The notes under the pieces are model-generated. The model did no database searches. It saw only the letters and a program-made list of their open reading frames with translations, and was not told the DNA's origin. The position numbers were made by a program, and so were the translations under genes. A stretch of 43,003 nt of DNA from IMG/VR virus record IMGVR_UViG_641522624_000003; one strand, given 5' to 3'. The DNA comes from a virus (lineage: Duplodnaviria > Heunggongvirae > Uroviricota > Caudoviricetes). Positions 1 to 43,003 of this stretch are shown here, piece by piece (positions within the stretch are counted from its first letter, which is position 1; each line of letters starts with the position of its first letter).

Positions 1-798
1 TTAATGAACATTCGTCGCCGAAAACGAGTCTGTATCATTAGTGCGATGCAGTCTCTGCAAAGGATCTTGTTGATAAAATTGGCAGAAACGTTGCCACAAT
101 GAAGGGAAACGAGGAGCAAAAAGTTCTGGGGCGCTAAAGAAATATTCAGAAAGTACGGCAAAACATTCAGCAGGATCACTGGCAGCATAAGCATCAATGC
201 TCGCCGCATTGTCGCCAACCAATTCGATTTCTTCCTGAATGTTGTTCATTGCAGCATGAAGATCGTGTTCCCAGCCAGCAACCTCACGCAACGGAATAAA
301 GGGAACTCCGCTGGCGCGATCGCCGTTACGGGTGTCCAGCTTATGAGCGACTTCATGAATAATCAGGTTAAAACCAGAAGCATCAAAAGAATCTTGTATA
401 TCCAACCAGTTCAAAACGATAGGCCCTTGCTGCCAGCTCTGACCTGACTGAACAATACGTTGGTTATGCACCAGACCGATATCGTCTTCCCATTCATCAT
501 CGACCACAAATGGCGCAGGATAAATTAAGACTTCATGAAAACCATCCAGCCATTCCAGTCCTAACTCCAGAACGGGTAGGCAAAATAGAAGTGCTATCCG
601 GCAGCTTCTTAATGAATCCAGTTCAAAGCCCTGTAAAGGAACAAGCCGCTTTTGCTGTAAAAAACGTTCGGCAAGAGTGACTAATTTGCTTTGTTCCTGT
701 TCCGTCAGACACGTTAAAAGGGGGATCGATAGTGCTTCCTGCCAGGGAAGGGCAGTTTGATGTGCTGATTCTTGTACTTTCCAGGGCCACTTAATCAT
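1..798 (-). CDS. mtfA: Mlc titration factor A (MtfA), host gene flanking the prophage
   Basis: ORF track 1..837 (-). Recalled MtfA sequence starts at the internal Met (MIKWPWK, ATG at 798..796); HExxH-like motif [10 protein letters not shown]; stop codon at 1..3. Confidence 0.85.
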
Positions 799-891
799 CG
801 TTTTGCTCGCAAACTCGTCACTTGAACAAAATTGCACGGACAGGGACTGTTAAAATGCCAAATTTCCTGGCATCATGGCAACCATCTGAAC

Positions 892-981
892 GGAGAGATG
901 CCGGAGCGGCTGAACGGACCGGTCTCGAAAACCGGAGTGGGGGCAACTCCACCGGGGGTTCAAATCCCCCTCTCTCCGCCA
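892..981 (+). tRNA. serU: tRNA-Ser, anticodon CGA (serU-type), probable prophage integration target
   Basis: Cloverleaf read directly: acceptor GGAGAGA/TCTCTCC, anticodon stem CCGGT/ACCGG with loop CTCGAAA (anticodon CGA), long variable arm typical of tRNA-Ser, T-loop GGTTCAAATCC, 3' GCCA. Confidence 0.85.
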
Positions 982-1026
982 AAATTCAATCACTTACACA
1001 TCATTAAGTCAGTGACAAAAATCACA

Positions 1027-1063
1027 CTTGGAATTACTTGGAATATTTTCTTGGAATATTTTC
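1027..1063. repeat. Short direct repeats between tRNA and int (3x CTTGGAAT; tandem 13-bp TTGGAATATTTTC x2); candidate integrase arm-type binding sites of attL
   Basis: Repeats read directly at 1027-1034, 1037-1044, 1050-1057, with tandem 13-mers at 1038-1050 and 1051-1063, immediately 3' of the int stop codon. Confidence 0.4.
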
Positions 1064-2059
1064 AGGTAACGGGACATCAAGTGTTGGTGAAACTTTAACC
1101 TTCCTGTCATAGATTAGCACTTGCCCTTCGGTTTTGTGACCAGAGAAAAGTTGCTTATCCCGGCTGCTTCCTTCATAGTCTGAAATTCCTTTCGCCTTCA
1201 GATCATGAAAGGTGAAGTCGGTTAAAATACCTGAAATTTTTCCAGCACGATTTCTTGCATCTACCCACATTTCGTTAAAGCCTTTGTACATATATCGGTT
1301 GCCGTATTGATTGCTGATCACATAGGCAGATTTTGGTAACTGTTTTGCTTTTTCGATCGCTGCCTGTAATCGTGGACTCCATGCTTTTATCTGTTTTTTT
1401 CCGGTTTTCCCTTGCTGGATGAATATCCCGTCGTTTCCAATCTGTTCCCATTTCAGCGATAACACATCGGAAACCCTCGCTGCACACAGATAGGCAATTT
1501 CCATTGCGATAAAAACAGGAAGAGGTGCAACGCTTAATACTGCCTGGTATTCTTTGTCGGTTACATATCGTTCGCGGTTTTTGGCCTTGAATTTACTTAC
1601 ACCTGCACATGGGTTAGCCTTCACGTACCCTCGCTCATACCCCCAACTGTAAACACGGGACATACTGCTTTTTTCATGGTTGGCTTGCGTTTTACTCTGC
1701 TCCCCTCTTTTGTCCATGTATCGACGGATGTGTTCTGGTTTTATGGAATCCGCTGGTACCTTACCGAATACGGCAAGCAACTTTTTTTGATGTTGCAGAT
1801 AATCTTTTTGTGTTCTTGGACTAAGGTCACTGTAATAGGCGCTGGCGAGGAATTTTTCCCACAAGCGACCGAATGTCATTGCACGATCGCGATTATTTAC
1901 AGTTTCCTCATACTTTTTCCATAAAGCAGCTAAACCATCCTTGATGGCGGTTAGTGTGACAGATTCTCTGGATGTTGGTTTCCATACATAACTATATTTA
2001 TTTGGGTATACATTTGGAGGTAATTTTTCGTGTTCAGGATTTTTCCTTCGTCTTCCCAT
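1034..2059 (-). CDS. int: Tyrosine-type phage integrase
   Basis: ORF track 341 aa; C-terminal catalytic region with R..HxxR..Y pattern (FTFHDLKAKGISDY...GHKTEGQVLIYDRK); sits next to a tRNA gene and an excisionase-like ORF. Confidence 0.85.
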   Translation of the reverse strand: MGRRRKNPEHEKLPPNVYPNKYSYVWKPTSRESVTLTAIKDGLAALWKKYEETVNNRDRAMTFGRLWEKFLASAYYSDLSPRTQKDYLQHQKKLLAVFGKVPADSIKPEHIRRYMDKRGEQSKTQANHEKSSMSRVYSWGYERGYVKANPCAGVSKFKAKNRERYVTDKEYQAVLSVAPLPVFIAMEIAYLCAARVSDVLSLKWEQIGNDGIFIQQGKTGKKQIKAWSPRLQAAIEKAKQLPKSAYVISNQYGNRYMYKGFNEMWVDARNRAGKISGILTDFTFHDLKAKGISDYEGSSRDKQLFSGHKTEGQVLIYDRKVKVSPTLDVPLPENIPRKYSK

Positions 2060-2262
2060 CAGATCGCACCAAAATTCGGCTCTACCTCGCGTGGTGGTAA
2101 AGTTTTATTGCAGGTAAATAGATCCCGGCTGACAATCGGTTTGCCACTACGATTGGTATAGAACGGAAGCCCGTTTTCCATTAACCATTTTCGCTGGTGG
2201 CTTGCATATTTGCAGCCCGTTAATATTAGCAATTCATCTTCGGTTAAAAATAAGCTGCTCAT
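2059..2262 (-). CDS. xis: Excisionase-like protein
   Basis: 67-aa ORF immediately upstream of int and overlapping it by 1 nt; size and position typical of lambdoid Xis. Confidence 0.6.
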   Translation of the reverse strand: MSSLFLTEDELLILTGCKYASHQRKWLMENGLPFYTNRSGKPIVSRDLFTCNKTLPPREVEPNFGAI

Positions 2263-2320
2263 AGCTATATCTCATAACCGCCGCTAACTATATACGGTTA
2301 GCGGCAATTAGGGTTGAACA

Positions 2321-4762
2321 TTAAAAATCAGCCTGACTCGGGATCAGTTTTTGCCAGATAGCTGAAACGTATTTTGCCTGGTAACGAGCGTCATCAAGTG
2401 CATTATGGCGCTCACCTTCGAATGGAATAGCCGTTCTGGCATCGAAGTCTATGGCTTTCCCCAGCTCAACGATTGTGCGTACATCGCGATCGTTGTAGTA
2501 ACGCCACGGGCAGGGGATCCCCTGCCGTTCGTATGAACGGCGCAAAATCGTGTTGTCGAAGTTGGCTCCATTTCCCCAAACCTGAACAAAAAATTCACCG
2601 GAGTTTTCGTCGATAAATTCCCGCAATTGTAACAGTGCATCATCTAACGGGATTTCATCGGTCATAATGGCAGATTGCGCTTCGCGTGATTGCTTAAGCC
2701 ACCATTTAATGGTGTCCCGATCAATGACTCCGCCAGCAGTTTCCAGATCGATAGTCTTACTAAATTCCGGTCCCATATCTCCGGTTTGCGGATCGAAAAA
2801 TATTGCACCTATTGAGATGATCGGGGCATCAGGATTTTTTCCCATGGTTTCAAGGTCGATCATTAGATGGTCACACGTCCTGCTGGTGGATGTGATTTCG
2901 TGATGACCGTTCACCTTAATTGGGTGATCTGCCGTCTCGCCAGTTTTATTATCGCTGGCGTGATGCTGATTGCCGCCAGGGTTCTCCTTGTGTGGATGTT
3001 CAGCGCCTTCCATTTCCTCCGGATCATTTTCCTGAACTTCAACCTGATTCTCTTCATCGAATGTTTCCTGGTATGTTGCGTCGCCCATCACCGCGCCACA
3101 ATCAGGGCAGTTGCCGCCACCGCTCTGACCGCAGGCGGTGCAGACTTTTTCCGGTTCCTGTTGCGCTACTGGTTCGGATTGTTTCGTTTCTGGCTCGTTT
3201 TGTAACGCATTTGGGCTGTTTTGTTCCGCTTTTTGGTCGTTCCGTTCCGATTCATGCTGGTTCTGGTTCACAGAATCGCGAGTCTGGATCCCCTTGACCC
3301 ATTTCGGATCATTAGGGTCGCTAATCCCCTCAACAAATTCACCACGCGATACAGCAAGTAACTTATCGGCGTCAGGCTGGCTGATATTGGCTGCCTGCAT
3401 AATTTTGTTTACTTCGTCAGCGGTGACTTTTACTTGGTTAGCGGAACTCACCTGCGACTGAGCATCCAGCGACTGCGCGTTCTGGCCATGTTCAGTTGTA
3501 TCCGGTTCCATTGTTTCAGTTGTTGCCTGTTCACCTGCCATTGCGTCAGATGGTTGTGGTTTTTCTTCTTCTGTTTCACGCTCAGTAACCACCTCGCGGT
3601 TAATTTCTTCCAGGATATCTTTTTCCGGCGTATGCCGGGCAGCTGTGAGAGTTTCCTTGCTGGGGTTCTCGTGATCAGTTTCCGTCAAATAGGCGTTGAT
3701 ATACCCCTGAAGGCGTCCCGGGTAGTGATAAAATTCAGGGTGTGCGCTTCGGATAAGTGCAAAAATAGCGGCGCGGGAATAGTCCAGAATACCCGGGGTT
3801 GCACGAAGTGCTGCGGACCATTCTTTGAACGGACTTTCTTTGTTCAGGACTACTTCTTTTGCGCGACGATAAACGCTGCCCGGAATTTCATAAATATTAA
3901 AATCCATCGGAAGTGTGGCTGCTGCAATCTCCACATCCAGTGTGTCGAGGGTGTGTACTAAATTCGGATTGCGATCGGTTTTGTTCCCACCGCCAGCATT
4001 AGCACCGGAAGCCGTGCGGGTGATGCGTGAAACACGATTTCCTTTCATCCACTCTTTTGTCAGCAGACCCCGATCAGTGTAGTCAGCGTCCAGGTATGCT
4101 TCGAAAAAAGCAGTTATTAGTCCCAGGTCTGAATTACCAGGATTAGGGAAAACTTTGTCAGTGTCACGAACCAGTTTGTGGAGGTCGCGAATCTCCAGCG
4201 AGTCGAGCAGACTGGTTTTATGCGAAATAGCCAGGGCAGTAACAGCCGGTAGTTCTTCAGCCCGTGCAATGTGTAATGCCTGGAGTTCGTCGCGTGAAAC
4301 GTGCGTTACTGGTTTTTCGCTGCCGTGTTGAGCAAGCCAACGAATGGGCAGTTCCTGACCGGAGACAGGCAGAAGCATGCTCTCCTCAATCTCAGTCATG
4401 TCTTCGCCGTTGATGTTGGTATTGTCAGTGCTGGCTGGTTTGTCCTGAACAGAGGGGGAAGGGCCGATAAATGTCATTGTGATGCCATCTTTCCCGCCTT
4501 TTTCATAGCGGTTGCAGAATTCAGTATCAAACACGCCTTCTGGCGGAAGGTCGTCAACAACGGGCAAATTGACGCGGACGGGTTTTTTAAAGTCGTCTTC
4601 ATCATAATCGTTGTCATCCATTGCGGTAATGCAGCGGGAGATTGCAACAGATAATTTTTTTGCTGTAGTCCAGTAAAAACCACCTTTAATTCCCAGGCGT
4701 TTTCTTACTTTGTCATTTTTTGCTTCGCAATATAGTGCAAATTCTTCTTTATCAGTGCTCAT
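2321..4762 (-). CDS. Large phage exonuclease: RecE-N-terminal-like region, central Cys4 zinc ribbon, C-terminal DnaQ-like (DEDDh) 3'-5' exonuclease domain
   Basis: 813-aa ORF. N-terminal segment ([10 protein letters not shown]...[21 protein letters not shown]...) matches my memory of the RecE N-terminal region; [16 protein letters not shown] zinc ribbon; C-terminal [10 protein letters not shown]...WGNGANFD...[10 protein letters not shown] looks like the DnaQ Exo I/II/III motifs. Confidence 0.6.
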
Positions 4763-4855
4763 TATTGGTAAACCTCATCACAGATTTAAGGGTGAACAAA
4801 TCTCTGCCATTGCTGACATATAAGAATGAAACTGGATATTTATTACGGTGCTGTT

Positions 4856-5047
4856 TTAAAATCCTGCCGGGATTTCGTTATTATCCTGGTGAATAACTTT
4901 ATCGACCGGATAACAGTTGCCTGGAATTTTCTGTTCGGTTGCTGCTGCCATACATTCCTGCTTTGTTCTGTGAACACTGACTGCAATATCAACTGGCCCT
5001 CCGGAAACAAGAAAAACCGTCAGAATAAGTGCAAATACTGGATTCAT
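4856..5047 (-). CDS. ydfD: YdfD-like small lysis/membrane protein (63 aa from internal Met MNPVF)
   Basis: ORF track 4856..5101 (-); hydrophobic N-terminus MNPVFALILTVFLVSGG; lies directly downstream of dicB as in the Qin dicB operon. Confidence 0.55.
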   Translation of the reverse strand: MNPVFALILTVFLVSGGPVDIAVSVHRTKQECMAAATEQKIPGNCYPVDKVIHQDNNEIPAGF

Positions 5048-5232
5048 TGTGCACATCCTTTTGGCATCAGACGTAAACGGGCCAGCATTGAAACAATGCA
5101 TACTTTATTTAATAACTCCCGTTCGTGTTTTCTTTTGTTAATGGCATCTTCAGTAAATACAGGATTACTGATAGTGACACCAATTTCAAAACAACCTTCA
5201 GACGTATTAACGTTTGGTAATAACGTTTTCAT
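5044..5232 (-). CDS. dicB: Cell-division inhibitor DicB
   Basis: 62-aa product MKTLLPNVNTSEGCFEIGVTISNPVFTEDAINKRK.ERELLNK.CIVSMLARLRLMPKGCAQ, recalled as near-identical to E. coli DicB; start at the internal Met of track ORF 5044..5337. Confidence 0.8.
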   Translation of the reverse strand: MKTLLPNVNTSEGCFEIGVTISNPVFTEDAINKRKHERELLNKVCIVSMLARLRLMPKGCAQ

Positions 5233-5401
5233 TATCGCGCCCTCAACAATGAGTTTTGTGATGCGGTGCCTGGTGCCTCCAGGTGACGTTAACCAGTTAA
5301 CAATTAACGCCGGATACAGAGAATCCACCCATAACACTGTTTTTGGTTTTAACTGTTCCGCGTGCGCTTAGCCGCATTCACCGCATCACAAAATTCACTT
5401 T

Positions 5402-5459
5402 AAAAAGGGCGGCAGAGCAGTCACGGAGTAAAACTGATACCGCCAAACGTCACCAGAAA
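5402..5459 (-). ncRNA. dicF: DicF small regulatory RNA
   Basis: Minus-strand sequence TTTCTGGTGACGTTTGGCGGTATCAGTTTTACTCCGTGACTGCTCTGCCGCCCTTTTT matches my memory of DicF including its terminal hairpin and U-tail; located between ydfC and dicB. Confidence 0.8.
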
Positions 5460-5799
5460 ATTGATAACAGAGGGCGTTGCAGCGGGGTTGTCACTTAAGC
5501 GTATGGTCAACCTGACAACCCGGTGTCCTCAACGGGGAAGGAATAACCCCGCCATACTTACCGCCGCGCCATTTCGCGGAGTGCCACAACCGGAAGCGCA
5601 CGGTCGACGAAAATTTAACGACAGGCTATCTATGAACCAGCTACCTCGCCGTGCGCTTTCGCGTTATGGTCTGACTTTTCAGGGAAATATCCTTTCAGTA
5701 AACTGTCAGTGCCGGATGCTCACCCGTGTCCGGCGCACGCACTCCACCTCACCCGTGGAGAACTCCTTAATTACCAACCTTAGCTTCGTTGGTTAGCTA

Positions 5800-6018
5800 T
5801 TAACGCGGGTATGTAATCATTCTGGCAATGCTTAATGCCGCTGCTTTTTCCAGATTGGTGATATCCTGCTCCAGAGCGGACAGATTTTCAGCCTGCTTAG
5901 CCCTGGCTTCATTAGCCCATTTCAGATCCTGCGCTGCATTAATTTTCTGGCGCATCCACTCATAAAGTTCATCATCGGTATAGTCTGGCGCGATTATGAC
6001 GGGTTCTCGTTTCTGCAT
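5800..6018 (-). CDS. ydfC: YdfC-like protein (72 aa)
   Basis: ORF track 72 aa (MQKREPVIIAPDYTDDELYEWMRQ...); position and size match ydfC of the dicB operon. Confidence 0.6.
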   Translation of the reverse strand: MQKREPVIIAPDYTDDELYEWMRQKINAAQDLKWANEARAKQAENLSALEQDITNLEKAAALSIARMITYPR

Positions 6019-6047
6019 ACTGATTCCTCGCGGTGCTACTTCGCTTA

Positions 6048-6176
6048 TCAGCCGTTAGATTTTGCCGAGCTGGAAAGCGCCTGTTTAAACTCACTGAAGC
6101 TGAGAGCTTCTTCGCCTTCGGCAAGGTCTTCGAAGTATTCTTCGTAAGCCTTTTCCATGATTGCGTCGAAATCCAT
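6048..6176 (-). CDS. ydfB: YdfB-like small acidic protein (42 aa)
   Basis: Hand-translated minus-strand ORF MDFDAIMEKAYEEYFEDLAEGEEALSFSEFKQALSSSAKSNG; below the 60-aa cutoff of the ORF track; start codon abuts the ydfA stop. Confidence 0.55.
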   Translation of the reverse strand: MDFDAIMEKAYEEYFEDLAEGEEALSFSEFKQALSSSAKSNG

Positions 6177-6177
6177 A

Positions 6178-6333
6178 TCACTCACCTGAATTTCTTTCCA
6201 GCCAGCGACGCGCGTCAGATTCGGTTTTAAACGTTTTACTTCTGGTATACGTCATGGCGGTGAATGTGCCGTCCTGGTTGGGGAACACACCACATACCAG
6301 AGATTCGCTGTTGCCAAGATCGATAGTATCCAT
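6178..6333 (-). CDS. ydfA: YdfA-like protein (51 aa from internal Met MDTIDL)
   Basis: ORF track 6178..6438 (-) opens with TTG; the internal ATG gives a 51-aa product matching the size of ydfA. It is the first gene of the leftward operon downstream of a DicA operator copy. Confidence 0.55.
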   Translation of the reverse strand: MDTIDLGNSESLVCGVFPNQDGTFTAMTYTRSKTFKTESDARRWLERNSGE

Positions 6334-6448
6334 GCTGACCTCATTACCCCTTAACGCCGGGTAGCGGAACTGTTTGCTGAGAACACCGTGCGGTGTCTTG
6401 ATGGGTGGTAATTTAGTTTTCTCATGAATGTTGGTCAAGCATTTTTAA

Positions 6449-6461
6449 TGAGAAAACTCAA
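6449..6461. promoter_or_regulatory. Palindromic operator-like site TGAGAAAACTCAA (copy 1), upstream of the dicB-operon genes
   Basis: 13-bp element with inverted halves TGAG/CTCA around AAAA; an identical copy lies in the dicA-dicC intergenic region. Confidence 0.45.
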
Positions 6462-6522
6462 TATTTAATGCAAAATAAAGCCAATACATTGAAATGTAAG
6501 GCTTTAAAATTTGTGAAGGGGG

Positions 6523-6930
6523 TTACTGATGTTTGTTACGTTTGCGAGCTTCTAGTAGCTCGGTGAATAGGCGATTAAAATTCTCAACGCGGGCACGGAG
6601 TTCGCTGATTTGTGCTTGCTGCTCTGATTTTGGAAGTGCGCGATACAATCGCAACATCTCCAACTCATCTTCCGATAAGTCTAAGGCGCTGTTGAGTGCT
6701 ACTGGTGGATCTGGTGTTTTATCCTCGTCACCAAACAGTATCCAAGTTGGTGAACATTGCAATACCTCAGCCAGGCGATGCAAATTTTGCCCGCGCGGGG
6801 CTGTATGGTCGCTTTCCCATAGTGAAATTGATGAGCCAGATACGCCAGCGGCTTTGCTTAAATCGTTTTGACTTAAACCAACCTGTTTGCGTCTTTCTCT
6901 AATTCGTTGACCTAAAGTTTTCTCGTTCAT
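6523..6930 (-). CDS. dicA: DicA-like HTH (XRE-family) repressor
   Basis: 135-aa ORF with N-terminal HTH (LGQRIRERRKQVGLSQNDLSKAAGVSGSSISLWE) and C-terminal segment LQCSPTWILFGDEDK recalled from DicA; divergent from a DicC-like gene. Confidence 0.8.
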   Translation of the reverse strand: MNEKTLGQRIRERRKQVGLSQNDLSKAAGVSGSSISLWESDHTAPRGQNLHRLAEVLQCSPTWILFGDEDKTPDPPVALNSALDLSEDELEMLRLYRALPKSEQQAQISELRARVENFNRLFTELLEARKRNKHQ

Positions 6931-6981
6931 ATTTAGATATCTTAATAACCCTTGACTTGAGATTCCTTGAATGATTACTAT

Positions 6982-6994
6982 TGAGAAAACTCAA
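6982..6994. promoter_or_regulatory. Palindromic operator-like site TGAGAAAACTCAA (copy 2), in the dicA-dicC divergent promoter region
   Basis: Exact second copy of the 13-bp element, overlapping the 5' region of the dicC-like gene. Confidence 0.45.
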
Positions 6995-7007
6995 CTTTGG
7001 AGGGGTG

Positions 7008-7235
7008 ATGTTTAAATCAGACGTAATTAATTTTTATGGGACGAAAGCCAAAGTAGCGAAAGCTGCTGGTGTTGATCCATCTGCTGTTTCTCAATGGGGG
7101 GAACTGGTTCCTGAAGGTCGCGCGATGCGCCTGCAAGAGGCATCCGGCGGGGAACTTCAGTACGACCCCAAAGTTTATGACGAATATCGTAAGGCAAAGC
7201 GGGCGGGGCGGTTGAACAATGAAAATCACCCCTGA
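7008..7235 (+). CDS. dicC: DicC-like Cro-type regulator
   Basis: Product contains LVPEGRAMRLQEASGGELQYDPKVYDEYRKAKRAGRLNNEN, recalled as DicC-like; start taken at the internal ATG of track ORF 6981..7235. Confidence 0.7.
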   Translation: MFKSDVINFYGTKAKVAKAAGVDPSAVSQWGELVPEGRAMRLQEASGGELQYDPKVYDEYRKAKRAGRLNNENHP

Positions 7236-7770
7236 ACAGGTTTGTGAGGCTCTGGATGCCTGGGTATGTCGACCAGGAATGACACAGGAGCAAGCGACGA
7301 TATTAATCACGGAAGCATTCTGGGCTCTGAAAGAACGCCCGAACATCGATGTTCAACGCGTCACGTTTAATGATGGCGAGGTTGATCAACGGGCGCTGGG
7401 CGTTAACCGGGTGAAGATATTCGAACGCTGGAAAGCTATCGACACCAGGGATAAGCGGAAAAAATTCACGGCGCTGATTCCGGCAATTATGGAGGCTATC
7501 CGAATTAGTGATTTCAGGTTGTATCGTGAGATCAGTGATGGAAAAAGCATTACGTACATGATCGCCGGATTAAACAAAGAATATGGCGATGTGGTGGAGT
7601 CCGGGCTGCTTTTTGCGGATCCAGCTGTTGTGGAACGTGAGACTGACGAGCTTATAGAAAAAGCTATTGCTTTCAAGCATGCGTATCGTCAGCAATATCA
7701 ATATTACTTTGCAGATAAACAAATGTCTGCCAGGGGTTTGTATGAGTATCGATGCACTACGATGGGCTAA
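7219..7770 (+). CDS. YdaT-like phage regulatory protein (putative)
   Basis: 183-aa ORF after the cro-like gene; segment KIFERW...ALIPAIMEAI resembles my recollection of YdaT-family proteins; a CII-type role is possible by position. Confidence 0.4.
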   Translation: MKITPEQVCEALDAWVCRPGMTQEQATILITEAFWALKERPNIDVQRVTFNDGEVDQRALGVNRVKIFERWKAIDTRDKRKKFTALIPAIMEAIRISDFRLYREISDGKSITYMIAGLNKEYGDVVESGLLFADPAVVERETDELIEKAIAFKHAYRQQYQYYFADKQMSARGLYEYRCTTMG

Positions 7771-8782
7771 AAAGGTGAAAACCGGCAGTTCATCCAGTAA
7801 GTCTGTATTGACCTGGCTTGCTGATATGTGCGGTGCCGATTTGTGTGCATACCCGTCTGTATCTGCACTGGCAGAAGTAACGGAACTAAACAAAAAGACT
7901 GTGCAGGACAGCTTACGACACCTGATGGAGATTGGGTTAATTGTTGATACCGGTGAGAGAAAAGGCAGAACAAAGCAAATTGTGGTGTACCGACTTATCG
8001 GTGTAGAAGAAAGTGTTGCCGAGCCTGAATACACCCAAAAACGGGAGTCTTTAAAGGTGGGTAAAATTGGTGCTGTTAATAAAAACAGTACCGAAAATGG
8101 TTATGTTTCAGCACAAAACAGACCCAAAAACGGAACTCTTAGCTGCATGGAAAATAACCAAAGACACCCAAATTTTCCATCAAAGACACCCAAAAACGGA
8201 TCACGGAACCCAAAGGAACCCAAAGATCTAAACCCCACACATAACGCACGCGAGAGTGCTCCGACCAGTGAGCAGGAAGTTTTGTCGTTACAGGCAGCAC
8301 CCCTTGTATTCCTGGATGGCCTGAGCGAACCCATCGGAAAATTTCCGATGACCGATAGCTGGTATCCGTCACGGGATTTTCGACGACGGGCTGCGTTGTG
8401 GGGGATGGCTTTGCCGGAGACAGAATTTACACCTGCTGAACTTGCCGCCTTCCGGGACTACTGGGCAGCGGAGGGGAAAGTGTTTACTCAGATTCAGTGG
8501 GAGCAGAAATTCGCCCGTCACGTAAATCACGTCAGGGCGCAGGTTAAACCAGTCAGCAAGGGGGTAAACCATGCAGCAGCACCAGGTGGCACCGCATCAC
8601 GGGCAGTTCAGGAAATTCGGGCAGCACGTGAGCAGTGGGAACGTGAAAACGGATTTATCAGCGACGGAAACGGTCTGGAAGCTGTGGGAACTCATGGGGG
8701 AGGTTTATTCGAACCGCTGGACCCAGAAGAACGGGGCCGCACCTTCGAAGCTCTGGATTGCACAGATTGGCGCGATGACTGA
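7742..8782 (+). CDS. Replication initiator (O-like): N-terminal HTH domain, C-terminal DnaT-like domain
   Basis: Start at MSIDALRWAKK within track ORF 7667..8782; HTH segment SVSALAEVTELNKKTVQDSLRHLMEIGLI; iteron-like repeats lie inside the gene; C-terminal region FTPAELAAFRDYWAAEGKVF resembles DnaT-like domains. Confidence 0.6.
   Translation: MSIDALRWAKKVKTGSSSSKSVLTWLADMCGADLCAYPSVSALAEVTELNKKTVQDSLRHLMEIGLIVDTGERKGRTKQIVVYRLIGVEESVAEPEYTQKRESLKVGKIGAVNKNSTENGYVSAQNRPKNGTLSCMENNQRHPNFPSKTPKNGSRNPKEPKDLNPTHNARESAPTSEQEVLSLQAAPLVFLDGLSEPIGKFPMTDSWYPSRDFRRRAALWGMALPETEFTPAELAAFRDYWAAEGKVFTQIQWEQKFARHVNHVRAQVKPVSKGVNHAAAPGGTASRAVQEIRAAREQWERENGFISDGNGLEAVGTHGGGLFEPLDPEERGRTFEALDCTDWRDD
8030..8226. 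repeat. Iteron-like repeats (ACCCAAA core, about 6 copies; tandem GAACCCAAAG x2), putative replication origin inside the initiator gene
   Basis: Direct repeats at about 8031-8044, 8120-8134, 8162-8172, 8183-8200, 8206-8215 and 8216-8225. Confidence 0.5.
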
Positions 8783-9236
8783 GCAGCAAATCCGACAGGT
8801 CTGCCGCCAGTGCATGGACCGCTGCCGGGCGGGTGAAACATGGCCTCCGGACCTGGCTGAGTTTGTGGCGCTGATTTCAGAAAGCGGGGCCAATCCATTT
8901 GGCCTGACGGTGGATGCTGTGATGGAGGAGTACCGCCGCTGGCGTGATGAGTCCTGGCGATATGACGGAAGCGACAAATATCCGTGGCCTCAGCCTGTGC
9001 TGTACCACATCTGCCTCGAAATGCGTACCAGAGGGATTGAGCGCCAGATGACGCAGGGTGAGTTAAAACGACTTGCGGAACGGCAACTGACGAAATGGGC
9101 AAAGCATGTTGGTAACGGGATGAGTGTTCCGCCAGTGCGACGACAACTGGAAGGGGCGAAACACCCGCAAGGGCCAACGCCAATTGAACGGCTGAAACAG
9201 GAATACGAACGCCGGAAGGCAGCTGGTTTTATTTGA
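8571..9236 (+). CDS. Replication protein P-like (helicase-loader family, lambda P C-terminal-like)
   Basis: 221-aa ORF with strong SD (AAGGGGG) 5 nt before ATG 8571; C-terminal region (PPDLAEFVAL...YPWPQPVLYHIC...MTQGELKRLAERQL) parallels recalled lambda P motifs; no Walker A motif. Confidence 0.5.
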   Translation: MQQHQVAPHHGQFRKFGQHVSSGNVKTDLSATETVWKLWELMGEVYSNRWTQKNGAAPSKLWIAQIGAMTEQQIRQVCRQCMDRCRAGETWPPDLAEFVALISESGANPFGLTVDAVMEEYRRWRDESWRYDGSDKYPWPQPVLYHICLEMRTRGIERQMTQGELKRLAERQLTKWAKHVGNGMSVPPVRRQLEGAKHPQGPTPIERLKQEYERRKAAGFI

Positions 9237-9269
9237 ATCTGAGAAACGATTTTGTCGGAGGAAATTTTA

Positions 9270-10040
9270 ATGGAAACCGTATTTGACGCACTGAAAGCAA
9301 TGGGAAAAACCACATCGGTAGAACTGGCCGCGCGACTTGATATCAGTCGTGAAGAGGTTCTCAACGAGCTGTGGGAACTCAAAAGAAATGGCGTCGTTGA
9401 TAAAACTGGTCACACCTGGTTTCTGGCTGGCGAAGGTGAATCCCGGGTAACCGAAGAGCGGCCAGTAAAATCTGAAGCACAGGATATGCTGACCGGAGAG
9501 GTCGAACAAAAAGTTACCGCAGACATGATGATTGAGTTTATCGGTCAGGATGGTGCTAAAACGTGTGAGGAACTGGCGGGTAAGTTCGGCGTCAGTACTC
9601 GCAAGGTTGCCTCCACGCTGGCGGTGGTAACCGCAATGGGGCGGCTGGCACGCGTTAATCAGAACGGTAAATTTCGTTACTGCATGCCGGGCGATAATTT
9701 ACCAGCAGAGCCGAAAGCCGCGCTGGTAACGGAAAGTGATGGTAAGGCCTTTCCTCAGCCAGCAGGTGCTGCGTTACCAGTCCGGGAAGCCGCAACACAG
9801 GAAGAAATTAAAACAGAAACTGTGGCGGACATTGTGCAGCCGTTGCCATCGTTTACCGAAACGCAAGCAGATGAGCTGATTTTTCCGTCCCTTCGCAGGG
9901 CAAACCTGGCGCTGCGCAGGGCGAAAAGTGATGTTCAGAGGTGGGAGCGAGTCTGCGCCGCGCTGCGGGAGCTGAACAAGCACCGGGATATTGTTCGACA
10001 GATTACTGATTCTTCCCGCCGTGTTGTATCGGAAAAGTGA
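9270..10040 (+). CDS. Hypothetical phage protein with two winged-helix-like segments
   Basis: Track ORF 9252..10040; ATG 9270 is preceded by a GGAGG SD; two HTH-like stretches ([29 protein letters not shown] and [30 protein letters not shown]). Confidence 0.45.
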
Positions 10041-10055
10041 TTGCCGGAGGCGCTT

Positions 10056-10448
10056 ATGGCAAAAGTATTTACACCAGAAGAGCGGGAAGAAGTGAAGGCG
10101 CGCATTGTGGAATTCGTGCGCCTGAGCGGACGAGAAACTTTTCGACAACTGGCAGATAAAACGGGTGTCAGTAAGACCGCTATTCGTCGTTTATCTGGTG
10201 CGCTTGCGGCCAGTGGTGATGTCTGGCTCTCTGGTTGCGGGGTATTTCCATCAGAGCAGGCGTATCGCGTATGGCGTAAGACACCGGAGAAGGCTGCTGA
10301 CCCGACACTGATTCGAAAGTTACCTGACGGAGAAATACGTCGTTACAACAGACGGCAGAACATAATTTGTCGTGAGTGCCGCCAGAGCGAAGTTATGCAG
10401 CGTGTGCTGGCGTTCTATCGGGGAAACTTTCAGGAGGTGATGGAGTGA
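10056..10448 (+). CDS. Hypothetical wHTH-like protein
   Basis: Track ORF 10041..10448; ATG 10056 with GGAGG SD; HTH-like RETFRQLADKTGVSKTAIRRLSGALAASG; CxxC pair near the C-terminus. Confidence 0.4.
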   Translation: MAKVFTPEEREEVKARIVEFVRLSGRETFRQLADKTGVSKTAIRRLSGALAASGDVWLSGCGVFPSEQAYRVWRKTPEKAADPTLIRKLPDGEIRRYNRRQNIICRECRQSEVMQRVLAFYRGNFQEVME

Positions 10449-10741
10449 GGGTCAGAGTTTATATTGCCGGTCCAATGACGGGATATGAAAATTTCAACCG
10501 TGAGGCGTTTCACAAGGCGGAAGAGGAACTGAAACGGGAAGGGCATACCGTCTTAAACCCGGCAGTACTTCCGGACGGGCTGACACAGCCGCACTACATG
10601 GATATTTGCATGGCAATGATTCGTTGTGTGGATGCGATTTACATGCTGAATGGCTGGCAGCGGTCAGCGGGCGCTAAGGCAGAGCTGGCACTGGCGGAGA
10701 AACTGGGGCATGCAGTGATTTATCAGGAGGTGGCTCAATGA
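10445..10741 (+). CDS. DUF4406-like (nucleoside 2-deoxyribosyltransferase-like fold) protein
   Basis: GTG start overlapping the upstream stop (GTGATGGAGTGA) with an AGGAGG SD; product VYIAGPMTGYENF...GW.RS.GA.AE.A.A.K.GH.V matches my recollection of the DUF4406 pattern. Confidence 0.5.
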   Translation: MRVRVYIAGPMTGYENFNREAFHKAEEELKREGHTVLNPAVLPDGLTQPHYMDICMAMIRCVDAIYMLNGWQRSAGAKAELALAEKLGHAVIYQEVAQ

Positions 10742-11199
10742 GAGAGGTTAACTATGAGGCGCTTCGTGAGGCAGCACAAAACTATCAGTCGACGCTGGCG
10801 TGGTATCAGGCTATCCCGGACAGCCCAAATGCTGAACGGGATTGTGATGCGGCTCTTGCTGCGTTTAAGCGTCACATCCGTCATCGGGAAGCGGATATTA
10901 TCGCTGATTTGCTGGATGGACTGGAAGAAGCAAAATCACAACTCAAAGAGCAGCGTGAGTATTACGAAGGCGTTATCTCTGATGGGAGCAAGCGTATTGC
11001 TGAACTGGAAGCGCGGGAAGTTCAATTACCGACTCGCTACGACCTTCGATATGGACACCCGATAAATGCAGATGAGCGACATGTCATGATACCTAAAGAA
11101 AATGGCAGTTGGCTTTACCTGATTGACCTAGAACACGCATTACGCGTCTCTGGCATTCGCATCAAAGGAGAGGAGCATGGAAATAAAACCAGAGGATGA
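10738..11199 (+). CDS. Hypothetical phage protein
   Basis: 153-aa ORF translationally coupled (ATGA overlap) to the upstream gene; no recognisable domain. Confidence 0.4.
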   Translation: MREVNYEALREAAQNYQSTLAWYQAIPDSPNAERDCDAALAAFKRHIRHREADIIADLLDGLEEAKSQLKEQREYYEGVISDGSKRIAELEAREVQLPTRYDLRYGHPINADERHVMIPKENGSWLYLIDLEHALRVSGIRIKGEEHGNKTRG

Positions 11200-11533
11200 G
11201 TTAAGCAATATCGTTTTATTTCCGGTAAAAGAGGATGACCCTCGTAATCAGGTTAATTTTCTTTATGAGCCATCGGAAAGACCATATTGTCATCACGCCT
11301 CTGTCCGGGTTGACGAAAAAGAGCGTCAGGTCCGCTGTAAAATCTGCGGTGCAGTTGTGGAGCCATTTGACTGGATGCTCTCTGTGGCGAAAAGAGAAAC
11401 CAGACTGGCAGATGATGTAAGGCTCTTGCGTCAGGAGGAGCGGGAAAGGCGAAAAAATATAGAAAAGCTAATTCAGATTGAGCGTAACGCGAAAGCGCGG
11501 ATACGCAGGGCGACAAAATCCAGAACTGAATAA
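11177..11533 (+). CDS. Hypothetical protein with CxxC zinc-ribbon-like motif and basic C-terminal tail
   Basis: 118-aa ORF; C..H...CKICGAVVEP then an Arg/Lys-rich helix. Confidence 0.4.
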   Translation: MEIKPEDELSNIVLFPVKEDDPRNQVNFLYEPSERPYCHHASVRVDEKERQVRCKICGAVVEPFDWMLSVAKRETRLADDVRLLRQEERERRKNIEKLIQIERNAKARIRRATKSRTE

Positions 11534-11626
11534 TTAAATTTAGCTCTGTTAAAAATTTAATCCTTAACCGGAGGGATTTCTGCACCCTCAGAACATCAGG
11601 AGGCCGCCCGAAAGGGCGGTAGTTAA

Positions 11627-11809
11627 ATGCGAAAGTTTAAAATAATTATTGAAACGGGAATAGCCGGTGGAGATTTCGAGGATGAATTCGAAGTGGATGA
11701 TGATGCAACACCAGATGAAATACAGGATGAAGCTAAAGATATTTTCTTTAACTACTGCAATTACTCATACCACGAAATAAAAGACGAAGAGGAAGAACAA
11801 AATGGCTGA
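11627..11809 (+). CDS. Small highly acidic protein (60 aa)
   Basis: Track ORF; Asp/Glu-rich (FEDEFEVDDDATPDEIQDEAKD...KDEEEEQNG); preceded by a GAAA-tetraloop hairpin at about 11600-11618. Confidence 0.4.
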   Translation: MRKFKIIIETGIAGGDFEDEFEVDDDATPDEIQDEAKDIFFNYCNYSYHEIKDEEEEQNG

Positions 11810-11978
11810 TTTTGGTTCAACTAAATATAACGCCAGTTTTGAAGAATGGCATGAACTGTTAATGGATTATGCAGAGTTACGCGGTGGAAGTGCCGCTGAT
11901 GCTGAAGCATGGCGTGATGATTATGAAGCAGGGAAAACACCGGTCGAAGCATATTGTGATGAGTGGGGCGATGAATGA
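11802..11978 (+). CDS. Small acidic protein (58 aa)
   Basis: Hand-translated MADFGSTKYNASFEEWHELLMDYAELRGGSAADAEAWRDDYEAGKTPVEAYCDEWGDE; overlaps neighbours by ATGA-type junctions at both ends; below the ORF-track cutoff. Confidence 0.4.
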   Translation: MADFGSTKYNASFEEWHELLMDYAELRGGSAADAEAWRDDYEAGKTPVEAYCDEWGDE

Positions 11979-12490
11979 GCGAGATTAATTATCAGGAAGG
12001 GCATGAAAAGGCAGGGCAGGCAAAACCAGTGGCATGGCGATATCGCTACGTGAAAAAAGGCGTTACGGACTTTCAGGAGAATCTGTGGGTTGGTGACTGG
12101 AAATATGTACCGACAAAAGAGGATTGCAACGACAGGCCGAACTATGAAATTCAGGCCTTATTCGCTGCCCCGCCAGTTCCGGTGACATCAGAAGGACTGG
12201 TTAAAGCCGTGCGCTTTTATGAACAGGTAAAGCGTGAGAATCCACCAGTCGAAACAGGAGTATGGAAAGATGCTGTTGATTGGGTTCTCAAAGAGGCCTG
12301 CTGTGCTGTCATTCTGGGTAAAGCCGACAATCCATTAGCATCCAGTAACCAAGTTGGCGAATTAACAATGTGGGTTAAACGACTGGTCAGTCAACTGAAA
12401 AAAGCTAATCCAGACTGCAAATTACCGGAGAAGGCGATGGACTACCTGAAGCGGAACGAACTGATAAGCGCGGAGGATGTTTTGCGATGA
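11975..12490 (+). CDS. Hypothetical phage protein
   Basis: 171-aa track ORF, coupled to upstream and downstream ORFs. Confidence 0.4.
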   Translation: MSEINYQEGHEKAGQAKPVAWRYRYVKKGVTDFQENLWVGDWKYVPTKEDCNDRPNYEIQALFAAPPVPVTSEGLVKAVRFYEQVKRENPPVETGVWKDAVDWVLKEACCAVILGKADNPLASSNQVGELTMWVKRLVSQLKKANPDCKLPEKAMDYLKRNELISAEDVLR

Positions 12491-12570
12491 CCTGGCCTGA
12501 AGCATTCACAACGGTAGGAATTGCAATAGCGGTGGCGCTGGTGGTGTATTCGATTTGCCACTGGATGTGA
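12487..12570 (+). CDS. Small hydrophobic peptide (27 aa, single predicted TM helix)
   Basis: ATGA overlap with the stop of the upstream ORF; MTWPEAFTTVGIAIAVALVVYSICHWM. Confidence 0.3.
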   Translation: MTWPEAFTTVGIAIAVALVVYSICHWM

Positions 12571-12732
12571 GGTATTAAAAAAACGCCCCGCACACAGACG
12601 TTGAGCGCCTGAGATGTGGGGATAGGGAGTTAGTTAAATAGTTATACAACAATACCTGATTTTATATTGAAGCAAGAAATAGGTTGCTACATATTGAACC
12701 ATGCGCATGTACGTCAAATATGGGAGGTCATC

Positions 12733-12822
12733 GTGCTGGTTCTGAAATGTGCGCTGGCTATTGCGGCAGTAATGGCAATTTATTGTCTTGTTATCGTTCT
12801 TATGAATCACCTCTCTGATTGA
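12733..12822 (+). CDS. Small hydrophobic peptide (29 aa), toxin-like, with overlapping 14-codon leader ORF
   Basis: GTG start 5 nt after GGGAGG; product (M)LVLKCALAIAAVMAIYCLVIVLMNHLSD; upstream ORF MRMYVKYGRSSCWF (12701-12745) overlaps the start; AT-rich promoter-like region upstream. Confidence 0.3.
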   Translation: MLVLKCALAIAAVMAIYCLVIVLMNHLSD

Positions 12823-13033
12823 TTTTATATTGGCGAGGTGACGTGAGTTAAGTAGAATTGCTGCGGGTGCTTGAGGCTATCTGCCTCGGGCATGAACACC
12901 AACGGCAGATAGAGAAAAGCCCCAGTTAACATTACGCGTCCTGCAAGACGTTTAACATTAATCTGAGGCCCAATCTATGCTTCACAAACGTAGGTTAGCC
13001 TCTTACGTGCCGAAAGGCAAGGAGAAGCAGGCT

Positions 13034-13189
13034 ATGAAGCAGCAAAAGGCGATGTTAATCGCCCTGATCGTCATCTGTTTAACCGTCATAGTGACGGCAC
13101 TGGTAACGAGGAAAGACCTCTGCGAGGTACGAATCCGAACCGGCCAGACGGAGGTCGCTGTCTTCACAGCTTACGAACCTGAGGAGTAA
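13034..13189 (+). CDS. hok: Hok/Gef-family type I toxin (51 aa)
   Basis: Product MKQQKAMLIALIVICLTVIVTALVTRKDLCEVRIRTGQTEVAVFTAYEPEE carries the Hok/Gef signature (TM helix, conserved C, EVAAF-like motif), recalled as HokD/RelF-like; an in-frame upstream ATG at 12977 gives the 70-aa track ORF. Confidence 0.8.
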   Translation: MKQQKAMLIALIVICLTVIVTALVTRKDLCEVRIRTGQTEVAVFTAYEPEE

Positions 13190-13257
13190 GAGACCAGGCG
13201 GGGGAGAAATCCCTCGCCACCTCTGATGTGTCAGGCATCCTCAACGCACCCGCACTT

Positions 13258-13284
13258 AACCCGCTTCGGCGGGTTTTTGTTTTT
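13258..13284 (+). terminator. Rho-independent terminator after hok
   Basis: Hairpin CCCGC-TTCG-GCGGG followed by TTTTTGTTTTT. Confidence 0.55.
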
Positions 13285-13409
13285 ATTTTCAACGCGTTTG
13301 AAGTTTTAGATTGTGCCGGAATAGAATCAAAAATACTTAAGTAGCGCGCAGGGAGAAGAGGGATGGACCCCGAACAGGGGAGTGCTATTTATCTGGAAGG
13401 ATTCTGTTG

Positions 13410-13670
13410 ATGAAAATCGAAGAATTACGTGAAATTTTTAGTGAAGATGGCCTCTATACTGTGCGCGTTGAGAATGGCGCTATTGTCAGCCACTGCCGTA
13501 TTAAATGTTTACAGTCTCAACAAAGGAAGAGTGGAGCTGCGTTAATTCATTTTGTGGATGGGCTTGTGACGGATGGTTTTATTTTGCGTGCAAATGAATT
13601 TGTCACATCGTTGCCGTCTCTGAAAGAAGCTGGGATTAAGGCTGGTTTTTCTGCTTTTGAAGATGAGTGA
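13410..13670 (+). CDS. Hypothetical phage protein
   Basis: Track ORF 13407..13670; no recognisable domain. Confidence 0.4.
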   Translation: MKIEELREIFSEDGLYTVRVENGAIVSHCRIKCLQSQQRKSGAALIHFVDGLVTDGFILRANEFVTSLPSLKEAGIKAGFSAFEDE

Positions 13671-13736
13671 ATTCATCTACAATTCAGCGCAGGGCTGAAC
13701 CCCTGTTGAGTAACACTGTGCCACCGGAGAAAGCCG

Positions 13737-14015
13737 ATGGCGCAAAATTCCAGACTACACAATTCTGATAATTCAGCCGTCTTTGCCAGCAGGCACGGGC
13801 GGCGTTCTCATGCATTCAAATCTGACTGGTTCCAGCACGCCCCATGCACTGAAGAACAGGCCGAATGGCTGATTCAGAACTACCGCAGACGTGGGTATGA
13901 GTTTAGGAAAGCCCTCAGCCTCGATTATCGTCACTGGATAATCTCCGTCAGGCTTCCTTACTCTGAACGCCCACCGCGTCCGTCCCGCACATTCCAGCAA
14001 CGCATCTGGAGGTAA
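13737..14015 (+). CDS. Hypothetical phage protein
   Basis: 92-aa track ORF immediately upstream of the DUF968 gene. Confidence 0.4.
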   Translation: MAQNSRLHNSDNSAVFASRHGRRSHAFKSDWFQHAPCTEEQAEWLIQNYRRRGYEFRKALSLDYRHWIISVRLPYSERPPRPSRTFQQRIWR

Positions 14016-14016
14016 C

Positions 14017-15072
14017 GTGCGGGTATTACTTCGACCTGTTCTGGTACCGGAACTCGGGCTGGTGATCGTTAAGCCGGGCCGTGAATCCATGCCGGTATTC
14101 CACAATACCCGGGTACTGGTGGAGCCGGAACCGAAAAGCATGCGCGGTCTGCCGTCCGGAGTCGTCCCTGCCGTTCGCCAGCCGCTGGCGGAGGATAAAT
14201 CATTACTGCCATTTTTCAGCGATGAGCGGGTGATTCGTGCTGCTGGCGGCGCTGGGGCACTGTCTGACTGGCTGTTGCGTCATGTCAAATCCTGCCAGTG
14301 GCCTCATGGTGACTATCATCACAGTGAAATCGTCATACATCGTTACGGTACCGGCGCGATGGTGTTGTGCTGGCACTGCGACAACCAGTTGCGTGACCAG
14401 ACATCCGAATCACTCGGGCAACTTGCTCATCAAAACCTGTCAGCATGGATGATTGACGTCATACGCCATGCAATGAATGGCACGCAGGAGCGGGAATTGT
14501 CGCTGGCTGAATTATCCTGGTGGGCGGTCTGCAATCAGGTGGCGGACGCGCTTCCGGAGGCAGTATTACGTCGTTCTCTGGGGTTACGTGCGGAAAAAAT
14601 CCGCTCCTTGTACCGCGAAAGCGACATCGTACCGGGAGAGCAGACCGCCACCAGCATACTGAAGCAGCGCACAAAAAATCTTGCGCCGTTGCCTCATGCC
14701 CACCAGCAAAACCCGCCACAGGAAAAGACGGTGGTCAGCATTGCCGTTGATCCGGAGTCACCGGCTCAGTATCTCCAGCGCCAGAAACCACAACGGGAAG
14801 AGATGCCTGTATACACGCGTTGGGTAAAAACGCAGAAATGCATGACGTGCGGTAATCAGGCAGATGATCCGCATCACATCATTGGTCATGGACTGGGAGG
14901 GATGGGAACAAAGGCTGATGATTTGTTTGTTATTCCGCTGTGCCGTAAATGTCATAACGAACTGCACGCCGGGGTAAAAGATTTTGAAGAAAAACACGGC
15001 AGCCAGCTGTTGTTGCTGATTCGTTTTTTAATGCACGCGAGAAATTCGGGTGTCCTGAAGTGGAAAGCATGA
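14017..15072 (+). CDS. DUF968-family protein (YdfU-like) with C-terminal HNH-like zinc-finger motif
   Basis: 351-aa ORF; C-terminal CMTCGNQADDPHHIIGHGLGG...LCRKCHNELH; recalled as YdfU-like by size and position upstream of rusA and Q. Confidence 0.55.
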   Translation: MRVLLRPVLVPELGLVIVKPGRESMPVFHNTRVLVEPEPKSMRGLPSGVVPAVRQPLAEDKSLLPFFSDERVIRAAGGAGALSDWLLRHVKSCQWPHGDYHHSEIVIHRYGTGAMVLCWHCDNQLRDQTSESLGQLAHQNLSAWMIDVIRHAMNGTQERELSLAELSWWAVCNQVADALPEAVLRRSLGLRAEKIRSLYRESDIVPGEQTATSILKQRTKNLAPLPHAHQQNPPQEKTVVSIAVDPESPAQYLQRQKPQREEMPVYTRWVKTQKCMTCGNQADDPHHIIGHGLGGMGTKADDLFVIPLCRKCHNELHAGVKDFEEKHGSQLLLLIRFLMHARNSGVLKWKA

Positions 15073-15438
15073 ATGACTGAACGCATAGAATTTGTTTTGC
15101 CTTACCCGCCGACGGTGAATACCTACTGGCGACGTCATGGCAATACGTATTTCATCTCGGAAGCCGGAAAGCGTTATCGCCGTGATGTGGCGCTAATTGT
15201 TCGCCAGCAGCGGCTGAAATTAAGCCTGTCCGGAAGGCTGGCGATAAAGATTATTGCAGAGCCACCGGATAAGCGCCGCCGCGACCTGGACAATATCCTG
15301 AAGGCACCACTGGATGCGCTGACGCATGCCGGACTACTTATAGACGACGAGCAGTTTGATGAAATCAATATTGTGCGCGGTCAGCTCGTTCCTGGTGGGC
15401 GGCTGGGGATAAAAATCACAGAACTGGAGTGCGCATGA
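15073..15438 (+). CDS. rusA: Holliday-junction resolvase RusA
   Basis: 121-aa ORF with the RusA-family pattern (LPYPPTVNTYWR...DKRRRDLDNILKAPLDALTHAGL..DDEQ). Confidence 0.8.
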   Translation: MTERIEFVLPYPPTVNTYWRRHGNTYFISEAGKRYRRDVALIVRQQRLKLSLSGRLAIKIIAEPPDKRRRDLDNILKAPLDALTHAGLLIDDEQFDEINIVRGQLVPGGRLGIKITELECA

Positions 15439-16124
15439 ATAACCAGTATTTACAGTTTGTGCGTGAGCAGCTCATTATCGCCACCGCTGATTTGAGTGGG
15501 GCAACAAAAGGTCAGCTTGAAGCCTGGCAAGAGAATGCCATGTTCGATACAGGGCGTTACAGGCGAAAAAAAATCCGGTACCGCGATGAAGTGACTGGAA
15601 AAATGATAACGCGGGATAATCCACCAATCCCGGGAAAGCAATCGCTGGCGAAGGGGACGTCAATTCCTCTGGTCAGTCCGGTTGAGTTTTCGACATCATC
15701 GTGGCGGCGGGCTGTTCTGTCTCTTGAAGAACATCATAAAGCCTGGTTGTTGTGGTGTTACAGCGGGAGTATTTGTTGGGAATATCAGATCGCGATAACA
15801 CAGTGGGCGTGGAATGAATTTAATACTCAATCCGGTACCAGAAAAATTGCAGGGAAAACGCAGGAACGCCTGAAAAAATTAATCTGGCTGGCGGCGCAGG
15901 CAGTAAAAGCAGAACTTTTTGGTGGGGAAGGTTATGAATACCAGGAGCTGGCATTACTGGCGGGAGTGACAACTAAAAACTGGTCCAAAACATTTACTCG
16001 TCACTGGGTTGCAATGAAACACATTTTTCACCGACTTGATAGTGAGGCTTTATTGTTTGTAATGAGAACACGTTCAAAACAAAAGGCGGCATTTTCAAAG
16101 CAAAGTATTGCAAAAGTAGATTGA
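15429..16124 (+). CDS. Late-gene antiterminator Q-like protein
   Basis: 231-aa ORF immediately upstream of a consensus-like promoter, a short terminator and the lysis cassette; position and size typical of lambdoid Q. Confidence 0.6.
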   Translation: MRMNNQYLQFVREQLIIATADLSGATKGQLEAWQENAMFDTGRYRRKKIRYRDEVTGKMITRDNPPIPGKQSLAKGTSIPLVSPVEFSTSSWRRAVLSLEEHHKAWLLWCYSGSICWEYQIAITQWAWNEFNTQSGTRKIAGKTQERLKKLIWLAAQAVKAELFGGEGYEYQELALLAGVTTKNWSKTFTRHWVAMKHIFHRLDSEALLFVMRTRSKQKAAFSKQSIAKVD

Positions 16125-16136
16125 AAGGCATATATT
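16108..16136 (+). promoter_or_regulatory. PR'-like late promoter (-35 TTGCAA, 17-bp spacer, -10 TATATT)
   Basis: Hexamers at 16108-16113 and 16131-16136, overlapping the 3' end of the Q gene. Confidence 0.5.
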
Positions 16137-16187
16137 TCATGCAAATCTGATATTTTGCCGATTTTGTACGTGATGGCAAAAGCAAAC

Positions 16188-16214
16188 AAAACCCGCCCAC
16201 AAGCGGGTTTTTTG
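16188..16214 (+). terminator. tR'-like terminator downstream of the late promoter
   Basis: Hairpin ACCCGC-CCACAA-GCGGGT followed by TTTTTTG, about 50 nt downstream of the predicted start. Confidence 0.5.
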
Positions 16215-16280
16215 TGCCACTTATCTCGGATAGACATGGTGAATGCGCTAGTGGAGGAGATAAGGGTGATTTTTGAATGC

Positions 16281-16309
16281 TTGCAACATTGATTTCGTAA
16301 CGTTATTAT
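16281..16309 (+). promoter_or_regulatory. Sigma70-like promoter upstream of the tRNA array (-35 TTGCAA, 17-bp spacer, -10 TATTAT)
   Basis: Hexamers at 16281-16286 and 16304-16309; tRNA 1 begins about 10 nt downstream. Confidence 0.5.
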
Positions 16310-16318
16310 CCTGCGCCC

Positions 16319-16394
16319 GGCCCTTTAGCTCAGTGGTGAGAGCGAGCGACTCATAATCGCCAGGTCGCTGGTTCAAATCCAGCAAGGGCCACCA
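16319..16394 (+). tRNA. tRNA with anticodon CAU (Met or lysidine-dependent Ile2)
   Basis: 76-nt cloverleaf: acceptor GGCCCTT/AAGGGCC, D stem GCTC/GAGC, anticodon loop CTCATAA, T-loop GCTGG-TTCAAAT-CCAGC, 3' ACCA. Confidence 0.7.
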
Positions 16395-16395
16395 G

Positions 16396-16472
16396 CCGCC
16401 ACTAGCTCATCAGGAAAGAGCGTCAACCCTTTAAGTTGAGTGTGCGAGGTTCGAGTCCCCGGTGGCGGTCCA
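16396..16472 (+). tRNA. tRNA with atypical anticodon loop CCTTTAA (C at position 33); nominal anticodon UUU, Arg(UCU)-like backbone; isotype uncertain
   Basis: 77-nt cloverleaf: acceptor CCGCCAC/GTGGCGG, D stem GCTC/GAGC, anticodon stem TCAAC/GTTGA, T-loop CGAGG-TTCGAGT-CCCCG, 3' TCCA. Confidence 0.5.
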
Positions 16473-16474
16473 GT

Positions 16475-16550
<76 letters not shown>

Positions 16551-16553
16551 TAT

Positions 16554-16628
<75 letters not shown>

Positions 16629-16634
16629 GTTAGA

Positions 16635-16680
16635 GTCTTTCAGTCTGCGATGATGGGAAATCCCGGAGTGACTGAAAGAC
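16635..16680. repeat. Perfect 11-bp inverted repeat (GTCTTTCAGTC / GACTGAAAGAC) with 24-nt loop
   Basis: Read directly, immediately 3' of the tRNA array. Confidence 0.5.
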
Positions 16681-16687
16681 GTTTAAG

Positions 16688-16759
16688 TTATGAATGATCG
16701 CTTTTTTTGCAAAATTGCTGTGCAGAAATACTAACCTTCGGGCAGGCGATCATTCATAA
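16688..16759. repeat. Perfect 14-bp inverted repeat (TTATGAATGATCGC / GCGATCATTCATAA) separated by 44 nt
   Basis: Read directly; lies in the ORF-free region between the tRNAs and the holin gene. Confidence 0.5.
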
Positions 16760-16833
16760 GCACTCTGCTTTTATTCCGATTAACTGTGGGTGGTTTGTTG
16801 GATAGAGTGCTTCCCTTACTGTATATATCGTTT

Positions 16834-16858
16834 CGCCCGCTTTTGCGGGTTTTTCTTT
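16834..16858 (+). terminator. Rho-independent terminator-like hairpin upstream of the holin gene
   Basis: CCCGC-TTTT-GCGGG followed by TTTTTCTTTT. Confidence 0.5.
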
Positions 16859-16919
16859 TCAAATCCCTTTCATTTCTCAGTGTAAAACTACGCCATCCGT
16901 TATTTGCGGAGGTGAGGCT

Positions 16920-17135
16920 ATGAAATCCATGGACAAAATTTCAACGGGCATTGCCTACGGCACCTCCGCAGGCAGTGCTGGCTACTGGTTTTTACAGTGG
17001 CTTGATCAGGTCAGTCCGTCACAGTGGGCTGCGATTGGTGTACTGGGGAGTCTGGTTCTGGGCTTCCTGACTTATCTGACAAATCTGTACTTCAAAATCA
17101 GAGAAGACAAGCGTAAGGCTGCACGGGGAGAGTAA
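16920..17135 (+). CDS. Holin (class II, S21/EssD-like)
   Basis: 71-aa [30 protein letters not shown]... with two TM segments and a charged C-terminus, recalled as S21-type holin; GGAGG SD 7 nt upstream. Confidence 0.8.
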
Positions 17136-17139
17136 TTCA

Positions 17140-17490
17140 ATGACTCAAAACTATGAACTGATTGTGAAAGGGATCCGCAATTTTGAGAATAAAGTTACGG
17201 TAACTTTAGCGTTACGGGACAAAAAACGCTTTGACGGCGAAATTTTTGACCTGGACATCTCGCTGGACCGTGTTGAAGGTGCCGCGCTGGAGTTTTATGA
17301 GGCAGCAGCCAGAAGGAGCATCAGACAGGTCTTCCTGGATGTTGCTGCCGGGTTATGTGAAGGGGATGAGCAGTCGCCGGAAAAGCGCCCCGTAATTTTA
17401 GAGGCGCAGAATGTGTGGATAACCTACAAAGGAAAGCTACCAGGAAGAATTACTGGTTCTCTGAAGACTCCTCCGGAATCACAACCTTAA
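17140..17490 (+). CDS. YdfR-like protein of unknown function, embedded between holin and endolysin
   Basis: 116-aa ORF starting 5 nt after the holin stop; arrangement recalled from Qin (essQ-ydfR-rrrQ). Confidence 0.4.
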   Translation: MTQNYELIVKGIRNFENKVTVTLALRDKKRFDGEIFDLDISLDRVEGAALEFYEAAARRSIRQVFLDVAAGLCEGDEQSPEKRPVILEAQNVWITYKGKLPGRITGSLKTPPESQP

Positions 17491-17553
17491 GTCACTGACC
17501 GGAACAGATAAACCTGTCCGTGGGCAGAAACCGATAAATCCTGATAAATATCC

Positions 17554-18087
17554 ATGAACGCAATAATCAGATACGGCCTGTCGGCTGCCGTTCTGGCACT
17601 GATTGCCGTCGGTGCGCCCGCGCCTGATATTCTCGACCAGTTTCTGGATGAAAAAGAAGGTAACCACACAACGGCATACCGCGATGGTTCCGGCATCTGG
17701 ACCATCTGTCGGGGTGCCACGATGGTGGATGGAAAACCCGTTTTTCCCGGTATGAAACTGTCGAAGGAAAAATGCGACCAGGTCAACGCCATTGAGCGTG
17801 ATAAGGCGCTGGCATGGGTGGAGCGCAATATTAAAGTACCACTGACCGAACCACAAAAAGCGGGTATCGCGTCATTTTGTCCCTATAACATTGGCCCCGG
17901 TAAGTGTTTTCCATCGACGTTTTATAAGCGGCTGAATGCTGGTGATCGTAAGGGCGCATGCGAGGCGATTCGCTGGTGGATAAAAGATGGTGGGCGCGAT
18001 TGCCGCATACGTTCAAATAACTGCTATGGACAGGTTATTCGTCGTGACCAGGAAAGCGCATTAGCCTGTTGGGGAATAGATCAGTGA
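17554..18087 (+). CDS. SAR endolysin (phage lysozyme, T4-lysozyme-like fold)
   Basis: 177-aa ORF with N-terminal signal-anchor-release-like hydrophobic segment ([16 protein letters not shown]) and catalytic E..D..T triad region [20 protein letters not shown]. Confidence 0.8.
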
Positions 18088-18551
18088 GCAGAGTCGCCGC
18101 GATTATTTATGCTCTGGTTATCTGCATCATCGTCTGCCTGTCGTGGGCGGTCAATCATTACCGTGATAACGCCATCACCTACAAAGAACAGCGTGATAAA
18201 AAAGTCAGTGAGCTGAAGCAGCTGACCGCCACCATCGCTGACATGCAGCAGCGTCAGCGTGATGTTGCTGCGCTCGATGCAAAGTACTCGAGAGAATTAG
18301 CCAATGCGAAAGCTGAAAATGAAACTCTGCGCGCTGATGTTGCCGCTGGTCGTAAGCGCCTGCGGGTCAATGCCAGTTGCTCCGCAGCCGTGCGTGAAGC
18401 CACCGGACCCACCAGCGTGGATAATGCAACCAGCCCCAGACTGGCAGACACCGCTGAACGGGATTATTTCACCCTCAGAGAGCGGCTGATGACGATGCAG
18501 ATGCAACTGGAAGGGGCACAGGAGTATATCCGCACTCAGTGCATTAAGTAG
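18069..18551 (+). CDS. rz: Spanin inner-membrane subunit Rz
   Basis: 160-aa ORF overlapping the endolysin 3' end; N-terminal TM helix then coiled-coil-like region; Rz1-like ORF embedded in another frame. Confidence 0.7.
18304..18489 (+). CDS. rz1: Spanin outer-membrane lipoprotein subunit Rz1 (embedded in rz)
   Basis: Lipobox LVVSAC then Pro-rich mature peptide ([24 protein letters not shown]), entirely inside rz in a different frame. Confidence 0.7.
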
Positions 18552-18593
18552 CCTTTTTATCGTGGTAAACATTTCGCAGGGTATGAGGTATTT

Positions 18594-18944
18594 ATGCCAT
18601 CACGAATCCCACGCGCCTGCCGTAAGCGTGGATGTGCAGGTACAACCACAGACAGTTCTGGTTACTGCGATAAACATCGTGGCGAAGGATGGGTACAGCA
18701 TCAACGCGGACTGAGCCGCCACCAGCGTGGCTATGGCTCGAAATGGGATGCCATACGTGCGCGCATACTGAAGCGTGATAATCATCTGTGTCAGAACTGC
18801 CTGCGCAATGGGAGAGCCGTTGAAGCCAGAACTGTGGACCACATCATTCCGAAAGCTCATGGTGGCACGGATGCAGACAGTAACCTGCAGAGTCTGTGCT
18901 GGCCCTGTCATAAAGCAAAAACAGCGCGCGAACGCATCAATTGA
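18594..18944 (+). CDS. HNH endonuclease (terminase-associated)
   Basis: 116-aa ORF with HNH/zinc-finger motif (CQNCLRNG...DHIIPKAHGG...NLQSLCWPCH) immediately upstream of the terminase genes. Confidence 0.8.
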   Translation: MPSRIPRACRKRGCAGTTTDSSGYCDKHRGEGWVQHQRGLSRHQRGYGSKWDAIRARILKRDNHLCQNCLRNGRAVEARTVDHIIPKAHGGTDADSNLQSLCWPCHKAKTARERIN

Positions 18945-19092
18945 TAACAGTTCCCATCTGTAGGGGAGGGGCGGGTCAAATCTCTGCAACCCTGGCTGCT
19001 CAGTACCGCCGCCTGACCCTTCCTCACATCGCCGCAGGTTCGAAAACTTTTTTTTGGAAATGTGAACAAACGATTGATAGGTAAGACCGATT

Positions 19093-19575
19093 ATGTCAGG
19101 ACCTCCGAAAACCCCGCCACGCCTGCATTTGATTCGAGGCAACCCCTCAAAGCGCCCCGTTAAAGACCACAAAAAAACCGCTAAAAAGGATGAAAAAGGT
19201 CTTCCTAAAATTCCGCAGCATTTAGGGGCTCAGGGGAAGTACTGGTTCAGGCGAATGGCGGAAGAGCTGAATGCGGAAGGGATCATTTCTCAGCTTGATG
19301 CGCGTGCGCTCGAGTTGCTGGTGGAAGCCTACACCGAATATCGGCATCACTGCGAAACACTCGATGTTGAGGGGTATACCTACCGCACGGAAACGCAGAG
19401 CGGTGATGTACTGATTAAGGCGCACCCCGCGGCGGCAATGAAAGCGGATGCCTGGAAGCGGATCCGGGCAATGCTTGCAGAGTTTGGTATGTCACCGGCA
19501 AGCCGGGCTAAAGTAAATATCGCCGGACCGGATGATGTTGATCCGCTGGCGGAGCTTTTAAAAGCGAGAGACTGA
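19093..19575 (+). CDS. Terminase small subunit
   Basis: 160-aa ORF directly upstream of and overlapping the terminase large subunit; basic N-terminus. Confidence 0.7.
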   Translation: MSGPPKTPPRLHLIRGNPSKRPVKDHKKTAKKDEKGLPKIPQHLGAQGKYWFRRMAEELNAEGIISQLDARALELLVEAYTEYRHHCETLDVEGYTYRTETQSGDVLIKAHPAAAMKADAWKRIRAMLAEFGMSPASRAKVNIAGPDDVDPLAELLKARD

Positions 19576-21332
19576 TGGCAAAAGTGGCTGACGGGATCCG
19601 CTACGCCGAACGTGTTGTTGCAGGAGAAATTGTTGCTGGCGAATTTGTCCGCCTGGCCTGCCAGCGTTTTCTTGATGATCTGAAGTACGGCGAAGAGCGG
19701 GGGATTTATTTCAGTGAACCCCGTGCGCAGCACATCCTGAATTTCTACAAATTTGTGCCTCATGTAAAAGGGGCGCTGGCAGGCCAGCCCATTGAGTTGA
19801 TGGACTGGCATGTATTTATCCTCATTAATATTTTTGGTTTTGTCATTCCGCTGGTCAATGAAGAGACCGGGGAAGTTGTCATGCGCAGCGATGGCAGCGG
19901 ACGTCCGGTGATGGTGCGCCGGTTCCGGACGGCGTACAACGAAGTCGCCCGTAAAAACGCAAAATCAACTCTGTCATCGGGTATCGGCCTGTATATGACG
20001 GGGGCAGATGGTGAAGGCGGAGCTGAGGTGTATTCAGCCGCAACCACGCGTGACCAGGCCAGAATCGTGTTTGAAGACGCCAAAAATATGGTCAGAAAAG
20101 CCCGGTCGACACTCGGGCGGTTGTTTGATTTCAACAAGCTGGCGATTTACCAGGAGCAGAGCGCATCAAAATTTGAACCGCTTTCTTCGGATGCAAACAA
20201 CCTGGATGGTCTGAACATCCACTGCGCCATTATTGATGAGCTGCATGCACATAAAACTCGTGACGTGTGGGACGTTCTGGAAACGGCAACCGGTGCCCGT
20301 CTGCAGTCCCTTTTATTTGGTATCACCACGGCAGGGTTTAACAAGGAAGGGATTTGTTACGAGCAGCGTGATTACGCCATCAAGGTATTGCGTGGCTATA
20401 ACAGCGACGTGGAGGGCGCGGTAAAAGACGACTCCTACTTTGCGATTATTTACACCCTCGATGAGGGAGATGATCCGTTTGATGAAACGGTCTGGCAGAA
20501 AGCGAATCCCGGCCTGGGCATCTGTAAACGCTGGGATGATCTGCGTCGCCTGGCGAAAAAAGCGAAAGAACAGGTCTCTGCGCGGGTGAATTTTTTTACC
20601 AAACACATGAATGTGTGGGTAACAGCAGAGTCTGCCTGGATGGACATGATTAAGTGGGATAAGTGCGAATACATTGCCCCACGACATGAGCTGAAAACGT
20701 ATCCCATGTGGGTCGGCGTTGACCTTGCTCATAAGATTGATATCTGTGCGGCGGCAAAACTCTGGCGAACGGATAACGGGCATGTTCATGCCGATTTTAA
20801 ATTCTGGCTTCCGGAAGGACGGCTGGAACGATGCTCGCGGCAGCAGGCAGAACTTTACCGGAAGTGGGCGGAGATGGATAAGCTGATTCTGACGGATGGT
20901 GATGTTATCGATCATGCTCAGATAAAAAGTGACTTACTGGAATGGATTGGTGGTGAAAACCTCAGGGAACTGGGATTTGACCCGTGGAGCGCGATGCAGT
21001 TCAGCCTGGCACTGGCTGAAGAAGGGATACCGCTGGTGGAGGTTCCGCAGACGGTTCGCAATCTGTCAGAGGCCATGAAGGAAACGGAATCACTGGTCTA
21101 TGCCGGGCGTTTCCATCACAGCAATCATCCGGTCATGAACTGGATGATGTCTAACGTTACGGTAAAACCGGACAAAAACGACAATATCTTCCCGAATAAA
21201 TCCACGCTGGAAGCCAAAATCGACGGCCCTGTTGCGATGTTTACAGCAATGAGCCGGATGCTGGTCAATGGTGGTGAACCGGAGCTGGATCTGTCTGAAC
21301 ATCTGGTCAGCGTGGGCATCCGCTCGCTTTAA
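19575..21332 (+). CDS. Terminase large subunit
   Basis: 585-aa ORF with ATPase-like N-terminal region and acidic nuclease-like C-terminal region; followed by the portal gene. Confidence 0.8.
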
Positions 21333-21343
21333 CCGAGGTCATT

Positions 21344-21526
21344 ATGTTTCTGATAATTCTCGCGCCACTGGTGGGCGTGCTGGGGGCGCTTTTGCTGGCG
21401 TATGGTGCCTGGCTGATTTATCCCCCGGCGGGTTTTGTTGTTGCCGGGGTGCTGTGCCTGTTCTGGTCGTGGCTGGTGGCGCGATATCTCGACCGTACAC
21501 AGCCGTCTGTCGGCGGAGGTAAATAG
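21344..21526 (+). CDS. Small membrane protein (60 aa, two predicted TM helices)
   Basis: Track ORF between terminase and portal: [48 protein letters not shown]. Confidence 0.4.
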
Positions 21527-22767
21527 TGTTCTTTTCGGGATTATTTCAACGAAAAAGTGATGCGCCGGTGACCACGCCAGCAGAGCTGGCGGATGCCATC
21601 GGGTTGTCTTACGACACCTATACCGGAAAGCAGATCAGCAGTCAGCGGGCCATGCGACTGACGGCGGTTTTTTCCTGCGTCAGAGTGCTGGCAGAGTCGG
21701 TCGGGATGTTGCCCTGCAATCTGTATCACCTGAACGGCAGCCTGAAACAGAGGGCCACCGGCGAACGTCTGCATAAGCTGATCTCCACGCATCCCAATGG
21801 CTATATGACGCCGCAGGAGTTCTGGGAGCTGGTGGTCACCTGTCTGTGCCTGAGGGGAAACTTTTACGCCTACAAAGTGAAAGCATTTGGCGAAGTGGCT
21901 GAACTGCTGCCCGTCGATCCCGGTTGTGTGGTACCGAAGCTTAACAGTCGCTGGGAGCCGGTCTATCAGGTCACATTCCCGGACGGTTCCACGGATGTAC
22001 TGAGCCAGGAAGATATCTGGCATGTGCGCACGCTGACGCTGGACGGTCTGGTGGGACTGAATCCCATCGCCTATGCCCGCGAGGCAATATCGCTGGCAGC
22101 AGCGACCGAAGAGCACGGGGCCAGACTGTTCAGCAATGGTGCGGTGACGTCCGGTGTGTTGCGTACAGAACAGACGCTGTCGGATCAGGCTTATGAGCGC
22201 CTGAAGAAAGATTTTGAGGAGCGTCACACCGGGCTTGGCAATGCTCACCGCCCGATGATCCTTGAGATGGGGCTGGACTGGAAGTCGATGGCGCTGAACG
22301 CCGAGGACAGCCAGTTCCTGGAAACCCGCAAGTTTCAGCTTGAAGAAATCTGTCGTCTGTTCCGGGTGCCGTTGCACATGGTGCAGAACACCGATCGCGC
22401 CACCTTCAACAATATCGAAGAGCTGGGGCTGGGATTTATCAACTATTCACTGGTGCCGTATCTGACCCGCATCGAACAGCGGATCAACACCGGACTGGTA
22501 CGAAAAAGTAAGCAGGGCGTTTATTACGCCAAATTTAACGCCGGGGCGTTACTGCGCGGGGATATGAAGTCCCGTTTTGAAGCCTACGCCACCGGGATCA
22601 ACTGGGGAATTTACTCTCCCAATGACTGCCGCGACCTGGAAGATATGAATCCGCGTCCCGGTGGGGATGTCTATCTCACACCGATGAACATGACCACGAA
22701 ACCCTCCGATGGCAGTAAAGCCGGTAAGCAGAAGGATAACGCCAATGCAGACGAAACAACGTCTTGA
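21526..22767 (+). CDS. Portal protein (HK97-like)
   Basis: 413-aa ORF between terminase and prohead protease; size and order consistent with an HK97-type portal. Confidence 0.75.
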   Translation: MFFSGLFQRKSDAPVTTPAELADAIGLSYDTYTGKQISSQRAMRLTAVFSCVRVLAESVGMLPCNLYHLNGSLKQRATGERLHKLISTHPNGYMTPQEFWELVVTCLCLRGNFYAYKVKAFGEVAELLPVDPGCVVPKLNSRWEPVYQVTFPDGSTDVLSQEDIWHVRTLTLDGLVGLNPIAYAREAISLAAATEEHGARLFSNGAVTSGVLRTEQTLSDQAYERLKKDFEERHTGLGNAHRPMILEMGLDWKSMALNAEDSQFLETRKFQLEEICRLFRVPLHMVQNTDRATFNNIEELGLGFINYSLVPYLTRIEQRINTGLVRKSKQGVYYAKFNAGALLRGDMKSRFEAYATGINWGIYSPNDCRDLEDMNPRPGGDVYLTPMNMTTKPSDGSKAGKQKDNANADETTS

Positions 22768-23395
22768 TGTACCGCTGAGTCTGAAATCTGTCAGTGACTC
22801 CGGTGAGTTTGAAGGGTATGGCTCCGTCTTTGGTGTAAAGGACAGCCACGATGATGTGGTGATGTCCGGGGCATTTGCTGCTTCCCTGCGGGCGTGGAGT
22901 GACAGAAAAGCGTTACCTGCGCTGCTCTGGCAGCACCGCATGGATGAACCCATCGGTGTTTACACCGAAATGAAGGAAGACGATGTCGGGCTTTACGTCA
23001 GGGGACGGTTGCTTATTGATGATGATCCCCTCGCAAAACGCGCACATGCACACATGAAGGCCGGTTCGTTAACCGGCCTTTCTATTGGGTACGTCCTGAA
23101 AGACTGGGAATACGACCGGAGCAAAGAAGCCTTTCTGCTGAAAGAAATCGACCTCTGGGAAGTCAGCCTGGTGACGTTCCCGTCTAACGACGAGGCGCGG
23201 ATCAGCGACGTCAAGAACGCACTGGCCCGCGGGGAAATCCCCGAACAGAAAAAAATCGAAAGAGTCCTGCGTGATGTCGGACTCTCCCGTACCCAGGCCA
23301 AAGCATTCATGGCCGGGGGCTATGGCGCACTGTCCCTGCGCGACGCTGAGGATGTGGGCTCTGCACTGAATGCACTGAAAAATCTGAACTTCTAA
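22745..23395 (+). CDS. Prohead protease (HK97/U35-like)
   Basis: Track ORF 22709..23395, start chosen at MQTKQRL; lies between portal and major capsid genes. Confidence 0.7.
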   Translation: MQTKQRLDVPLSLKSVSDSGEFEGYGSVFGVKDSHDDVVMSGAFAASLRAWSDRKALPALLWQHRMDEPIGVYTEMKEDDVGLYVRGRLLIDDDPLAKRAHAHMKAGSLTGLSIGYVLKDWEYDRSKEAFLLKEIDLWEVSLVTFPSNDEARISDVKNALARGEIPEQKKIERVLRDVGLSRTQAKAFMAGGYGALSLRDAEDVGSALNALKNLNF

Positions 23396-23409
23396 TCAGG
23401 AGAAATACG

Positions 23410-24615
23410 ATGGCGGTTGATATTAAAGATGTCGAACAGGTCGCGCAGGAGCTGCAGCAGAAGTTTGACGACTTCAAAGCAAAGAACGACAAGCGCGTGG
23501 ATGCGATTGAGCAGGAAAAAGGCAAACTTGCCGGGCAGGTGGAAACCCTGAACGGGAAACTCAGCGAGCTGGAAAACCTCAAAAGCGATCTTGAAAAAGA
23601 GCTGCTTGAGCTGAAACGTCCGGCAGGTGGTGCGCAAAATAAACTGGCCACCGAGCATAAAGAAGCGTTTGTGGGCTTCCTGCGTAAAGGCCGTGAAGAT
23701 GGTCTGCGCGATCTGGAGCGCAAGGCATTACAGGTGGGCACCGATGAAGACGGCGGCTATGCCGTGCCGGAAGCACTGGATCGCAACATTCTCACCCTGC
23801 TGAAAGATGAAGTGGTGATGCGCCAGGAAGCCACGGTGATCAGCGTTGGTGGTTCCGACTACAAAAAACTGGTGAATCTGGGCGGCACGGCTTCCGGATG
23901 GGTTGGCGAGACTGACGCGCGCTCCCAGACTGCCACCTCAAAACTGGGCCTGATTGAACCTTTCATGGGGGAAATCTACGGTAACCCGCAGGCCACCCAG
24001 AAAATGCTGGATGATGCCTTTTTCAACGTGGAAGCATGGATCAACAGCGAGCTGGCAACCGAATTTGCCGAACAGGAAGAAATTGCCTTTACCACCGGCG
24101 ATGGTACCAAGAAGCCGAAAGGGTTCCTGGCGTATGAGTCCACGGATGAAACAGACAAGGTCCGGGCGTTCGGCAAACTTCAGCATATTGTATCCGGCGA
24201 AGCGACGGCGGTGACCGCAGATGCCATTATCAAACTGATTTACACGCTGCGTAAGGCACACCGCACTGGCGCGAAGTTCATGATGAACAACAACAGTCTG
24301 TTTGCCATCCGTCTGCTGAAAGACAGTGAGGGTAACTATCTGTGGCGTCCGGGGCTGGAGCTGGGGCAGCCGTCCTCTCTGGCGGGTTACGCTATCGCTG
24401 AAAACGAACAGATGCCGGATATTGCCGCTGATGCGAAAGCCATTGCATTTGGTAACTTCAAACGGGGTTACACCATCGTTGACCGTATCGGTACCCGCAT
24501 TCTGCGTGACCCGTACACCAATAAACCGTTTGTCGGTTTTTATACCACCAAGCGCACCGGCGGCATGCTGGTCGATTCGCAGGCCATCAAACTGCTGAAG
24601 ATTGCAGCGGCGTAA
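23410..24615 (+). CDS. Major capsid protein (HK97 fold) with N-terminal coiled-coil delta/scaffold domain
   Basis: 401-aa ORF; N-terminal about 100 aa coiled-coil (EQVAQELQQKFDDFKAKNDKRVDAIEQEKGKLAGQVETLNGKLSELENLK), then capsid-like domain. Confidence 0.8.
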   Translation: MAVDIKDVEQVAQELQQKFDDFKAKNDKRVDAIEQEKGKLAGQVETLNGKLSELENLKSDLEKELLELKRPAGGAQNKLATEHKEAFVGFLRKGREDGLRDLERKALQVGTDEDGGYAVPEALDRNILTLLKDEVVMRQEATVISVGGSDYKKLVNLGGTASGWVGETDARSQTATSKLGLIEPFMGEIYGNPQATQKMLDDAFFNVEAWINSELATEFAEQEEIAFTTGDGTKKPKGFLAYESTDETDKVRAFGKLQHIVSGEATAVTADAIIKLIYTLRKAHRTGAKFMMNNNSLFAIRLLKDSEGNYLWRPGLELGQPSSLAGYAIAENEQMPDIAADAKAIAFGNFKRGYTIVDRIGTRILRDPYTNKPFVGFYTTKRTGGMLVDSQAIKLLKIAAA

Positions 24616-24666
24616 TCATTCATGGGGCGCAGAAGTGCGCCCCCTGTTCTGACAGGTGAAAGAATC

Positions 24667-24855
24667 ATGATCCTGAAACAAGATCTGAAATGGTCACCGG
24701 ACGGTATGCGTGTTGAGATTATTCGGGCCGGTGAGTATGAAGATAAAGAATTACCCGAACGGGTACGCGAAATTGCCACTGCAGCTGGGATTGTCTCTGA
24801 TAAGAGAACACCTGTTGCGCGGGGGGCTGATAAGTCTAAAAAACAGCATTCATAG
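24667..24855 (+). CDS. Hypothetical small head-module protein
   Basis: Track ORF 24622..24855; ATG 24667 has an AGGTGA SD. Confidence 0.35.
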   Translation: MILKQDLKWSPDGMRVEIIRAGEYEDKELPERVREIATAAGIVSDKRTPVARGADKSKKQHS

Positions 24856-24866
24856 AGGTTGCCCAA

Positions 24867-25172
24867 ATGATGCCCACTCTGGAAGAGCTTCGTGTTCAGT
24901 GCCGGATTGATGATGACAATGAACAGGAGAATTCTCTTCTTATGATGTATCTGGCTGCTGCCAGGGAAGAGGCTGAAAAGTTTTTAAACCGGACGCTTTA
25001 CGATGAAACTGTTTCTGAGCAGGATACGACCGGGCTTGTAATAACACCTCTGATAAAACTGCGTCTTATGCAACTGGTTGGCTACTGGTACGAGAACAGG
25101 GAAATGCAGGATGCAGTGCCTGATTTTTTCTATACCGGACTGCGGATGTATCGATTTCATCCCGGAACATAG
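24867..25172 (+). CDS. Head-tail connector (gp6-like)
   Basis: 101-aa ORF with pattern LEELRVQCRIDDDNEQENSLLMMYLAAAREEAEKFLNRTL typical of gp6-like connector proteins. Confidence 0.6.
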   Translation: MMPTLEELRVQCRIDDDNEQENSLLMMYLAAAREEAEKFLNRTLYDETVSEQDTTGLVITPLIKLRLMQLVGYWYENREMQDAVPDFFYTGLRMYRFHPGT

Positions 25173-25180
25173 GAGGATTC

Positions 25181-25519
25181 ATGCAGGCAGGAAGATTACG
25201 TGATCGTGTGGTTATTCTGAATGCCACCACCGTTCGGTCTCCGTCAGGGCACCCTGTGGAAACAATGACGGAGGGGGCAACCATATGGGCAGAAGTTAAG
25301 GGGATCAGTGGCAGGGAGAGAATATCCGGAGGCGCAGAAACTGCTCAGGCTACAGTGAGGGTCTGGATGAGATTCCGGCGAGATGTAACAGCAACTTCAT
25401 GTCTGAAAGTGCTGACTGGTGCATTCAAAGGCGCGATTCTGAGTATAGACGGTCCGCCGATACCGGATGCTCGTGCCACACGGCTTGAGATACTCTGTTC
25501 TCAGAAGGGGAATGTGTGA
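25181..25519 (+). CDS. Head closure / head-tail joining protein
   Basis: 112-aa ORF directly after the connector gene; position-based call. Confidence 0.55.
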   Translation: MQAGRLRDRVVILNATTVRSPSGHPVETMTEGATIWAEVKGISGRERISGGAETAQATVRVWMRFRRDVTATSCLKVLTGAFKGAILSIDGPPIPDARATRLEILCSQKGNV

Positions 25520-25965
25520 TGGATTTCAGTCTTGATTTTTCAGGTCTGGCGGATATTGCACGGGATCTGGAGACGCTCAGCAGGGCAGAAAATAATAAGG
25601 TACTGCGCGATGCCACCCGTGCCGGTGCTGAAGTTATGCGGGATGCAGTTGTTGAACGTGCGCCGGAGCGAACCGGGAAACTGAAGAAAAATGTGGTTGT
25701 TCTCACTCAGCGTTCAAAGCGTCGCGGGGAAATTATCTCGGGTGTCCACATTCGTGGACGGAATCTGCGAACCGGAAACAGTGATAACAGCATGAAAGCC
25801 AGTGATCCCCGAAATGCGTTTTACTGGCGCTTTGTGGAGCTGGGAACGATAAACATGCCCGCGCATCCGTTCATTCGCCCGGCTTTCGATACGACAGAGG
25901 AACTGGCAGCACAGATTGCCATACAGCGAATGAATCAGGCTATTGATGAGGTCTTAAGTAAATGA
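25516..25965 (+). CDS. Tail component (HK97 gp10-like family)
   Basis: 149-aa ORF coupled to neighbours; position and size. Confidence 0.5.
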   Translation: MMDFSLDFSGLADIARDLETLSRAENNKVLRDATRAGAEVMRDAVVERAPERTGKLKKNVVVLTQRSKRRGEIISGVHIRGRNLRTGNSDNSMKASDPRNAFYWRFVELGTINMPAHPFIRPAFDTTEELAAQIAIQRMNQAIDEVLSK

Positions 25966-26306
25966 GAGAGACCACACTGTATTCCCTGCTGTCTCAACTG
26001 GCCGGAGGACAGGTTTATCCTTATGTGGTCCCGCTGACGGAGGGAAAGCCTGCGGTATCTCCGCCATGGCTGGTATTTTCTGTGGTGTCTGACACTGCGT
26101 CTGATGTGCTTGATGGTCAGGCTGAATCCAGAATTACCGTGCAGATCGATGTCTGGGCAACAGTACCTGATGACGCAGATGATATCCGTGAGCAGGCGCT
26201 TGATGCGGTAAGGCAACTTGCACCCTCCGTTATTTCTAAAACTCAGGGTTATGATCCTGATTCCCGTCTGAGCAGAGCCACGCTTGAATTTCAGGTAATA
26301 GCCTGA
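25962..26306 (+). CDS. Tail completion / tail terminator-like protein
   Basis: 114-aa ORF immediately upstream of the major tail gene. Confidence 0.45.
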   Translation: MRETTLYSLLSQLAGGQVYPYVVPLTEGKPAVSPPWLVFSVVSDTASDVLDGQAESRITVQIDVWATVPDDADDIREQALDAVRQLAPSVISKTQGYDPDSRLSRATLEFQVIA

Positions 26307-26327
26307 GGTCGTTAATGATTTTACCCA

Positions 26328-26348
26328 CCCGCCGCTGGCGGGTTTTTT
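26328..26348 (+). terminator. Terminator-like hairpin upstream of the major tail gene
   Basis: CCCGCC-GCT-GGCGGG followed by TTTTTT, 18 nt before the major tail ATG. Confidence 0.45.
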
Positions 26349-26365
26349 ATTTTCAGGAGACGAGT

Positions 26366-27070
26366 ATGTCCTCTAATTTTGAGCGTTCGCAACTGACGAA
26401 AATTATGATTTCGTCTGCACCGGTAACAGCAGAAACCCTGGATTCTGCCAGCTATCTTGGCCTGAGCTGTACAATCAAAGAGGTGCAGTTTACCGCAGGA
26501 CAAAAGCAGGATATTGATGTCACCACGCTGTGTTCTGTTGAGCAGGAAAATATTAACGGCCTTGGTGCCGCGTCAGAGATTTCCATGTCAGGCAACTTTT
26601 ACCTCAATGCTGCCCAGAACGCGTTGCGCAGTGCCTATGACAATGACACCACGTATGGCTTTAAAGTTATTTTTCCGTCAGGCAACGGATTTACCTTTAT
26701 GGCAGAGGTGCGTCAGCATACCTGGTCTGCAGGAACTAATGGTGTTGTGGCTGCAACGTTTTCCCTGCGCCTGAAAGGTAAACCTGTGCTGACGACAGAG
26801 CCGCTGAAAGTGAAGGTCGATTTAAACAGCACGCTGCAGGTTTCTGCCGGAGCGAAACTCGAAATGGTGGTTGAGGCTGCCGGTGGTGTGCCGCCTTATT
26901 CTTATGTCTGGAAGAAAGGTAGTTCTCCTGTTTCCGGACAGACGGCGGCAACATTCAGTAAGGCATCAGCAGCATCAGGTGATGCCGGTGCGTATACCTG
27001 CGAGATTTCTGATTCAGCAAGCCCTGTTAACAAGGTGACCTCCACTTCCTGCACTGTTACCGTCAGTTAA
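26366..27070 (+). CDS. Major tail protein with C-terminal Ig-like domain
   Basis: Start at MSSNFERS with AGGAG SD within track ORF 26315..27070; C-terminal about 90 aa resembles a bacterial Ig-like domain (...GGVPPYSYVWKKGSSPVSGQTAATFSKASAASGDAGAYTCEISD...). Confidence 0.65.
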   Translation: MSSNFERSQLTKIMISSAPVTAETLDSASYLGLSCTIKEVQFTAGQKQDIDVTTLCSVEQENINGLGAASEISMSGNFYLNAAQNALRSAYDNDTTYGFKVIFPSGNGFTFMAEVRQHTWSAGTNGVVAATFSLRLKGKPVLTTEPLKVKVDLNSTLQVSAGAKLEMVVEAAGGVPPYSYVWKKGSSPVSGQTAATFSKASAASGDAGAYTCEISDSASPVNKVTSTSCTVTVS

Positions 27071-27084
27071 TGAGGATAGATGTG

Positions 27085-27456
27085 ATGACTAAAAATATCC
27101 GCAATCTGGCACTGGCAACGATGTCGGGGTTTCGCCACAAAACTGTTGATGTGCCTGAATGGGAAGGGGCAACGGTTGTATTACGGGAACCTTCTGCAGA
27201 AGCCTGGTTGCGCTGGCAGGAGATCGTTAAAGCAAAAGATGATGAGACACCGTTATCCGTTGCGGAGCGCGCCCGCCGAAATCTGGAGGCAGATGTTGAA
27301 CTGTTCATTGATGTTCTGTGTGATACCGGACTGCAACCTGTATTTTCAGAGGATGATCGTGAACAGGTGATTGCCGTGTATGGCCCGGTGCATGCGCGGC
27401 TTCTTCGGCAGTCTCTGGAACTGATCAGTGATGCCGGCGAGGTTAAAAAAAAGTAG
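27085..27456 (+). CDS. Tail assembly chaperone (G-like, upstream frame)
   Basis: Track ORF 27070..27456; ends with a slippery A-run followed by TAG. Confidence 0.6.
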   Translation: MTKNIRNLALATMSGFRHKTVDVPEWEGATVVLREPSAEAWLRWQEIVKAKDDETPLSVAERARRNLEADVELFIDVLCDTGLQPVFSEDDREQVIAVYGPVHARLLRQSLELISDAGEVKKK

Positions 27457-27758
27457 AGCTTCCGGGGATGCGTTTTCTGATGATGCTGGCGCTCAGGATG
27501 GGGCGCACATTGTCAGAGTTACGCCGGGAAATGTCCGCATCAGAAATCATGATGTGGGCAGAATTTGACAGGTTCAGCCCGCTGGGTGACGAGCGGGCTG
27601 ATATCCGGGCTGCCCAGATAGTTTCTGCGGTTTACGGTGCGCAGGGTGTCAAAGTCCCACTGAATGATGCGCTTCTTCAGTGGGAACAAGAGCAGACAGA
27701 AGGCGTCTCAGATCCATTTGCCGGACTGGAAAACGCGCTTTTAATAGTGTCTCAGTGA
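27085..27758 (+). CDS. Tail assembly chaperone frameshift fusion product (GT-like)
   Basis: G-like frame joined via -1 slip at 27447-27453 to the downstream ORF (MRFLMMLALRMGRTLSELRREM...). Confidence 0.55.
27447..27453 (+). promoter_or_regulatory. Programmed -1 ribosomal frameshift slippery heptamer A AAA AAG (G to GT)
   Basis: The -1 frame opens exactly at 27447 (a TAA in that frame ends at 27446) and continues into track ORF 27468..27758. Confidence 0.65.
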
Positions 27759-27803
27759 GTCAACATAACCGCTTCGGCGGTTTTTTTCGTCCGGAGAACG
27801 AGT

Positions 27804-30800
27804 GTGGCGACATTACGTGAACTGATTATTAAAATCTCGGCAAATTCCCGGTCATTCCAGTCAGAGATCTCCCGGGCTTCGCGTATGGGGCAGGATTACT
27901 ACCGTACCATGCAGAACGGAGGCCGGCAGTCCGCTGCTGCATCCCGTGAAATGCGGCGTGCACTGGCAGAAGTGACGGATCAGATAAATACAGCTAAATC
28001 TTCGGCACTGAATATGGCGGGGGCATTTGCCGGAGCTTTTGCTACCGGTCATCTTATTTCTCTCGCCGATGAGTGGAATTCAGTAAATGCCCGTCTGAAG
28101 CAGGCTTCACAGTCCAGTGATGATTTTCGGGTATCACAACGTGAATTAATGGCAATCAGCCAGAGAACGGGAACGGCGTTTTCTGATAACGCCAGCCTTT
28201 TTGCCCGCTCTGCAGCTTCCATGCGGGAGTATGGCTACAGTTCTGAGGAGGTACTGAAAGTCACCGAGGCGATCTCCACGGGCCTGAAATTATCCGGTGC
28301 CAGTACAGCAGAAGCCAGTTCGGTGATCACGCAGTTCAGTCAGGCACTGGCGCAGGGAGTGCTGCGCGGTGAAGAATTTAACTCTGTGAATGAGAACGGC
28401 GATCGTGTTATTCGTGCGCTGGCTGCGGGAATGGGTGTTGCCCGTAAGGATCTGAAGGCCATGGCGGATAACGGAAAACTGACCGCCGATAAGGTTGTTC
28501 CTGCACTGATTAGTCAGCTTGGGGCGTTGCGTGATGAATATGCAGCAATGCCTGATACTGTTTCATCCTCTGCAACCAAAGTTGAAAACGCCTTTATGGC
28601 CTGGGTTGGTGGTGCGAACGAGGCAAGCGGAGTGACAAAGACACTCACCGGGGTGTTGAATGGTGTTGCAGACAATATTGATACCGTGGCTGCTGCAGCT
28701 GGCGCACTGGTTGCCGTCGGGGTAGCCCGATATTTTGGCAATATGGCGTCGTCTGCTGGATCTGCAACTGCCGGATTAATTACTGCAGCCAGAAACGAAG
28801 TGGCTCTTGCTGAAGCGCAACTTCGGGGGACACAGATAGCAACCGCCAGGGCGCGTGCGGCGGTTTATCGTGCGCAACAGGCGGTTGTTGCTGCTCGCGG
28901 TACCGAAAGGCAGGCCGCAGCAGAAGCGAAGCTGACAGCTGCCCAGGCGTCACTTACCCGTAATATTGCGGCCAGAACAGCGGCACAGACAACGCTGAAT
29001 ACTGTCACGTCAGTGGGGAGTCGTCTGTTAAGTGGTGCGCTGGGGTTGGTTGGTGGTGTGCCGGGACTAGTCATGCTGGGGGCGACGGCCTGGTACACGA
29101 TGTATCAGAATCAGGAGCAGGCCAGAGAATCTGCACGCCAGTATGCCGCAACAATCGACGAAATTCGCCAGAAAACGTCGGCAATGTCGCTTCCTGAAGC
29201 GTCAGATAATGAGGAAAAGACGCGGCAGGCACTTGATGAGCAAAACAGGTTAATTGACGAGCAGAAAAGTAAGATTAAATCCTTACAGGAAAAAATTGCT
29301 GGCTATCAGTATGTGCTGGCAAACCCGGGCTGGACAACCGATAACGGTTTTATGATTAACCACATGACGTCGGTAAAAACTGTCACAGAAGGGCTTGCAG
29401 AAGCAACAAATCAACTGGCAGTTGAACAGTCCCGTCTCACACAAATGCAGGGCAAAGCGCAATCCATTCAGGATGTGCTTGCCGGGCTGGAGGAGCGACG
29501 GGTGGCGTTGATCCGTCAACAGGCCGCGGAACAAAACAAAGCGTATCAGTCCCTGTTGATCATGAATGGGCAGCATACCGAGTTTAATCGCCTTCTCGGG
29601 CTCGGTAATGAATTACTTCAGCAGCGACAGGGGCTGGTGAATGTACCGTTACGGCTACCACAGGCAACCCTGGATGATAAACAGCAGACCGCACTGAATA
29701 ACAGCGAGCGCGAACTGGCTCTGTCCCGCCTGAAGGGGGAAGCCCGTGAGCGTGCCCGCCTGGGTTATGCTGCGGATGATCTCGGCTTTGTGGGAGAGGC
29801 GTATCAGACAGCCAGACAGAATTATATCAATAACTCACTGGATGCCTGGCGAAATAACCAGGCAAATAAACCCAAAGCGCATAAAAAGACCGAAGCGGAA
29901 AAAACAGAAGATATTTATAAACGGCTGATTAAACAGCAAAAAGAACAAATAGCACTGGCAGGGCAGAATACTGAACTGGCTAAGATGAAATATCAGGTCA
30001 GTCAGGGCGAATTATCAACCCTGTCAGAAGCGCAGAAAAAAACGCTTTTGCAGAATGCAGCACTCATCGACCAGAAAAAGATTCGTGAGCAGCTTGCTGC
30101 GTATGAGAGCAGTCTGGCGGACAGTAATGCCAGTGCCCGGGCATCTGACGAAGCGCAGTTGCTGGGATATGGTGAAGGCTCACGGATGCGTGAACGACTC
30201 CAGGAAATGTGGAGTATCCGGCAGGCGTTTGAGCAGAAAAATAACGAGCTGCTGAGACAGTATCAGGCCGGAGAAATTGAAGAAGCCCTGTGGAAACAGG
30301 AGAAAGAACTGAATAAAAAATATCTGGAAGAGCGTCTCAGCGATCAGCAGGATTATTATGCAAAGGCCGATGCTTTACGTAATAACTGGAATGCCGGACT
30401 CCAGGAGGGACTGACCAACTGGGCAGACAGTGCTACCGATTATGCTTCACAGGCGGCAGATGCTGTCGTTTCCACGATGGACGGGCTGGTATCAAATATT
30501 TCCGATGCACTGGCCGGGAATGTTGTGGACTGGAGGAACTGGGGGAGTTCAGTTCTCCGGGAAGTTTCAAAAATTCTGATGAATGCAGCCATTGTTAACG
30601 GACTGAAATCACTCTCCGGTGCCGGAGGGTGGCTTGGTACGGTCGGCGGATGGATTTCGGGGGCAGTGGCAAACGCAAAAGGTGGTGTTTACACATCGGC
30701 AAATCTGAGTGCTTACAGTAACACTATTGTGGATACACCGACGTATTTTGCTTTTGCGAAAGGTGCCGGGTTGATGGGCGAGGCCGGGCCTGAAGCAATC

Positions 30801-31031
30801 ATGCCACTGACACGGGCAGCGGACGGCTCTCTTGGGGTCAGGGCCATTGGAAATGTGAATGGTGGCGGTGGATTTGTTTATTCTCCCGTGTATCACATCA
30901 GCATTCAGAATCAAGGGAGCAATGGCGAGATAGATGCGCGCTCAGCCAGGGGACTGGTGGATCTGATCGACAGCAGGGTTGTGTCAATTATGCAGTCATC
31001 GCGTCGGGATGGAGGATTGTACAGTGCCTGA
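27804..31031 (+). CDS. Tail tape measure protein (lambda H-like)
   Basis: 1075-aa ORF, Ala/Gln-rich coiled-coil middle, C-terminal region resembling lambda H; followed by M, L, K, I, J homologues. Confidence 0.85.
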   Translation: MATLRELIIKISANSRSFQSEISRASRMGQDYYRTMQNGGRQSAAASREMRRALAEVTDQINTAKSSALNMAGAFAGAFATGHLISLADEWNSVNARLKQASQSSDDFRVSQRELMAISQRTGTAFSDNASLFARSAASMREYGYSSEEVLKVTEAISTGLKLSGASTAEASSVITQFSQALAQGVLRGEEFNSVNENGDRVIRALAAGMGVARKDLKAMADNGKLTADKVVPALISQLGALRDEYAAMPDTVSSSATKVENAFMAWVGGANEASGVTKTLTGVLNGVADNIDTVAAAAGALVAVGVARYFGNMASSAGSATAGLITAARNEVALAEAQLRGTQIATARARAAVYRAQQAVVAARGTERQAAAEAKLTAAQASLTRNIAARTAAQTTLNTVTSVGSRLLSGALGLVGGVPGLVMLGATAWYTMYQNQEQARESARQYAATIDEIRQKTSAMSLPEASDNEEKTRQALDEQNRLIDEQKSKIKSLQEKIAGYQYVLANPGWTTDNGFMINHMTSVKTVTEGLAEATNQLAVEQSRLTQMQGKAQSIQDVLAGLEERRVALIRQQAAEQNKAYQSLLIMNGQHTEFNRLLGLGNELLQQRQGLVNVPLRLPQATLDDKQQTALNNSERELALSRLKGEARERARLGYAADDLGFVGEAYQTARQNYINNSLDAWRNNQANKPKAHKKTEAEKTEDIYKRLIKQQKEQIALAGQNTELAKMKYQVSQGELSTLSEAQKKTLLQNAALIDQKKIREQLAAYESSLADSNASARASDEAQLLGYGEGSRMRERLQEMWSIRQAFEQKNNELLRQYQAGEIEEALWKQEKELNKKYLEERLSDQQDYYAKADALRNNWNAGLQEGLTNWADSATDYASQAADAVVSTMDGLVSNISDALAGNVVDWRNWGSSVLREVSKILMNAAIVNGLKSLSGAGGWLGTVGGWISGAVANAKGGVYTSANLSAYSNTIVDTPTYFAFAKGAGLMGEAGPEAIMPLTRAADGSLGVRAIGNVNGGGGFVYSPVYHISIQNQGSNGEIDARSARGLVDLIDSRVVSIMQSSRRDGGLYSA

Positions 31032-31365
31032 GCCTGAAGTTTTTAACTGGATCCCCCGTGAGGGGATGGAGACGACACGAAAGCCATCAGTTATTACGGT
31101 AAAGTTTGGTGACGGATATGAACAGCGACGGGCTGGTGGTCTGAATGCGGATCTGAAAACGTTTAAACCGGTATTTCGTGTCACAGATGAATATTCCCGT
31201 GCCGCGCTGGACAGTTTTTTATCCCGTCATGCCGGGATTCGTGCTTTTTTGTGGCGTCCGCCAAAACACAACAGGACTGTCCGGGTTGTCTGCAGGGAGT
31301 GGAGCATTTCGGATAATGCCATGTATACCGATTTTAACTGTACCTTTGAAGAGGTCACTCACTGA
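31024..31365 (+). CDS. Minor tail protein M-like
   Basis: Track ORF 30979..31365; GTG 31024 with GGAGGA SD; product (...VKFGDGYEQRRAGGLNADLKTF...WRPP...) parallels recalled lambda M. Confidence 0.7.
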   Translation: MPEPEVFNWIPREGMETTRKPSVITVKFGDGYEQRRAGGLNADLKTFKPVFRVTDEYSRAALDSFLSRHAGIRAFLWRPPKHNRTVRVVCREWSISDNAMYTDFNCTFEEVTH

Positions 31366-32063
31366 TGCAGGATATACAGCAGGATACACTCAATGAGTGC
31401 ACTAAAACGGAGCAATCCGCGCTGGTCGTGCTCTGGGAAATTGATCTGACAGAGGTCGGCGGAGATCGTTATTTCTTCTGTAATGAGCAGAACGAAAAAG
31501 GTGAACCAGTCACCTGGCAGGGGCGGCAGTATCAGGCTTATCCCATTCAGGGAAGCGGATTTGAGATGAACGGCAAAGGAGCCAGTGCAAGGCCAACGCT
31601 TAAAGTCTCTAACCTGTACGGCATGGTCACCGGGATGGCGGAAGATCTGCAGAGTCTGGTCGGCGGAACGGTGGTCCGGCGTAAGGTTTACGCCCGTTTT
31701 CTGGATGCGGTGAACTTCGTCAACGGAAACAGTGACGCCGATCCGGAGCAGGAGGTGATCAGCCGCTGGCGCATCGAACAGTGCAGCGAACTGAGCGCGG
31801 TGAGTGCCTCTTTTGTGCTGTCCACACCGACGGAAACGGATGGCGCTGTTTTTCCGGGGCGCATCATGCTGGCCAACACCTGCACCTGGATCTACCGCGG
31901 CGATGAGTGCGGTTATGATGGCCCGGCGGTCGCGGATGAATATGACCAGCCAACGTCCGATATCACGAAGGATAAGTGCAGCAAATGCCTGAGTGGTTGC
32001 AAGTTCCGCAATAATGTCGGCAATTTTGGCGGCTACCTTTCCATTAACAAACTTTCGCAGTAA
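31365..32063 (+). CDS. Minor tail protein L-like
   Basis: 232-aa ORF with C-terminal Cys cluster (CSKCLSGCKFRNNVGNFGG) as in lambda L. Confidence 0.8.
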   Translation: MQDIQQDTLNECTKTEQSALVVLWEIDLTEVGGDRYFFCNEQNEKGEPVTWQGRQYQAYPIQGSGFEMNGKGASARPTLKVSNLYGMVTGMAEDLQSLVGGTVVRRKVYARFLDAVNFVNGNSDADPEQEVISRWRIEQCSELSAVSASFVLSTPTETDGAVFPGRIMLANTCTWIYRGDECGYDGPAVADEYDQPTSDITKDKCSKCLSGCKFRNNVGNFGGYLSINKLSQ

Positions 32064-32067
32064 ACCC

Positions 32068-32811
32068 ATGACAGAGACAGAATCAGCGATTCTGGCGCAC
32101 GCCCGGCGATGTGCGCCAGCGGAGTCGTGCGGCTTCGTGGTGAGAACGCCGGAGGGGGTCAGATATTTTCCCTGCGTGAATATCTCCGGTGAGCCGGAGG
32201 CGTATTTCCGGATGTCGCCGGAGGACTGGCTGCGTGCACAAATGCAGGGGGAGGTTGTGGCACTGGTCCACAGCCACCCCGGTGGTCTGCCCTGGCTGAG
32301 TGAGGCTGACAGGCGGCTGCAGGTGCAGAGTGATTTGCCGTGGTGGCTGGTCTGCCGGGGGGCGATTCACAAGTTCCGCTGTGTGCCACATCTTACCGGG
32401 CGGCGCTTTGAGCACGGGGTGACGGACTGTTACACGCTGTTCCGGGATGCATACCATCTGGCGGAAATTGAGATGCCGGATTTTTATCGCGGGGATGACT
32501 GGTGGCGTAACGGCCAGAATCTCTATCTTGAAAATATGGAGGCGACTGGTTTTTACCGTGTCGCACTGACAGAGGCGCAGCCGGGCGATGTGCTGCTGTG
32601 CTGTTTTGGTTCATCGGTGCCGAATCATGCCGCCATTTACTGCGGCGACGGCGAGCTGCTGCACCATATTCCTGAACAACTGAGCAAACGAGAGAGGTAT
32701 ACCGACAAATGGCAGCGACGCACACACTCCCTCTGGCGTCACCGGGCATGGCACGCATCTGCCTTTACGGGAATTTACAACGATTTGGCCGCCGCATCGA
32801 CCTTCGTGTGA
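32068..32811 (+). CDS. Tail assembly protein K-like (JAB/MPN and NlpC/P60-like regions)
   Basis: Start at MTETESAILAHARRCAPAESCGFVV within track ORF 31993..32811; strongly matches recalled lambda K. Confidence 0.8.
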   Translation: MTETESAILAHARRCAPAESCGFVVRTPEGVRYFPCVNISGEPEAYFRMSPEDWLRAQMQGEVVALVHSHPGGLPWLSEADRRLQVQSDLPWWLVCRGAIHKFRCVPHLTGRRFEHGVTDCYTLFRDAYHLAEIEMPDFYRGDDWWRNGQNLYLENMEATGFYRVALTEAQPGDVLLCCFGSSVPNHAAIYCGDGELLHHIPEQLSKRERYTDKWQRRTHSLWRHRAWHASAFTGIYNDLAAASTFV

Positions 32812-33356
32812 AAACGGGGGCCGAAGCCATCCGGGCGCTGGCCATGCAGATCCCGGCGTTTCGTCAGAAACTGAGTGACGGCTGGTATCAGGTACGGATT
32901 GCCGGGCGTGATGCAGGTGAAACCGAATTGTCTGCCCGTCTTAATGAGCCGCTGGCAAATGGTGCCGTGATCCACATCGTTCCGCGTCTGGAGGGGGCCA
33001 AAAGTGGCGGTGTGTTTCAGGCGGTGCTGGGTGCGGCGCTGATTGCGGTGGCATGGTGGAACCCTGTAGGCTGGCTGGGGGCCGCGGCTGTATCGGGTAT
33101 GTATGCAGCAGGGGCCAGTATGATCCTGGGTGGTGTGGCGCAGATGCTGGCACCGAAAGCCCGGACGCCCACGGCAGCCAGTACAGATAACGGCAAACAG
33201 AACACGTATTTCTCGTCACTGGATAACATGGTTGCCCAGGGCAATGTTCTGCCCGTTCTGTACGGTGAAATGCGTGTGGGGTCGCGGGTGGTATCTCAGG
33301 AGATCAGCACGGCAGATGAAGGTGATGGTGGTCAGGTTGTGGTGATTGGTCGCTGA
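32709..33356 (+). CDS. Tail assembly protein I-like
   Basis: 215-aa ORF MAATHTLPLASPGMARICLYG...QVVVIGR matching recalled lambda I; overlaps the K 3' end. Confidence 0.8.
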   Translation: MAATHTLPLASPGMARICLYGNLQRFGRRIDLRVKTGAEAIRALAMQIPAFRQKLSDGWYQVRIAGRDAGETELSARLNEPLANGAVIHIVPRLEGAKSGGVFQAVLGAALIAVAWWNPVGWLGAAAVSGMYAAGASMILGGVAQMLAPKARTPTAASTDNGKQNTYFSSLDNMVAQGNVLPVLYGEMRVGSRVVSQEISTADEGDGGQVVVIGR

Positions 33357-33416
33357 TGAAAAATGTTTTATGTGAAACCGCCTGCGGGCGGTTTTGTCGT
33401 TTATGGAGCGTGAGGA

Positions 33417-36400
33417 ATGGGTAAAGGCAGCAGTAAGGGGCATACCCCGCGCGAAGCGAAGGACAACCTGAAGTCCACGCAGTTGCTGAGTGTGATCGAT
33501 GCCATCAGCGAAGGGCCGATTGACGGTCCGGTGGATGGATTAAAAAGCGTGCTGCTGAACAGTACGCCAGTGCTGGACAGTGAGGGGAATACCAATATCT
33601 CCGGTGTCACGGTGGTGTTCCGGGCAGGTGAGCAGGAGCAGACACCGCCGGAGGGATTTGAATCCTCCGGCTCCGAGACGGTGCTGGGTACGGAAGTGAA
33701 ATACGACACGCCGATCACCCGGACCATCACGTCGGCAAACATTGACCGACTGCGTTTTACCTTCGGCGTGCAGGCACTGGTGGAAACCACCTCAAAGGGG
33801 GACAGGAATCCGTCGGAAGTCCGCCTGCTGGTTCAGATACAACGTAACGGTGGCTGGGTGACGGAAAAAGACATCACCATTAAAGGCAAAACCACCTCAC
33901 AGTATCTGGCCTCGGTGGTGGTGGATAACCTGCCGCCGCGCCCGTTTAATATCCGGATGCGCAGGATGACGCCGGACAGCACCACAGACCAGCTGCAGAA
34001 CAAAACGCTCTGGTCGTCATACACCGAAATTATCGATGTGAAACAGTGCTACCCGAACACGGCACTGGTCGGCGTGCAGGTGGATTCGGAGCAGTTCGGC
34101 AGCCAGCAGGTGAGCCGTAATTATCATCTGCGCGGGCGTATTCTGCAGGTGCCGTCGAATTATAATCCGCAGACGCGGCAATACAGCGGTATCTGGGACG
34201 GAACGTTTAAACCGGCATACAGCAACAACATGGCATGGTGTCTGTGGGATATGCTGACCCACCCGCGCTACGGCATGGGGAAACGTCTTGGTGCGGCGGA
34301 TGTGGACAAATGGGCGCTGTATGTCATCGGCCAGTATTGCGACCAGTCGGTGCCGGACGGTTTTGGCGGCACGGAGCCGCGCATCACCTGTAACGCTTAC
34401 CTGACCACACAGCGTAAGGCGTGGGATGTGCTCAGTGATTTCTGCTCGGCGATGCGCTGTATGCCGGTATGGAACGGGCAGACGCTGACGTTCGTGCAGG
34501 ACCGACCGTCGGATAAGGTGTGGACCTATAACCGCAGTAATGTGGTGATGCCGGATGATGGCGCGCCGTTCCGCTACAGTTTCAGCGCCCTGAAGGACCG
34601 CCATAATGCCGTTGAGGTGAACTGGATTGACCCGGATAACGGCTGGGAAACGGCAACAGAGCTTGTGGAGGACACGCAGGCCATTGCCCGTTACGGTCGT
34701 AATGTCACGAAGATGGATGCCTTTGGCTGTACCAGTCGGGGGCAGGCGCACCGCGCCGGGCTGTGGCTGATTAAAACGGAACTGCTGGAAACGCAGACCG
34801 TGGACTTCAGCGTGGGTGCGGAAGGGCTTCGCCATGTACCGGGGGATGTCATTGAAATCTGCGATGATGACTATGCGGGTATCAGCACCGGCGGGCGCGT
34901 GCTGGCGGTGAACAGCCAGACCCGGACGCTGACGCTCGACCGTGAAATCACGCTGCCATCCTCCGGTATCACGCTGATAAGCCTGGTTGACGGAAGTGGC
35001 AATCCGGTCAGCGTGGAGGTTCAGTCCGTCACCGACGGCGTGAAGGTAAAAGTGAGCCGTGTTCCTGACGGTGTTGCTGAATACAGCGTATGGGGGCTGA
35101 AGCTGCCGACGCTGCGCCAGCGACTGTTCCGCTGCGTGAGTATCCGTGAGAACGACGACGGCACGTATGCCATCACTGCCGTGCAGCATGTACCGGAGAA
35201 AGAAGCCATCGTGGATAACGGGGCGTACTTTGACGGCGACCAGAGCGGAACGGTGAACGGTGTCACGCCGCCCGCGGTGCAGCACCTGACTGCAGAAGTC
35301 ACCGCAGACAGCGGGGAATACCAGGTGCTGGCGCGCTGGGACACGCCGAAGGTGGTGAAGGGGGTGAGCTTTATGCTTCGCCTGACCGTGGCAGCGGATG
35401 ACGGCAGTGAGCGGCTGGTCAGCACGGCCAGGACGACGGAAACCACATACCGCTTCAGGCAACTGGCGCTGGGGCGTTACACGCTGACGGTCCGGGCGGT
35501 AAATGCGTGGGGACAGCAGGGCGATCCGGCATCGGTATCGTTCCGGATTGCCGCACCGGCAGCGCCGTCGCGGATTGAGCTGACGCCGGGCTATTTTCAG
35601 ATAACTGCCACGCCGCATCTTGCGGTTTATGATCCGACGGTACAGTTTGAGTTCTGGTTCTCGGAAAAGCGGATTGCGGATATCAGGCAGGTTGAAGCCA
35701 GCGCGCGTTATCTTGGTACGGCGCTGTACTGGATAGCCGCCAGTATCAATATCAAACCGGGCCATGATTATTATTTTTACATTCGCAGTGTGAACACCGT
35801 TGGCAAATCGGCATTCGTGGAGGCTGTTGGCCAGCCGAGTGATGATGCATCCGGCTATCTGGATTTTTTCAAAGGCGAGATAGGGAAAACCCATCTGGCT
35901 CAGGAGCTGTGGACGCAGATTGATAACGGTCAGCTTGCGCCTGACCTGGCTGAAATCAGGACGTCCATTACGGATGTCAGCAATGAAGTCACGCAGACCG
36001 TCAATAAGAAACTGGAAGACCAGAGTGCGGCAATTCAGCAGATACAGAAGGTTCAGGTTGATACAAATAATAACCTGAACAGCATGTGGGCTGTGAAGCT
36101 GCAGCAGATGCAGGACGGACGCCTTTATATCGCGGGTATTGGTGCCGGTATTGAGAATACCCCTGACGGCATGCAGAGTCAGGTGCTGCTGGCGGCGGAC
36201 AGGATTGCGATGGTTAATCCTGCGAATGGCAACACAAAGCCGATGTTTGTTGGTCAGGGCGATCAGATATTCATGAACGAAGTGTTCCTGAAATATCTGA
36301 CGGCTCCCACCATTACCAGCGGCGGTAATCCTCCGGCATTTTCCCTGACACCGGACGGGCGGCTGACGGCGAAAAATGCCGATATCAGCGGTAACGTGAA

Positions 36401-36896
36401 TGCGAACTCCGGGACGCTCAACAACGTCACGATTAACGAGAACTGCCGGGTTCTGGGAAAACTGTCCGCGAACCAGATTGAAGGCGATCTCGTTAAAACA
36501 GTGGGCAAAGCTTTCCCCCGGGACTCCCGTGCACCGGAACGCTGGCCATCAGGGACCATTACCGTCAGGATTTATGACGATCAGCCGTTTGACCGGCAGA
36601 TTGTTATTCCGGCGGTGGCATTCAGCGGCGCTAAGCATGAGAGAGAGCATACTGATATTTACTCCTCATGCCGTCTGATAGTGCGGAAAAACGGTGCTGA
36701 AATTTATAACCGTACCGCGCTGGATAATACGCTGATTTACAGTGGCGTTATTGATATGCCTGCCGGTCACGGTCACATGACGCTGGAGTTTTCGGTGTCA
36801 GCATGGCTGGTAAATGACTGGTATCCCACAGCAAGTATCAGCGATTTGCTGGTTGTGGTGATGAAGAAAGCCACCGCAGGCATCAGTATCAGCTGA
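33417..36896 (+). CDS. Host specificity / central tail fibre protein J
   Basis: 1159-aa ORF beginning [35 protein letters not shown]..., near-collinear with recalled lambda J. Confidence 0.9.
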
Positions 36897-36915
36897 ATTT
36901 TATAACCCCAATACG

Positions 36916-36939
36916 GGCGTCAGAAATGACGCCTTTTTT
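36916..36939 (+). terminator. Rho-independent terminator between J and lom
   Basis: GGCGTCA-GAAA-TGACGCC followed by TTTTTT. Confidence 0.6.
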
Positions 36940-36963
36940 ATTGCAGAAAAGCGAGAGGTAATT

Positions 36964-37563
36964 ATGCGTAAATTATGTGCTGTTATTCTGTCCGCAGTAG
37001 TCTGGCTGGTTGCCGCTGGTACGCCAGCGAGCGCAGCAGAGCATCAGTCCACACTAAGCGCCGGGTATCTTCAGACCCATACTGATATGCCAGGCAGTGA
37101 TGACCTGAAGGGCATTAACGTGAAATACCGTTATGAATTTACGGACACGCTGGGGCTGGTGACGTCATTCAGTTATGCCAATGCCAAAGATGAGCAAAAA
37201 ACGCATTACAGCGATACCCGCTGGCATGAAGATTCAGTGCGTAACCGCTGGTTCAGCATGATGGCGGGGCCATCTGTACGCGTGAATGAATGGTTCAGTG
37301 CTTATGCGATGGCAGGTGTGGCTTACAGCCGTGTTTCGACGTTCTCCGGGGATTATCTCCGCGTAACTGACAACAAGGGGAAAACGCACGATGTGCTGAC
37401 CGGAAGTGATGACGGTCGCCACAGCAACACGTCTCTGGCGTGGGGAGCTGGCGTGCAGTTTAACCCGACCGAATCCGTGGCCATTGATATTGCTTATGAA
37501 GGCTCCGGCAGTGGTGACTGGCGCACTGACGGTTTCATCGTGGGTGTCGGTTATAAATTCTGA
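36964..37563 (+). CDS. lom: Lom-like outer membrane protein (Ail/Lom family)
   Basis: 199-aa ORF with signal peptide and C-terminal F (beta-barrel OMP signature), matching recalled Lom. Confidence 0.85.
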   Translation: MRKLCAVILSAVVWLVAAGTPASAAEHQSTLSAGYLQTHTDMPGSDDLKGINVKYRYEFTDTLGLVTSFSYANAKDEQKTHYSDTRWHEDSVRNRWFSMMAGPSVRVNEWFSAYAMAGVAYSRVSTFSGDYLRVTDNKGKTHDVLTGSDDGRHSNTSLAWGAGVQFNPTESVAIDIAYEGSGSGDWRTDGFIVGVGYKF

Positions 37564-37589
37564 TTAGCCAGGTAACACAGTGTTATGAC

Positions 37590-37617
37590 AGCCCGCCGGT
37601 TCAGGCGGGCTTTTTTG
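37590..37617 (+). terminator. Rho-independent terminator after lom
   Basis: AGCCCGCC-GGTTC-GGCGGGCT followed by TTTTTT. Confidence 0.6.
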
Positions 37618-37627
37618 TGGAGTGGAT

Positions 37628-40165
37628 ATGGCAGCAGTAAAAATCTCAGGTGTGCTGAAAGATGGTGCGGGAAAACCAATACAGAACTGCACTATTCAAC
37701 TGAAGGCAAAGCGTAACAGCACCACGGTACTGGTGAACACGGTGGCTTCTGAAAATCCGGATGAAGCCGGACGTTACAGCATGGATGTTGAGTATGGCCA
37801 GTACAGCGTCACCCTGCTGGTTGAAGGTTTTCCGCCTTCACATGCCGGGACCATTACCGTCTATGAAGGTTCCAGACCAGGTACGCTGAATGATTTTCTC
37901 GGTGCCATGACGGAAGATGATGTCATGCCGGAGGCATTGCGTCGTTTTGAGGCAATGGTGGAAGAAGCGGCACGCAACGCCGAAGCCGCCTCTCAGAGCG
38001 CAGCGGCGGCAAAGAAATCCGAAACTGCAGCGGCATCATCGAAGAACGCGGCGAAAACCTCAGAAACGAATGCAGCTAACAGCGCACAGGCGGCAGCGAC
38101 CTCACAGACTGCATCGGCAAACTCCGCGACAGCAGCCAAAAAATCAGAAACCAACGCGAAAAACAGCGAGACAGCCGCAAAGACGAGCGAAACCAACGCA
38201 AAGTCCAGCCAGACGGCAGCGAAGACCAGCGAAACGAATGCCAAAGCCAGTGAAACTGCGGCAAAAAACAGCCAGGTTGCAGCAGCCCAAAGCGAGAGCG
38301 CGGCAGCCGGTTCTGCGACTTCAGCAGCCGGATCAGCAACTGCTGCGGCTAACAGCCAGAAAGCTGCGAAGACGAGTGAAACTAACGCAAAGTCCAGCCA
38401 GACGGCAGCGAAGACCAGCGAAACGAATGCCAAAGCCAGTGAAACTGCGGCGAAAAACAGTCAGGATGCTGCAGCCCAAAGCGAGAGTGCCGCAGCTGGT
38501 TCTGCAAGTGCGGCGGCTTCTTCTGCCACTGCATCAGCCAACAGTCAAAAAGCTGCAAAAACCAGTGAAACCAACGCAAAGGCGAGCGAGACTGCGGCGG
38601 CTAACTCGGCGAAAGCATCCGCTGCAAGCCAGACGGCTGCAAAAGCAAGTGAAGACGCAGCCAGAGAGTATGCAAGCCAGGCTGCGGAGCCGTATAAACA
38701 AGTTTTGCAGCCGCTTCCCGATGTGTGGATACCGTTTAACGATTCACTGGATATGATTACGGGCTTTTCGCCATCATATAAAAAGATTGTTATTGGCGAC
38801 GACGAAATAACGATGCCTGGTGACAAGGTTGTTAAGTTTAAACGCGCATCGAAAGCAACCTATATTAATAAATCTGGTGTACTGACAGAGGCTGCCATTG
38901 ACGAGCCGCGATTTGAACGTGATGGCCTGCTTATTGAGGGGCAAAGAACTAATCTTCTGCTTAATTCAACAAATCCATCTAAATGGAATAAGTCAGGCAA
39001 TCTGGAACTCACAGAAATATCCACGGATTCTTTTAATTTTACTTATGGGAGATTTACTGTAAAAGATACTCTTATTGATCAGACAAGTGCGATTAATATC
39101 GTAACGGTTTCTGGCAGTAAAGGATTTGATGTCACAGGTGATGAAAAATATGTGACCATTTCATGCCGTGTCAGAAGTGATGTTGAAAATATAAGGTGTC
39201 GTTTAAGATTTGAACATCATGATGGTTCTACTTACACTTTTTTGGGAGATGCTTACCTCAATTTATCAACACTTGTAATTGATAAGACTGGTGGTGCAGC
39301 AAATCGTATTATTGCAAAGGCTGTAAAAGATGAGGCTACTGGTTGGATTTTCTATCAGGCTACAATTAATGCACTAGATACAGAGAGCATGATTGGTGCG
39401 ATGGTTCAATATGCTCCAGTAAAAGGTTCAGGCACAGCATCTGGAGACTATCTGGATATCGCAACTCCACAAGTGGAAGGTGGATCAAGTGCTTCGTCAT
39501 TTATTGTAACTGATATAATTGCAAGCACTCGCGCAAGCGATATGGTGACAGTCCCAATCAAGAATAACCTTTATAATCTTCCTTTTACAGTTCTTTGTGA
39601 GGTACATAAGAACTGGTATAAAACGCCAAATGCAGCACCGCGTGTTTTTGATACCGGCGGTCATCAAACCGGAGCGGCTATTATTCTTGGCTTCGGTCGT
39701 TCAACAGATTACGACGGATTTCCTTATTGCGATATAGGTTTGGCTAACAGACGGGTAAACGAAAACGCATCGCTTGAAAAAATGGTTATGGGGATGCGTG
39801 TAAAGTCAGATCAGTCTACGTGCTCAGTAAGTAACGGGCGTATATCCAGCGAAAAGAAAGCCACATGGTCCTATATTCAGAACACCGCAATTATCCGTAT
39901 TGGAGGCCAGACTACAGCCGGGTTGCGTCATTTATTTGGTCATGTCAGGAATTTCAGAATATGGCACAAGGCATTGACTGATGCTCAGGTGGGTGGATTT
40001 GCCCCTATATTTCCAGACACCTGTTATCACTTAACCCATTACTGGCCTGCTGCCGCAGATATTCCCGTGGCGAGCGATAACCCAGTGCACTATGCGGATG
40101 CCATTCGTTATAATGCTCGAACGCCTCTGCAAGGTTCTTTGCTGCCGTTAACCCGTCTGGTTTAG
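37628..40165 (+). CDS. stf: Side tail fibre protein Stf, 3' end interrupted by IS2 (reads through into IS2 sequence)
   Basis: Track ORF 37622..40165; N-terminus [27 protein letters not shown]... matches recalled lambda Stf. From 39994 the frame continues into IS2 for 53 codons; removing IS2 and one target-duplication copy restores an ORF ending ...AQVGESI-stop. Confidence 0.75.
38177..38554 (+). repeat. In-frame 189-bp tandem duplication inside stf (two 63-aa Ala/Ser/Thr-rich units)
   Basis: Near-identical units [32 protein letters not shown](V/D)[13 protein letters not shown] offset by exactly 189 nt. Confidence 0.7.
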
Positions 40166-40910
40166 GCATGATACTGATGTAGTCACGCTTTATCGTTTTC
40201 ACGAAGCTCTCTGCTATGCCGTTACTCTCCGGACTCCGCACCGCCGTGTTCTTCGGTTCAAGCCCCAACATCCGGGCAAACTGCCGTGTTTCATTAGCCC
40301 GGTAGCATGAACCATTATCCGTCAGCCACTCTACTGGAGACGCCGGAAGCTCGTTGCCGAAGCGGCGTTCCACCGCTCCCAGCATGACGTCCTGTACTGT
40401 TTCACTGTCGAAGCCGCCCGTAGTGACTGCCCAGTGCAGTGCCTCACGGTCACAGCAGTCCAGCGCGAACGTGACTCGCAGTTTTTCTCCGTTATCACAG
40501 CGGAACTCGAACCCGTCAGAGCACCATCGTTGATTGCTTTCTTTCACGGCCACTTTGCCAGTATGTGCCCGTTTCGATGGCGGTACAGCGGTTTTTCGCT
40601 CAAGCAACAGCGCATTCTGGCGCATGATCCGGTAAACACGTTTGGCATTGATCGCAGGCATACCATCAAGTTCGGCCTGTCTGCGAAGCAGCGCCCATAC
40701 CCGACGATAACCATACGTGGGCAGCTCTCCGATAACATGGTGTATACGGAGAAGCACATCCGTATCATCTGAGTGACGGCTGCGGCGACCATCTTTCCAG
40801 TCATCGGTTCGTCTGAGAATTACGTGCAACTGCGCACGCGACACCCGGAGACAACGGCTGACTAAGCTTACTCCCCATCCCCGGGCAATAAGGGCGCGTG
40901 CGCTATCCAC
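40005..40910 (-). CDS. insD: IS2 transposase OrfB (InsD), DDE integrase-like
   Basis: 301-aa track ORF matching recalled IS2 InsD; overlaps insC as expected for frameshift-fused IS3-family transposases. Confidence 0.85.
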
Positions 40911-41233
40911 TTTTTTGCACGCCCGTATTCAACGGCTTCTTTAAGGAGTTCATTTTCCATCGTTTTTTTGCCGAGCAGGCGCTGGAGTTCTTTAATCTGC
41001 TTCATGGCAGCAGCAAGTTCAGAGGCAGGAACGACCTGCTCTCCTGCGGCCACAGCAGTAAGACTTCCCTCCTGGTATTGCTTGCGCCAGAGAAATAACT
41101 GGCTGGCTGCCACACCGTGTTGCCGGGCAACAAGGGAGACCGTCATTCCCGGTTCAAAACTCTGCTGAACAATAGCGATCTTTTCCTGTGTAGTACGCCG
41201 TCTGCGTTTCTCCGGTCCTAAGACATCAATCAT
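40868..41233 (-). CDS. insC: IS2 transposase OrfA (InsC)
   Basis: Start at [24 protein letters not shown] within track ORF 40868..41278; HTH protein matching recalled IS2 InsC. Confidence 0.85.
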
Positions 41234-41341
41234 CTGCTCTCCAATGACTAGTCTAAAAACTAGTATTAAGACTATCACTTATTTAAGTGATATTGGTTGT
41301 CTGGAGATTCAGGGGGCCAGTCTAGTGGGGGAGTCAATCTA

Positions 41342-41623
41342 ATGAAAGATTTAACACTCAAATTTGCCGACAGGGCCGACTTTTCGGCCTTTATGGAGAG
41401 TGCCGGCTATTATGATGACGAGTCGATGCAGGATGATATTCTTATTGACGTGATAGGTAACGTGTACAAAGAAACCGGAGAACTTACCGAAGATGGCGAG
41501 CCGGTATGTGTTAAGGAAGACGGATATTTTGTAAACGTGCGCATCATTAATGATGCAAAAAAATCGTCAATATTCGATGAATACGTGGTTGCTGTTGAGC
41601 ATCAACTTCGTGGCTGGATGTGA
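41342..41623 (+). CDS. Hypothetical small acidic protein (93 aa) downstream of stf
   Basis: Start MKDLTLKF within track ORF 41297..41623; its ATG overlaps the reconstructed pre-insertion stf stop (TAATG); no similarity to lambda Tfa that I can recognise. Confidence 0.45.
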   Translation: MKDLTLKFADRADFSAFMESAGYYDDESMQDDILIDVIGNVYKETGELTEDGEPVCVKEDGYFVNVRIINDAKKSSIFDEYVVAVEHQLRGWM

Positions 41624-41632
41624 GGAAGAAAA

Positions 41633-42673
41633 ATGGCTACATCGACAGTAATTCCTGAAGACATCAAAACGCTAAAATCCGACGTTAGCAAATTAAAAAA
41701 CGATCAAGGAAGCTACGCAACAAAATCATATGTAGACAATAAAACAACATGGAATAGTTATTGCAATGTAATCTATGATCAAAAGACATTGCCGACCACT
41801 GGAACTATATTTAGCGGTAAGATTCACTTGTCAAATAAGACAGGAGAAACCGAAAACGCTTATAGTGAGATGTACACTAGAAAAAATATTGACGGTACAA
41901 AAGATACAATGACAAGGATTGTCACACACAATGGAACAAAAGGTATCTTTTGGGATTTTAGCGATCTTTACGGTGGAACATTAATTTTTCCAGGCAGTGA
42001 TGGTTACCTTAAGATGGGGAACTGTCTCATGTCGTATGGTGTGCGGGGAAGTAACGCGCTTATTAAGTTTGACTGCACAGACACATTACAAATCAAATAT
42101 GCCAATCATGGGTCAACCATGACAATCAACACACAGGGAACCGCTCATTCTGGCGCTACTACTAGTTTGTGGGGTAACTCTACCCGTCCGGTTGTATATG
42201 AAGTTGGTGCTGATGGTGGCGCTTATATGTTCTATGCGCAGAAAAATACCGATAACACCTATATGTTAAGCGTTAATGGTGCATGTCATGCCACCGCATT
42301 TAACCAGCATTCCGACCGGGATCTGAAAGACAACATTCAGGTGATCGATAATGCAACCGACCGCATCCGTAAAATGAACGGCTATACATACACGCTTAAA
42401 GAAAACGGTATGCCCTATGCTGGTGTCATTGCACAGGAAGCTCTGGAAGCAATCCCAGAAGTTGTAGGTTCCGCAATGAAATATCAGGACGGTGCAAGCG
42501 GATCGGAAGGTGAAGAAGGTGAACGTTATTACACAGTAGATTATTCTGGTGTTACTGGCTTGCTTGTTCAGGTAGCCAGAGAGTCAGACGACAGAATAAC
42601 AGCACTGGAAGAAGAAAACGCAGAATTAAGACAAAGATTATCTGCAATTGAGGCGGCGCTTGCGTCTAAATAA
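41633..42673 (+). CDS. Tail fibre/spike-like protein with C-terminal intramolecular chaperone (peptidase S74-like) domain
   Basis: 346-aa ORF, low GC; C-terminal segment (...NQHSDRDLKDNIQVIDNATDRIRKMNGYTYTLKENG...YAGVIAQEALEAIPEVV...YYTVDYSGVTGLLVQ...ALEEENAELRQRL) has the features of auto-cleaving fibre chaperone domains. Confidence 0.6.
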   Translation: MATSTVIPEDIKTLKSDVSKLKNDQGSYATKSYVDNKTTWNSYCNVIYDQKTLPTTGTIFSGKIHLSNKTGETENAYSEMYTRKNIDGTKDTMTRIVTHNGTKGIFWDFSDLYGGTLIFPGSDGYLKMGNCLMSYGVRGSNALIKFDCTDTLQIKYANHGSTMTINTQGTAHSGATTSLWGNSTRPVVYEVGADGGAYMFYAQKNTDNTYMLSVNGACHATAFNQHSDRDLKDNIQVIDNATDRIRKMNGYTYTLKENGMPYAGVIAQEALEAIPEVVGSAMKYQDGASGSEGEEGERYYTVDYSGVTGLLVQVARESDDRITALEEENAELRQRLSAIEAALASK

Positions 42674-42700
42674 TATCAAGGGGCCGAGCGCCCCGTTTTA

Positions 42701-43003
42701 TTGGGTAGGATGAAAATGGATATAACACCTTTCCTTCATGCGCTTTGTGCTGTGGCTGCGCAGCTACTGATTGGTCTTTTTACCGGGAACTGGGCTTACG
42801 GGGCGATAGCCGGTTGTACGTTCTTCATTGCGCGTGAACACACCCAGGCAGAATATCGCTGGATTGAAATGTTTGGGCATGGCAAGAGGATTAACATGCC
42901 GTGGTGGGGCGGTTTTGATCCGCGCGTGTGGGATGTGGCAAGCCTGATGGATTTTGCTGTGCCGGTGGTGGCGTGTCTGCTGATCTGGATGTTGATCCGT
43001 TAA
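42701..43003 (+). CDS. Hypothetical integral membrane protein (about 3 TM helices); true start probably at ATG 42710 or 42716
   Basis: Track ORF with stop at the window end; hydrophobic segments LHALCAVAAQLLIGLF, WAYGAIAGCTFFIA, FAVPVVACLLIWMLI. Confidence 0.45.
   Translation: MGRMKMDITPFLHALCAVAAQLLIGLFTGNWAYGAIAGCTFFIAREHTQAEYRWIEMFGHGKRINMPWWGGFDPRVWDVASLMDFAVPVVACLLIWMLIR

Follow-up and report, generated by a model that had tools for sequence, protein, structure and literature searches.

Three short open reading frames for hydrophobic peptides follow each other on the plus strand between positions 12487 and 13284 of the window, and the question raised by this locus is whether they form a cluster of toxins. 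The window, i.e., the whole stretch of 43,003 nucleotides under analysis, is a lambdoid (lambda-like) prophage of E. coli adjoining a tRNA-Ser gene and mtfA. A first-pass annotation had described the segment as a cluster of three membrane-toxin-like ORFs, all of which were found at these positions. This description holds for the third ORF, hok, which is a toxin locus, while the reading of the two upstream ORFs (ORF1 and ORF2) as type I toxins is unsupported. The 800 bp are probably composed of three independent genetic units, namely the hok/mok/sok locus, a cassette with ORF2 and a cistron with ORF1, instead of a three-toxin cluster. ORF1 and ORF2 are real but ordinary small membrane-protein genes.

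The hok unit comprises the following elements:

12830-12858, plus strand: hok promoter, TTGGCG, 17-nt spacer, TAGAAT (promoter scan)
12865-13285, plus strand: full-length hok mRNA, carrying tac, mok, hok, fbi and the terminator
12865-12876, plus strand: tac element GGGTGCTTGAGG, complementary to fbi (read from the sequence, as is fbi)
12977-13189, plus strand: mok, in frame with hok like the annotated mokW
13034-13189, plus strand: hok, encoding the 51-aa Hok (hokD in the PGAP annotation)
13240-13252, plus strand: fbi element CCTCAACGCACCC, complementary to tac
13258-13275, plus strand: hok terminator followed by a T-run (terminator scan and fold)
12915-12985, minus strand: Sok antisense RNA (sokW homologue), mapped by alignment with the annotated sokW misc_RNA of phage 933W
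13020-12992, minus strand: predicted Sok promoter as read from the letters, TTGCCT (13020-13015), 17-nt spacer, TAACCT (12997-12992)

Judged by its sequence, this unit is a complete hokW-type hok/mok/sok type I toxin-antitoxin locus and as such already known. The canonical Hok toxin with terminator, which had been claimed for this position, was confirmed by matches of the protein to Pfam HOK_GEF (PF01848; 81.6 bits, cutoff 22) and phrog_251 (E = 2.8e-33), and by a match of the Rfam sok/hok-leader model RF01794 (113.1 bits over 12865-13039), whose start at 12865 coincides with the +1 of the hok mRNA at ~12865. The hok promoter is kept in two alignments of related loci, one of them that of 933W, and the segment 12845-13300 is 94% identical to hokW/mokW/sokW of this phage. 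The Sok RNA is composed of a long hairpin followed by CUUUUCUCU (fold -30.2 kcal/mol, z = -4.2) and would pair, from 12985 to 12915, with the translation-initiation region of mok. By analogy with hok/sok of R1, translation of hok would be coupled to that of mok, and the full-length mRNA would be kept inert through pairing of its 5' tac with its 3' fbi element. For the near-identical hokW-sokW of the Sakai prophage Sp5 it was described that Sok drops after DNA damage and that Hok aids lysis and phage release (PMC8621323). Homology to this experimentally tested system establishes how the hok unit of the window would behave. The locus itself is already characterized and leaves nothing further to pursue.

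The two upstream peptides required a different treatment, since small ORFs are common in the window: The ORF list contains 52 ORFs of at least 20 aa in a 3-kb stretch here, and the gene status of ORF1 and ORF2 therefore rests on conservation. Both are absent from the annotation in the RefSeq record of this prophage. The statement that they resemble nothing nameable was borne out by the homology search, as neither of them matched any family: Profile searches against Pfam, NCBIfam, PHROGs and PADLOC returned sub-threshold noise only, with a LydA holin (16 bits, cutoff 28.4) and phrog_4612 (E = 0.019) as best hits for ORF1 and ATP synthase subunit c (13.9-15.9 bits, cutoff 116) for ORF2, which had no match with E <0.01. 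Peptide fragments of both gave zero matches in a full-text literature search of 8 million papers, neither peptide is present in the Sakai intergenic small-ORF supplements, and an upstream small ORF is nowhere mentioned in a Hok survey preprint, the hokW-sokW paper (PMC8621323) or a Pas sRNA preprint. Both ORFs are conserved and under purifying selection, and are hence more than chance ORFs. The copies derive from one genus and from a recombining phage pool; recent spread could therefore explain part of the conservation instead of selection.

ORF1 adjoins an accessory gene at its 5' end:

11975-12490, plus strand: 171-aa accessory gene, PHROG 660 (phrog_660, E = 5e-73), PGAP CDS WP_001289982.1
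12472-12477, plus strand: SD sequence GGAGGA of ORF1, 9 nt before the ATG
12487-12570, plus strand: ORF1, ATG start, 27 aa, MTWPEAFTTVGIAIAVALVVYSICHWM, a predicted single-helix membrane peptide (GRAVY 1.32)

The start codon of ORF1 overlaps the TGA of the 171-aa gene (12488-12490) in an ATGA arrangement. This overlap with the upstream stop was found in all 108 copies from viral contigs, despite differing upstream genes, and together with the SD sequence it confirms the earlier description of ORF1 as a 27-aa single-TM peptide coupled to the last accessory gene. The layout as a coupled cistron is thereby shown. At 101 of the 108 copies the ORF is intact with 27 aa, the pN/pS ratio amounts to 0.39, and those deletion variants in which the C-terminal motif is retained preserve the reading frame, with lengths of 23 and 25 aa. 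Mosaic homology breakpoints lie exactly at the ATG of ORF1, and a distant version from a Klebsiella phage (MDWPTAF...) likewise overlaps the upstream stop. By tblastn ORF1 was detected in 101 phage records, including VT2-Sakai and 933W; in the latter it lies between ST933Wp77 and sokW without being annotated. Among 5426 complete E. coli genomes, 1607 contain the DNA of ORF1. The antisense wobble-aligned frame is open in 106/108 copies and has an equally low pN/pS (0.35), so that substitution patterns alone do not choose the strand of ORF1. The choice is based on start, stop, coupling and mosaic boundaries.

The promoter scan revealed no promoter-like site upstream of ORF1. As an operon-internal coupled cistron lacking a promoter of its own, ORF1 does not have the layout of a type I toxin gene; it closes the accessory operon, with its translation coupled to that of the preceding gene. 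Via the ATGA overlap and its SD sequence it would be translated as the end of an operon of the ead/Ea22/DUF551 type. From this terminal position it follows that ORF1 would be produced alongside the phage early genes upon induction, and not from a promoter of its own, with the timing deduced from the operon layout. A -1 frameshift of the programmed type, by which ORF1 would be joined to the 171-aa protein, was considered and discarded, as no variant contains a slippery heptamer.

ORF2 is located between ORF1 and the hok promoter and has its own expression signals:

12667-12695, plus strand: predicted ORF2 promoter, -35 TTGAAG (12667-12672), 17-nt spacer, -10 CATATT (12690-12695)
12701-12745, plus strand: 14-codon "leader" ORF, overlapping the ORF2 start in the window
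12722-12727, plus strand: SD sequence GGGAGG of ORF2
12733-12822, plus strand: ORF2, GTG start, 29 aa, VLVLKCALAIAAVMAIYCLVIVLMNHLSD, a hydrophobic peptide

With a GRAVY of 1.95 and a best 17-aa window of 2.92 the peptide falls among the small hydrophobic membrane peptides, and K5 together with the acidic C-terminal tail suggests a topology with the N-terminus inside and the C-terminus outside. That ORF2 is a gene is well supported. The GTG start is the same in 99/99 related viral-contig copies and the stop in 98/99, among which 30 unique nucleotide versions occur. Variable sites are distributed over the three codon positions as 9/5/18 (binomial p = 0.006), and the pN/pS of 0.32 is the lowest of all six frames (others 0.43-0.99). 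The most diverged prophage copy, with 78% nucleotide identity, differs by eight synonymous and five conservative changes. In a protein-cluster search, for which the 51-aa TTG-extended form was used as query, 23 clusters were retrieved whose N-terminal extensions vary with the gene finder, while a core of exactly 29 aa is conserved. Of 5426 complete E. coli genomes, 1789 carry ORF2, and its range does not extend beyond Escherichia and Shigella; every RefSeq row among the matches listed gives "none" as annotated feature. A minus-strand ORF over ORF2, which is an annotated CDS in phage HannyBb, was rejected as a gene: This codon-aligned frame has a pN/pS of 0.70, is interrupted in many copies and owes its openness solely to the absence of TTA, CTA and TCA codons from the sense strand. 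In the wobble-aligned antisense frame, ATT-TAT introduces a stop. Likewise, ORF2 is not a diverged Hok, as a HOK_GEF signal was absent at E up to 1.

The promoter-like region and good SD sequence ascribed to ORF2 in the first-pass annotation were verified (TTGAAG-17-CATATT, GGGAGG) and are conserved across the copies. Hexamers and SD sequence are kept while the promoter spacer varies (59 unique sequences), with a loss of the -35 in ~10 of the 99 copies, and inspection of the consensus gave no LexA box at this promoter. A different outcome was obtained for the postulated Hok/Mok-type coupling of ORF2 to a leader ORF. The 14-codon ORF exists in the window but is not conserved: It is found in 9/99 copies only and was hence judged to be a chance ORF, and 77/99 copies are without any ATG-initiated overlapping ORF. 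Moreover, it has no SD sequence, and its ATG precedes or coincides with the transcription start (~12702) expected from the conserved -10. Taken together, ORF2 would be an autonomous cassette with a sigma-70 promoter, an untranslated leader of ~30 nt, a strong SD sequence and a GTG start, and its product would be a 29-aa single-pass inner-membrane peptide. We infer that it acts as a protein, because its amino acid sequence is under purifying selection. Its own sigma-70-type promoter makes transcription in the lysogen probable, and the transcript probably runs into the hok leader, as no terminator lies between them.

These data also bear on the possibility that one or both small ORFs are untranslated and that their conservation reflects recent horizontal spread or a function at the level of DNA or RNA, which we regard as very improbable. 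Conceivable functions would be upstream control DNA of hok, an operon-end element or an sRNA of ~85 nt, spanning from the ORF2 promoter to a weak hairpin with U-run at 12757-12786. A terminator-like hairpin inside ORF2 was indeed flagged in two loci, and common substitutions keep wobble pairing. The restriction to Escherichia and Shigella and the substitution statistics of ORF1, which are the same for its antisense wobble-aligned frame, point in the same direction, as does the lack of expression evidence in the literature, the Sakai supplements and the M90T start table. In the latter, a dRNA-seq table of Shigella M90T (pWR100), no transcription start is recorded at the promoter of the ORF2 copy on the virulence plasmid pINV, which as a single H-NS-silenced copy constitutes a weak negative. 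However, codon-position bias and pN/pS of ORF2 are specific to one frame, and this constraint includes the 12 codons past the internal hairpin. Diverged copies (78% identity in the prophage, 77% on pINV) still code for an intact peptide of 29 aa, and start, SD sequence and stop are conserved. For ORF1, start and upstream stop overlap irrespective of which gene precedes it, and those of its indels that retain the C-terminal motif are in frame. Translation of both ORFs is the preferred reading.

The linkage of ORF2 to hok raised the question of a functional relationship. In 85 of the 99 copies the +1 of the hok mRNA follows ORF2 at a fixed distance of 132 nt without a terminator between; four of the remaining copies have a diverged hok leader and ten are devoid of hok. 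This spacing hints at a functional link that the three-unit explanation leaves open. ORF2 could be a partner of Hok, either a membrane peptide that tempers or potentiates it like an immunity factor or antiholin would, or a co-transcribed second effector, so that ORF2 and hok would represent a single module. ORF2 and hok travel jointly, with differing cargo upstream of them, both products are single-pass membrane peptides, and HokW assists lysis on induction (PMC8621323). We nevertheless consider such a partnership improbable. Many prophage hok loci are without ORF2, and hok directly follows ORF1 in 45 of the 108 ORF1 copies, e.g., in 933W; hokW-sokW was shown to be functional in Sp5, a relative of 933W. 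Furthermore, ORF2 persists intact without hok. In the ten hok-less copies it retains the same promoter and is followed by the terminator of a convergent gene, and the pINV copy encodes an intact 29-aa peptide (77% identity) behind the same promoter elements, next to a decayed hok. The latter copy is located just upstream of icsP, inside the long and much-studied icsP regulatory region. Pairing between the ORF2 transcript and hok mRNA was dismissed, as the one complementary 8-mer equals the chance expectation.

There remains the interpretation of ORF2 as a new type I toxin, whose translation or stability would be repressed by a cis-antisense RNA of ~235 nt. Such an RNA would start from TTAACT-18-TAAAAT (12851-12822, minus strand), cover the whole ORF2 mRNA and end at a terminator (12621-12578) in the junction between ORF1 and ORF2:

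12586-12621, minus strand: terminator-like hairpin with a T7 run at 12578-12584 (terminator scan)

A hydrophobic 29-mer beside a membrane toxin is just how a toxin would look. In size, hydrophobicity and polar C-terminal tail ORF2 is similar to TisB, ZorO and DinQ, it has its own promoter, and it lies beside hok and, in other prophages, near defense cargo such as AbiH. Both the minus-strand promoter-like site and the terminator are found in the window, and the same promoter-like site occurs in strain G3/10. In addition, the SD sequence can pair with an anti-SD at the 3' end of the ORF in all prophage variants (~-10 to -17 kcal/mol) and on pINV (-7.5), but the pairing uses shifting registers and shows no clear covariation.

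The comparison of the copies argues against this interpretation, which we consider quite unlikely. The promoter-like site is the only one on the minus strand over ORF2, and most copies have a degenerate -10 there (TGAAAT or TATGAA). According to the scan it is missing from phage HannyBb, and it is replaced outright in the ten hok-less copies and degenerate on pINV, with ORF2 intact in both cases. The junction hairpin is stable (fold -18.1 kcal/mol, z = -3.3) and, read on the plus strand, has an A-tract before it and lacks a T-tract after it; it is specific to a rare junction segment, which occurs in 24 genomes only. No conserved structure was detected on the minus strand of the ORF2 block (alifold -0.39 kcal/mol), Rfam yielded no match over ORF2 at E up to 10, and the fold of the ORF2 sense mRNA does not exceed shuffled controls in stability (z = 0.22), its 5' leader being only ~30 nt long. 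ORF2 also matches no known type I toxin family. An action of Sok on ORF2 was rejected as well, since the duplex energy is no better than that of shuffled controls and Sok is not complementary to ORF2. The expected Sok-like antisense RNAs of ORF1 and ORF2 are consequently not corroborated, as no conserved antisense promoter, terminator or RNA structure was found for them, and a conserved adjacent or overlapping antisense antitoxin of ORF2 was not detected.

The three-unit organization thus remains our preferred explanation, in which expression, topology and read-through of ORF2 are deduced from its signals. That ORF2 represents a very common, overlooked Escherichia/Shigella small-protein family tied to prophage hok, acting as a new membrane toxin with a control unlike that of classical antisense systems or as a protein that modulates Hok-assisted lysis or phage exclusion, is possible but doubtful. 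If it were tied to hok as a modulator, many prophage hok/sok loci would be three-gene modules, and if it acts together with hok, work on prophage hok/sok by deletion or expression may have missed something wherever the upstream 130 bp were disregarded. Independent of this, both ORFs are worth recording, as they are widespread yet overlooked, and they are good candidates for small-protein annotation sets. Roughly every third complete E. coli genome contains ORF2, and so does the Shigella virulence plasmid, where the intact copy inside the icsP regulatory region is relevant to Shigella work.

Among known systems, hokW-sokW of 933W is the closest relative of the hok unit, with the same promoter, tac and fbi elements, in-frame mok, 51-aa Hok, Sok promoter and Sok hairpin, and without any substantial difference in the unit itself. 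The surroundings differ. In 933W the hok locus directly follows ORF1, where the block of accessory genes ends, whereas in the window ORF2 separates ORF1 from hok, and the accessory block is placed between the replication genes and Q. With the Mok leader the locus shares a short ORF overlapping the ORF2 start in the window and the true coupling of ORF1 to its upstream gene. However, the "leader" of ORF2 is absent from ~90% of the copies, and ORF1 represents an ordinary operon-internal stop-start coupling to the 171-aa gene, not a regulatory leader.

The toxins TisB, ZorO, DinQ, ShoB and Ibs are small and hydrophobic and are controlled by divergent or overlapping sRNA antitoxins. ORF2 is similar to the pairs TisB/IstR-1, ZorO/OrzO, DinQ/AgrB, ShoB/OhsC and Ibs/Sib in its size of 29 aa, its one TM helix, its polar C-terminal tail, its own promoter and its location on a mobile element. 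In contrast to them, it lacks a conserved sRNA gene in antisense or divergent position, shares no sequence similarity and possesses a short, unremarkable 5' leader. MgtS, AcrZ and PmrR are small single-pass membrane proteins. No homology of ORF1 or ORF2 to these three was found and the likeness is one of kind only: Like them and like prophage morons, ORF1 and ORF2 are small, consist of one helix and belong to a group of genes that are often omitted from annotation. ORF2 additionally shares with prophage morons an independent promoter inside a prophage operon. It is therefore best described as a small membrane "moron" protein travelling with prophage hok, and neither as a Mok-like leader nor as a classical antisense-controlled toxin.

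The window represents a lambdoid prophage whose insertion site adjoins tRNA-Ser and mtfA of E. coli. Strain TUM13770 is 100% identical to it over 12380-13320, and the remainder is collinear except for an IS5 insertion in TUM13770. There, the IS5-family element ISKpn26 lies in the ead/Ea22 region (L004 11989-13182; absent from the window, about 11131-11561), and outside of it the two sequences are 99.9-100% identical. The gene order is integrase, exonuclease, dicB/DicF, ydfABC, repressor and cro and replication genes, followed by DUF1627, DUF977, DUF4406, an ead/Ea22-like gene, DUF7167 and two hypothetical genes; 3' of the 12487-13284 region are located DUF968, RusA, Q, four tRNAs, lysis genes and HK97-type head and tail genes. 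The DicF antisense sRNA (5407-5458, minus strand; Rfam, 76.7 bits) is found near dicB and ydfABC, an arrangement shared with the K-12 prophage Qin. Directly downstream of the Q antiterminator gene there are four tandem tRNA genes (16319-16625; Ile, Lys, Thr and Gly according to PGAP in the identical region of TUM13770).

Within 12487-13284 hokD is the sole PGAP annotation. The first-pass annotation had described three small ORFs in this region, and all of them were recovered as described from the window sequence.

Features of the three-ORF region
12487-12570, plus strand: ORF1, 27 aa; its ATG (12487) overlaps the TGA of a 171-aa gene (11975-12490)
9 nt upstream of the ORF1 ATG, plus strand: SD of ORF1, GGAGGA
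12667-12695, plus strand: promoter elements of ORF2, TTGAAG, 17-nt spacer, CATATT
Start at 12701, plus strand: 14-codon ORF overlapping the ORF2 start
5 nt upstream of the ORF2 GTG, plus strand: SD of ORF2, GGGAGG
12733-12822, plus strand: ORF2, starting with GTG, 29 aa
12977-13189, plus strand: mok, 70 codons, in frame with hok
13034-13189, plus strand: hok, within the 70-codon mok, same frame
13258-13275, plus strand: hok terminator

The hok unit is canonical and already known, in agreement with its earlier description as a canonical Hok toxin with terminator. The product matches Pfam HOK_GEF with 81.6 bits, the leader (12865-13039) matches Rfam RF01794, in fact a model of the sense-strand hok leader, with 113 bits, and alignment with phage 933W gave 94% identity over promoter, leader, mok, hok and 3' region. 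By this alignment the annotated sokW RNA of 933W corresponds to minus-strand positions 12915-12985. The Sok region has the promoter TTGCCT-17-TAACCT and forms a long hairpin (-30.2 kcal/mol, z = -4.2) with CUUUUCUCU after it. The hok mRNA has a tac element on its 5' side (GGGTGCTTGAGG) and an fbi element on its 3' side (CCTCAACGCACCC). In the Sakai prophage Sp5, hokW-sokW is a working type I system, and upon mitomycin C treatment it contributes to lysis and to the release of phage (PMC8621323). An isrK-like Rfam hit below threshold (24.9 bits, E = 0.005) falls on the 3' UTR and terminator of hok (region 13198-13327). Immediately downstream, a promoter-like site (TTGAAG-18-TAGAAT, 13298-13327) precedes an 87-aa gene (13407-13670; phrog_340); phage HannyBb has the same promoter-like site.

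ORF2 is a real, autonomous small gene and very probably translated. Of 5426 complete E. coli genomes, 1789 contain its segment (12708-12822) at a coverage of 80% or more, and no annotated feature lies beneath it among the genome matches listed. A pattern scan of IMG/VR yielded 99 related copies in 30 distinct nucleotide versions; all 99 start with GTG and 98 share an identical stop. Variable columns are distributed 9/5/18 over codon positions 1/2/3 (p = 0.006), pN/pS is 0.32 in the ORF2 frame versus 0.43-0.99 in the other five, and the most diverged prophage copy (78% nucleotide identity) differs by eight synonymous and five conservative changes. A core of exactly 29 residues is conserved across 23 gene-caller protein clusters with differing N-terminal extensions. 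Conserved signals are the -35, the -10, a GTACGTC motif and the SD; the promoter spacer is variable. The rival reading of non-coding or hitchhiking sequence, for one or both small ORFs, is considered very unlikely. A minus-strand ORF over ORF2, annotated in one phage record, was dismissed: it represents the codon-aligned antisense frame (pN/pS 0.70) and is broken in many copies. ATT-TAT closes the wobble-aligned antisense frame. Members of the family are confined to Escherichia and Shigella; three short contigs bearing ORF2 (L249, L250, L251), binned with metagenome-assembled genomes under the labels Candidatus Scatousia, Haemophilus and Collinsella, are probably E. coli phage contamination of the bins.

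With a GRAVY of 1.95, a single helix and a polar acidic tail, the ORF2 peptide looks toxin-like. Mok-type leader coupling had been claimed for it and a Sok-like antisense RNA expected, and neither was borne out: the 14-codon leader ORF, which starts at or before the predicted transcription start, occurs in just 9 of 99 copies, and the minus strand of the conserved block is devoid of conserved structure (alifold -0.39 kcal/mol). No antisense partner was found by minus-strand structure, promoter, Rfam and Sok-pairing checks; the Rfam scan returned nothing relevant at E up to 10 and complementarity of Sok to ORF2 is nothing special. Shuffled controls fold as well as the whole ORF2 mRNA (z = 0.22), and the SD can pair with CCUYUCU near the ORF2 3' end in every variant, in a register that shifts among variants. 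The sole minus-strand promoter-like site nearby (TTAACT-18-TAAAAT, 12851-12822) has a degenerate -10 in most copies, is absent from HannyBb by scan, replaced in hok-less copies and degenerate on the Shigella/EIEC virulence plasmid pINV; ORF2 is kept in all of these. Between ORF1 and ORF2 a strong intrinsic terminator is located on the minus strand (12578-12621), with no minus-strand gene nearby. In the window, the promoter-like site could feed this terminator (12621-12578) and yield an RNA, about 235 nt long, that is antisense to ORF2 over its whole length; however, the required junction (12571-12707) occurs in just 24 complete E. coli genomes, and for this reason the RNA was kept as a rival and not as the main reading. 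A genuine type I toxin role for ORF2, with an antitoxin that has escaped recognition, is considered unlikely.

ORF1 is a conserved terminal cistron which is likely to be translated. It was detected by tblastn in 101 phage records, including 933W, VT2-Sakai and BP-4795, with distant matches in Klebsiella phages, and 1607 of the 5426 E. coli genomes contain its DNA, at most seven copies in any one of them. Intact at 27 aa in 101 of 108 IMG/VR copies, it shows other lengths that include in-frame deletions retaining the C-terminal motif. The claimed coupling to the upstream accessory gene holds, as the ATGA overlap exists in 108/108 copies (upstream ORF of at least 60 aa in 100/108), but the type I toxin layout does not, since neither an own promoter nor an antisense partner was found for ORF1. 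The overlap is constant while the upstream gene varies (PHROG 660 protein, DUF551, Ea22-like, HNH-associated), and mosaic homology starts exactly at the ATG. The pN/pS of 0.39 is similar to that of the wobble-aligned antisense frame (0.35). That this frame is open in 106/108 copies is to be expected, given the single Tyr codon and the small number of His or Gln codons in the peptide. The strand was therefore assigned from start, SD, stop, breakpoints and plus-strand operon context. A 62-aa minus-strand ORF (12405-12593), which spans ORF1 in the wobble-aligned frame, was rejected as a gene; it is explained by codon composition and ends in variable flanks. Database entries occasionally label ORF1 as 'bacteriophage protein', 'hypothetical' or, mistakenly, 'DUF551, partial'.

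ORF2 and hok are tightly linked. The distance from the ORF2 start to the hok mRNA +1 is exactly 132 nt in 85/99 copies, four further copies have a diverged hok leader, and read-through from ORF2 into the hok leader is likely because the terminator scan found none in the gap. Upstream neighbours of the pair vary and include minus-strand AbiH or DUF4209 cargo. In other prophages, this slot (L005 1842-2750, L006 863-2650, L001 734-2083) holds AbiH with a hypothetical gene, a DUF4209 protein or a 449-aa hypothetical protein on the minus strand. As the slot varies, ORF2-hok delimits on the right a variable cargo site rich in defence genes. The linkage would suit ORF2 as a functional partner of Hok, a reading we doubt, for each gene also occurs independently of the other. 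Ten ORF2 copies lack hok; in its place comes the terminator of a DUF1971 gene in convergent orientation. An intact version that starts with ATG, MLVLKGTLAIAAVMTIYCLIVVLMERFSD, is present on 135 virulence plasmids of Shigella and EIEC, where it lies about 290 nt upstream of icsP (sopA). Its promoter and SD are as in the prophage, and it is followed by a remnant of the hok promoter and leader in a state of decay.

Plasmid homologues of ORF2
219920-220009 of pCP301 (AF386526.1; L247 2498-2587)
90908-90997 of pWR100 (CP037924), complement strand

Plasmid ORF2 is not annotated in the pCP301 and NZ_CP020087.1 records, and the M90T dRNA-seq table lists no transcription start at it. Conversely, hok is independent of ORF2: it directly follows ORF1 without ORF2 in 933W and in 45/108 ORF1 copies, the others being followed by ORF2 and hok (6), hok at different spacing (2) or other DNA (55).

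We consider the following joint picture reasonably probable. ORF1 would be made together with the early accessory genes upon induction. In the lysogen, ORF2 would be expressed as a small inner-membrane protein accompanying hok, driven by a sigma-70 promoter of its own, and hok/mok/sok would operate as described for hokW. An experiment is worthwhile in view of how widespread the two peptides are, how tightly ORF2 is linked to hok, and where the pINV copy lies, upstream of icsP. Both peptides stand outside any described family; they are overlooked small single-pass membrane proteins of prophages, thus of a familiar kind and nothing categorically new.

Follow-up and report, generated by a model that had tools for sequence, protein, structure and literature searches.

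The stretch of DNA analyzed here (the window, 43,003 nt; all coordinates refer to it) is a complete lambdoid prophage. Its plus strand carries a DUF968 gene and then RusA upstream of the gene for the antiterminator Q (15429–16124; Pfam PF06323, E 9e-92), followed by four tRNA genes (16319–16628), the gene for a phage-21-type (S21) holin (16920–17135; Pfam PF04971, E 1.4e-35), and, after the holin, DUF1327, lysozyme, and Rz. The tRNA genes are detected by ARAGORN, by Rfam (tRNA scores of 44–74 bits), and by PGAP; the order given by ARAGORN is a CAT-anticodon tRNA, Lys-TTT, Thr-TGT, and Gly-TCC. The CAT tRNA is called Met by ARAGORN and Ile by PGAP in an identical prophage, and among the four the Lys tRNA (16396–16472) scores lowest in Rfam, at 44 bits. 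The analysis concerns the gap between tRNA-Gly and the holin gene, 16629–16919.

At the left end of the window, tRNA-Ser(CGA) (892–981) adjoins a minus-strand integrase-sized ORF (1034–2059), which is probably where the prophage is attached. Directly 3' of the Q gene, a short unit at 16140–16217 ends in a hairpin with a T-run (16182–16217). It weakly resembles the Salmonella prophage RNAs IsrK and IsrJ (22.7 and 24.5 bits, respectively, below threshold), while its counterpart in phage HK639 scores 34.6 bits against isrJ (threshold 37); the unit is probably a short pR'-tR' transcript, an analogue of the lambda 6S RNA. The holin gene carries the dual-start motif MKSM, typical of S21. Its Shine–Dalgarno region (UGCGGAGGUG, 16905–16914) and codons 14–17 (16961–16970) form a perfect 10-bp inverted repeat; a hairpin of these arms, sequestering the Shine–Dalgarno sequence, was set aside, being absent from the minimum-energy fold of 16895–16980.

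A promoter scan predicts a sigma-70-type promoter on the plus strand at 16281–16309 (TTGCAA, a 17-nt spacer, TATTAT), separated from the first tRNA by 9 GC-rich nucleotides. In related loci the hexamers are kept (TTGCAx; TATTAT, TATCAT, or TAATAT) despite divergence of the spacer and of the sequence further upstream; the predicted promoter corresponds in position to ‘pT’ annotated in the Stx phage 933W. A second promoter-like site (16542–16569, 10/12), at the tRNA-Thr/tRNA-Gly junction, was dismissed as a tRNA by-product, because it is built on the tRNA D-loop TATAAT. The typical array in relatives consists of a CAT-anticodon tRNA, a variable tRNA, Thr(TGT), and Gly(TCC). Slots 1, 3, and 4 are stable among relatives; the second slot is hypervariable (loci L004–L123), being occupied by Lys(TTT), Arg(TCT), Phe(AAA or GAA), a TTA-anticodon ‘stop’ tRNA, or one of several tRNAs with an anticodon that ARAGORN cannot assign.

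The first-pass annotation described the interval as flanked by tRNAs and a holin gene, containing two perfect inverted repeats and a terminator-like hairpin, and having no ORF of 60 aa or more; this description stands in full. The last of the four tRNAs ends at 16628 and the holin gene starts at 16920. The arms of the 11-bp repeat with a 24-nt loop (IR1, 16635–16645 and 16670–16680) and of the 14-bp repeat with a 44-nt spacer (IR2, 16688–16701 and 16746–16759) are each 100% complementary. A third perfect inverted repeat, missed earlier, has 9-bp arms at 16758–16766 and 16804–16812 and represents the conserved stem P2 described below. When the interval 16629–16919 is shuffled with preservation of dinucleotides (2000 shuffles; perfect repeats with a loop of 3–60 nt), a repeat of at least 11 bp appears in seven shuffles, whereas no shuffle (0/2000) contains one of at least 14 bp; repeats of this length are not expected by chance. 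The terminator-like hairpin has its stem at 16835–16850 (GCCCGC-TTTT-GCGGGT; six pairs, five of them G-C, and a 4-nt loop), followed by TTTTCTTTTC. It is a predicted intrinsic terminator of the plus strand (16835–16859; GCCCGC-UUUU-GCGGGU and a U-run), with equivalent hairpins in relatives. The longest ORFs encode 45 aa on the plus strand (16786–16923) and 43 aa on the minus strand (16731–16862).

The region is modular, as the variants show, and comprises module A, module B with its two domains, a variable linker, and the intrinsic terminator, all on the plus strand. Module A (16635–16680) corresponds to IR1 and begins 6 nt after the CCA end of tRNA-Gly; its 11-bp stem, which extends to 16630–16686, gives a predicted hairpin of approximately 50 nt (−23.2 kcal/mol, z −4.5). 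The stem encloses a conserved asymmetric internal loop (UGC-GAUGAU/GGAGU) and a GGG-NNNN-CCC tip hairpin. The internal loop is nearly invariant across 23 variants and, read by eye as C-GAU-GA-U-GGG/CCC-G-GA-G, fits the k-turn consensus; the sole computed hint of a k-turn is given by C/D-box snoRNA models, which match the element at chance level (E 1.6 and 8.4). In some relatives module A is absent, and there module B directly follows the tRNA.

Module B (16688–16810) is a predicted two-domain RNA of approximately 125 nt. Domain 1 (16688–16759) is closed by stem P1, i.e., IR2 (16688–16701 with 16746–16759), and contains the hairpin P1a (16704–16711 with 16721–16728; UUUUUGCA/UGCAGAAA, loop AAAUUGCUG) and a small CC-UUCG-GG hairpin (16735–16741); hand inspection finds no conserved promoter inside P1 on either strand. 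Domain 2 (16760–16810) is closed by stem P2 (16760–16767 with 16803–16810), inside which lie P2a (16775–16779 with 16798–16802) and P2b (16782–16785 with 16792–16795). Here, the 3' strands are nearly invariant and the 5' strands are variable (helix 5). The 3' strands of P2a and P2b form a near-invariant G/U-rich stretch, GGGUGGUUUGUUGGAU (16788–16803); judging by the alignments, the sequence constraint on this strand exceeds what pairing requires. A role as a CsrA sponge was considered and rejected, the GGA motifs not being conserved in the alignments of HK639-type variants.

The 291-base region is present at 95% identity or higher in 517 of 5426 complete E. coli genomes (539 at any identity). 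All of these matches are chromosomal, and among the matches listed nothing is annotated under the element. Four sequenced coliphages carry the region at 98–100% identity, and the Q-to-lysis interval of phage HK639 contains a copy that is 77% identical. A 19-mer common to the window and HK639 retrieves at least 120 IMG/VR viral contigs with 69 distinct variants; independently, a P2-end pattern, searched in species-representative genomes, finds the element in Escherichia, Shigella, Enterobacter (two species), Citrobacter, Yokenella, and Phytobacter. The conservation of P1a is partly imposed, since the first of these searches demanded an exact 19-mer within it; independent confirmation is limited to the 7 species-level genomes obtained via the P2 pattern. 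A Met/Ile-X-Thr-Gly tRNA array lies just 5' of the element, on the same strand, at most of the 124 loci surveyed. The element is either unannotated or mis-annotated on the wrong strand, the minus-strand 43-aa ORF being called a ‘hypothetical protein’ in two phage records, including vB_EcoS-689R5.

Several loci depart from this layout. HK639 retains only a remnant of tRNA-Gly, yet the element is intact. The copy in Salmonella Fels-1 is broken, consisting of module A, an inserted small-ORF moron, and a decayed P1; the covariance model of module A (R2) finds module A in both HK639 and Fels-1. In Enterobacter quasihormaechei (L134, 35–109) the P2 domain stands alone approximately 20 nt after a terminator (model match of 37.6 bits), and its P2 stem, read by eye, is compensated differently (GCACAUUA/UAGUGUGC); this lone P2 suggests that each domain of module B can exist as a module of its own. 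One lineage (L063, 4560–5040, minus strand) carries an insertion of approximately 500 bp that contains a small membrane-protein-like ORF. It takes the place of the 3' end portion of tRNA-Thr, the whole of tRNA-Gly, module A, and some of the 5' arm of P1, leaving the remainder of module B with its terminator as well as an STnc100-like unit.

The RNAalifold consensus for module B (34 distinct variants) consists of exactly the helices described above for its two domains, with 41 pairs, of which 10 show compensatory double changes. Standard pairs account for 97.6% of the cells, compared with 92.5% in column-preserving shuffles (0/500 are as high), and the paired cells fall to 33–49% when the partner is slid by 1–3 columns. 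Double changes are seen in 79 cells, compared with 30 expected; two of the five shuffle measures, the number of pairs with a double change and the number of pair types, are not significant. The number of independent compensatory events is modest, because the homologues represent few deep lineages. P1 (helix 1) has 14 pairs, five of them changed on both sides, with 97.7% of cells paired; its 16 distinct arm combinations keep 11–14 of the 14 pairs. In P2 (helix 4), four of the eight pairs are changed on both sides, five arm combinations pair at 8/8, and one more at 7/8. Module A has 15 pairs, four with compensatory changes. All predicted stems are kept through compensatory changes in the alignments.

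Wobble pairs are distributed in the same sense. G-U cells outnumber A-C cells by 170 to 11 in module B (approximately 15:1) and by 40 to 4 in module A (10:1), and hence the plus strand, which runs with the tRNAs and the late operon, is the functional RNA strand. The plus-strand fold (−80.9 kcal/mol, z −5.5) reproduces the consensus structure; the minus strand reaches −61.3 kcal/mol. Compensatory and wobble pairing above controls, with G-U tolerated and A-C not, is the pattern of structured RNAs in general, and by these measures the element is a conserved, tightly folded non-coding RNA. One of the suggestions of the first-pass annotation, a highly structured transcript or sRNA, is in this way backed by conservation, covariation, and folding energy. 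What it had named as refuting was a lack of conservation of the inverted repeats across related phages together with the lack of a stable predicted structure; as conservation and structure are both found, the structured-RNA reading is favored.

The best reading of the sequence is that the element is a prophage-borne structured RNA derived from a tRNA operon. It lies between the last tRNA and the terminator, on the same strand and with a promoter upstream, which by position and motifs is the arrangement of a 3'ETS-type RNA. We hold with moderate confidence that 16629–16859 encodes a plus-strand structured non-coding RNA, the 3' trailer of an autonomous tRNA unit, which would act in trans after processing. 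The main competitor, which we consider unlikely but take seriously, is a purely cis-acting structure that aids 3' processing or stability of the tRNA precursor, e.g., as an exonuclease barrier or a set of RNase E/III entry sites, or strengthens the insulation of the holin gene. Such a role agrees with a location immediately after the last tRNA and ahead of the terminator, and with a long near-perfect hairpin that starts 6 nt after the CCA end; moreover, phage 933W shows that a terminator is required between a tRNA unit and the gene after it. However, 933W and other tRNA-carrying phages do without a trailer, with the terminator 13 nt past the last tRNA. Loops and single-stranded segments (AAAUUGCUG, GGGUGGUUUGUUGGAU) are more conserved than a generic barrier needs. 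The element is intact next to the tRNA-Gly remnant of HK639 and persists where an insertion has replaced the tRNAs (L063), and the P2 domain can occur alone (L134). A function of its own is favored because 933W-type units dispense with the trailer, because the loops and the G/U-rich strand are conserved beyond the needs of pairing, because the element outlasts decay or replacement of the adjacent tRNA, and because of the lone P2 domain.

A cis-regulatory lysis leader, i.e., a riboswitch, thermometer, or attenuator gating passage of the terminator into the holin gene, would also suit the architecture, in which 25 nt separate the conserved fold from an intrinsic terminator and the holin gene comes next. 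This reading is very unlikely. The S21 holin follows in 70 loci, where its start lies 210–218 nt past a common internal landmark; elsewhere the next gene is one of several unrelated holins, a small ORF, or an IS element. In HK639, an STnc100 copy with its own terminator (52.6 bits, threshold 47) intervenes before the lysis genes, so that a separate sRNA gene and further terminators can separate the element from them. Because the downstream gene varies and STnc100 intervenes in HK639, the element travels with the tRNA unit and independently of the lysis genes. Under a strict rule, 75 of the 104 related loci have a terminator no more than 110 nt from P2, and approximately 24 more have a weakened form of the same stem; these terminators belong to several unrelated sequence families, so that their position is conserved and their sequence is not. 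Terminator sequence, linker, and downstream gene thus all vary among homologues, the terminator and linker being conserved neither in sequence nor in spacing, which does not fit a riboswitch or attenuator. Furthermore, no alternative pairing of P2 with the terminator is visible, no riboswitch family of Rfam is matched, and Q-modified polymerase, as is established for lambda, ignores terminators anyway.

The terminator stem itself is polymorphic at its 3' edge among relatives (GCGGGTTTTT, GCGGTTTTTT, or GCGTTTTTTT), the stem being shortened from six to four or three pairs and the U-run lengthened. This polymorphism might adjust how much transcription continues into the holin gene, or it might be no more than neutral decay.

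The first-pass annotation had also proposed two DNA-level readings, namely, an empty moron site left by loss or exchange of cargo and a binding site for a DNA-binding protein. Perfect palindromes are indeed present, and the Q-to-lysis interval is a known moron hotspot that carries stxAB in 933W (PMC4104026). The positional analogy to Stx phages drawn there also holds, 933W having pT, ileZ-argN-argO, a terminator, stxAB, and later S; this phage, however, lacks the element. Nevertheless, palindromic operators or a recombination scar are highly improbable explanations. The arms change by compensatory substitutions with a strand-specific bias toward G-U over A-C (170 vs. 11; 40 vs. 4), which DNA palindromes do not show, and the folding energies of the strands differ by 20 kcal/mol. 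The interval is filled by an element that is conserved across genera in constant architecture and spacing, and cargo usually inserts beyond it, not in its place: extra cargo (STnc100 in HK639, small ORFs, IS elements) is usually found downstream of the element's terminator, and only in a minority of loci does it interrupt the element (an IS in L076, the moron ORF in Fels-1). A unit running from promoter to terminator is itself a classical ‘moron’, so that the interval is to be regarded as occupied, not empty.

Least credible is the possibility of one or more small proteins (a 33-aa ORF at 16596–16697, a 32-aa ORF at 16707–16805, and the 43-aa minus-strand ORF at 16731–16862): the ORFs exist, and the last is annotated in vB_EcoS-689R5, but one of them starts inside a tRNA gene, start-site context and frames are not conserved, substitutions follow base pairing and not codons, and indels or early stops break the ORFs in HK639-type variants, with both cutting short the 32-aa plus-strand ORF in HK639 itself.

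Returning to the trans-acting trailer, we propose a mechanism whose steps draw on established knowledge of tRNA operon processing and Q antitermination. The unit would be a tRNA/ncRNA ‘moron’ nested in the late-operon leader and composed of the promoter, four tRNAs, module A, module B, and the terminator. In the lysogen, it would be transcribed from its own promoter and end at the terminator 16835–16859, so that the holin gene is kept silent; upon induction, Q-modified RNA polymerase coming from pR' would pass both tR' and the terminator of the element. Processing of the tRNAs, with an RNase E cut just 3' of tRNA-Gly, would release a stable trailer RNA of approximately 230 nt. This RNA may then act in trans, the best candidate for contact being the G/U-rich GGGUGGUUUGUUGGAU, which could pair with a C/A-rich RNA or bind a protein. 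Within the 43-kb prophage, a search for sites complementary to the G/U-rich or the P1a segment returns only the segments' own sites.

More tentatively, it is possible that modules A and B form an undescribed family of phage ‘tRNA-companion’ RNAs, a temperate counterpart of the T4 species 1 and 2 RNAs that would be constitutively expressed and reprogram host RNA metabolism. The k-turn-like hairpin and the G/U-rich segment would be the parts acting on host RNA metabolism, and the RNA could serve, e.g., as a GcvB-like regulator of C/A-rich mRNAs, a sponge, or a decoy for a tRNA-directed defense nuclease.

Approximately one in ten complete E. coli genomes, as well as prophages of at least six other enterobacterial genera, carry the element. 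If its product is a stable RNA, it joins the growing number of sRNAs with which prophages, from the ‘moron’ region between Q and lysis genes, rewire host regulation, would be the first such RNA built into a phage tRNA operon, and offers a tractable lambdoid model for asking why companion RNAs accompany phage tRNA clusters, a question that goes back to the T4 species 1 and 2 RNAs. Comparisons of phage late regions should not treat this interval as a vacant insertion site.

Within the scope of Rfam 15, the element matches no catalogued RNA family. A cmscan of 15900–17300 (E ≤ 1) gives no match inside 16629–16919, and a scan of 16625–16870 (E ≤ 10) gives only chance-level matches of 10–18 bits, compared with gathering scores of 37–99; the HK639 homologue, like the window, yields nothing meaningful. 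AgvB (RF02702), AsxR (RF02703), STnc100 (RF02076), Esr41 (RF02676), GcvB, riboswitches, and ribozymes were rejected, all being below the gathering threshold. Identity with PasA–D was rejected as well: a blastn comparison (word size 7) of 16101–16960 with the PasA, PasB, PasC, and PasD loci of EPEC E2348/69, taken at their published coordinates (PMC8550237 supplements), gives chance matches of 11–34 nt (E ≥ 0.16). A full-text literature search for the conserved sequence strings of the element found no paper, and a search for prophage tRNA 3'ETS sRNAs found nothing specific.

The Q-to-lysis niche of lambdoid prophages holds many sRNA genes ending in intrinsic terminators (PMC4104026; bioRxiv 10.64898/2026.05.13.724894). 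The element shares this niche, between antiterminator Q and the lysis genes, with STnc100/PasD, AgvB/AsxR, PasA/PasC, and IsrK/IsrJ. AgvB, AsxR, and PasA are short (51–84 nt) and antisense or convergent to the late operon; in contrast, the phage trailer is co-oriented with the late operon and fused to a tRNA array. In HK639 (L001) the element lies immediately upstream of the STnc100 copy (2754–2959, 52.6 bits, with its own terminator), in a Q-to-lysis interval of approximately 950 bp that has four annotated terminators and no gene. Fels-1 (L138) contains three STnc100 copies (1406–1619, 1820–1942, and 2943–3161; 59–138 bits), each with its own terminator, and the Q-to-lysis intervals of both phages look like arrays of non-coding RNA genes.

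The tRNA unit of 933W resembles that of the window phage in following Q, pR', and tR' and in having its own promoter, a CAT-anticodon tRNA in the first position, and its own terminator. It differs in that the terminator stands 13 nt past the last tRNA, with no structured trailer between them; after the terminator, 933W carries stxAB and other cargo, whereas the window phage directly continues with the holin gene.

The rnaD and rnaC genes of T4 (species 2 and species 1; 119 and 139 nt, respectively) are likewise located directly 3' of the last phage tRNA on the same strand; we know of no function for these RNAs to date. Their 3' ends are tRNA-like (e.g., the T-arm-like GGGUUCGAAUCCC in rnaC) and not an intrinsic terminator, and T4 is a virulent phage, whereas the window phage is a temperate lambdoid one. 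Homology with rnaC or rnaD was rejected: there is a short look-alike, GAUGG..CCCUGAGU, yet no model match, and rnaD folds into no similar hairpin. With the covariance models of modules A and B, a search of the T4 locus (E ≤ 10) gives only a chance-level match of module A (11.4 bits, E 0.84) inside tRNA genes.

A close parallel in arrangement is 3'ETS-leuZ of the E. coli glyW-cysT-leuZ operon, which, according to work attributed to Lalaouna and colleagues in 2015, is reportedly an Hfq-bound sponge for RyhB and RybB. Both RNAs lie between the last tRNA of a polycistronic operon and an intrinsic terminator, and the phage trailer, like 3'ETS-leuZ, would be a by-product of tRNA processing. There is no sequence similarity between them. 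While 3'ETS-leuZ has approximately 50 nt and consists of hardly more than its terminator hairpin, the trailer is phage-borne, has approximately 230 nt, and places three conserved stems/domains upstream of an exchangeable terminator.

Follow-up and report, generated by a model that had tools for sequence, protein, structure and literature searches.

The side tail fibre (Stf) of phage lambda is an accessory structure: lambda PaPa lacks it and the phage is viable (PMC11990801), and particles without STF still deliver DNA, although less efficiently (PMC11990801; PMC11338833). [quoted passage not shown] The insertion sequence IS2 has inverted repeats of 41 bp (IRR) and 42 bp (IRL), and its A6G motif has been described (PMC3299598). 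An outward -35 element is known in the IRR (PMC9330008, PMC3299598), and Rho-dependent terminators within the element are the basis of its polarity (PMC3737525).

In the DNA analysed here (the window, 43,003 nucleotides), IS2 lies in the stf gene of a lambdoid prophage that is integrated at tRNA-Ser beside mtfA. We consider it highly likely that this is a recent and simple insertion of IS2 into the last stf codons of an otherwise complete prophage, in which the side fibre is likely to be impaired while particles would continue to be produced. The host element is 99.87% identical, without gaps, to the prophage of TUM13770 up to position 38877, and the genes for Int, the repressor, Q, terminase, portal, capsid, tape measure, J and lom are all full length. 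The initial annotation had called the prophage otherwise intact-looking, and at the level of ORFs this holds for the part inside the window, which stops before attR. A frameshift in the integrase was considered as a sign of prophage decay and rejected, as it recurs systematically in the phage family and is not specific to the window: PGAP flags identical and related integrase copies as 'frameshifted', O157:H7 included. The 341-aa integrase ORF retains the HxxK...GH...Y catalytic region and ends beside the tRNA-Ser att site. The features of the locus are collected in Table 1.

Table 1. Features of the stf::IS2 locus and of associated late genes, by position in the window.
Feature	Position	Strand	Details
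Late antiterminator Q, 231 aa	15429..16124	+	PF06323; precedes the late operon, whose last part is the fibre module
J	33417-36896		
lom	36964-37563		
Intrinsic terminator-like hairpin, strong	37590..37611	+	8-bp stem, 7 of its pairs G-C, followed by a T-run; lies between lom and stf
stf::IS2 chimeric frame, 847 aa	37622..40165	+	Starts at the native stf start; stop at 40163-40165; PF08400 at the N-terminus
Target-site duplication, left copy	39989..39993		GTGGG
IS2, complete, 1331 bp	39994..41324	-	Transposase genes on the minus strand, antisense to stf
IRR, 41 bp	39994..40034	.	Abuts the stf body, faces upstream into stf; sequence TGGATTTGCCCCTATATTTCCAGACA...
IS2-encoded codons (56) replacing Glu-Ser-Ile	39995..40162	+	Predicted unstructured, pLDDT about 22-25
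IS2 orfB (insD), 301 aa	40005..40910	-	rve/DDE domain; NCBIfam NF006918 'IS2 transposase TnpB'
IS2 orfA (insC), 121 aa	40868..41233	-	NCBIfam NF006928 'IS2 repressor TnpA'
A6G programmed -1 frameshift site	40910..40916	-	Yields the 409-aa OrfAB transposase
IRL, 42 bp	41283..41324	.	Abuts orf93; holds the inward-reading P_IRL region; reverse complement TAGACTGGCCCCCTGAATCTCCAGACA...
Target-site duplication, right copy	41325..41329		GTGGG; rebuilds the orf93 Shine-Dalgarno GGGGGAG
Orphaned stf 3' end	41330..41342	+	Third base of Gly791, then GAG TCA ATC TAA (Glu-Ser-Ile-stop)
orf93	41342..41623	+	phrog_1361, unknown function; conserved small ORF; ATG overlaps the native stf stop
346-aa tail-fibre protein	41633..42673	+	C-terminal Peptidase_S74 intramolecular chaperone domain, PF13884; phrog_4563
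Small hydrophobic ORF	42701..43003	+	phrog_1443, unknown function; last module gene; stop beyond the window end

The IS2 copy and its target site

Judged by its sequence, the element is a standard IS2 (IS3 family, IS2 group) with all sequence features intact. It had been described as a complete 1331-bp copy with intact termini, and this was borne out, as IS2 copies with 100% identity over the full length occur in several chromosomes and plasmids of E. coli and both family models score above their cut-offs (275.8 bits against 229 for NF006928 on orfA, 706.5 against 597 for NF006918 on orfB). A DDE, retroviral-integrase-like core is present in orfB (Pfam rve, E = 8.5e-20; rve_3, E = 1.7e-18), and Pfam HTH_Tnp_1 also matches within the element. 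The A6G motif lies at IS position 409, and the OrfAB fusion is free of stops. The element begins on the left with TGGATTTGCCCC... (IRR) and ends on the right with ...GGGGGCCAGTCTA (IRL); the imperfect terminal inverted repeats are present, the termini reading TGGATTTGCCCC... and TAGACTGGCCCC....

The perfect 5-bp target duplication GTGGG reported for this insertion was found on both sides of the element, and a single copy is present in the empty sites that are 100% identical. With IS2 removed and one GTGGG kept, the sequence matches at least 21 complete E. coli genomes at 100% identity across 800 nt, which indicates a simple insertion and excludes chance resemblance; the restored empty site is covered at 80% or more in 574 genomes. 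The occupied junction was found as a contiguous sequence in none of 5,426 complete E. coli genomes, and it was absent from the phage records, JGI metagenome contigs and GTDB representative genomes searched. The chimeric Stf was absent from an exact-protein lookup, and no protein spanning both of its halves was found among 5.8 billion clusters. Since the exact junction was found nowhere else in the collections searched, the insertion is probably private to its source and recent, as had been proposed, 'recent' meaning here absence from collections together with sequence identity and not a dated phylogeny. It would have arisen when a standard, intact IS2 moved into the final stf codons by copy-out-paste-in transposition.

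The chimeric fibre and the genes behind it

The N-terminus of the protein is that of a prophage tail fibre (PF08400, E = 1.1e-66, residues 5-134), and a solved structure, the 'Tail fiber protein' chain 9e7m_Ta, aligns to residues 5-97 (E = 8.6e-49). The family phrog_1419 'tail protein' spans residues 4-791, and the gene order J, lom, stf is the same in annotated relatives and in isolated phages. A lambda-type Tfa chaperone gene was not found next to stf, where orf93 comes instead, and in relatives there are only tfa remnants further downstream. Because no Tfa follows, it is the N-terminus and the gene position that class the protein as an Stf, and its distal module is a different one. The C-terminal half forms two jelly-roll (LamG/lectin-like) domains in a structure model of medium quality (mean pLDDT 65.8, 30-sequence alignment), which is of the monomer only and says nothing on trimerisation or receptor block. 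At this medium confidence the distal part matches the folds of laminin LG, pentraxin and BoNT binding-domain jelly rolls; NCBIfam GTA_spike_fiber matches the protein, and PF13385 LamG is seen on homologues. The last strand (residues 773-781) and a short helix (787-791) precede the junction in the model, and every predicted fold element is N-terminal to it.

Native Stf has 794 aa and the C-terminus ...QVGESI. IS2 had been placed four codons before the stop, which is right as to the extreme 3' end of stf, but Gly791 is kept (GGG becomes GGT) and it is the last three residues, ESI, that are lost. Similarly, the chimeric C-terminus stands, whereas the 53 codons said to be read into IS2 are the net lengthening from 794 to 847 aa, and 56 codons are actually read. 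The orphaned stf 3' end is corroborated by the 100%-identical empty sites. A match to phrog_21552 (residues 751-847) hinted at the same chimera in a deposited phage. This was rejected because the tail is generic and no tail-bearing match has the Stf end: among the 120 matches listed, 52 carry the 56-aa IS2 tail, joined to unrelated proteins. For annotators, an 847-aa 'tail fibre' of this kind is therefore to be read as an IS2 read-in chimera whose last 56 residues are a generic artefact.

The TAATG overlap between the stop of stf and the start of the downstream ORF, noticed at the outset, is present at 41340-41344 and conserved in relatives, and orf93 directly follows stf also in the isolated phages Lambda_2G7b and PhiR63_1. 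For orf93 itself there was no Pfam or NCBIfam match and no solved relative, phrog_1361 being the sole match, and the single-sequence AlphaFold model was unusable (pLDDT 48). As far as the reading frames tell, the translational coupling from stf to orf93 is certainly lost. The Shine-Dalgarno, 8 nt before the orf93 ATG, is kept via the duplication. Occlusion of this ribosome-binding site by the IRL is not relied on here, as the effect was modest and inconsistent across 14 folding window sizes; in one of the folding windows, the accessibility was 0.13 with IS2 and 0.50 in the native sequence. Further downstream, the 346-aa fibre protein has a weak match to the long-tail-fibre distal subunit 6f45, and the equivalent of the phrog_1443 ORF has about 97 aa in relatives.

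It could be argued that such an insertion is functionally silent, with normal folding, trimerisation and receptor binding of the chimeric Stf and normal expression of the downstream genes. The loss is limited to 3 of 794 residues, the junction comes after all predicted beta-strands of the C-terminal jelly rolls, disorder is predicted for the added tail, and orf93 keeps its Shine-Dalgarno at a predicted accessibility that is modestly lower and depends on the folding window. However, all homologues end at most one residue from an E-x-[IV] motif, which is conserved at the C-terminus in 29 of the 29 down to 37% identity. This argues for a constraint on the C-terminus and makes an impairment of the fibre plausible. 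As the coupling through the conserved overlap is abolished as well, a silent insertion seems unlikely to us.

Probable transcription across the insertion, and IS2 elsewhere in the module

All late genes, for lysis, head, tail and fibres, are on the plus strand, downstream of Q. The Q protein matches PF06323 over profile positions 1-217 of 220 (E = 8.6e-92) and is annotated as Q in the near-identical TUM13770 prophage. With a strong terminator already upstream of stf, transcription of the module presumably needs antitermination in any case. According to the initial annotation, the genes behind IS2 are cut off from stf transcription, which is probably untrue on induction, given that a full-length Q is encoded and that a terminator precedes stf. 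It is probable that these genes are still transcribed on induction, because Q-modified transcription bypasses terminators. Transcription of the downstream genes from outward promoters of IS2, which had also been raised, is unlikely: the IRR, with the only outward promoter element known for IS2, points back into stf, and the promoter of the IRL beside orf93 reads inward. No sigma-70-like promoter leading out of the IRL towards orf93 was found in a promoter and terminator scan, in which the counts were no higher than in shuffled sequence.

The insertion might instead be a polar knock-out of the whole distal module, with termination inside IS2, a non-functional Stf, and orf93, the 346-aa fibre gene and the last ORF silent. 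IS2 is classically polar through its Rho-dependent terminators (PMC3737525), the about 1.18 kb of untranslated RNA past the chimeric stop would be a good Rho substrate, and the scan gave no promoter from the IRL end to orf93. This reading is nevertheless improbable in our view, since Q-loaded polymerase passes intrinsic as well as Rho-dependent terminators (PMC4914094) and a strong intrinsic terminator stands in front of the stf module, so that as a rule only polymerase resistant to termination gets there. Strong polarity could result if the Q modification is incomplete this far from pR'.

IS2 was observed repeatedly in this module. At least 13 independent insertions were counted in about 2.9 kb of the module in complete genomes (the counts ignore phylogeny and exact copy numbers). 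Both orientations occur, every insertion has a 5-bp duplication of its own, and five of them lie in the last roughly 75 nt of orf93. Examples are those in strains AR13438, CEA212U, SCU-105, N32, AMSCJX02 and EFF60 and in plasmid p13TMH22-2. By the same search design no IS2 was found next to a J-internal segment, though J is present in several-fold more copies. The first four copies were co-oriented, but this apparent bias was an ascertainment artefact, as a query in the opposite orientation gave five more. Only tentatively can the AT-rich distal module of lambdoid prophages (stf 3' half, orf93 and the 346-aa fibre gene) be proposed as a true hotspot for IS2, with the highest density in the A-tract region where orf93 ends, and we regard this as rather doubtful. 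If true, the host-range modules of prophages would be disabled or reshuffled again and again by IS2, possibly to the benefit of the host, and the insertion in the window would add a further case. In any case, the recurrence of IS2 in the AT-rich fibre module and not in J offers a small testable point on how prophage host-range modules decay.

It is quite improbable that the insertion studied here reflects a targeted or selected process, with IS2 preferring the AT-rich module or its inactivation benefiting the host, and not just a neutral hit at random. The number of independent insertions and the result for J speak for such a process, as do the lower GC content of the module (37-46%, against 57-63% for J) and the reported preference of IS2 for curved or bent DNA (PMC3299598). 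However, the enrichment can come from the known target preference together with dispensability, with no need for selection, the counts are uncorrected, and the GTGGG site lies about 220 nt outside the densest cluster. Repeats such as IS2 are a common source of misassembly, but misjoins usually yield contig breaks or no duplication. In favour of an IS2 misplaced by the assembler in an intact stf, the element is multicopy (in E. coli genomes it occupies about 4 places in the median) and its junction is in no other record searched. This is nevertheless hardly credible: a full-length copy with a perfect 5-bp duplication of a once-present target is the signature of real transposition, and 12 other independent IS2 insertions in the module show the same architecture.

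Expected consequences and comparison with known systems

If the locus is a recent and simple IS2 insertion, nothing would change in the lysogen, since its late genes are silent. After induction, late transcription antiterminated by Q would most likely read through the 1.3-kb element, and orf93, the 346-aa fibre gene and the last small ORF would still be transcribed. Ribosomes would stop 1.18 kb upstream of orf93, which would then depend on its own Shine-Dalgarno for translation. The chimeric Stf would keep each predicted jelly-roll strand, lacking the Glu-x-Ile/Val end and carrying a floppy 56-residue tail. The net effect is most likely that side-fibre function is reduced or lost, which would affect adsorption and host range on hosts bearing O-antigen or capsule, and the earlier suggestion that the receptor-binding apparatus may be changed or inactivated is plausible. 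Stf being accessory, particle production should survive, and virion production and J-dependent infection would continue by analogy with the Stf-lacking lambda PaPa. The prediction for an induction is thus that the phage is viable but changed in adsorption or host range, and that the prophage is not dead. The mutation is real but ordinary, and its significance beyond the source strain is small.

Compared with E. coli IS2, the element has the same length, 41/42-bp repeats, orfA and orfB with the A6G motif, rve/DDE domain and 5-bp duplication. Nothing in the element differs, and it is the insertion site alone that is unrecorded in the collections searched. The other IS2 copies in the module are likewise full length with 5-bp duplications, each at a different position, but they mostly interrupt orf93, the 346-aa fibre gene or the stf body, whereas the copy in the window removes three stf codons. 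In the polar insertion galEP3 (gal3), which antitermination relieves, IS2 lies as here within an operon and upstream of genes that depend on read-through. In contrast to galEP3, the polymerase arriving at the element here is expected to be Q-modified and resistant to termination, so a much weaker polarity is expected (PMC4914094); this comparison leaves the two orientations aside.

With lambda Stf the protein shares its position behind J and lom, the PF08400 N-terminus and the accessory role in receptor binding. The distal half, however, consists of jelly rolls (GTA-spike-fibre/LamG-like) where lambda has a lambda/T4 gp37-like tip, and instead of Tfa the gene is followed by orf93 and a separate 346-aa fibre with an S74 chaperone domain. 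Both this prophage and lambda PaPa have a natural lesion in stf, which in PaPa is an internal frameshift and here is an insertion sequence at the very end of the gene.

The IS2 element and its insertion site

The element in the last codons of stf, the side tail fibre gene of this lambdoid prophage, is 1331 bp long, starts with TGGATTTGCCCCTATATTTCCAGACA and ends with ...TCTGGAGATTCAGGGGGCCAGTCTA, and GTGGG stands on either side of it as a perfect 5-bp duplication. Its ORFs exceed the curated cut-offs of the IS2-specific NCBIfam models (TnpA, 275.8 bits against 229; TnpB, 706.5 bits against 597) and match HTH_Tnp_1, rve and rve_3 in Pfam, a -1 shift at the A6G slippery site gives a 409-aa OrfAB without interruption, and IS2 copies on several E. 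coli chromosomes and plasmids match the full element at 100% identity. The anatomy agrees with that published for IS2, with a right inverted repeat (IRR) of 41 bp, a left one (IRL) of 42 bp and orfA/orfB with A6G (PMC3299598). By its sequence the element is a standard, intact IS2, and the initial annotation of a complete copy with a perfect target duplication holds on these grounds.

When IS2 and one GTGGG were removed in silico, the rebuilt 800-nt empty site was found at 100% identity in at least 21 complete E. coli genomes, and at least 80% of it was covered in 574; PGAP labels the genes there 'prophage tail fiber N-terminal domain-containing protein | hypothetical protein | tail fiber domain-containing protein'. 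Judged from the rebuilt site, this is a simple insertion of IS2. The restored stf product has 794 aa and ends ...GESI, and its native TAA overlaps the start codon of the ORF that follows (TAATG). The interrupted frame reads into IS2 and encodes 847 aa, retaining Gly791, losing Glu-Ser-Ile and gaining 56 IS2-encoded residues. Inspection of the window thus upholds the initially described chimeric end and TAATG junction; the 53 codons then counted into IS2 correspond to the net lengthening, but the residues actually encoded by IS2 before the stop number 56. The initial observation stands after small corrections to its numbers, and its interpretation is partly supported.

The contiguous IS2-stf junction occurred in none of 5,426 complete E. 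coli genomes and in no phage record, a 31-nt junction string had no exact match in JGI metagenome contigs or GTDB representative genomes, the chimeric protein had no existing record in an exact-protein lookup, and among 5.8 billion protein clusters no match extended beyond the Stf part of the chimera (77% of the query). Because the junction is unrecorded in these collections, the duplication perfect and the element identical to other copies, the data point to a lineage-private and recent event, as first proposed, in a sense that carries no date.

Features of the interrupted fibre module and its surroundings (window positions)
Feature	Position	Strand	Remark
tRNA-Ser	892-981
Integrase ORF	1009-2059	minus	341 aa
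Q	15429-16124		PF06323, full length
Four phage tRNA genes	16319-16628		ARAGORN: Met(cat), Lys, Thr, Gly
Intrinsic terminator-like hairpin	37590-37611	+	strong; between lom and stf
Shaft direct repeats	38162-38410 and 38351-38599		~249 nt each, 189-nt offset
Target duplication (GTGGG)	39989-39993 and 41325-41329
IS2	39994-41324
56-aa read-in peptide	39995-40162	+	translated from IRR end of IS2
Stop of chimeric stf frame	40163-40165
IS2 orfB	40005-40910	minus	301 aa
IS2 orfA	40868-41233	minus	121 aa
A6G slippery site	40910-40916	minus	overlap of orfA and orfB
In-frame TTG stretch before orf93	41297-41341		from inside IRL end
TAATG	41340-41344
orf93	41342-41623	+	93 aa; phrog_1361
Small hydrophobic ORF	42701-43003		~97 aa; phrog_1443

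The altered side tail fibre

At its N-terminus the protein carries the attachment domain of lambda Stf (PF08400, E = 1.1e-66), residues 5-97 match the solved chain 9e7m_Ta, and an Ala-rich repetitive shaft comes next. The direct repeats within the shaft are ~84% identical and probably serve as substrates for variation in length. When the last 469 residues of the chimera were modelled with AlphaFold (30-sequence alignment, mean pLDDT 65.8), two beta-sandwich domains emerged, the first with pLDDT ~85-95 and the second with ~65-89. The first is GTA_spike_fiber in NCBIfam, some homologues carry Pfam LamG (PF13385), and the Foldseek matches were tandem laminin LG domains, pentraxins and botulinum-toxin receptor-binding domains. 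These domains may plausibly form a lectin-like receptor-binding tip.

The final strand of the model (Stf 773-781) and, after it, a short helix (787-791) lie upstream of the junction and the 56 added residues are without secondary structure (pLDDT ~22-25), and therefore the fold-defining elements would be retained. Every one of the 29 homologues used (37-96% identity) has Glu-x-Ile/Val at its C-terminus, followed by no more than one residue, and by this conservation both the lost residues and the chain-end position are constrained. We infer that the insertion probably impairs the fibre.

The added tail itself recurs at 95-100% identity in 52 of the 120 listed matches, joined to unrelated interrupted genes, for example those of maltoporin, FimG, a fimbrial usher, porins and AcrB-type proteins. 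By these matches it is a generic product of read-in from the IRR end in this frame and a recurrent annotation artefact of IS2-interrupted genes, which accounts for the odd PHROG match of the chimera; the read-in peptide is probably the basis of phrog_21552.

Expression of the downstream genes

The polarity for which IS2 is classically known comes from its Rho-dependent terminators (PMC3737525), and ~1.18 kb of untranslated RNA now lies upstream of orf93, the ORF directly 3' of stf. [quoted passage not shown] Since a terminator-like hairpin (AGCCCGCC...GGCGGGCT followed by TTTTTT) already stands before stf, presumably only termination-resistant polymerase normally gets as far as the fibre module, and it is not established that stf transcription no longer reaches the downstream genes, as first claimed. 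By the presence of the hairpin, expression of the module would have to come from antiterminated late transcripts or else from an unmapped promoter.

Translational coupling between stf and orf93 is certainly lost. The orf93 Shine-Dalgarno (GGGGGAG, 8 nt before the ATG) is kept because the target duplication rebuilds it, and its predicted occlusion by IS2 sequence is modest and varies with the folding window. Rescue by outward IS2 promoters, as had been suggested, is unlikely: the known outward element, a -35 hexamer, lies in IRR (PMC9330008; PMC3299598), and in this insertion IRR is directed back into stf; the end that adjoins orf93 is IRL with its inward-reading P_IRL, and a promoter scan found no sigma-70-like site reading out of IS2 towards orf93. 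Reading from a TTG inside the IRL end continues in frame into orf93 without meeting a stop, which mechanically gives a 108-aa ORF (MSGDSGGQSSGGVNL plus orf93); this ORF is probably not used because it is without an obvious Shine-Dalgarno upstream.

For orf93 itself no Pfam or NCBIfam family and no solved relative were found, its only PHROG match was phrog_1361, and its single-sequence structure model had a pLDDT of 48. It occupies the expected place of a fibre chaperone or adaptor. Both phrog_1361 and the hydrophobic phrog_1443 are conserved in isolated lambdoid phages, with no assigned function.

Prophage context, recurrence and expected phenotype

The window starts in mtfA and tRNA-Ser, followed by the integrase, and continues with exonuclease, dicB-ydfABC, an HTH repressor, cro, and replication genes. 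After Q come four tRNAs and lysis genes, then HNH, terminase, portal, protease and capsid, and distally the tail genes, a 1075-aa tape measure, J (1159 aa), lom and stf. This gene content is that of a complete-looking lambdoid genome within the window, whose end precedes attR. The integrase ORF is open and keeps its catalytic region through Tyr. PGAP labels identical and related copies 'frameshifted' in all the relatives checked, O157:H7 among them, which is an annotation feature shared across the family, adjoining the att site, rather than a specific integrase lesion. The end of the gene is ~50 nt away from the tRNA-Ser att site, and the integrated and excised forms may therefore not share the same integrase 3' end.

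The prophage of strain TUM13770 is 99.87% identical, gap-free, up to 38877, where identity falls to no megablast match; beyond this breakpoint the C-terminal half of stf is, by alignment, a different allele, in the manner of usual fibre mosaicism. At the place that corresponds to window 11131-11561, the TUM13770 prophage (locus L005) carries an ISKpn26 insertion (IS5-like; L005 11510-12703) and lacks ~430 bp that the window has, so that this sister prophage shows an IS lesion of another kind. Its annotation has tRNA-Ile for the Met(cat) gene. The same stf allele (~96% identity) and the order stf, orf93, 346-aa fibre gene, small ORF occur in the isolated temperate phages Lambda_2G7b, Tritos, HannyBb and PhiR63_1; in its uninterrupted form the module is thus part of working phages.

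Flanks of full-length IS2 copies in other complete E. coli genomes were mapped to window-equivalent positions, giving at least 12 further independent insertions in the same module (loci L001-L004 and L008-L015; at least 13 with the window's own), each with its own 5-bp duplication and with both orientations represented. The further sites run from ~39300 to 42177 (stf 3' half, orf93 and the 346-aa fibre module), five of them in the final ~75 nt of orf93. A J-internal control segment, with the same query design and several-fold more copies, had no adjacent IS2 in either orientation. GC content is 37-46% in the fibre module versus 57-63% in J, and curved DNA is a reported preference of IS2 (PMC3299598). 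Known target preference together with dispensability is sufficient to explain the repeated insertions, taken as raw counts uncorrected for phylogeny and exact copy number.

In the lysogen the insertion should be without effect. After induction, virion production and infection through J should both continue, because Stf is accessory; the likely change would be in adsorption and host range. Lambda PaPa is without side fibres, STF-less lambda particles still deliver DNA, although less efficiently, and side fibres help mainly on O-antigen- or capsule-bearing hosts (PMC11990801; PMC11338833). The kind of event is already known, a textbook IS2 insertion into a prophage accessory gene, of which only the site was previously unrecorded.

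Follow-up and report, generated by a model that had tools for sequence, protein, structure and literature searches.

What has taken the place of lambda's tfa at the end of this prophage's side-tail-fibre locus, and do the genes found there form one unit? The 43,003-nt stretch of DNA analysed here (the window) is part of a lambdoid prophage integrated at tRNA-Ser(CGA), and closes with three plus-strand open reading frames (ORFs) at 41342-41623 (93 aa), 41633-42673 (346 aa, hereafter the tip protein) and 42701/42716-43003 (a membrane protein), the last of which has its stop codon in the final three bases of the window. The prophage ends ~400 bp after the membrane gene, with attR ~411 bp past the window end. 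Because all three ORFs belong to conserved families (227 clusters for the 93-aa protein, many for the tip protein and 568-2,091 for the membrane protein), they are real genes rather than chance ORFs. Together with a recruited small membrane gene, they make up the distal half of a side tail fibre module of two proteins. The module is a multi-subunit lateral tail fibre, a known kind that is common and already sequenced in E. coli phages; it is largely ordinary, and the 93-aa and membrane proteins are its two small proteins without an assigned function. Literature searches by accession, locus tag or PHROG number returned no paper on these genes, and the Eligo lambda-STF paper and the LF82 paper are silent on them.

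The first-pass annotation had placed the three ORFs directly after stf, overlooking a complete 1331-bp IS2 element (IS3 family) with terminal inverted repeats at 39994-41324 on the minus strand. Its two minus-strand transposase ORFs, orfA (~40868-41233) and orfB (40005-40910), carried HTH_Tnp_1 (2e-19) and rve (9e-20) plus the rve_3 DDE integrase core, respectively, in a domain search. The element is flanked by 5-bp target-site duplications, GTGGG, at 39989-39993 and 41325-41329, and sits inside the 3′ end of stf, ~3-4 codons before the stop. The first 791 of 794 stf codons, counted from GTG 37622, lie at 37628-39993 (+), the RefSeq start of the identical gene being ATG 37628, and the displaced end (…G-E-S-I-stop) lies at 41330-41342 (+), with its TAA at 41340-41342. 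In-silico excision of IS2 yielded a 794-aa Stf ending in …DAQVGESI before the stop codon, identical to Tritos, ESCO3 and RefSeq homologues, and the gene order before the insertion was stf, 93-aa protein, tip protein and membrane protein. Three complete E. coli genomes contain the empty site, 100% identical and exactly 1336 bp shorter, while the exact IS2 junction was found in 0 of 5,426 complete E. coli genomes. The insertion is thus private to the source strain and otherwise unusual in nothing. Other strains show independent IS insertions in the same module.

Read-through into IS2 replaces the last 3 codons of stf with 56 IS-encoded residues. The insertion leaves the 93-aa gene its ribosome-binding site, and no outward promoter was found in IS2. 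An altered Stf C-terminus, combined with a probably lower expression of the three downstream genes if the insertion is polar, as we assume, suggests that the side fibre in this genome is likely impaired.

The restored Stf is composed of an N-terminal tail anchor, an Ala-rich repeat shaft and a low-GC distal region from ~residue 371, which contains a GTA-head-spike-fibre-like domain followed by a LamG-like C-terminal tail. Its N-terminus matched Pfam phage_tail_N (PF08400, 1e-66), the lom gene adjoins, and residues 4-791 matched PHROG 1419. The distal assignment comes from NCBIfam GTA_spike_fiber (NF048003, 5e-16, 59.8 bits, cut-off 36) and from a match to the solved Rcc01080 (PDB 6tb9, E 1e-4); the likeness of the C-terminal tail to Laminin_G_3 is sub-threshold (17.5 bits, cut-off 27.6) and covers the last ~50 residues only. 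Stf itself carries no S74 domain.

The gene at 41342-41623 (+) encodes a 93-aa cytoplasmic protein (PHROG 1361, 2e-46) that is small and acidic, as the first reading of the sequence had described it, with a pI of 4.2 and 21 D+E against 9 K+R. The restored stf stop overlaps its start (TAATG), an arrangement also present in Tritos, ESCO3, phage 21, PhiR11_1, JenP1 and tonn, and this translational coupling to stf points to a part in assembly or in the structure itself. In lambdoid, Nonagvirus, T1-like/Drexlerviridae and Comamonas loci alike, the protein is always encoded after a fibre with this C-terminus; phage 21 and Comamonas prophages, the latter with a LamG-tailed fibre upstream, have the protein but no tip. 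It is tied to the fibre C-terminus, not to the tip. The candidate exclusion or immunity function proposed earlier for this acidic protein found no support, given the coupling to stf and the lack of a PADLOC match. Both the 93-aa and the membrane protein lacked a significant Pfam, NCBIfam, PADLOC or PDB match (PDB searched by single sequence and by profile), and none of 17 members of the 93-aa family matched Pfam. The absence of tfa, also proposed earlier, held up: homology of the 93-aa protein to Tfa was ruled out by hhalign of the family profile against lambda Tfa (probability 0.09%). The structure model of the protein was weak (pLDDT 65.6, too low for inference), giving generic fold matches and no structural similarity to known adaptors. 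We propose that the 93-aa protein, synthesised alongside Stf, is a factor devoted to folding or assembling the Stf distal domain, or possibly an adaptor for it, and that it would thus fill the role of lambda Tfa although it is unrelated to Tfa; the chaperone idea derives from position and coupling only.

The tip gene follows at 41633-42673 (+). Its predicted mature part, residues 1-226 (41633-42310), begins with an N-terminal peptide constant among alleles (~residues 1-16/20; 41633-41692), which is followed by a short coiled coil, then by a region that varies (46-147) and finally by fibre repeats. The remainder, 42311-42673 including the stop, comprises a Peptidase_S74 domain and a coiled coil, an intramolecular chaperone with predicted self-release at Ser227. 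Pfam PF13884 matched residues 227-278 (E 6e-14, 52.5 bits, cut-off 22), and H-S227-D-R-D-L-K aligned with S-S-D-R-R-I-K of the S16 gp37 chaperone (6f45), a SDR-x-x-K motif, in agreement with the first-pass view of a fibre protein with an intramolecular-chaperone domain. These data support the tip protein as a receptor-binding fibre or tip with a predicted self-cleaving chaperone domain. It would trimerise with the help of this C-terminal chaperone, which would then cut itself off at the predicted Ser227. Outside the chaperone, the tip is remotely similar to segments of P2 gpH, of T5-like and P1 fibres, and of the T4 gp34 repeats; a domain search detected neither phage_tail_N nor any other tail-anchor domain.

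The slot occupied by the tip gene is exchangeable, containing 346-, 234- or 227-aa alleles or none. All alleles share the constant N-terminal peptide and the S74 chaperone (27.2 bits for S74 in the 234-aa allele), and identity in the variable part was 55% or 91% depending on the relative compared. An apparent empty slot in 42 loci was ruled out by gap measurement, which revealed 227- and 234-aa alleles unmatched by BLAST, and the slot is empty in 2 of 78 loci only. The tip is therefore supported as an exchangeable, horizontally moving element. An invertase-driven fibre switch was ruled out, as no Pin-like recombinase lies between the membrane gene and the prophage end and the tip is co-oriented with stf.

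How might an anchorless tip join the virion? Its N-terminal peptide is also common to Nonagvirus and T1-like phages. Since the peptide is constant across phages with unrelated tail tips, the only shared candidate partners are the Stf distal region and the 93-aa protein. We therefore consider a model in which the tip docks by this peptide onto the distal Stf/93-aa assembly. The resulting fibre would have two subunits and two variable regions for glycan binding, like the branched LtfA/LtfB fibres of T5-like phages; two-protein lateral fibres have precedent (PMC10713586; 10.1101/2021.03.08.434280). Between Tritos, ESCO3 and this window, a single block running from stf 651-794 through the 93-aa protein to tip residues 1-45 is ~95% conserved. 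Co-variation as proof of an interaction among the three was dropped, being inseparable from physical linkage. In PhiR11_1, the tip N-terminus is ~90% identical, with the Stf C-terminus at 56% and the 93-aa protein at 33%, a pattern in which co-evolution is not visible and which suggests that conservation of the peptide could partly reflect a recombination linker.

The genes for the 93-aa protein and the tip travel together with the part of stf that encodes its C-terminal domain. Three siphovirus groups unrelated to one another conserve each part of this trio, among them strictly virulent phages that plaque on K-12, and its genes in unrelated virulent phages show 74-95% identity. Tritos, which has an intact module, makes plaques (PMC9928086). 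Tritos also carries a Pin-like recombinase downstream of its module.

The last gene before attR lies at 42716-43003 (+; PHROG 1443) and encodes a 95-aa three-helix inner-membrane protein. The 100-aa polytopic membrane protein first described at the window edge was correct in its helices and its stop at the edge, but not in its length, as family alignment and RefSeq place the start most likely at ATG 42716 and not at TTG 42701. The structure model contained three confident helices (pLDDT 91.8) with generic fold matches, and the family has an invariant polar motif, R-E-H-T-Q-A-E-Y-R-W-I … P-W-W-G-G-F-D, probably facing the cytoplasm. The family is large, cellular and uncharacterised (2,091 clusters, no Pfam domain), and some of its members lie outside phage regions on the chromosomes of Aeromonas, Leclercia and sphingomonads. 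In lambda-like, P2-like, HP1-like and beta-proteobacterial prophages, the gene starts 0-20 nt from the end of a fibre, J or accessory gene, and in other phages it abuts or overlaps the fibre gene tightly. The gene stays the same whichever tip allele is present, and it is missing from virulent phages that carry this fibre trio. A short GC hairpin with a T-run at 42680-42704 (+), between the tip and membrane genes, is at best a weak terminator; it occurs only with the 346-aa allele, being absent from the 227- and 234-aa alleles, and a functional terminator was ruled out since its fold was not better than that of shuffles (z -0.8). A moron, as an autonomous unit expressed in the lysogen, would carry a promoter and a terminator of its own; promoter-like sites near the membrane gene were not above chance. 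The gene is not listed among the expressed genes of the Tritos lysogen in LF82 (PMC9928086). On our reading, the membrane protein stands apart from the fibre. It is probably a late product with the host inner membrane as its site of action, where it most likely excludes further phage genomes or modulates envelope or lysis events; this role is the least secure step of our proposal. PADLOC profiles gave 0 matches among the 93-aa, tip and membrane proteins. Tai/Ati tail-assembly-interference systems were ruled out by their other genomic position, lack of similarity and negative bit scores against phi80 TaiEcA and AtiEcA.

Base composition bears on whether the three genes arrived together. The first-pass annotation regarded all three ORFs as AT-rich, which is true of the 93-aa ORF (GC 0.429, z -1.9) and the tip ORF (0.418, z -2.1) but not of the membrane ORF (0.52, z +0.2). 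The low-GC tract begins inside stf, at ~residue 371 (GC 0.41 and GC3 0.32 over residues 371-791), and low-GC patches are not special here, given that 11 segments of the window fall below the mean minus 1.5 sd. Tritos, SCU-105 and PhiR49_1 retain a fossil of the last ~39 codons of a lambda-type tfa just downstream of the membrane gene, which supports the view that the stf tip and tfa were replaced in the past. The proposal that the ORFs took the place of tfa thus stands in that tfa is missing and its 3′ fossil persists in relatives, with the correction that the low-GC tract starts within stf. Likewise, the proposed horizontally acquired receptor-binding cassette is right for a mobile, exchangeable tip and wrong in treating the three ORFs as one cassette; different phylogenies are indicated for the three genes.

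Taking these observations together, we consider it probable that the locus is a distal multi-subunit side fibre module plus a recruited membrane gene, separated from stf by a private IS2. An origin as a single AT-rich receptor-binding cassette that replaced tfa, with exclusion or immunity functions for the two small proteins, would account for the two low-GC ORFs, the exchangeable tip allele and the tfa fossil after the membrane gene in the three relatives. We regard it as unlikely, since the membrane ORF has average GC and is constant across tip alleles, the low-GC block starts within stf, the acidic protein is stf-coupled and found without a tip, virulent phages have the trio without the membrane gene, and PADLOC gave no match. 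Even less probable is a lysis-related membrane protein of the holin/antiholin type in place of an exclusion or envelope factor. Although three helices in ~95 aa would suit such a role, and small membrane and Rz-like ORFs closely follow the gene in Comamonas-type prophages, lambdoid and P2-like phages have their lysis cassette elsewhere and still keep this gene after the fibre genes, and the invariant polar motifs, the lack of a charged C-terminal tail and chromosomal copies by housekeeping genes are atypical for holins.

The fibre module admits further readings. The 93-aa protein could be a virion-resident hinge or adaptor like T4 gp35, linking Stf to the tip, rather than a transient chaperone; its gene lies exactly between two fibre genes, coupled to the first, and within the ~95% conserved block from stf 651 to tip residue 45. 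This is rather unlikely, because the protein is present where there is no tip (phage 21 and Comamonas), the conservation is explicable by simple linkage, and the protein shows no structural similarity to known adaptors. That the tip is instead an independent second fibre on the tail (on J, the collar or the baseplate), physically unrelated to Stf, seems improbable: it does have its own start codon and chaperone, and several independent fibres are common among phages, but it lacks a tail-anchor domain, shares its N-terminal peptide among lambdoid, Nonagvirus and T1-like phages with unrelated tail-tip proteins, and in all of these lies right after the same pair of fibre and small protein. A more serious, though still minority, prospect is that the module here belongs to a decaying, non-functional prophage remnant in which no mechanism operates, as IS2 disrupts the end of stf and cuts the downstream genes off the late transcript, and the same module has been hit independently elsewhere. 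Against this, nothing apart from the insertion interrupts the four ORFs, which match IS-free copies at 100% identity; the 93-aa gene retains its ribosome-binding site, and lambda-type phages are viable without side fibres.

Within the favoured side fibre module, two families may, tentatively, represent new classes linked to host recognition. The 95-aa membrane protein, with its enzyme-like motif, could be a phage-borne inner-membrane factor controlling entry or envelope state, and the 93-aa protein could be a Tfa-unrelated assembly factor or adaptor that permits plug-in exchange of short S74 tips through the docking peptide. Temperate phages whose tails are lambda-like, P2-like, HP1-like or J-only each have the membrane gene directly after their host-recognition genes, and it is only in temperate phages that this widespread, strongly conserved and unannotated family is repeatedly linked to such genes. 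Host range is decided first at the level of glycans, by the side (lateral) tail fibres. Should the N-terminal peptide prove to be a docking handle, the slot could serve in nature for swapping short receptor-binding tips in plug-in fashion among lambdoid, T1-like and Nonagvirus phages, which would be useful for host-range engineering. For the window itself, the practical message is a common, already sequenced arrangement that is here broken by IS2.

Compared with known systems, the insertion is a typical IS2 of the IS3 family in its 1331-bp length, its orfA/orfB with HTH and DDE domains, its imperfect inverted repeats and its 5-bp duplication; only the insertion site is strain-specific. The locus resembles lambda Stf/Tfa in the phage_tail_N anchor, the position after J and lom and the small gene coupled to the 3′ end of the fibre gene, but differs in a Stf distal half unrelated to that of lambda, in the extra tip and membrane genes, and in a tfa 3′ fossil seen in relatives only. 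Stf residues ~406-653 are homologous to the glycan-binding head spike fibre of the Rhodobacter capsulatus GTA (Rcc01080); there the domain belongs to a spike on the capsid, whereas in Stf it is part of a side fibre of the tail and precedes the LamG-like tail. The tip chaperone resembles those of the endosialidase type (Peptidase_S74; K1F endosialidase, T5 pb1 and S16 gp37) in its above-threshold S74 match, the Ser-Asp-Arg…Lys motif at the domain start and the C-terminal coiled coil that follows, but is carried here on a very short, separately encoded tip, with cleavage predicted. HK97 gp15, phi80 and N15 Cor, T5 Llp and T4 Imm are small membrane-associated exclusion proteins whose genes lie within or beside those for the tail or receptor binding (see also reference 15 of PMC11364771). 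The membrane protein is like them in being small, membrane-associated and encoded in or beside tail genes, but it has no sequence relationship to them, belongs to a family with chromosomal non-phage members, has a motif that is probably cytoplasmic and showed no lysogen expression in LF82.

The closest parallel to the fibre as a whole is LtfA/LtfB of DT57C and DT571/2 (PMC4728585, PMC10713586), likewise built of two separately encoded proteins. There, the first protein is tail-anchored and presumably carries the second; here, an anchorless second fibre protein lies beside an anchored one in conserved synteny, and its attachment is inferred. The two loci vary strongly and are directed at glycans, and fibres of this class include some with C-terminal chaperone domains. 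In T5-like phages other than DT57C, sequence similarity is limited to the last ~60 residues of the mature tip, at 41-45% identity. The present locus differs in its intercalated 93-aa gene, in a Stf without S74 and in a second protein of 226 residues when mature.

The four genes at the right end of this prophage, encoding the side tail fibre Stf, a 93-aa acidic protein, a 346-aa tip protein and a membrane protein, make up a multi-subunit side tail fibre module with a recruited membrane gene, an arrangement that is common and has been sequenced before and that an IS2 interrupts in the window. The ORF list places the 93-aa ORF at 41342–41623, the tip ORF at 41633–42673 and the membrane ORF at 42701/42716–43003, all on the + strand, the last with its stop as the final triplet of the window. 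All three belong to known phage protein families (PHROG 1361, 4563 and 1443, respectively) and are real genes. The membrane gene likely starts at ATG 42716, the start shared by the family alignment, the PHROG profile and RefSeq, giving a 95-aa product.

The first-pass annotation had read three AT-rich ORFs in place of the lambda gene tfa as an acquired receptor-binding cassette, an observation that was partly confirmed and an interpretation that is partly supported. Its description of the products held, since the 93-aa protein is acidic (pI 4.2, 21 D+E versus 9 K+R), the 346-aa protein contains an intramolecular-chaperone domain (Peptidase_S74, residues 227–278, 52.5 bits against a cut-off of 22), and the last ORF encodes a membrane protein, modelled confidently as three helices (4–23, 26–52 and 74–94; pLDDT 91.8). 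The low GC content was borne out for the 93-aa ORF (0.429, z −1.9 versus the other ORFs) and the 346-aa ORF (0.418, z −2.1), but "three AT-rich ORFs" is inaccurate because the membrane ORF has a GC of 0.52 (z +0.2), the low-GC tract is not confined to these ORFs but has its onset within stf, near residue 371 (GC 0.41, GC3 0.32), and the mosaic prophage has 11 comparably AT-rich segments.

The module had also been placed directly after stf, overlooking a complete 1331-bp IS2 (39994–41324) with terminal inverted repeats and flanking 5-bp direct repeats (GTGGG), whose two minus-strand transposase ORFs with HTH_Tnp_1 and rve/rve_3 domains separate stf from the downstream genes. Excision of IS2 and one repeat copy in silico yielded a 794-aa stf product with the C-terminus …DAQVGESI, identical to the end of the Tritos and ESCO3 homologues and of the RefSeq gene, and its restored stop and the start of the 93-aa gene overlap as TAATG. 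Three complete E. coli genomes contain the IS-free region, 100% identical and shorter by exactly 1336 bp. A search of 5,426 complete E. coli genomes found the exact IS2 junction in none, which marks the insertion as recent and private. In the interrupted Stf, 56 IS-encoded residues substitute for the last three, and 1.3 kb of antisense IS lies between the late transcript and the three downstream genes; no outward promoter-like site was detected in IS2. The module has been hit independently elsewhere, in the tip gene in ~15 strains and near the stf end in two, and these insertions of IS3-family elements, as in E. coli SCU-105 (locus L003, local coordinates 6593–8969), suggest recurrent inactivation of the fibre module in prophages.

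The proposed replacement of tfa stands as a historical swap recorded in relatives. In Tritos, SCU-105 and PhiR49_1, the last ~36–39 codons of a lambda-type tfa lie directly downstream of the membrane gene, 87–89% identical to lambda Tfa residues 156–194 (L001, Tritos, 7705–7812; L003 9325–9441; L127 ~5029–5145 and 6065–6151). Retention of this 3′ fossil shows that recombination did swap out the original stf tip and tfa in the lineage; the fossil is absent from the IS-free E. coli twin of the window. Just downstream of the module, Tritos also carries a PinR-like serine recombinase (L001 7913–8503), which the window prophage lacks.

The prophage is integrated at tRNA-Ser(CGA), with the intact tRNA (892–981) adjoining the integrase gene (1034–2059) at the left end of the window and attR, which repeats 31 bp of the tRNA 3′ end, ~411 bp past the right edge (L002, the IS-free twin, 9349–9379), followed in the twin by yodB and zinT. 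No prophage gene follows the membrane gene, at whose stop codon (43001–43003) the window is cut off precisely, as happens in many IMG/VR prophage predictions (L011, L017, L020 and others); this right boundary is a gene-based clipping artefact, the true prophage end lying elsewhere. Within the prophage, Rfam additionally identified a hok/sok-type sok antitoxin RNA (12865–13039), a DicF small RNA (5407–5458) and a four-tRNA gene cluster (16319–16625).

The same four-gene order is intact in phages Tritos, 2G7b, HannyBb and PhiR63_1. The lambdoid phage 21 encodes an Stf with a homologous distal domain, a 92-aa protein that overlaps the stf stop (54% identical to the 93-aa protein) and the membrane protein (89%), with no tip gene. 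Virulent Nonagvirus ESCO3 and JenP1 carry a fibre, a 92/93-aa protein and a 351-aa S74 protein, and virulent T1-like tonn a fibre, a 92-aa protein and a 224-aa tip, both arrangements lacking the membrane gene. Piecewise identities confirm the homology of every module part across the three lineages. Given that virulent phages possess the same trio without the membrane gene, the membrane protein is not needed for building the fibre. In IMGVR_UViG_2724679539_000001 (L097/L099), the tip and membrane genes are succeeded by a second membrane gene and a tip chaperone in the opposite orientation; this inverted duplication may be an assembly artefact or a tail-to-tail junction of two prophage ends.

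Between the 93-aa and membrane genes lies a slot for exchangeable tip alleles. Among the lambdoid loci with a measured gap, it held the 346-aa allele in ~36, a 233/234-aa allele in ~31 and a 227-aa allele in ~8, and was empty in 2 of 78. All alleles share the N-terminus M-[AV]-T-[SK]-T-V-I-P-x-D-I-x-T-L-K and a C-terminal S74-type domain, that of the 234-aa allele also scoring above the Pfam threshold, whereas their middles are unrelated. In the solved phage S16 gp37 chaperone (6f45), S-S-D-R-R-I-K aligns opposite H-S227-D-R-D-L-K of the tip. The 346-aa allele's variable middle is a distant relative of parts of the P2 gpH, T5-like and P1 fibres, and is thus true fibre sequence of a kind that is built into single-chain fibres elsewhere.

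The 93-aa protein matched nothing in Pfam, NCBIfam, PADLOC or the PDB, whether searched by single sequence or by profile, and a relationship to lambda Tfa was ruled out (hhalign probability 0.09%). A search of 1.84 billion proteins yielded just 52 representatives of its small family, with the conserved motifs M-K/R-D…L-K-F, D-x-I-G, G-Y-F-V-N-x-R-I and P-x-R-x-W-A in a diverse alignment. The structural model is weak (pLDDT 65.6, one of five models only; topology β-α-β4-α) and gave generic fold matches only. Its one consistent property is linkage downstream of a fibre ending …FGH-x-RN-x-RIWHK-x-L-T-D-x-Q, usually with a stop/start overlap and independently of the presence of a tip gene. In Comamonas prophages, the order is a fibre N-part, a LamG-tailed fibre, a 95- or 188-aa protein and the membrane gene, and along its full length the 95/188-aa protein matches the profile of the 93-aa family (probability 75%, E 2.5e-5). 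From this position and coupling, we infer that the 93-aa protein is a fibre-specific assembly factor or adaptor in the place that Tfa occupies in lambda.

The membrane family comprises 568 clusters by single-sequence search and 2,091 by profile, all of ~95–105 aa, all named "hypothetical" and none with a Pfam domain, with an invariant polar core of H8, R40-E41-(H42), Q44-A-E-Y-R-W-I50, P62-W-W-G-G-F-D68, W72 and D79. Because five of six K/R residues lie within segment 40–73, this motif probably faces the cytoplasm. Fold matches of the predicted model were generic, and no similarity to PADLOC models or Tai/Ati proteins was found. In prophages, the gene starts 0–20 nt past the last host-recognition gene or accessory, namely the tip or small protein in lambdoids, a P2-type fibre that itself carries an S74 domain (L114), an overlapping P2/HP1-type fibre gene in Aeromonas salmonicida, a J-like gene plus small ORF or a DUF4376 protein in beta-proteobacterial prophages, and fibres in Chelativorans and Desulfovibrio. 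In Comamonas-type prophages (L007 8300–10033; L093 6973–8036), it precedes a run of overlapping small ORFs without Pfam matches, among them a membrane protein and one that is Rz-like (N-terminal anchor, coiled coil); the run may be a lysis cassette.

Non-phage copies lie between Pirin and RIO1 in five Aeromonas species (L008, L133, L135, L137 and L139), beside a porin in Leclercia and Silvania, and next to housekeeping genes in sphingomonads (L190 and L192), which we take from their sequences to be DNA ligase, aspartate oxidase and PNPase. Such chromosomal copies in conserved synteny point to a cellular role. Two lipid A acyltransferase genes lie near the L008 copy. The membrane gene is not among the Tritos genes expressed in an LF82 lysogen (PMC9928086), and no convincing promoter of its own was found. 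Our best guess, and the weakest step of the model, is that it encodes a late-made inner-membrane factor that would act on phage entry or the envelope. The remaining interest lies in the Tfa-unrelated 93-aa family and, especially, in this fibre-linked membrane family.

The stf shaft (38147–38599) contains 189-bp and 42-bp tandem repeats that encode Ala-rich repeats of the S-E-T-N-A-K type, its extreme AT skew (up to 0.73) producing many spurious overlapping ORFs. Residues ~406–653 match the NCBIfam GTA_spike_fiber domain (5e-16) and are homologous to the Rhodobacter gene transfer agent head-spike fibre (6tb9; E 1e-4), and the final ~50 residues match Laminin_G_3 below threshold only. Stf residues 501–650 and tip residues 46–147 are the most variable parts among relatives, which would fit two receptor-binding regions. 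No tail-anchor domain was found in the tip by Pfam search, and its N-terminal peptide is confined to lambdoid, Nonagvirus and T1-like phages, always in the slot position. These phages have unrelated tail tips, and the neighbours common to all of them are the distal part of Stf and the 93-aa protein alone; docking of the tip onto a distal Stf/93-aa assembly is the most economical model. Against docking, the tip peptide of PhiR11_1 is ~90% identical while its Stf tail is 56% and its small protein 33% identical; co-variation of Stf, the 93-aa protein and the tip is inseparable from physical linkage. According to the BASEL paper (10.1101/2021.03.08.434280), a small siphovirus may build its lateral fibres from a single protein or from two or more. 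Docking of this kind has its closest precedent in the branched LtfA/LtfB fibre of T5-like DT57C, in which LtfB is attached via LtfA (PMC10713586).
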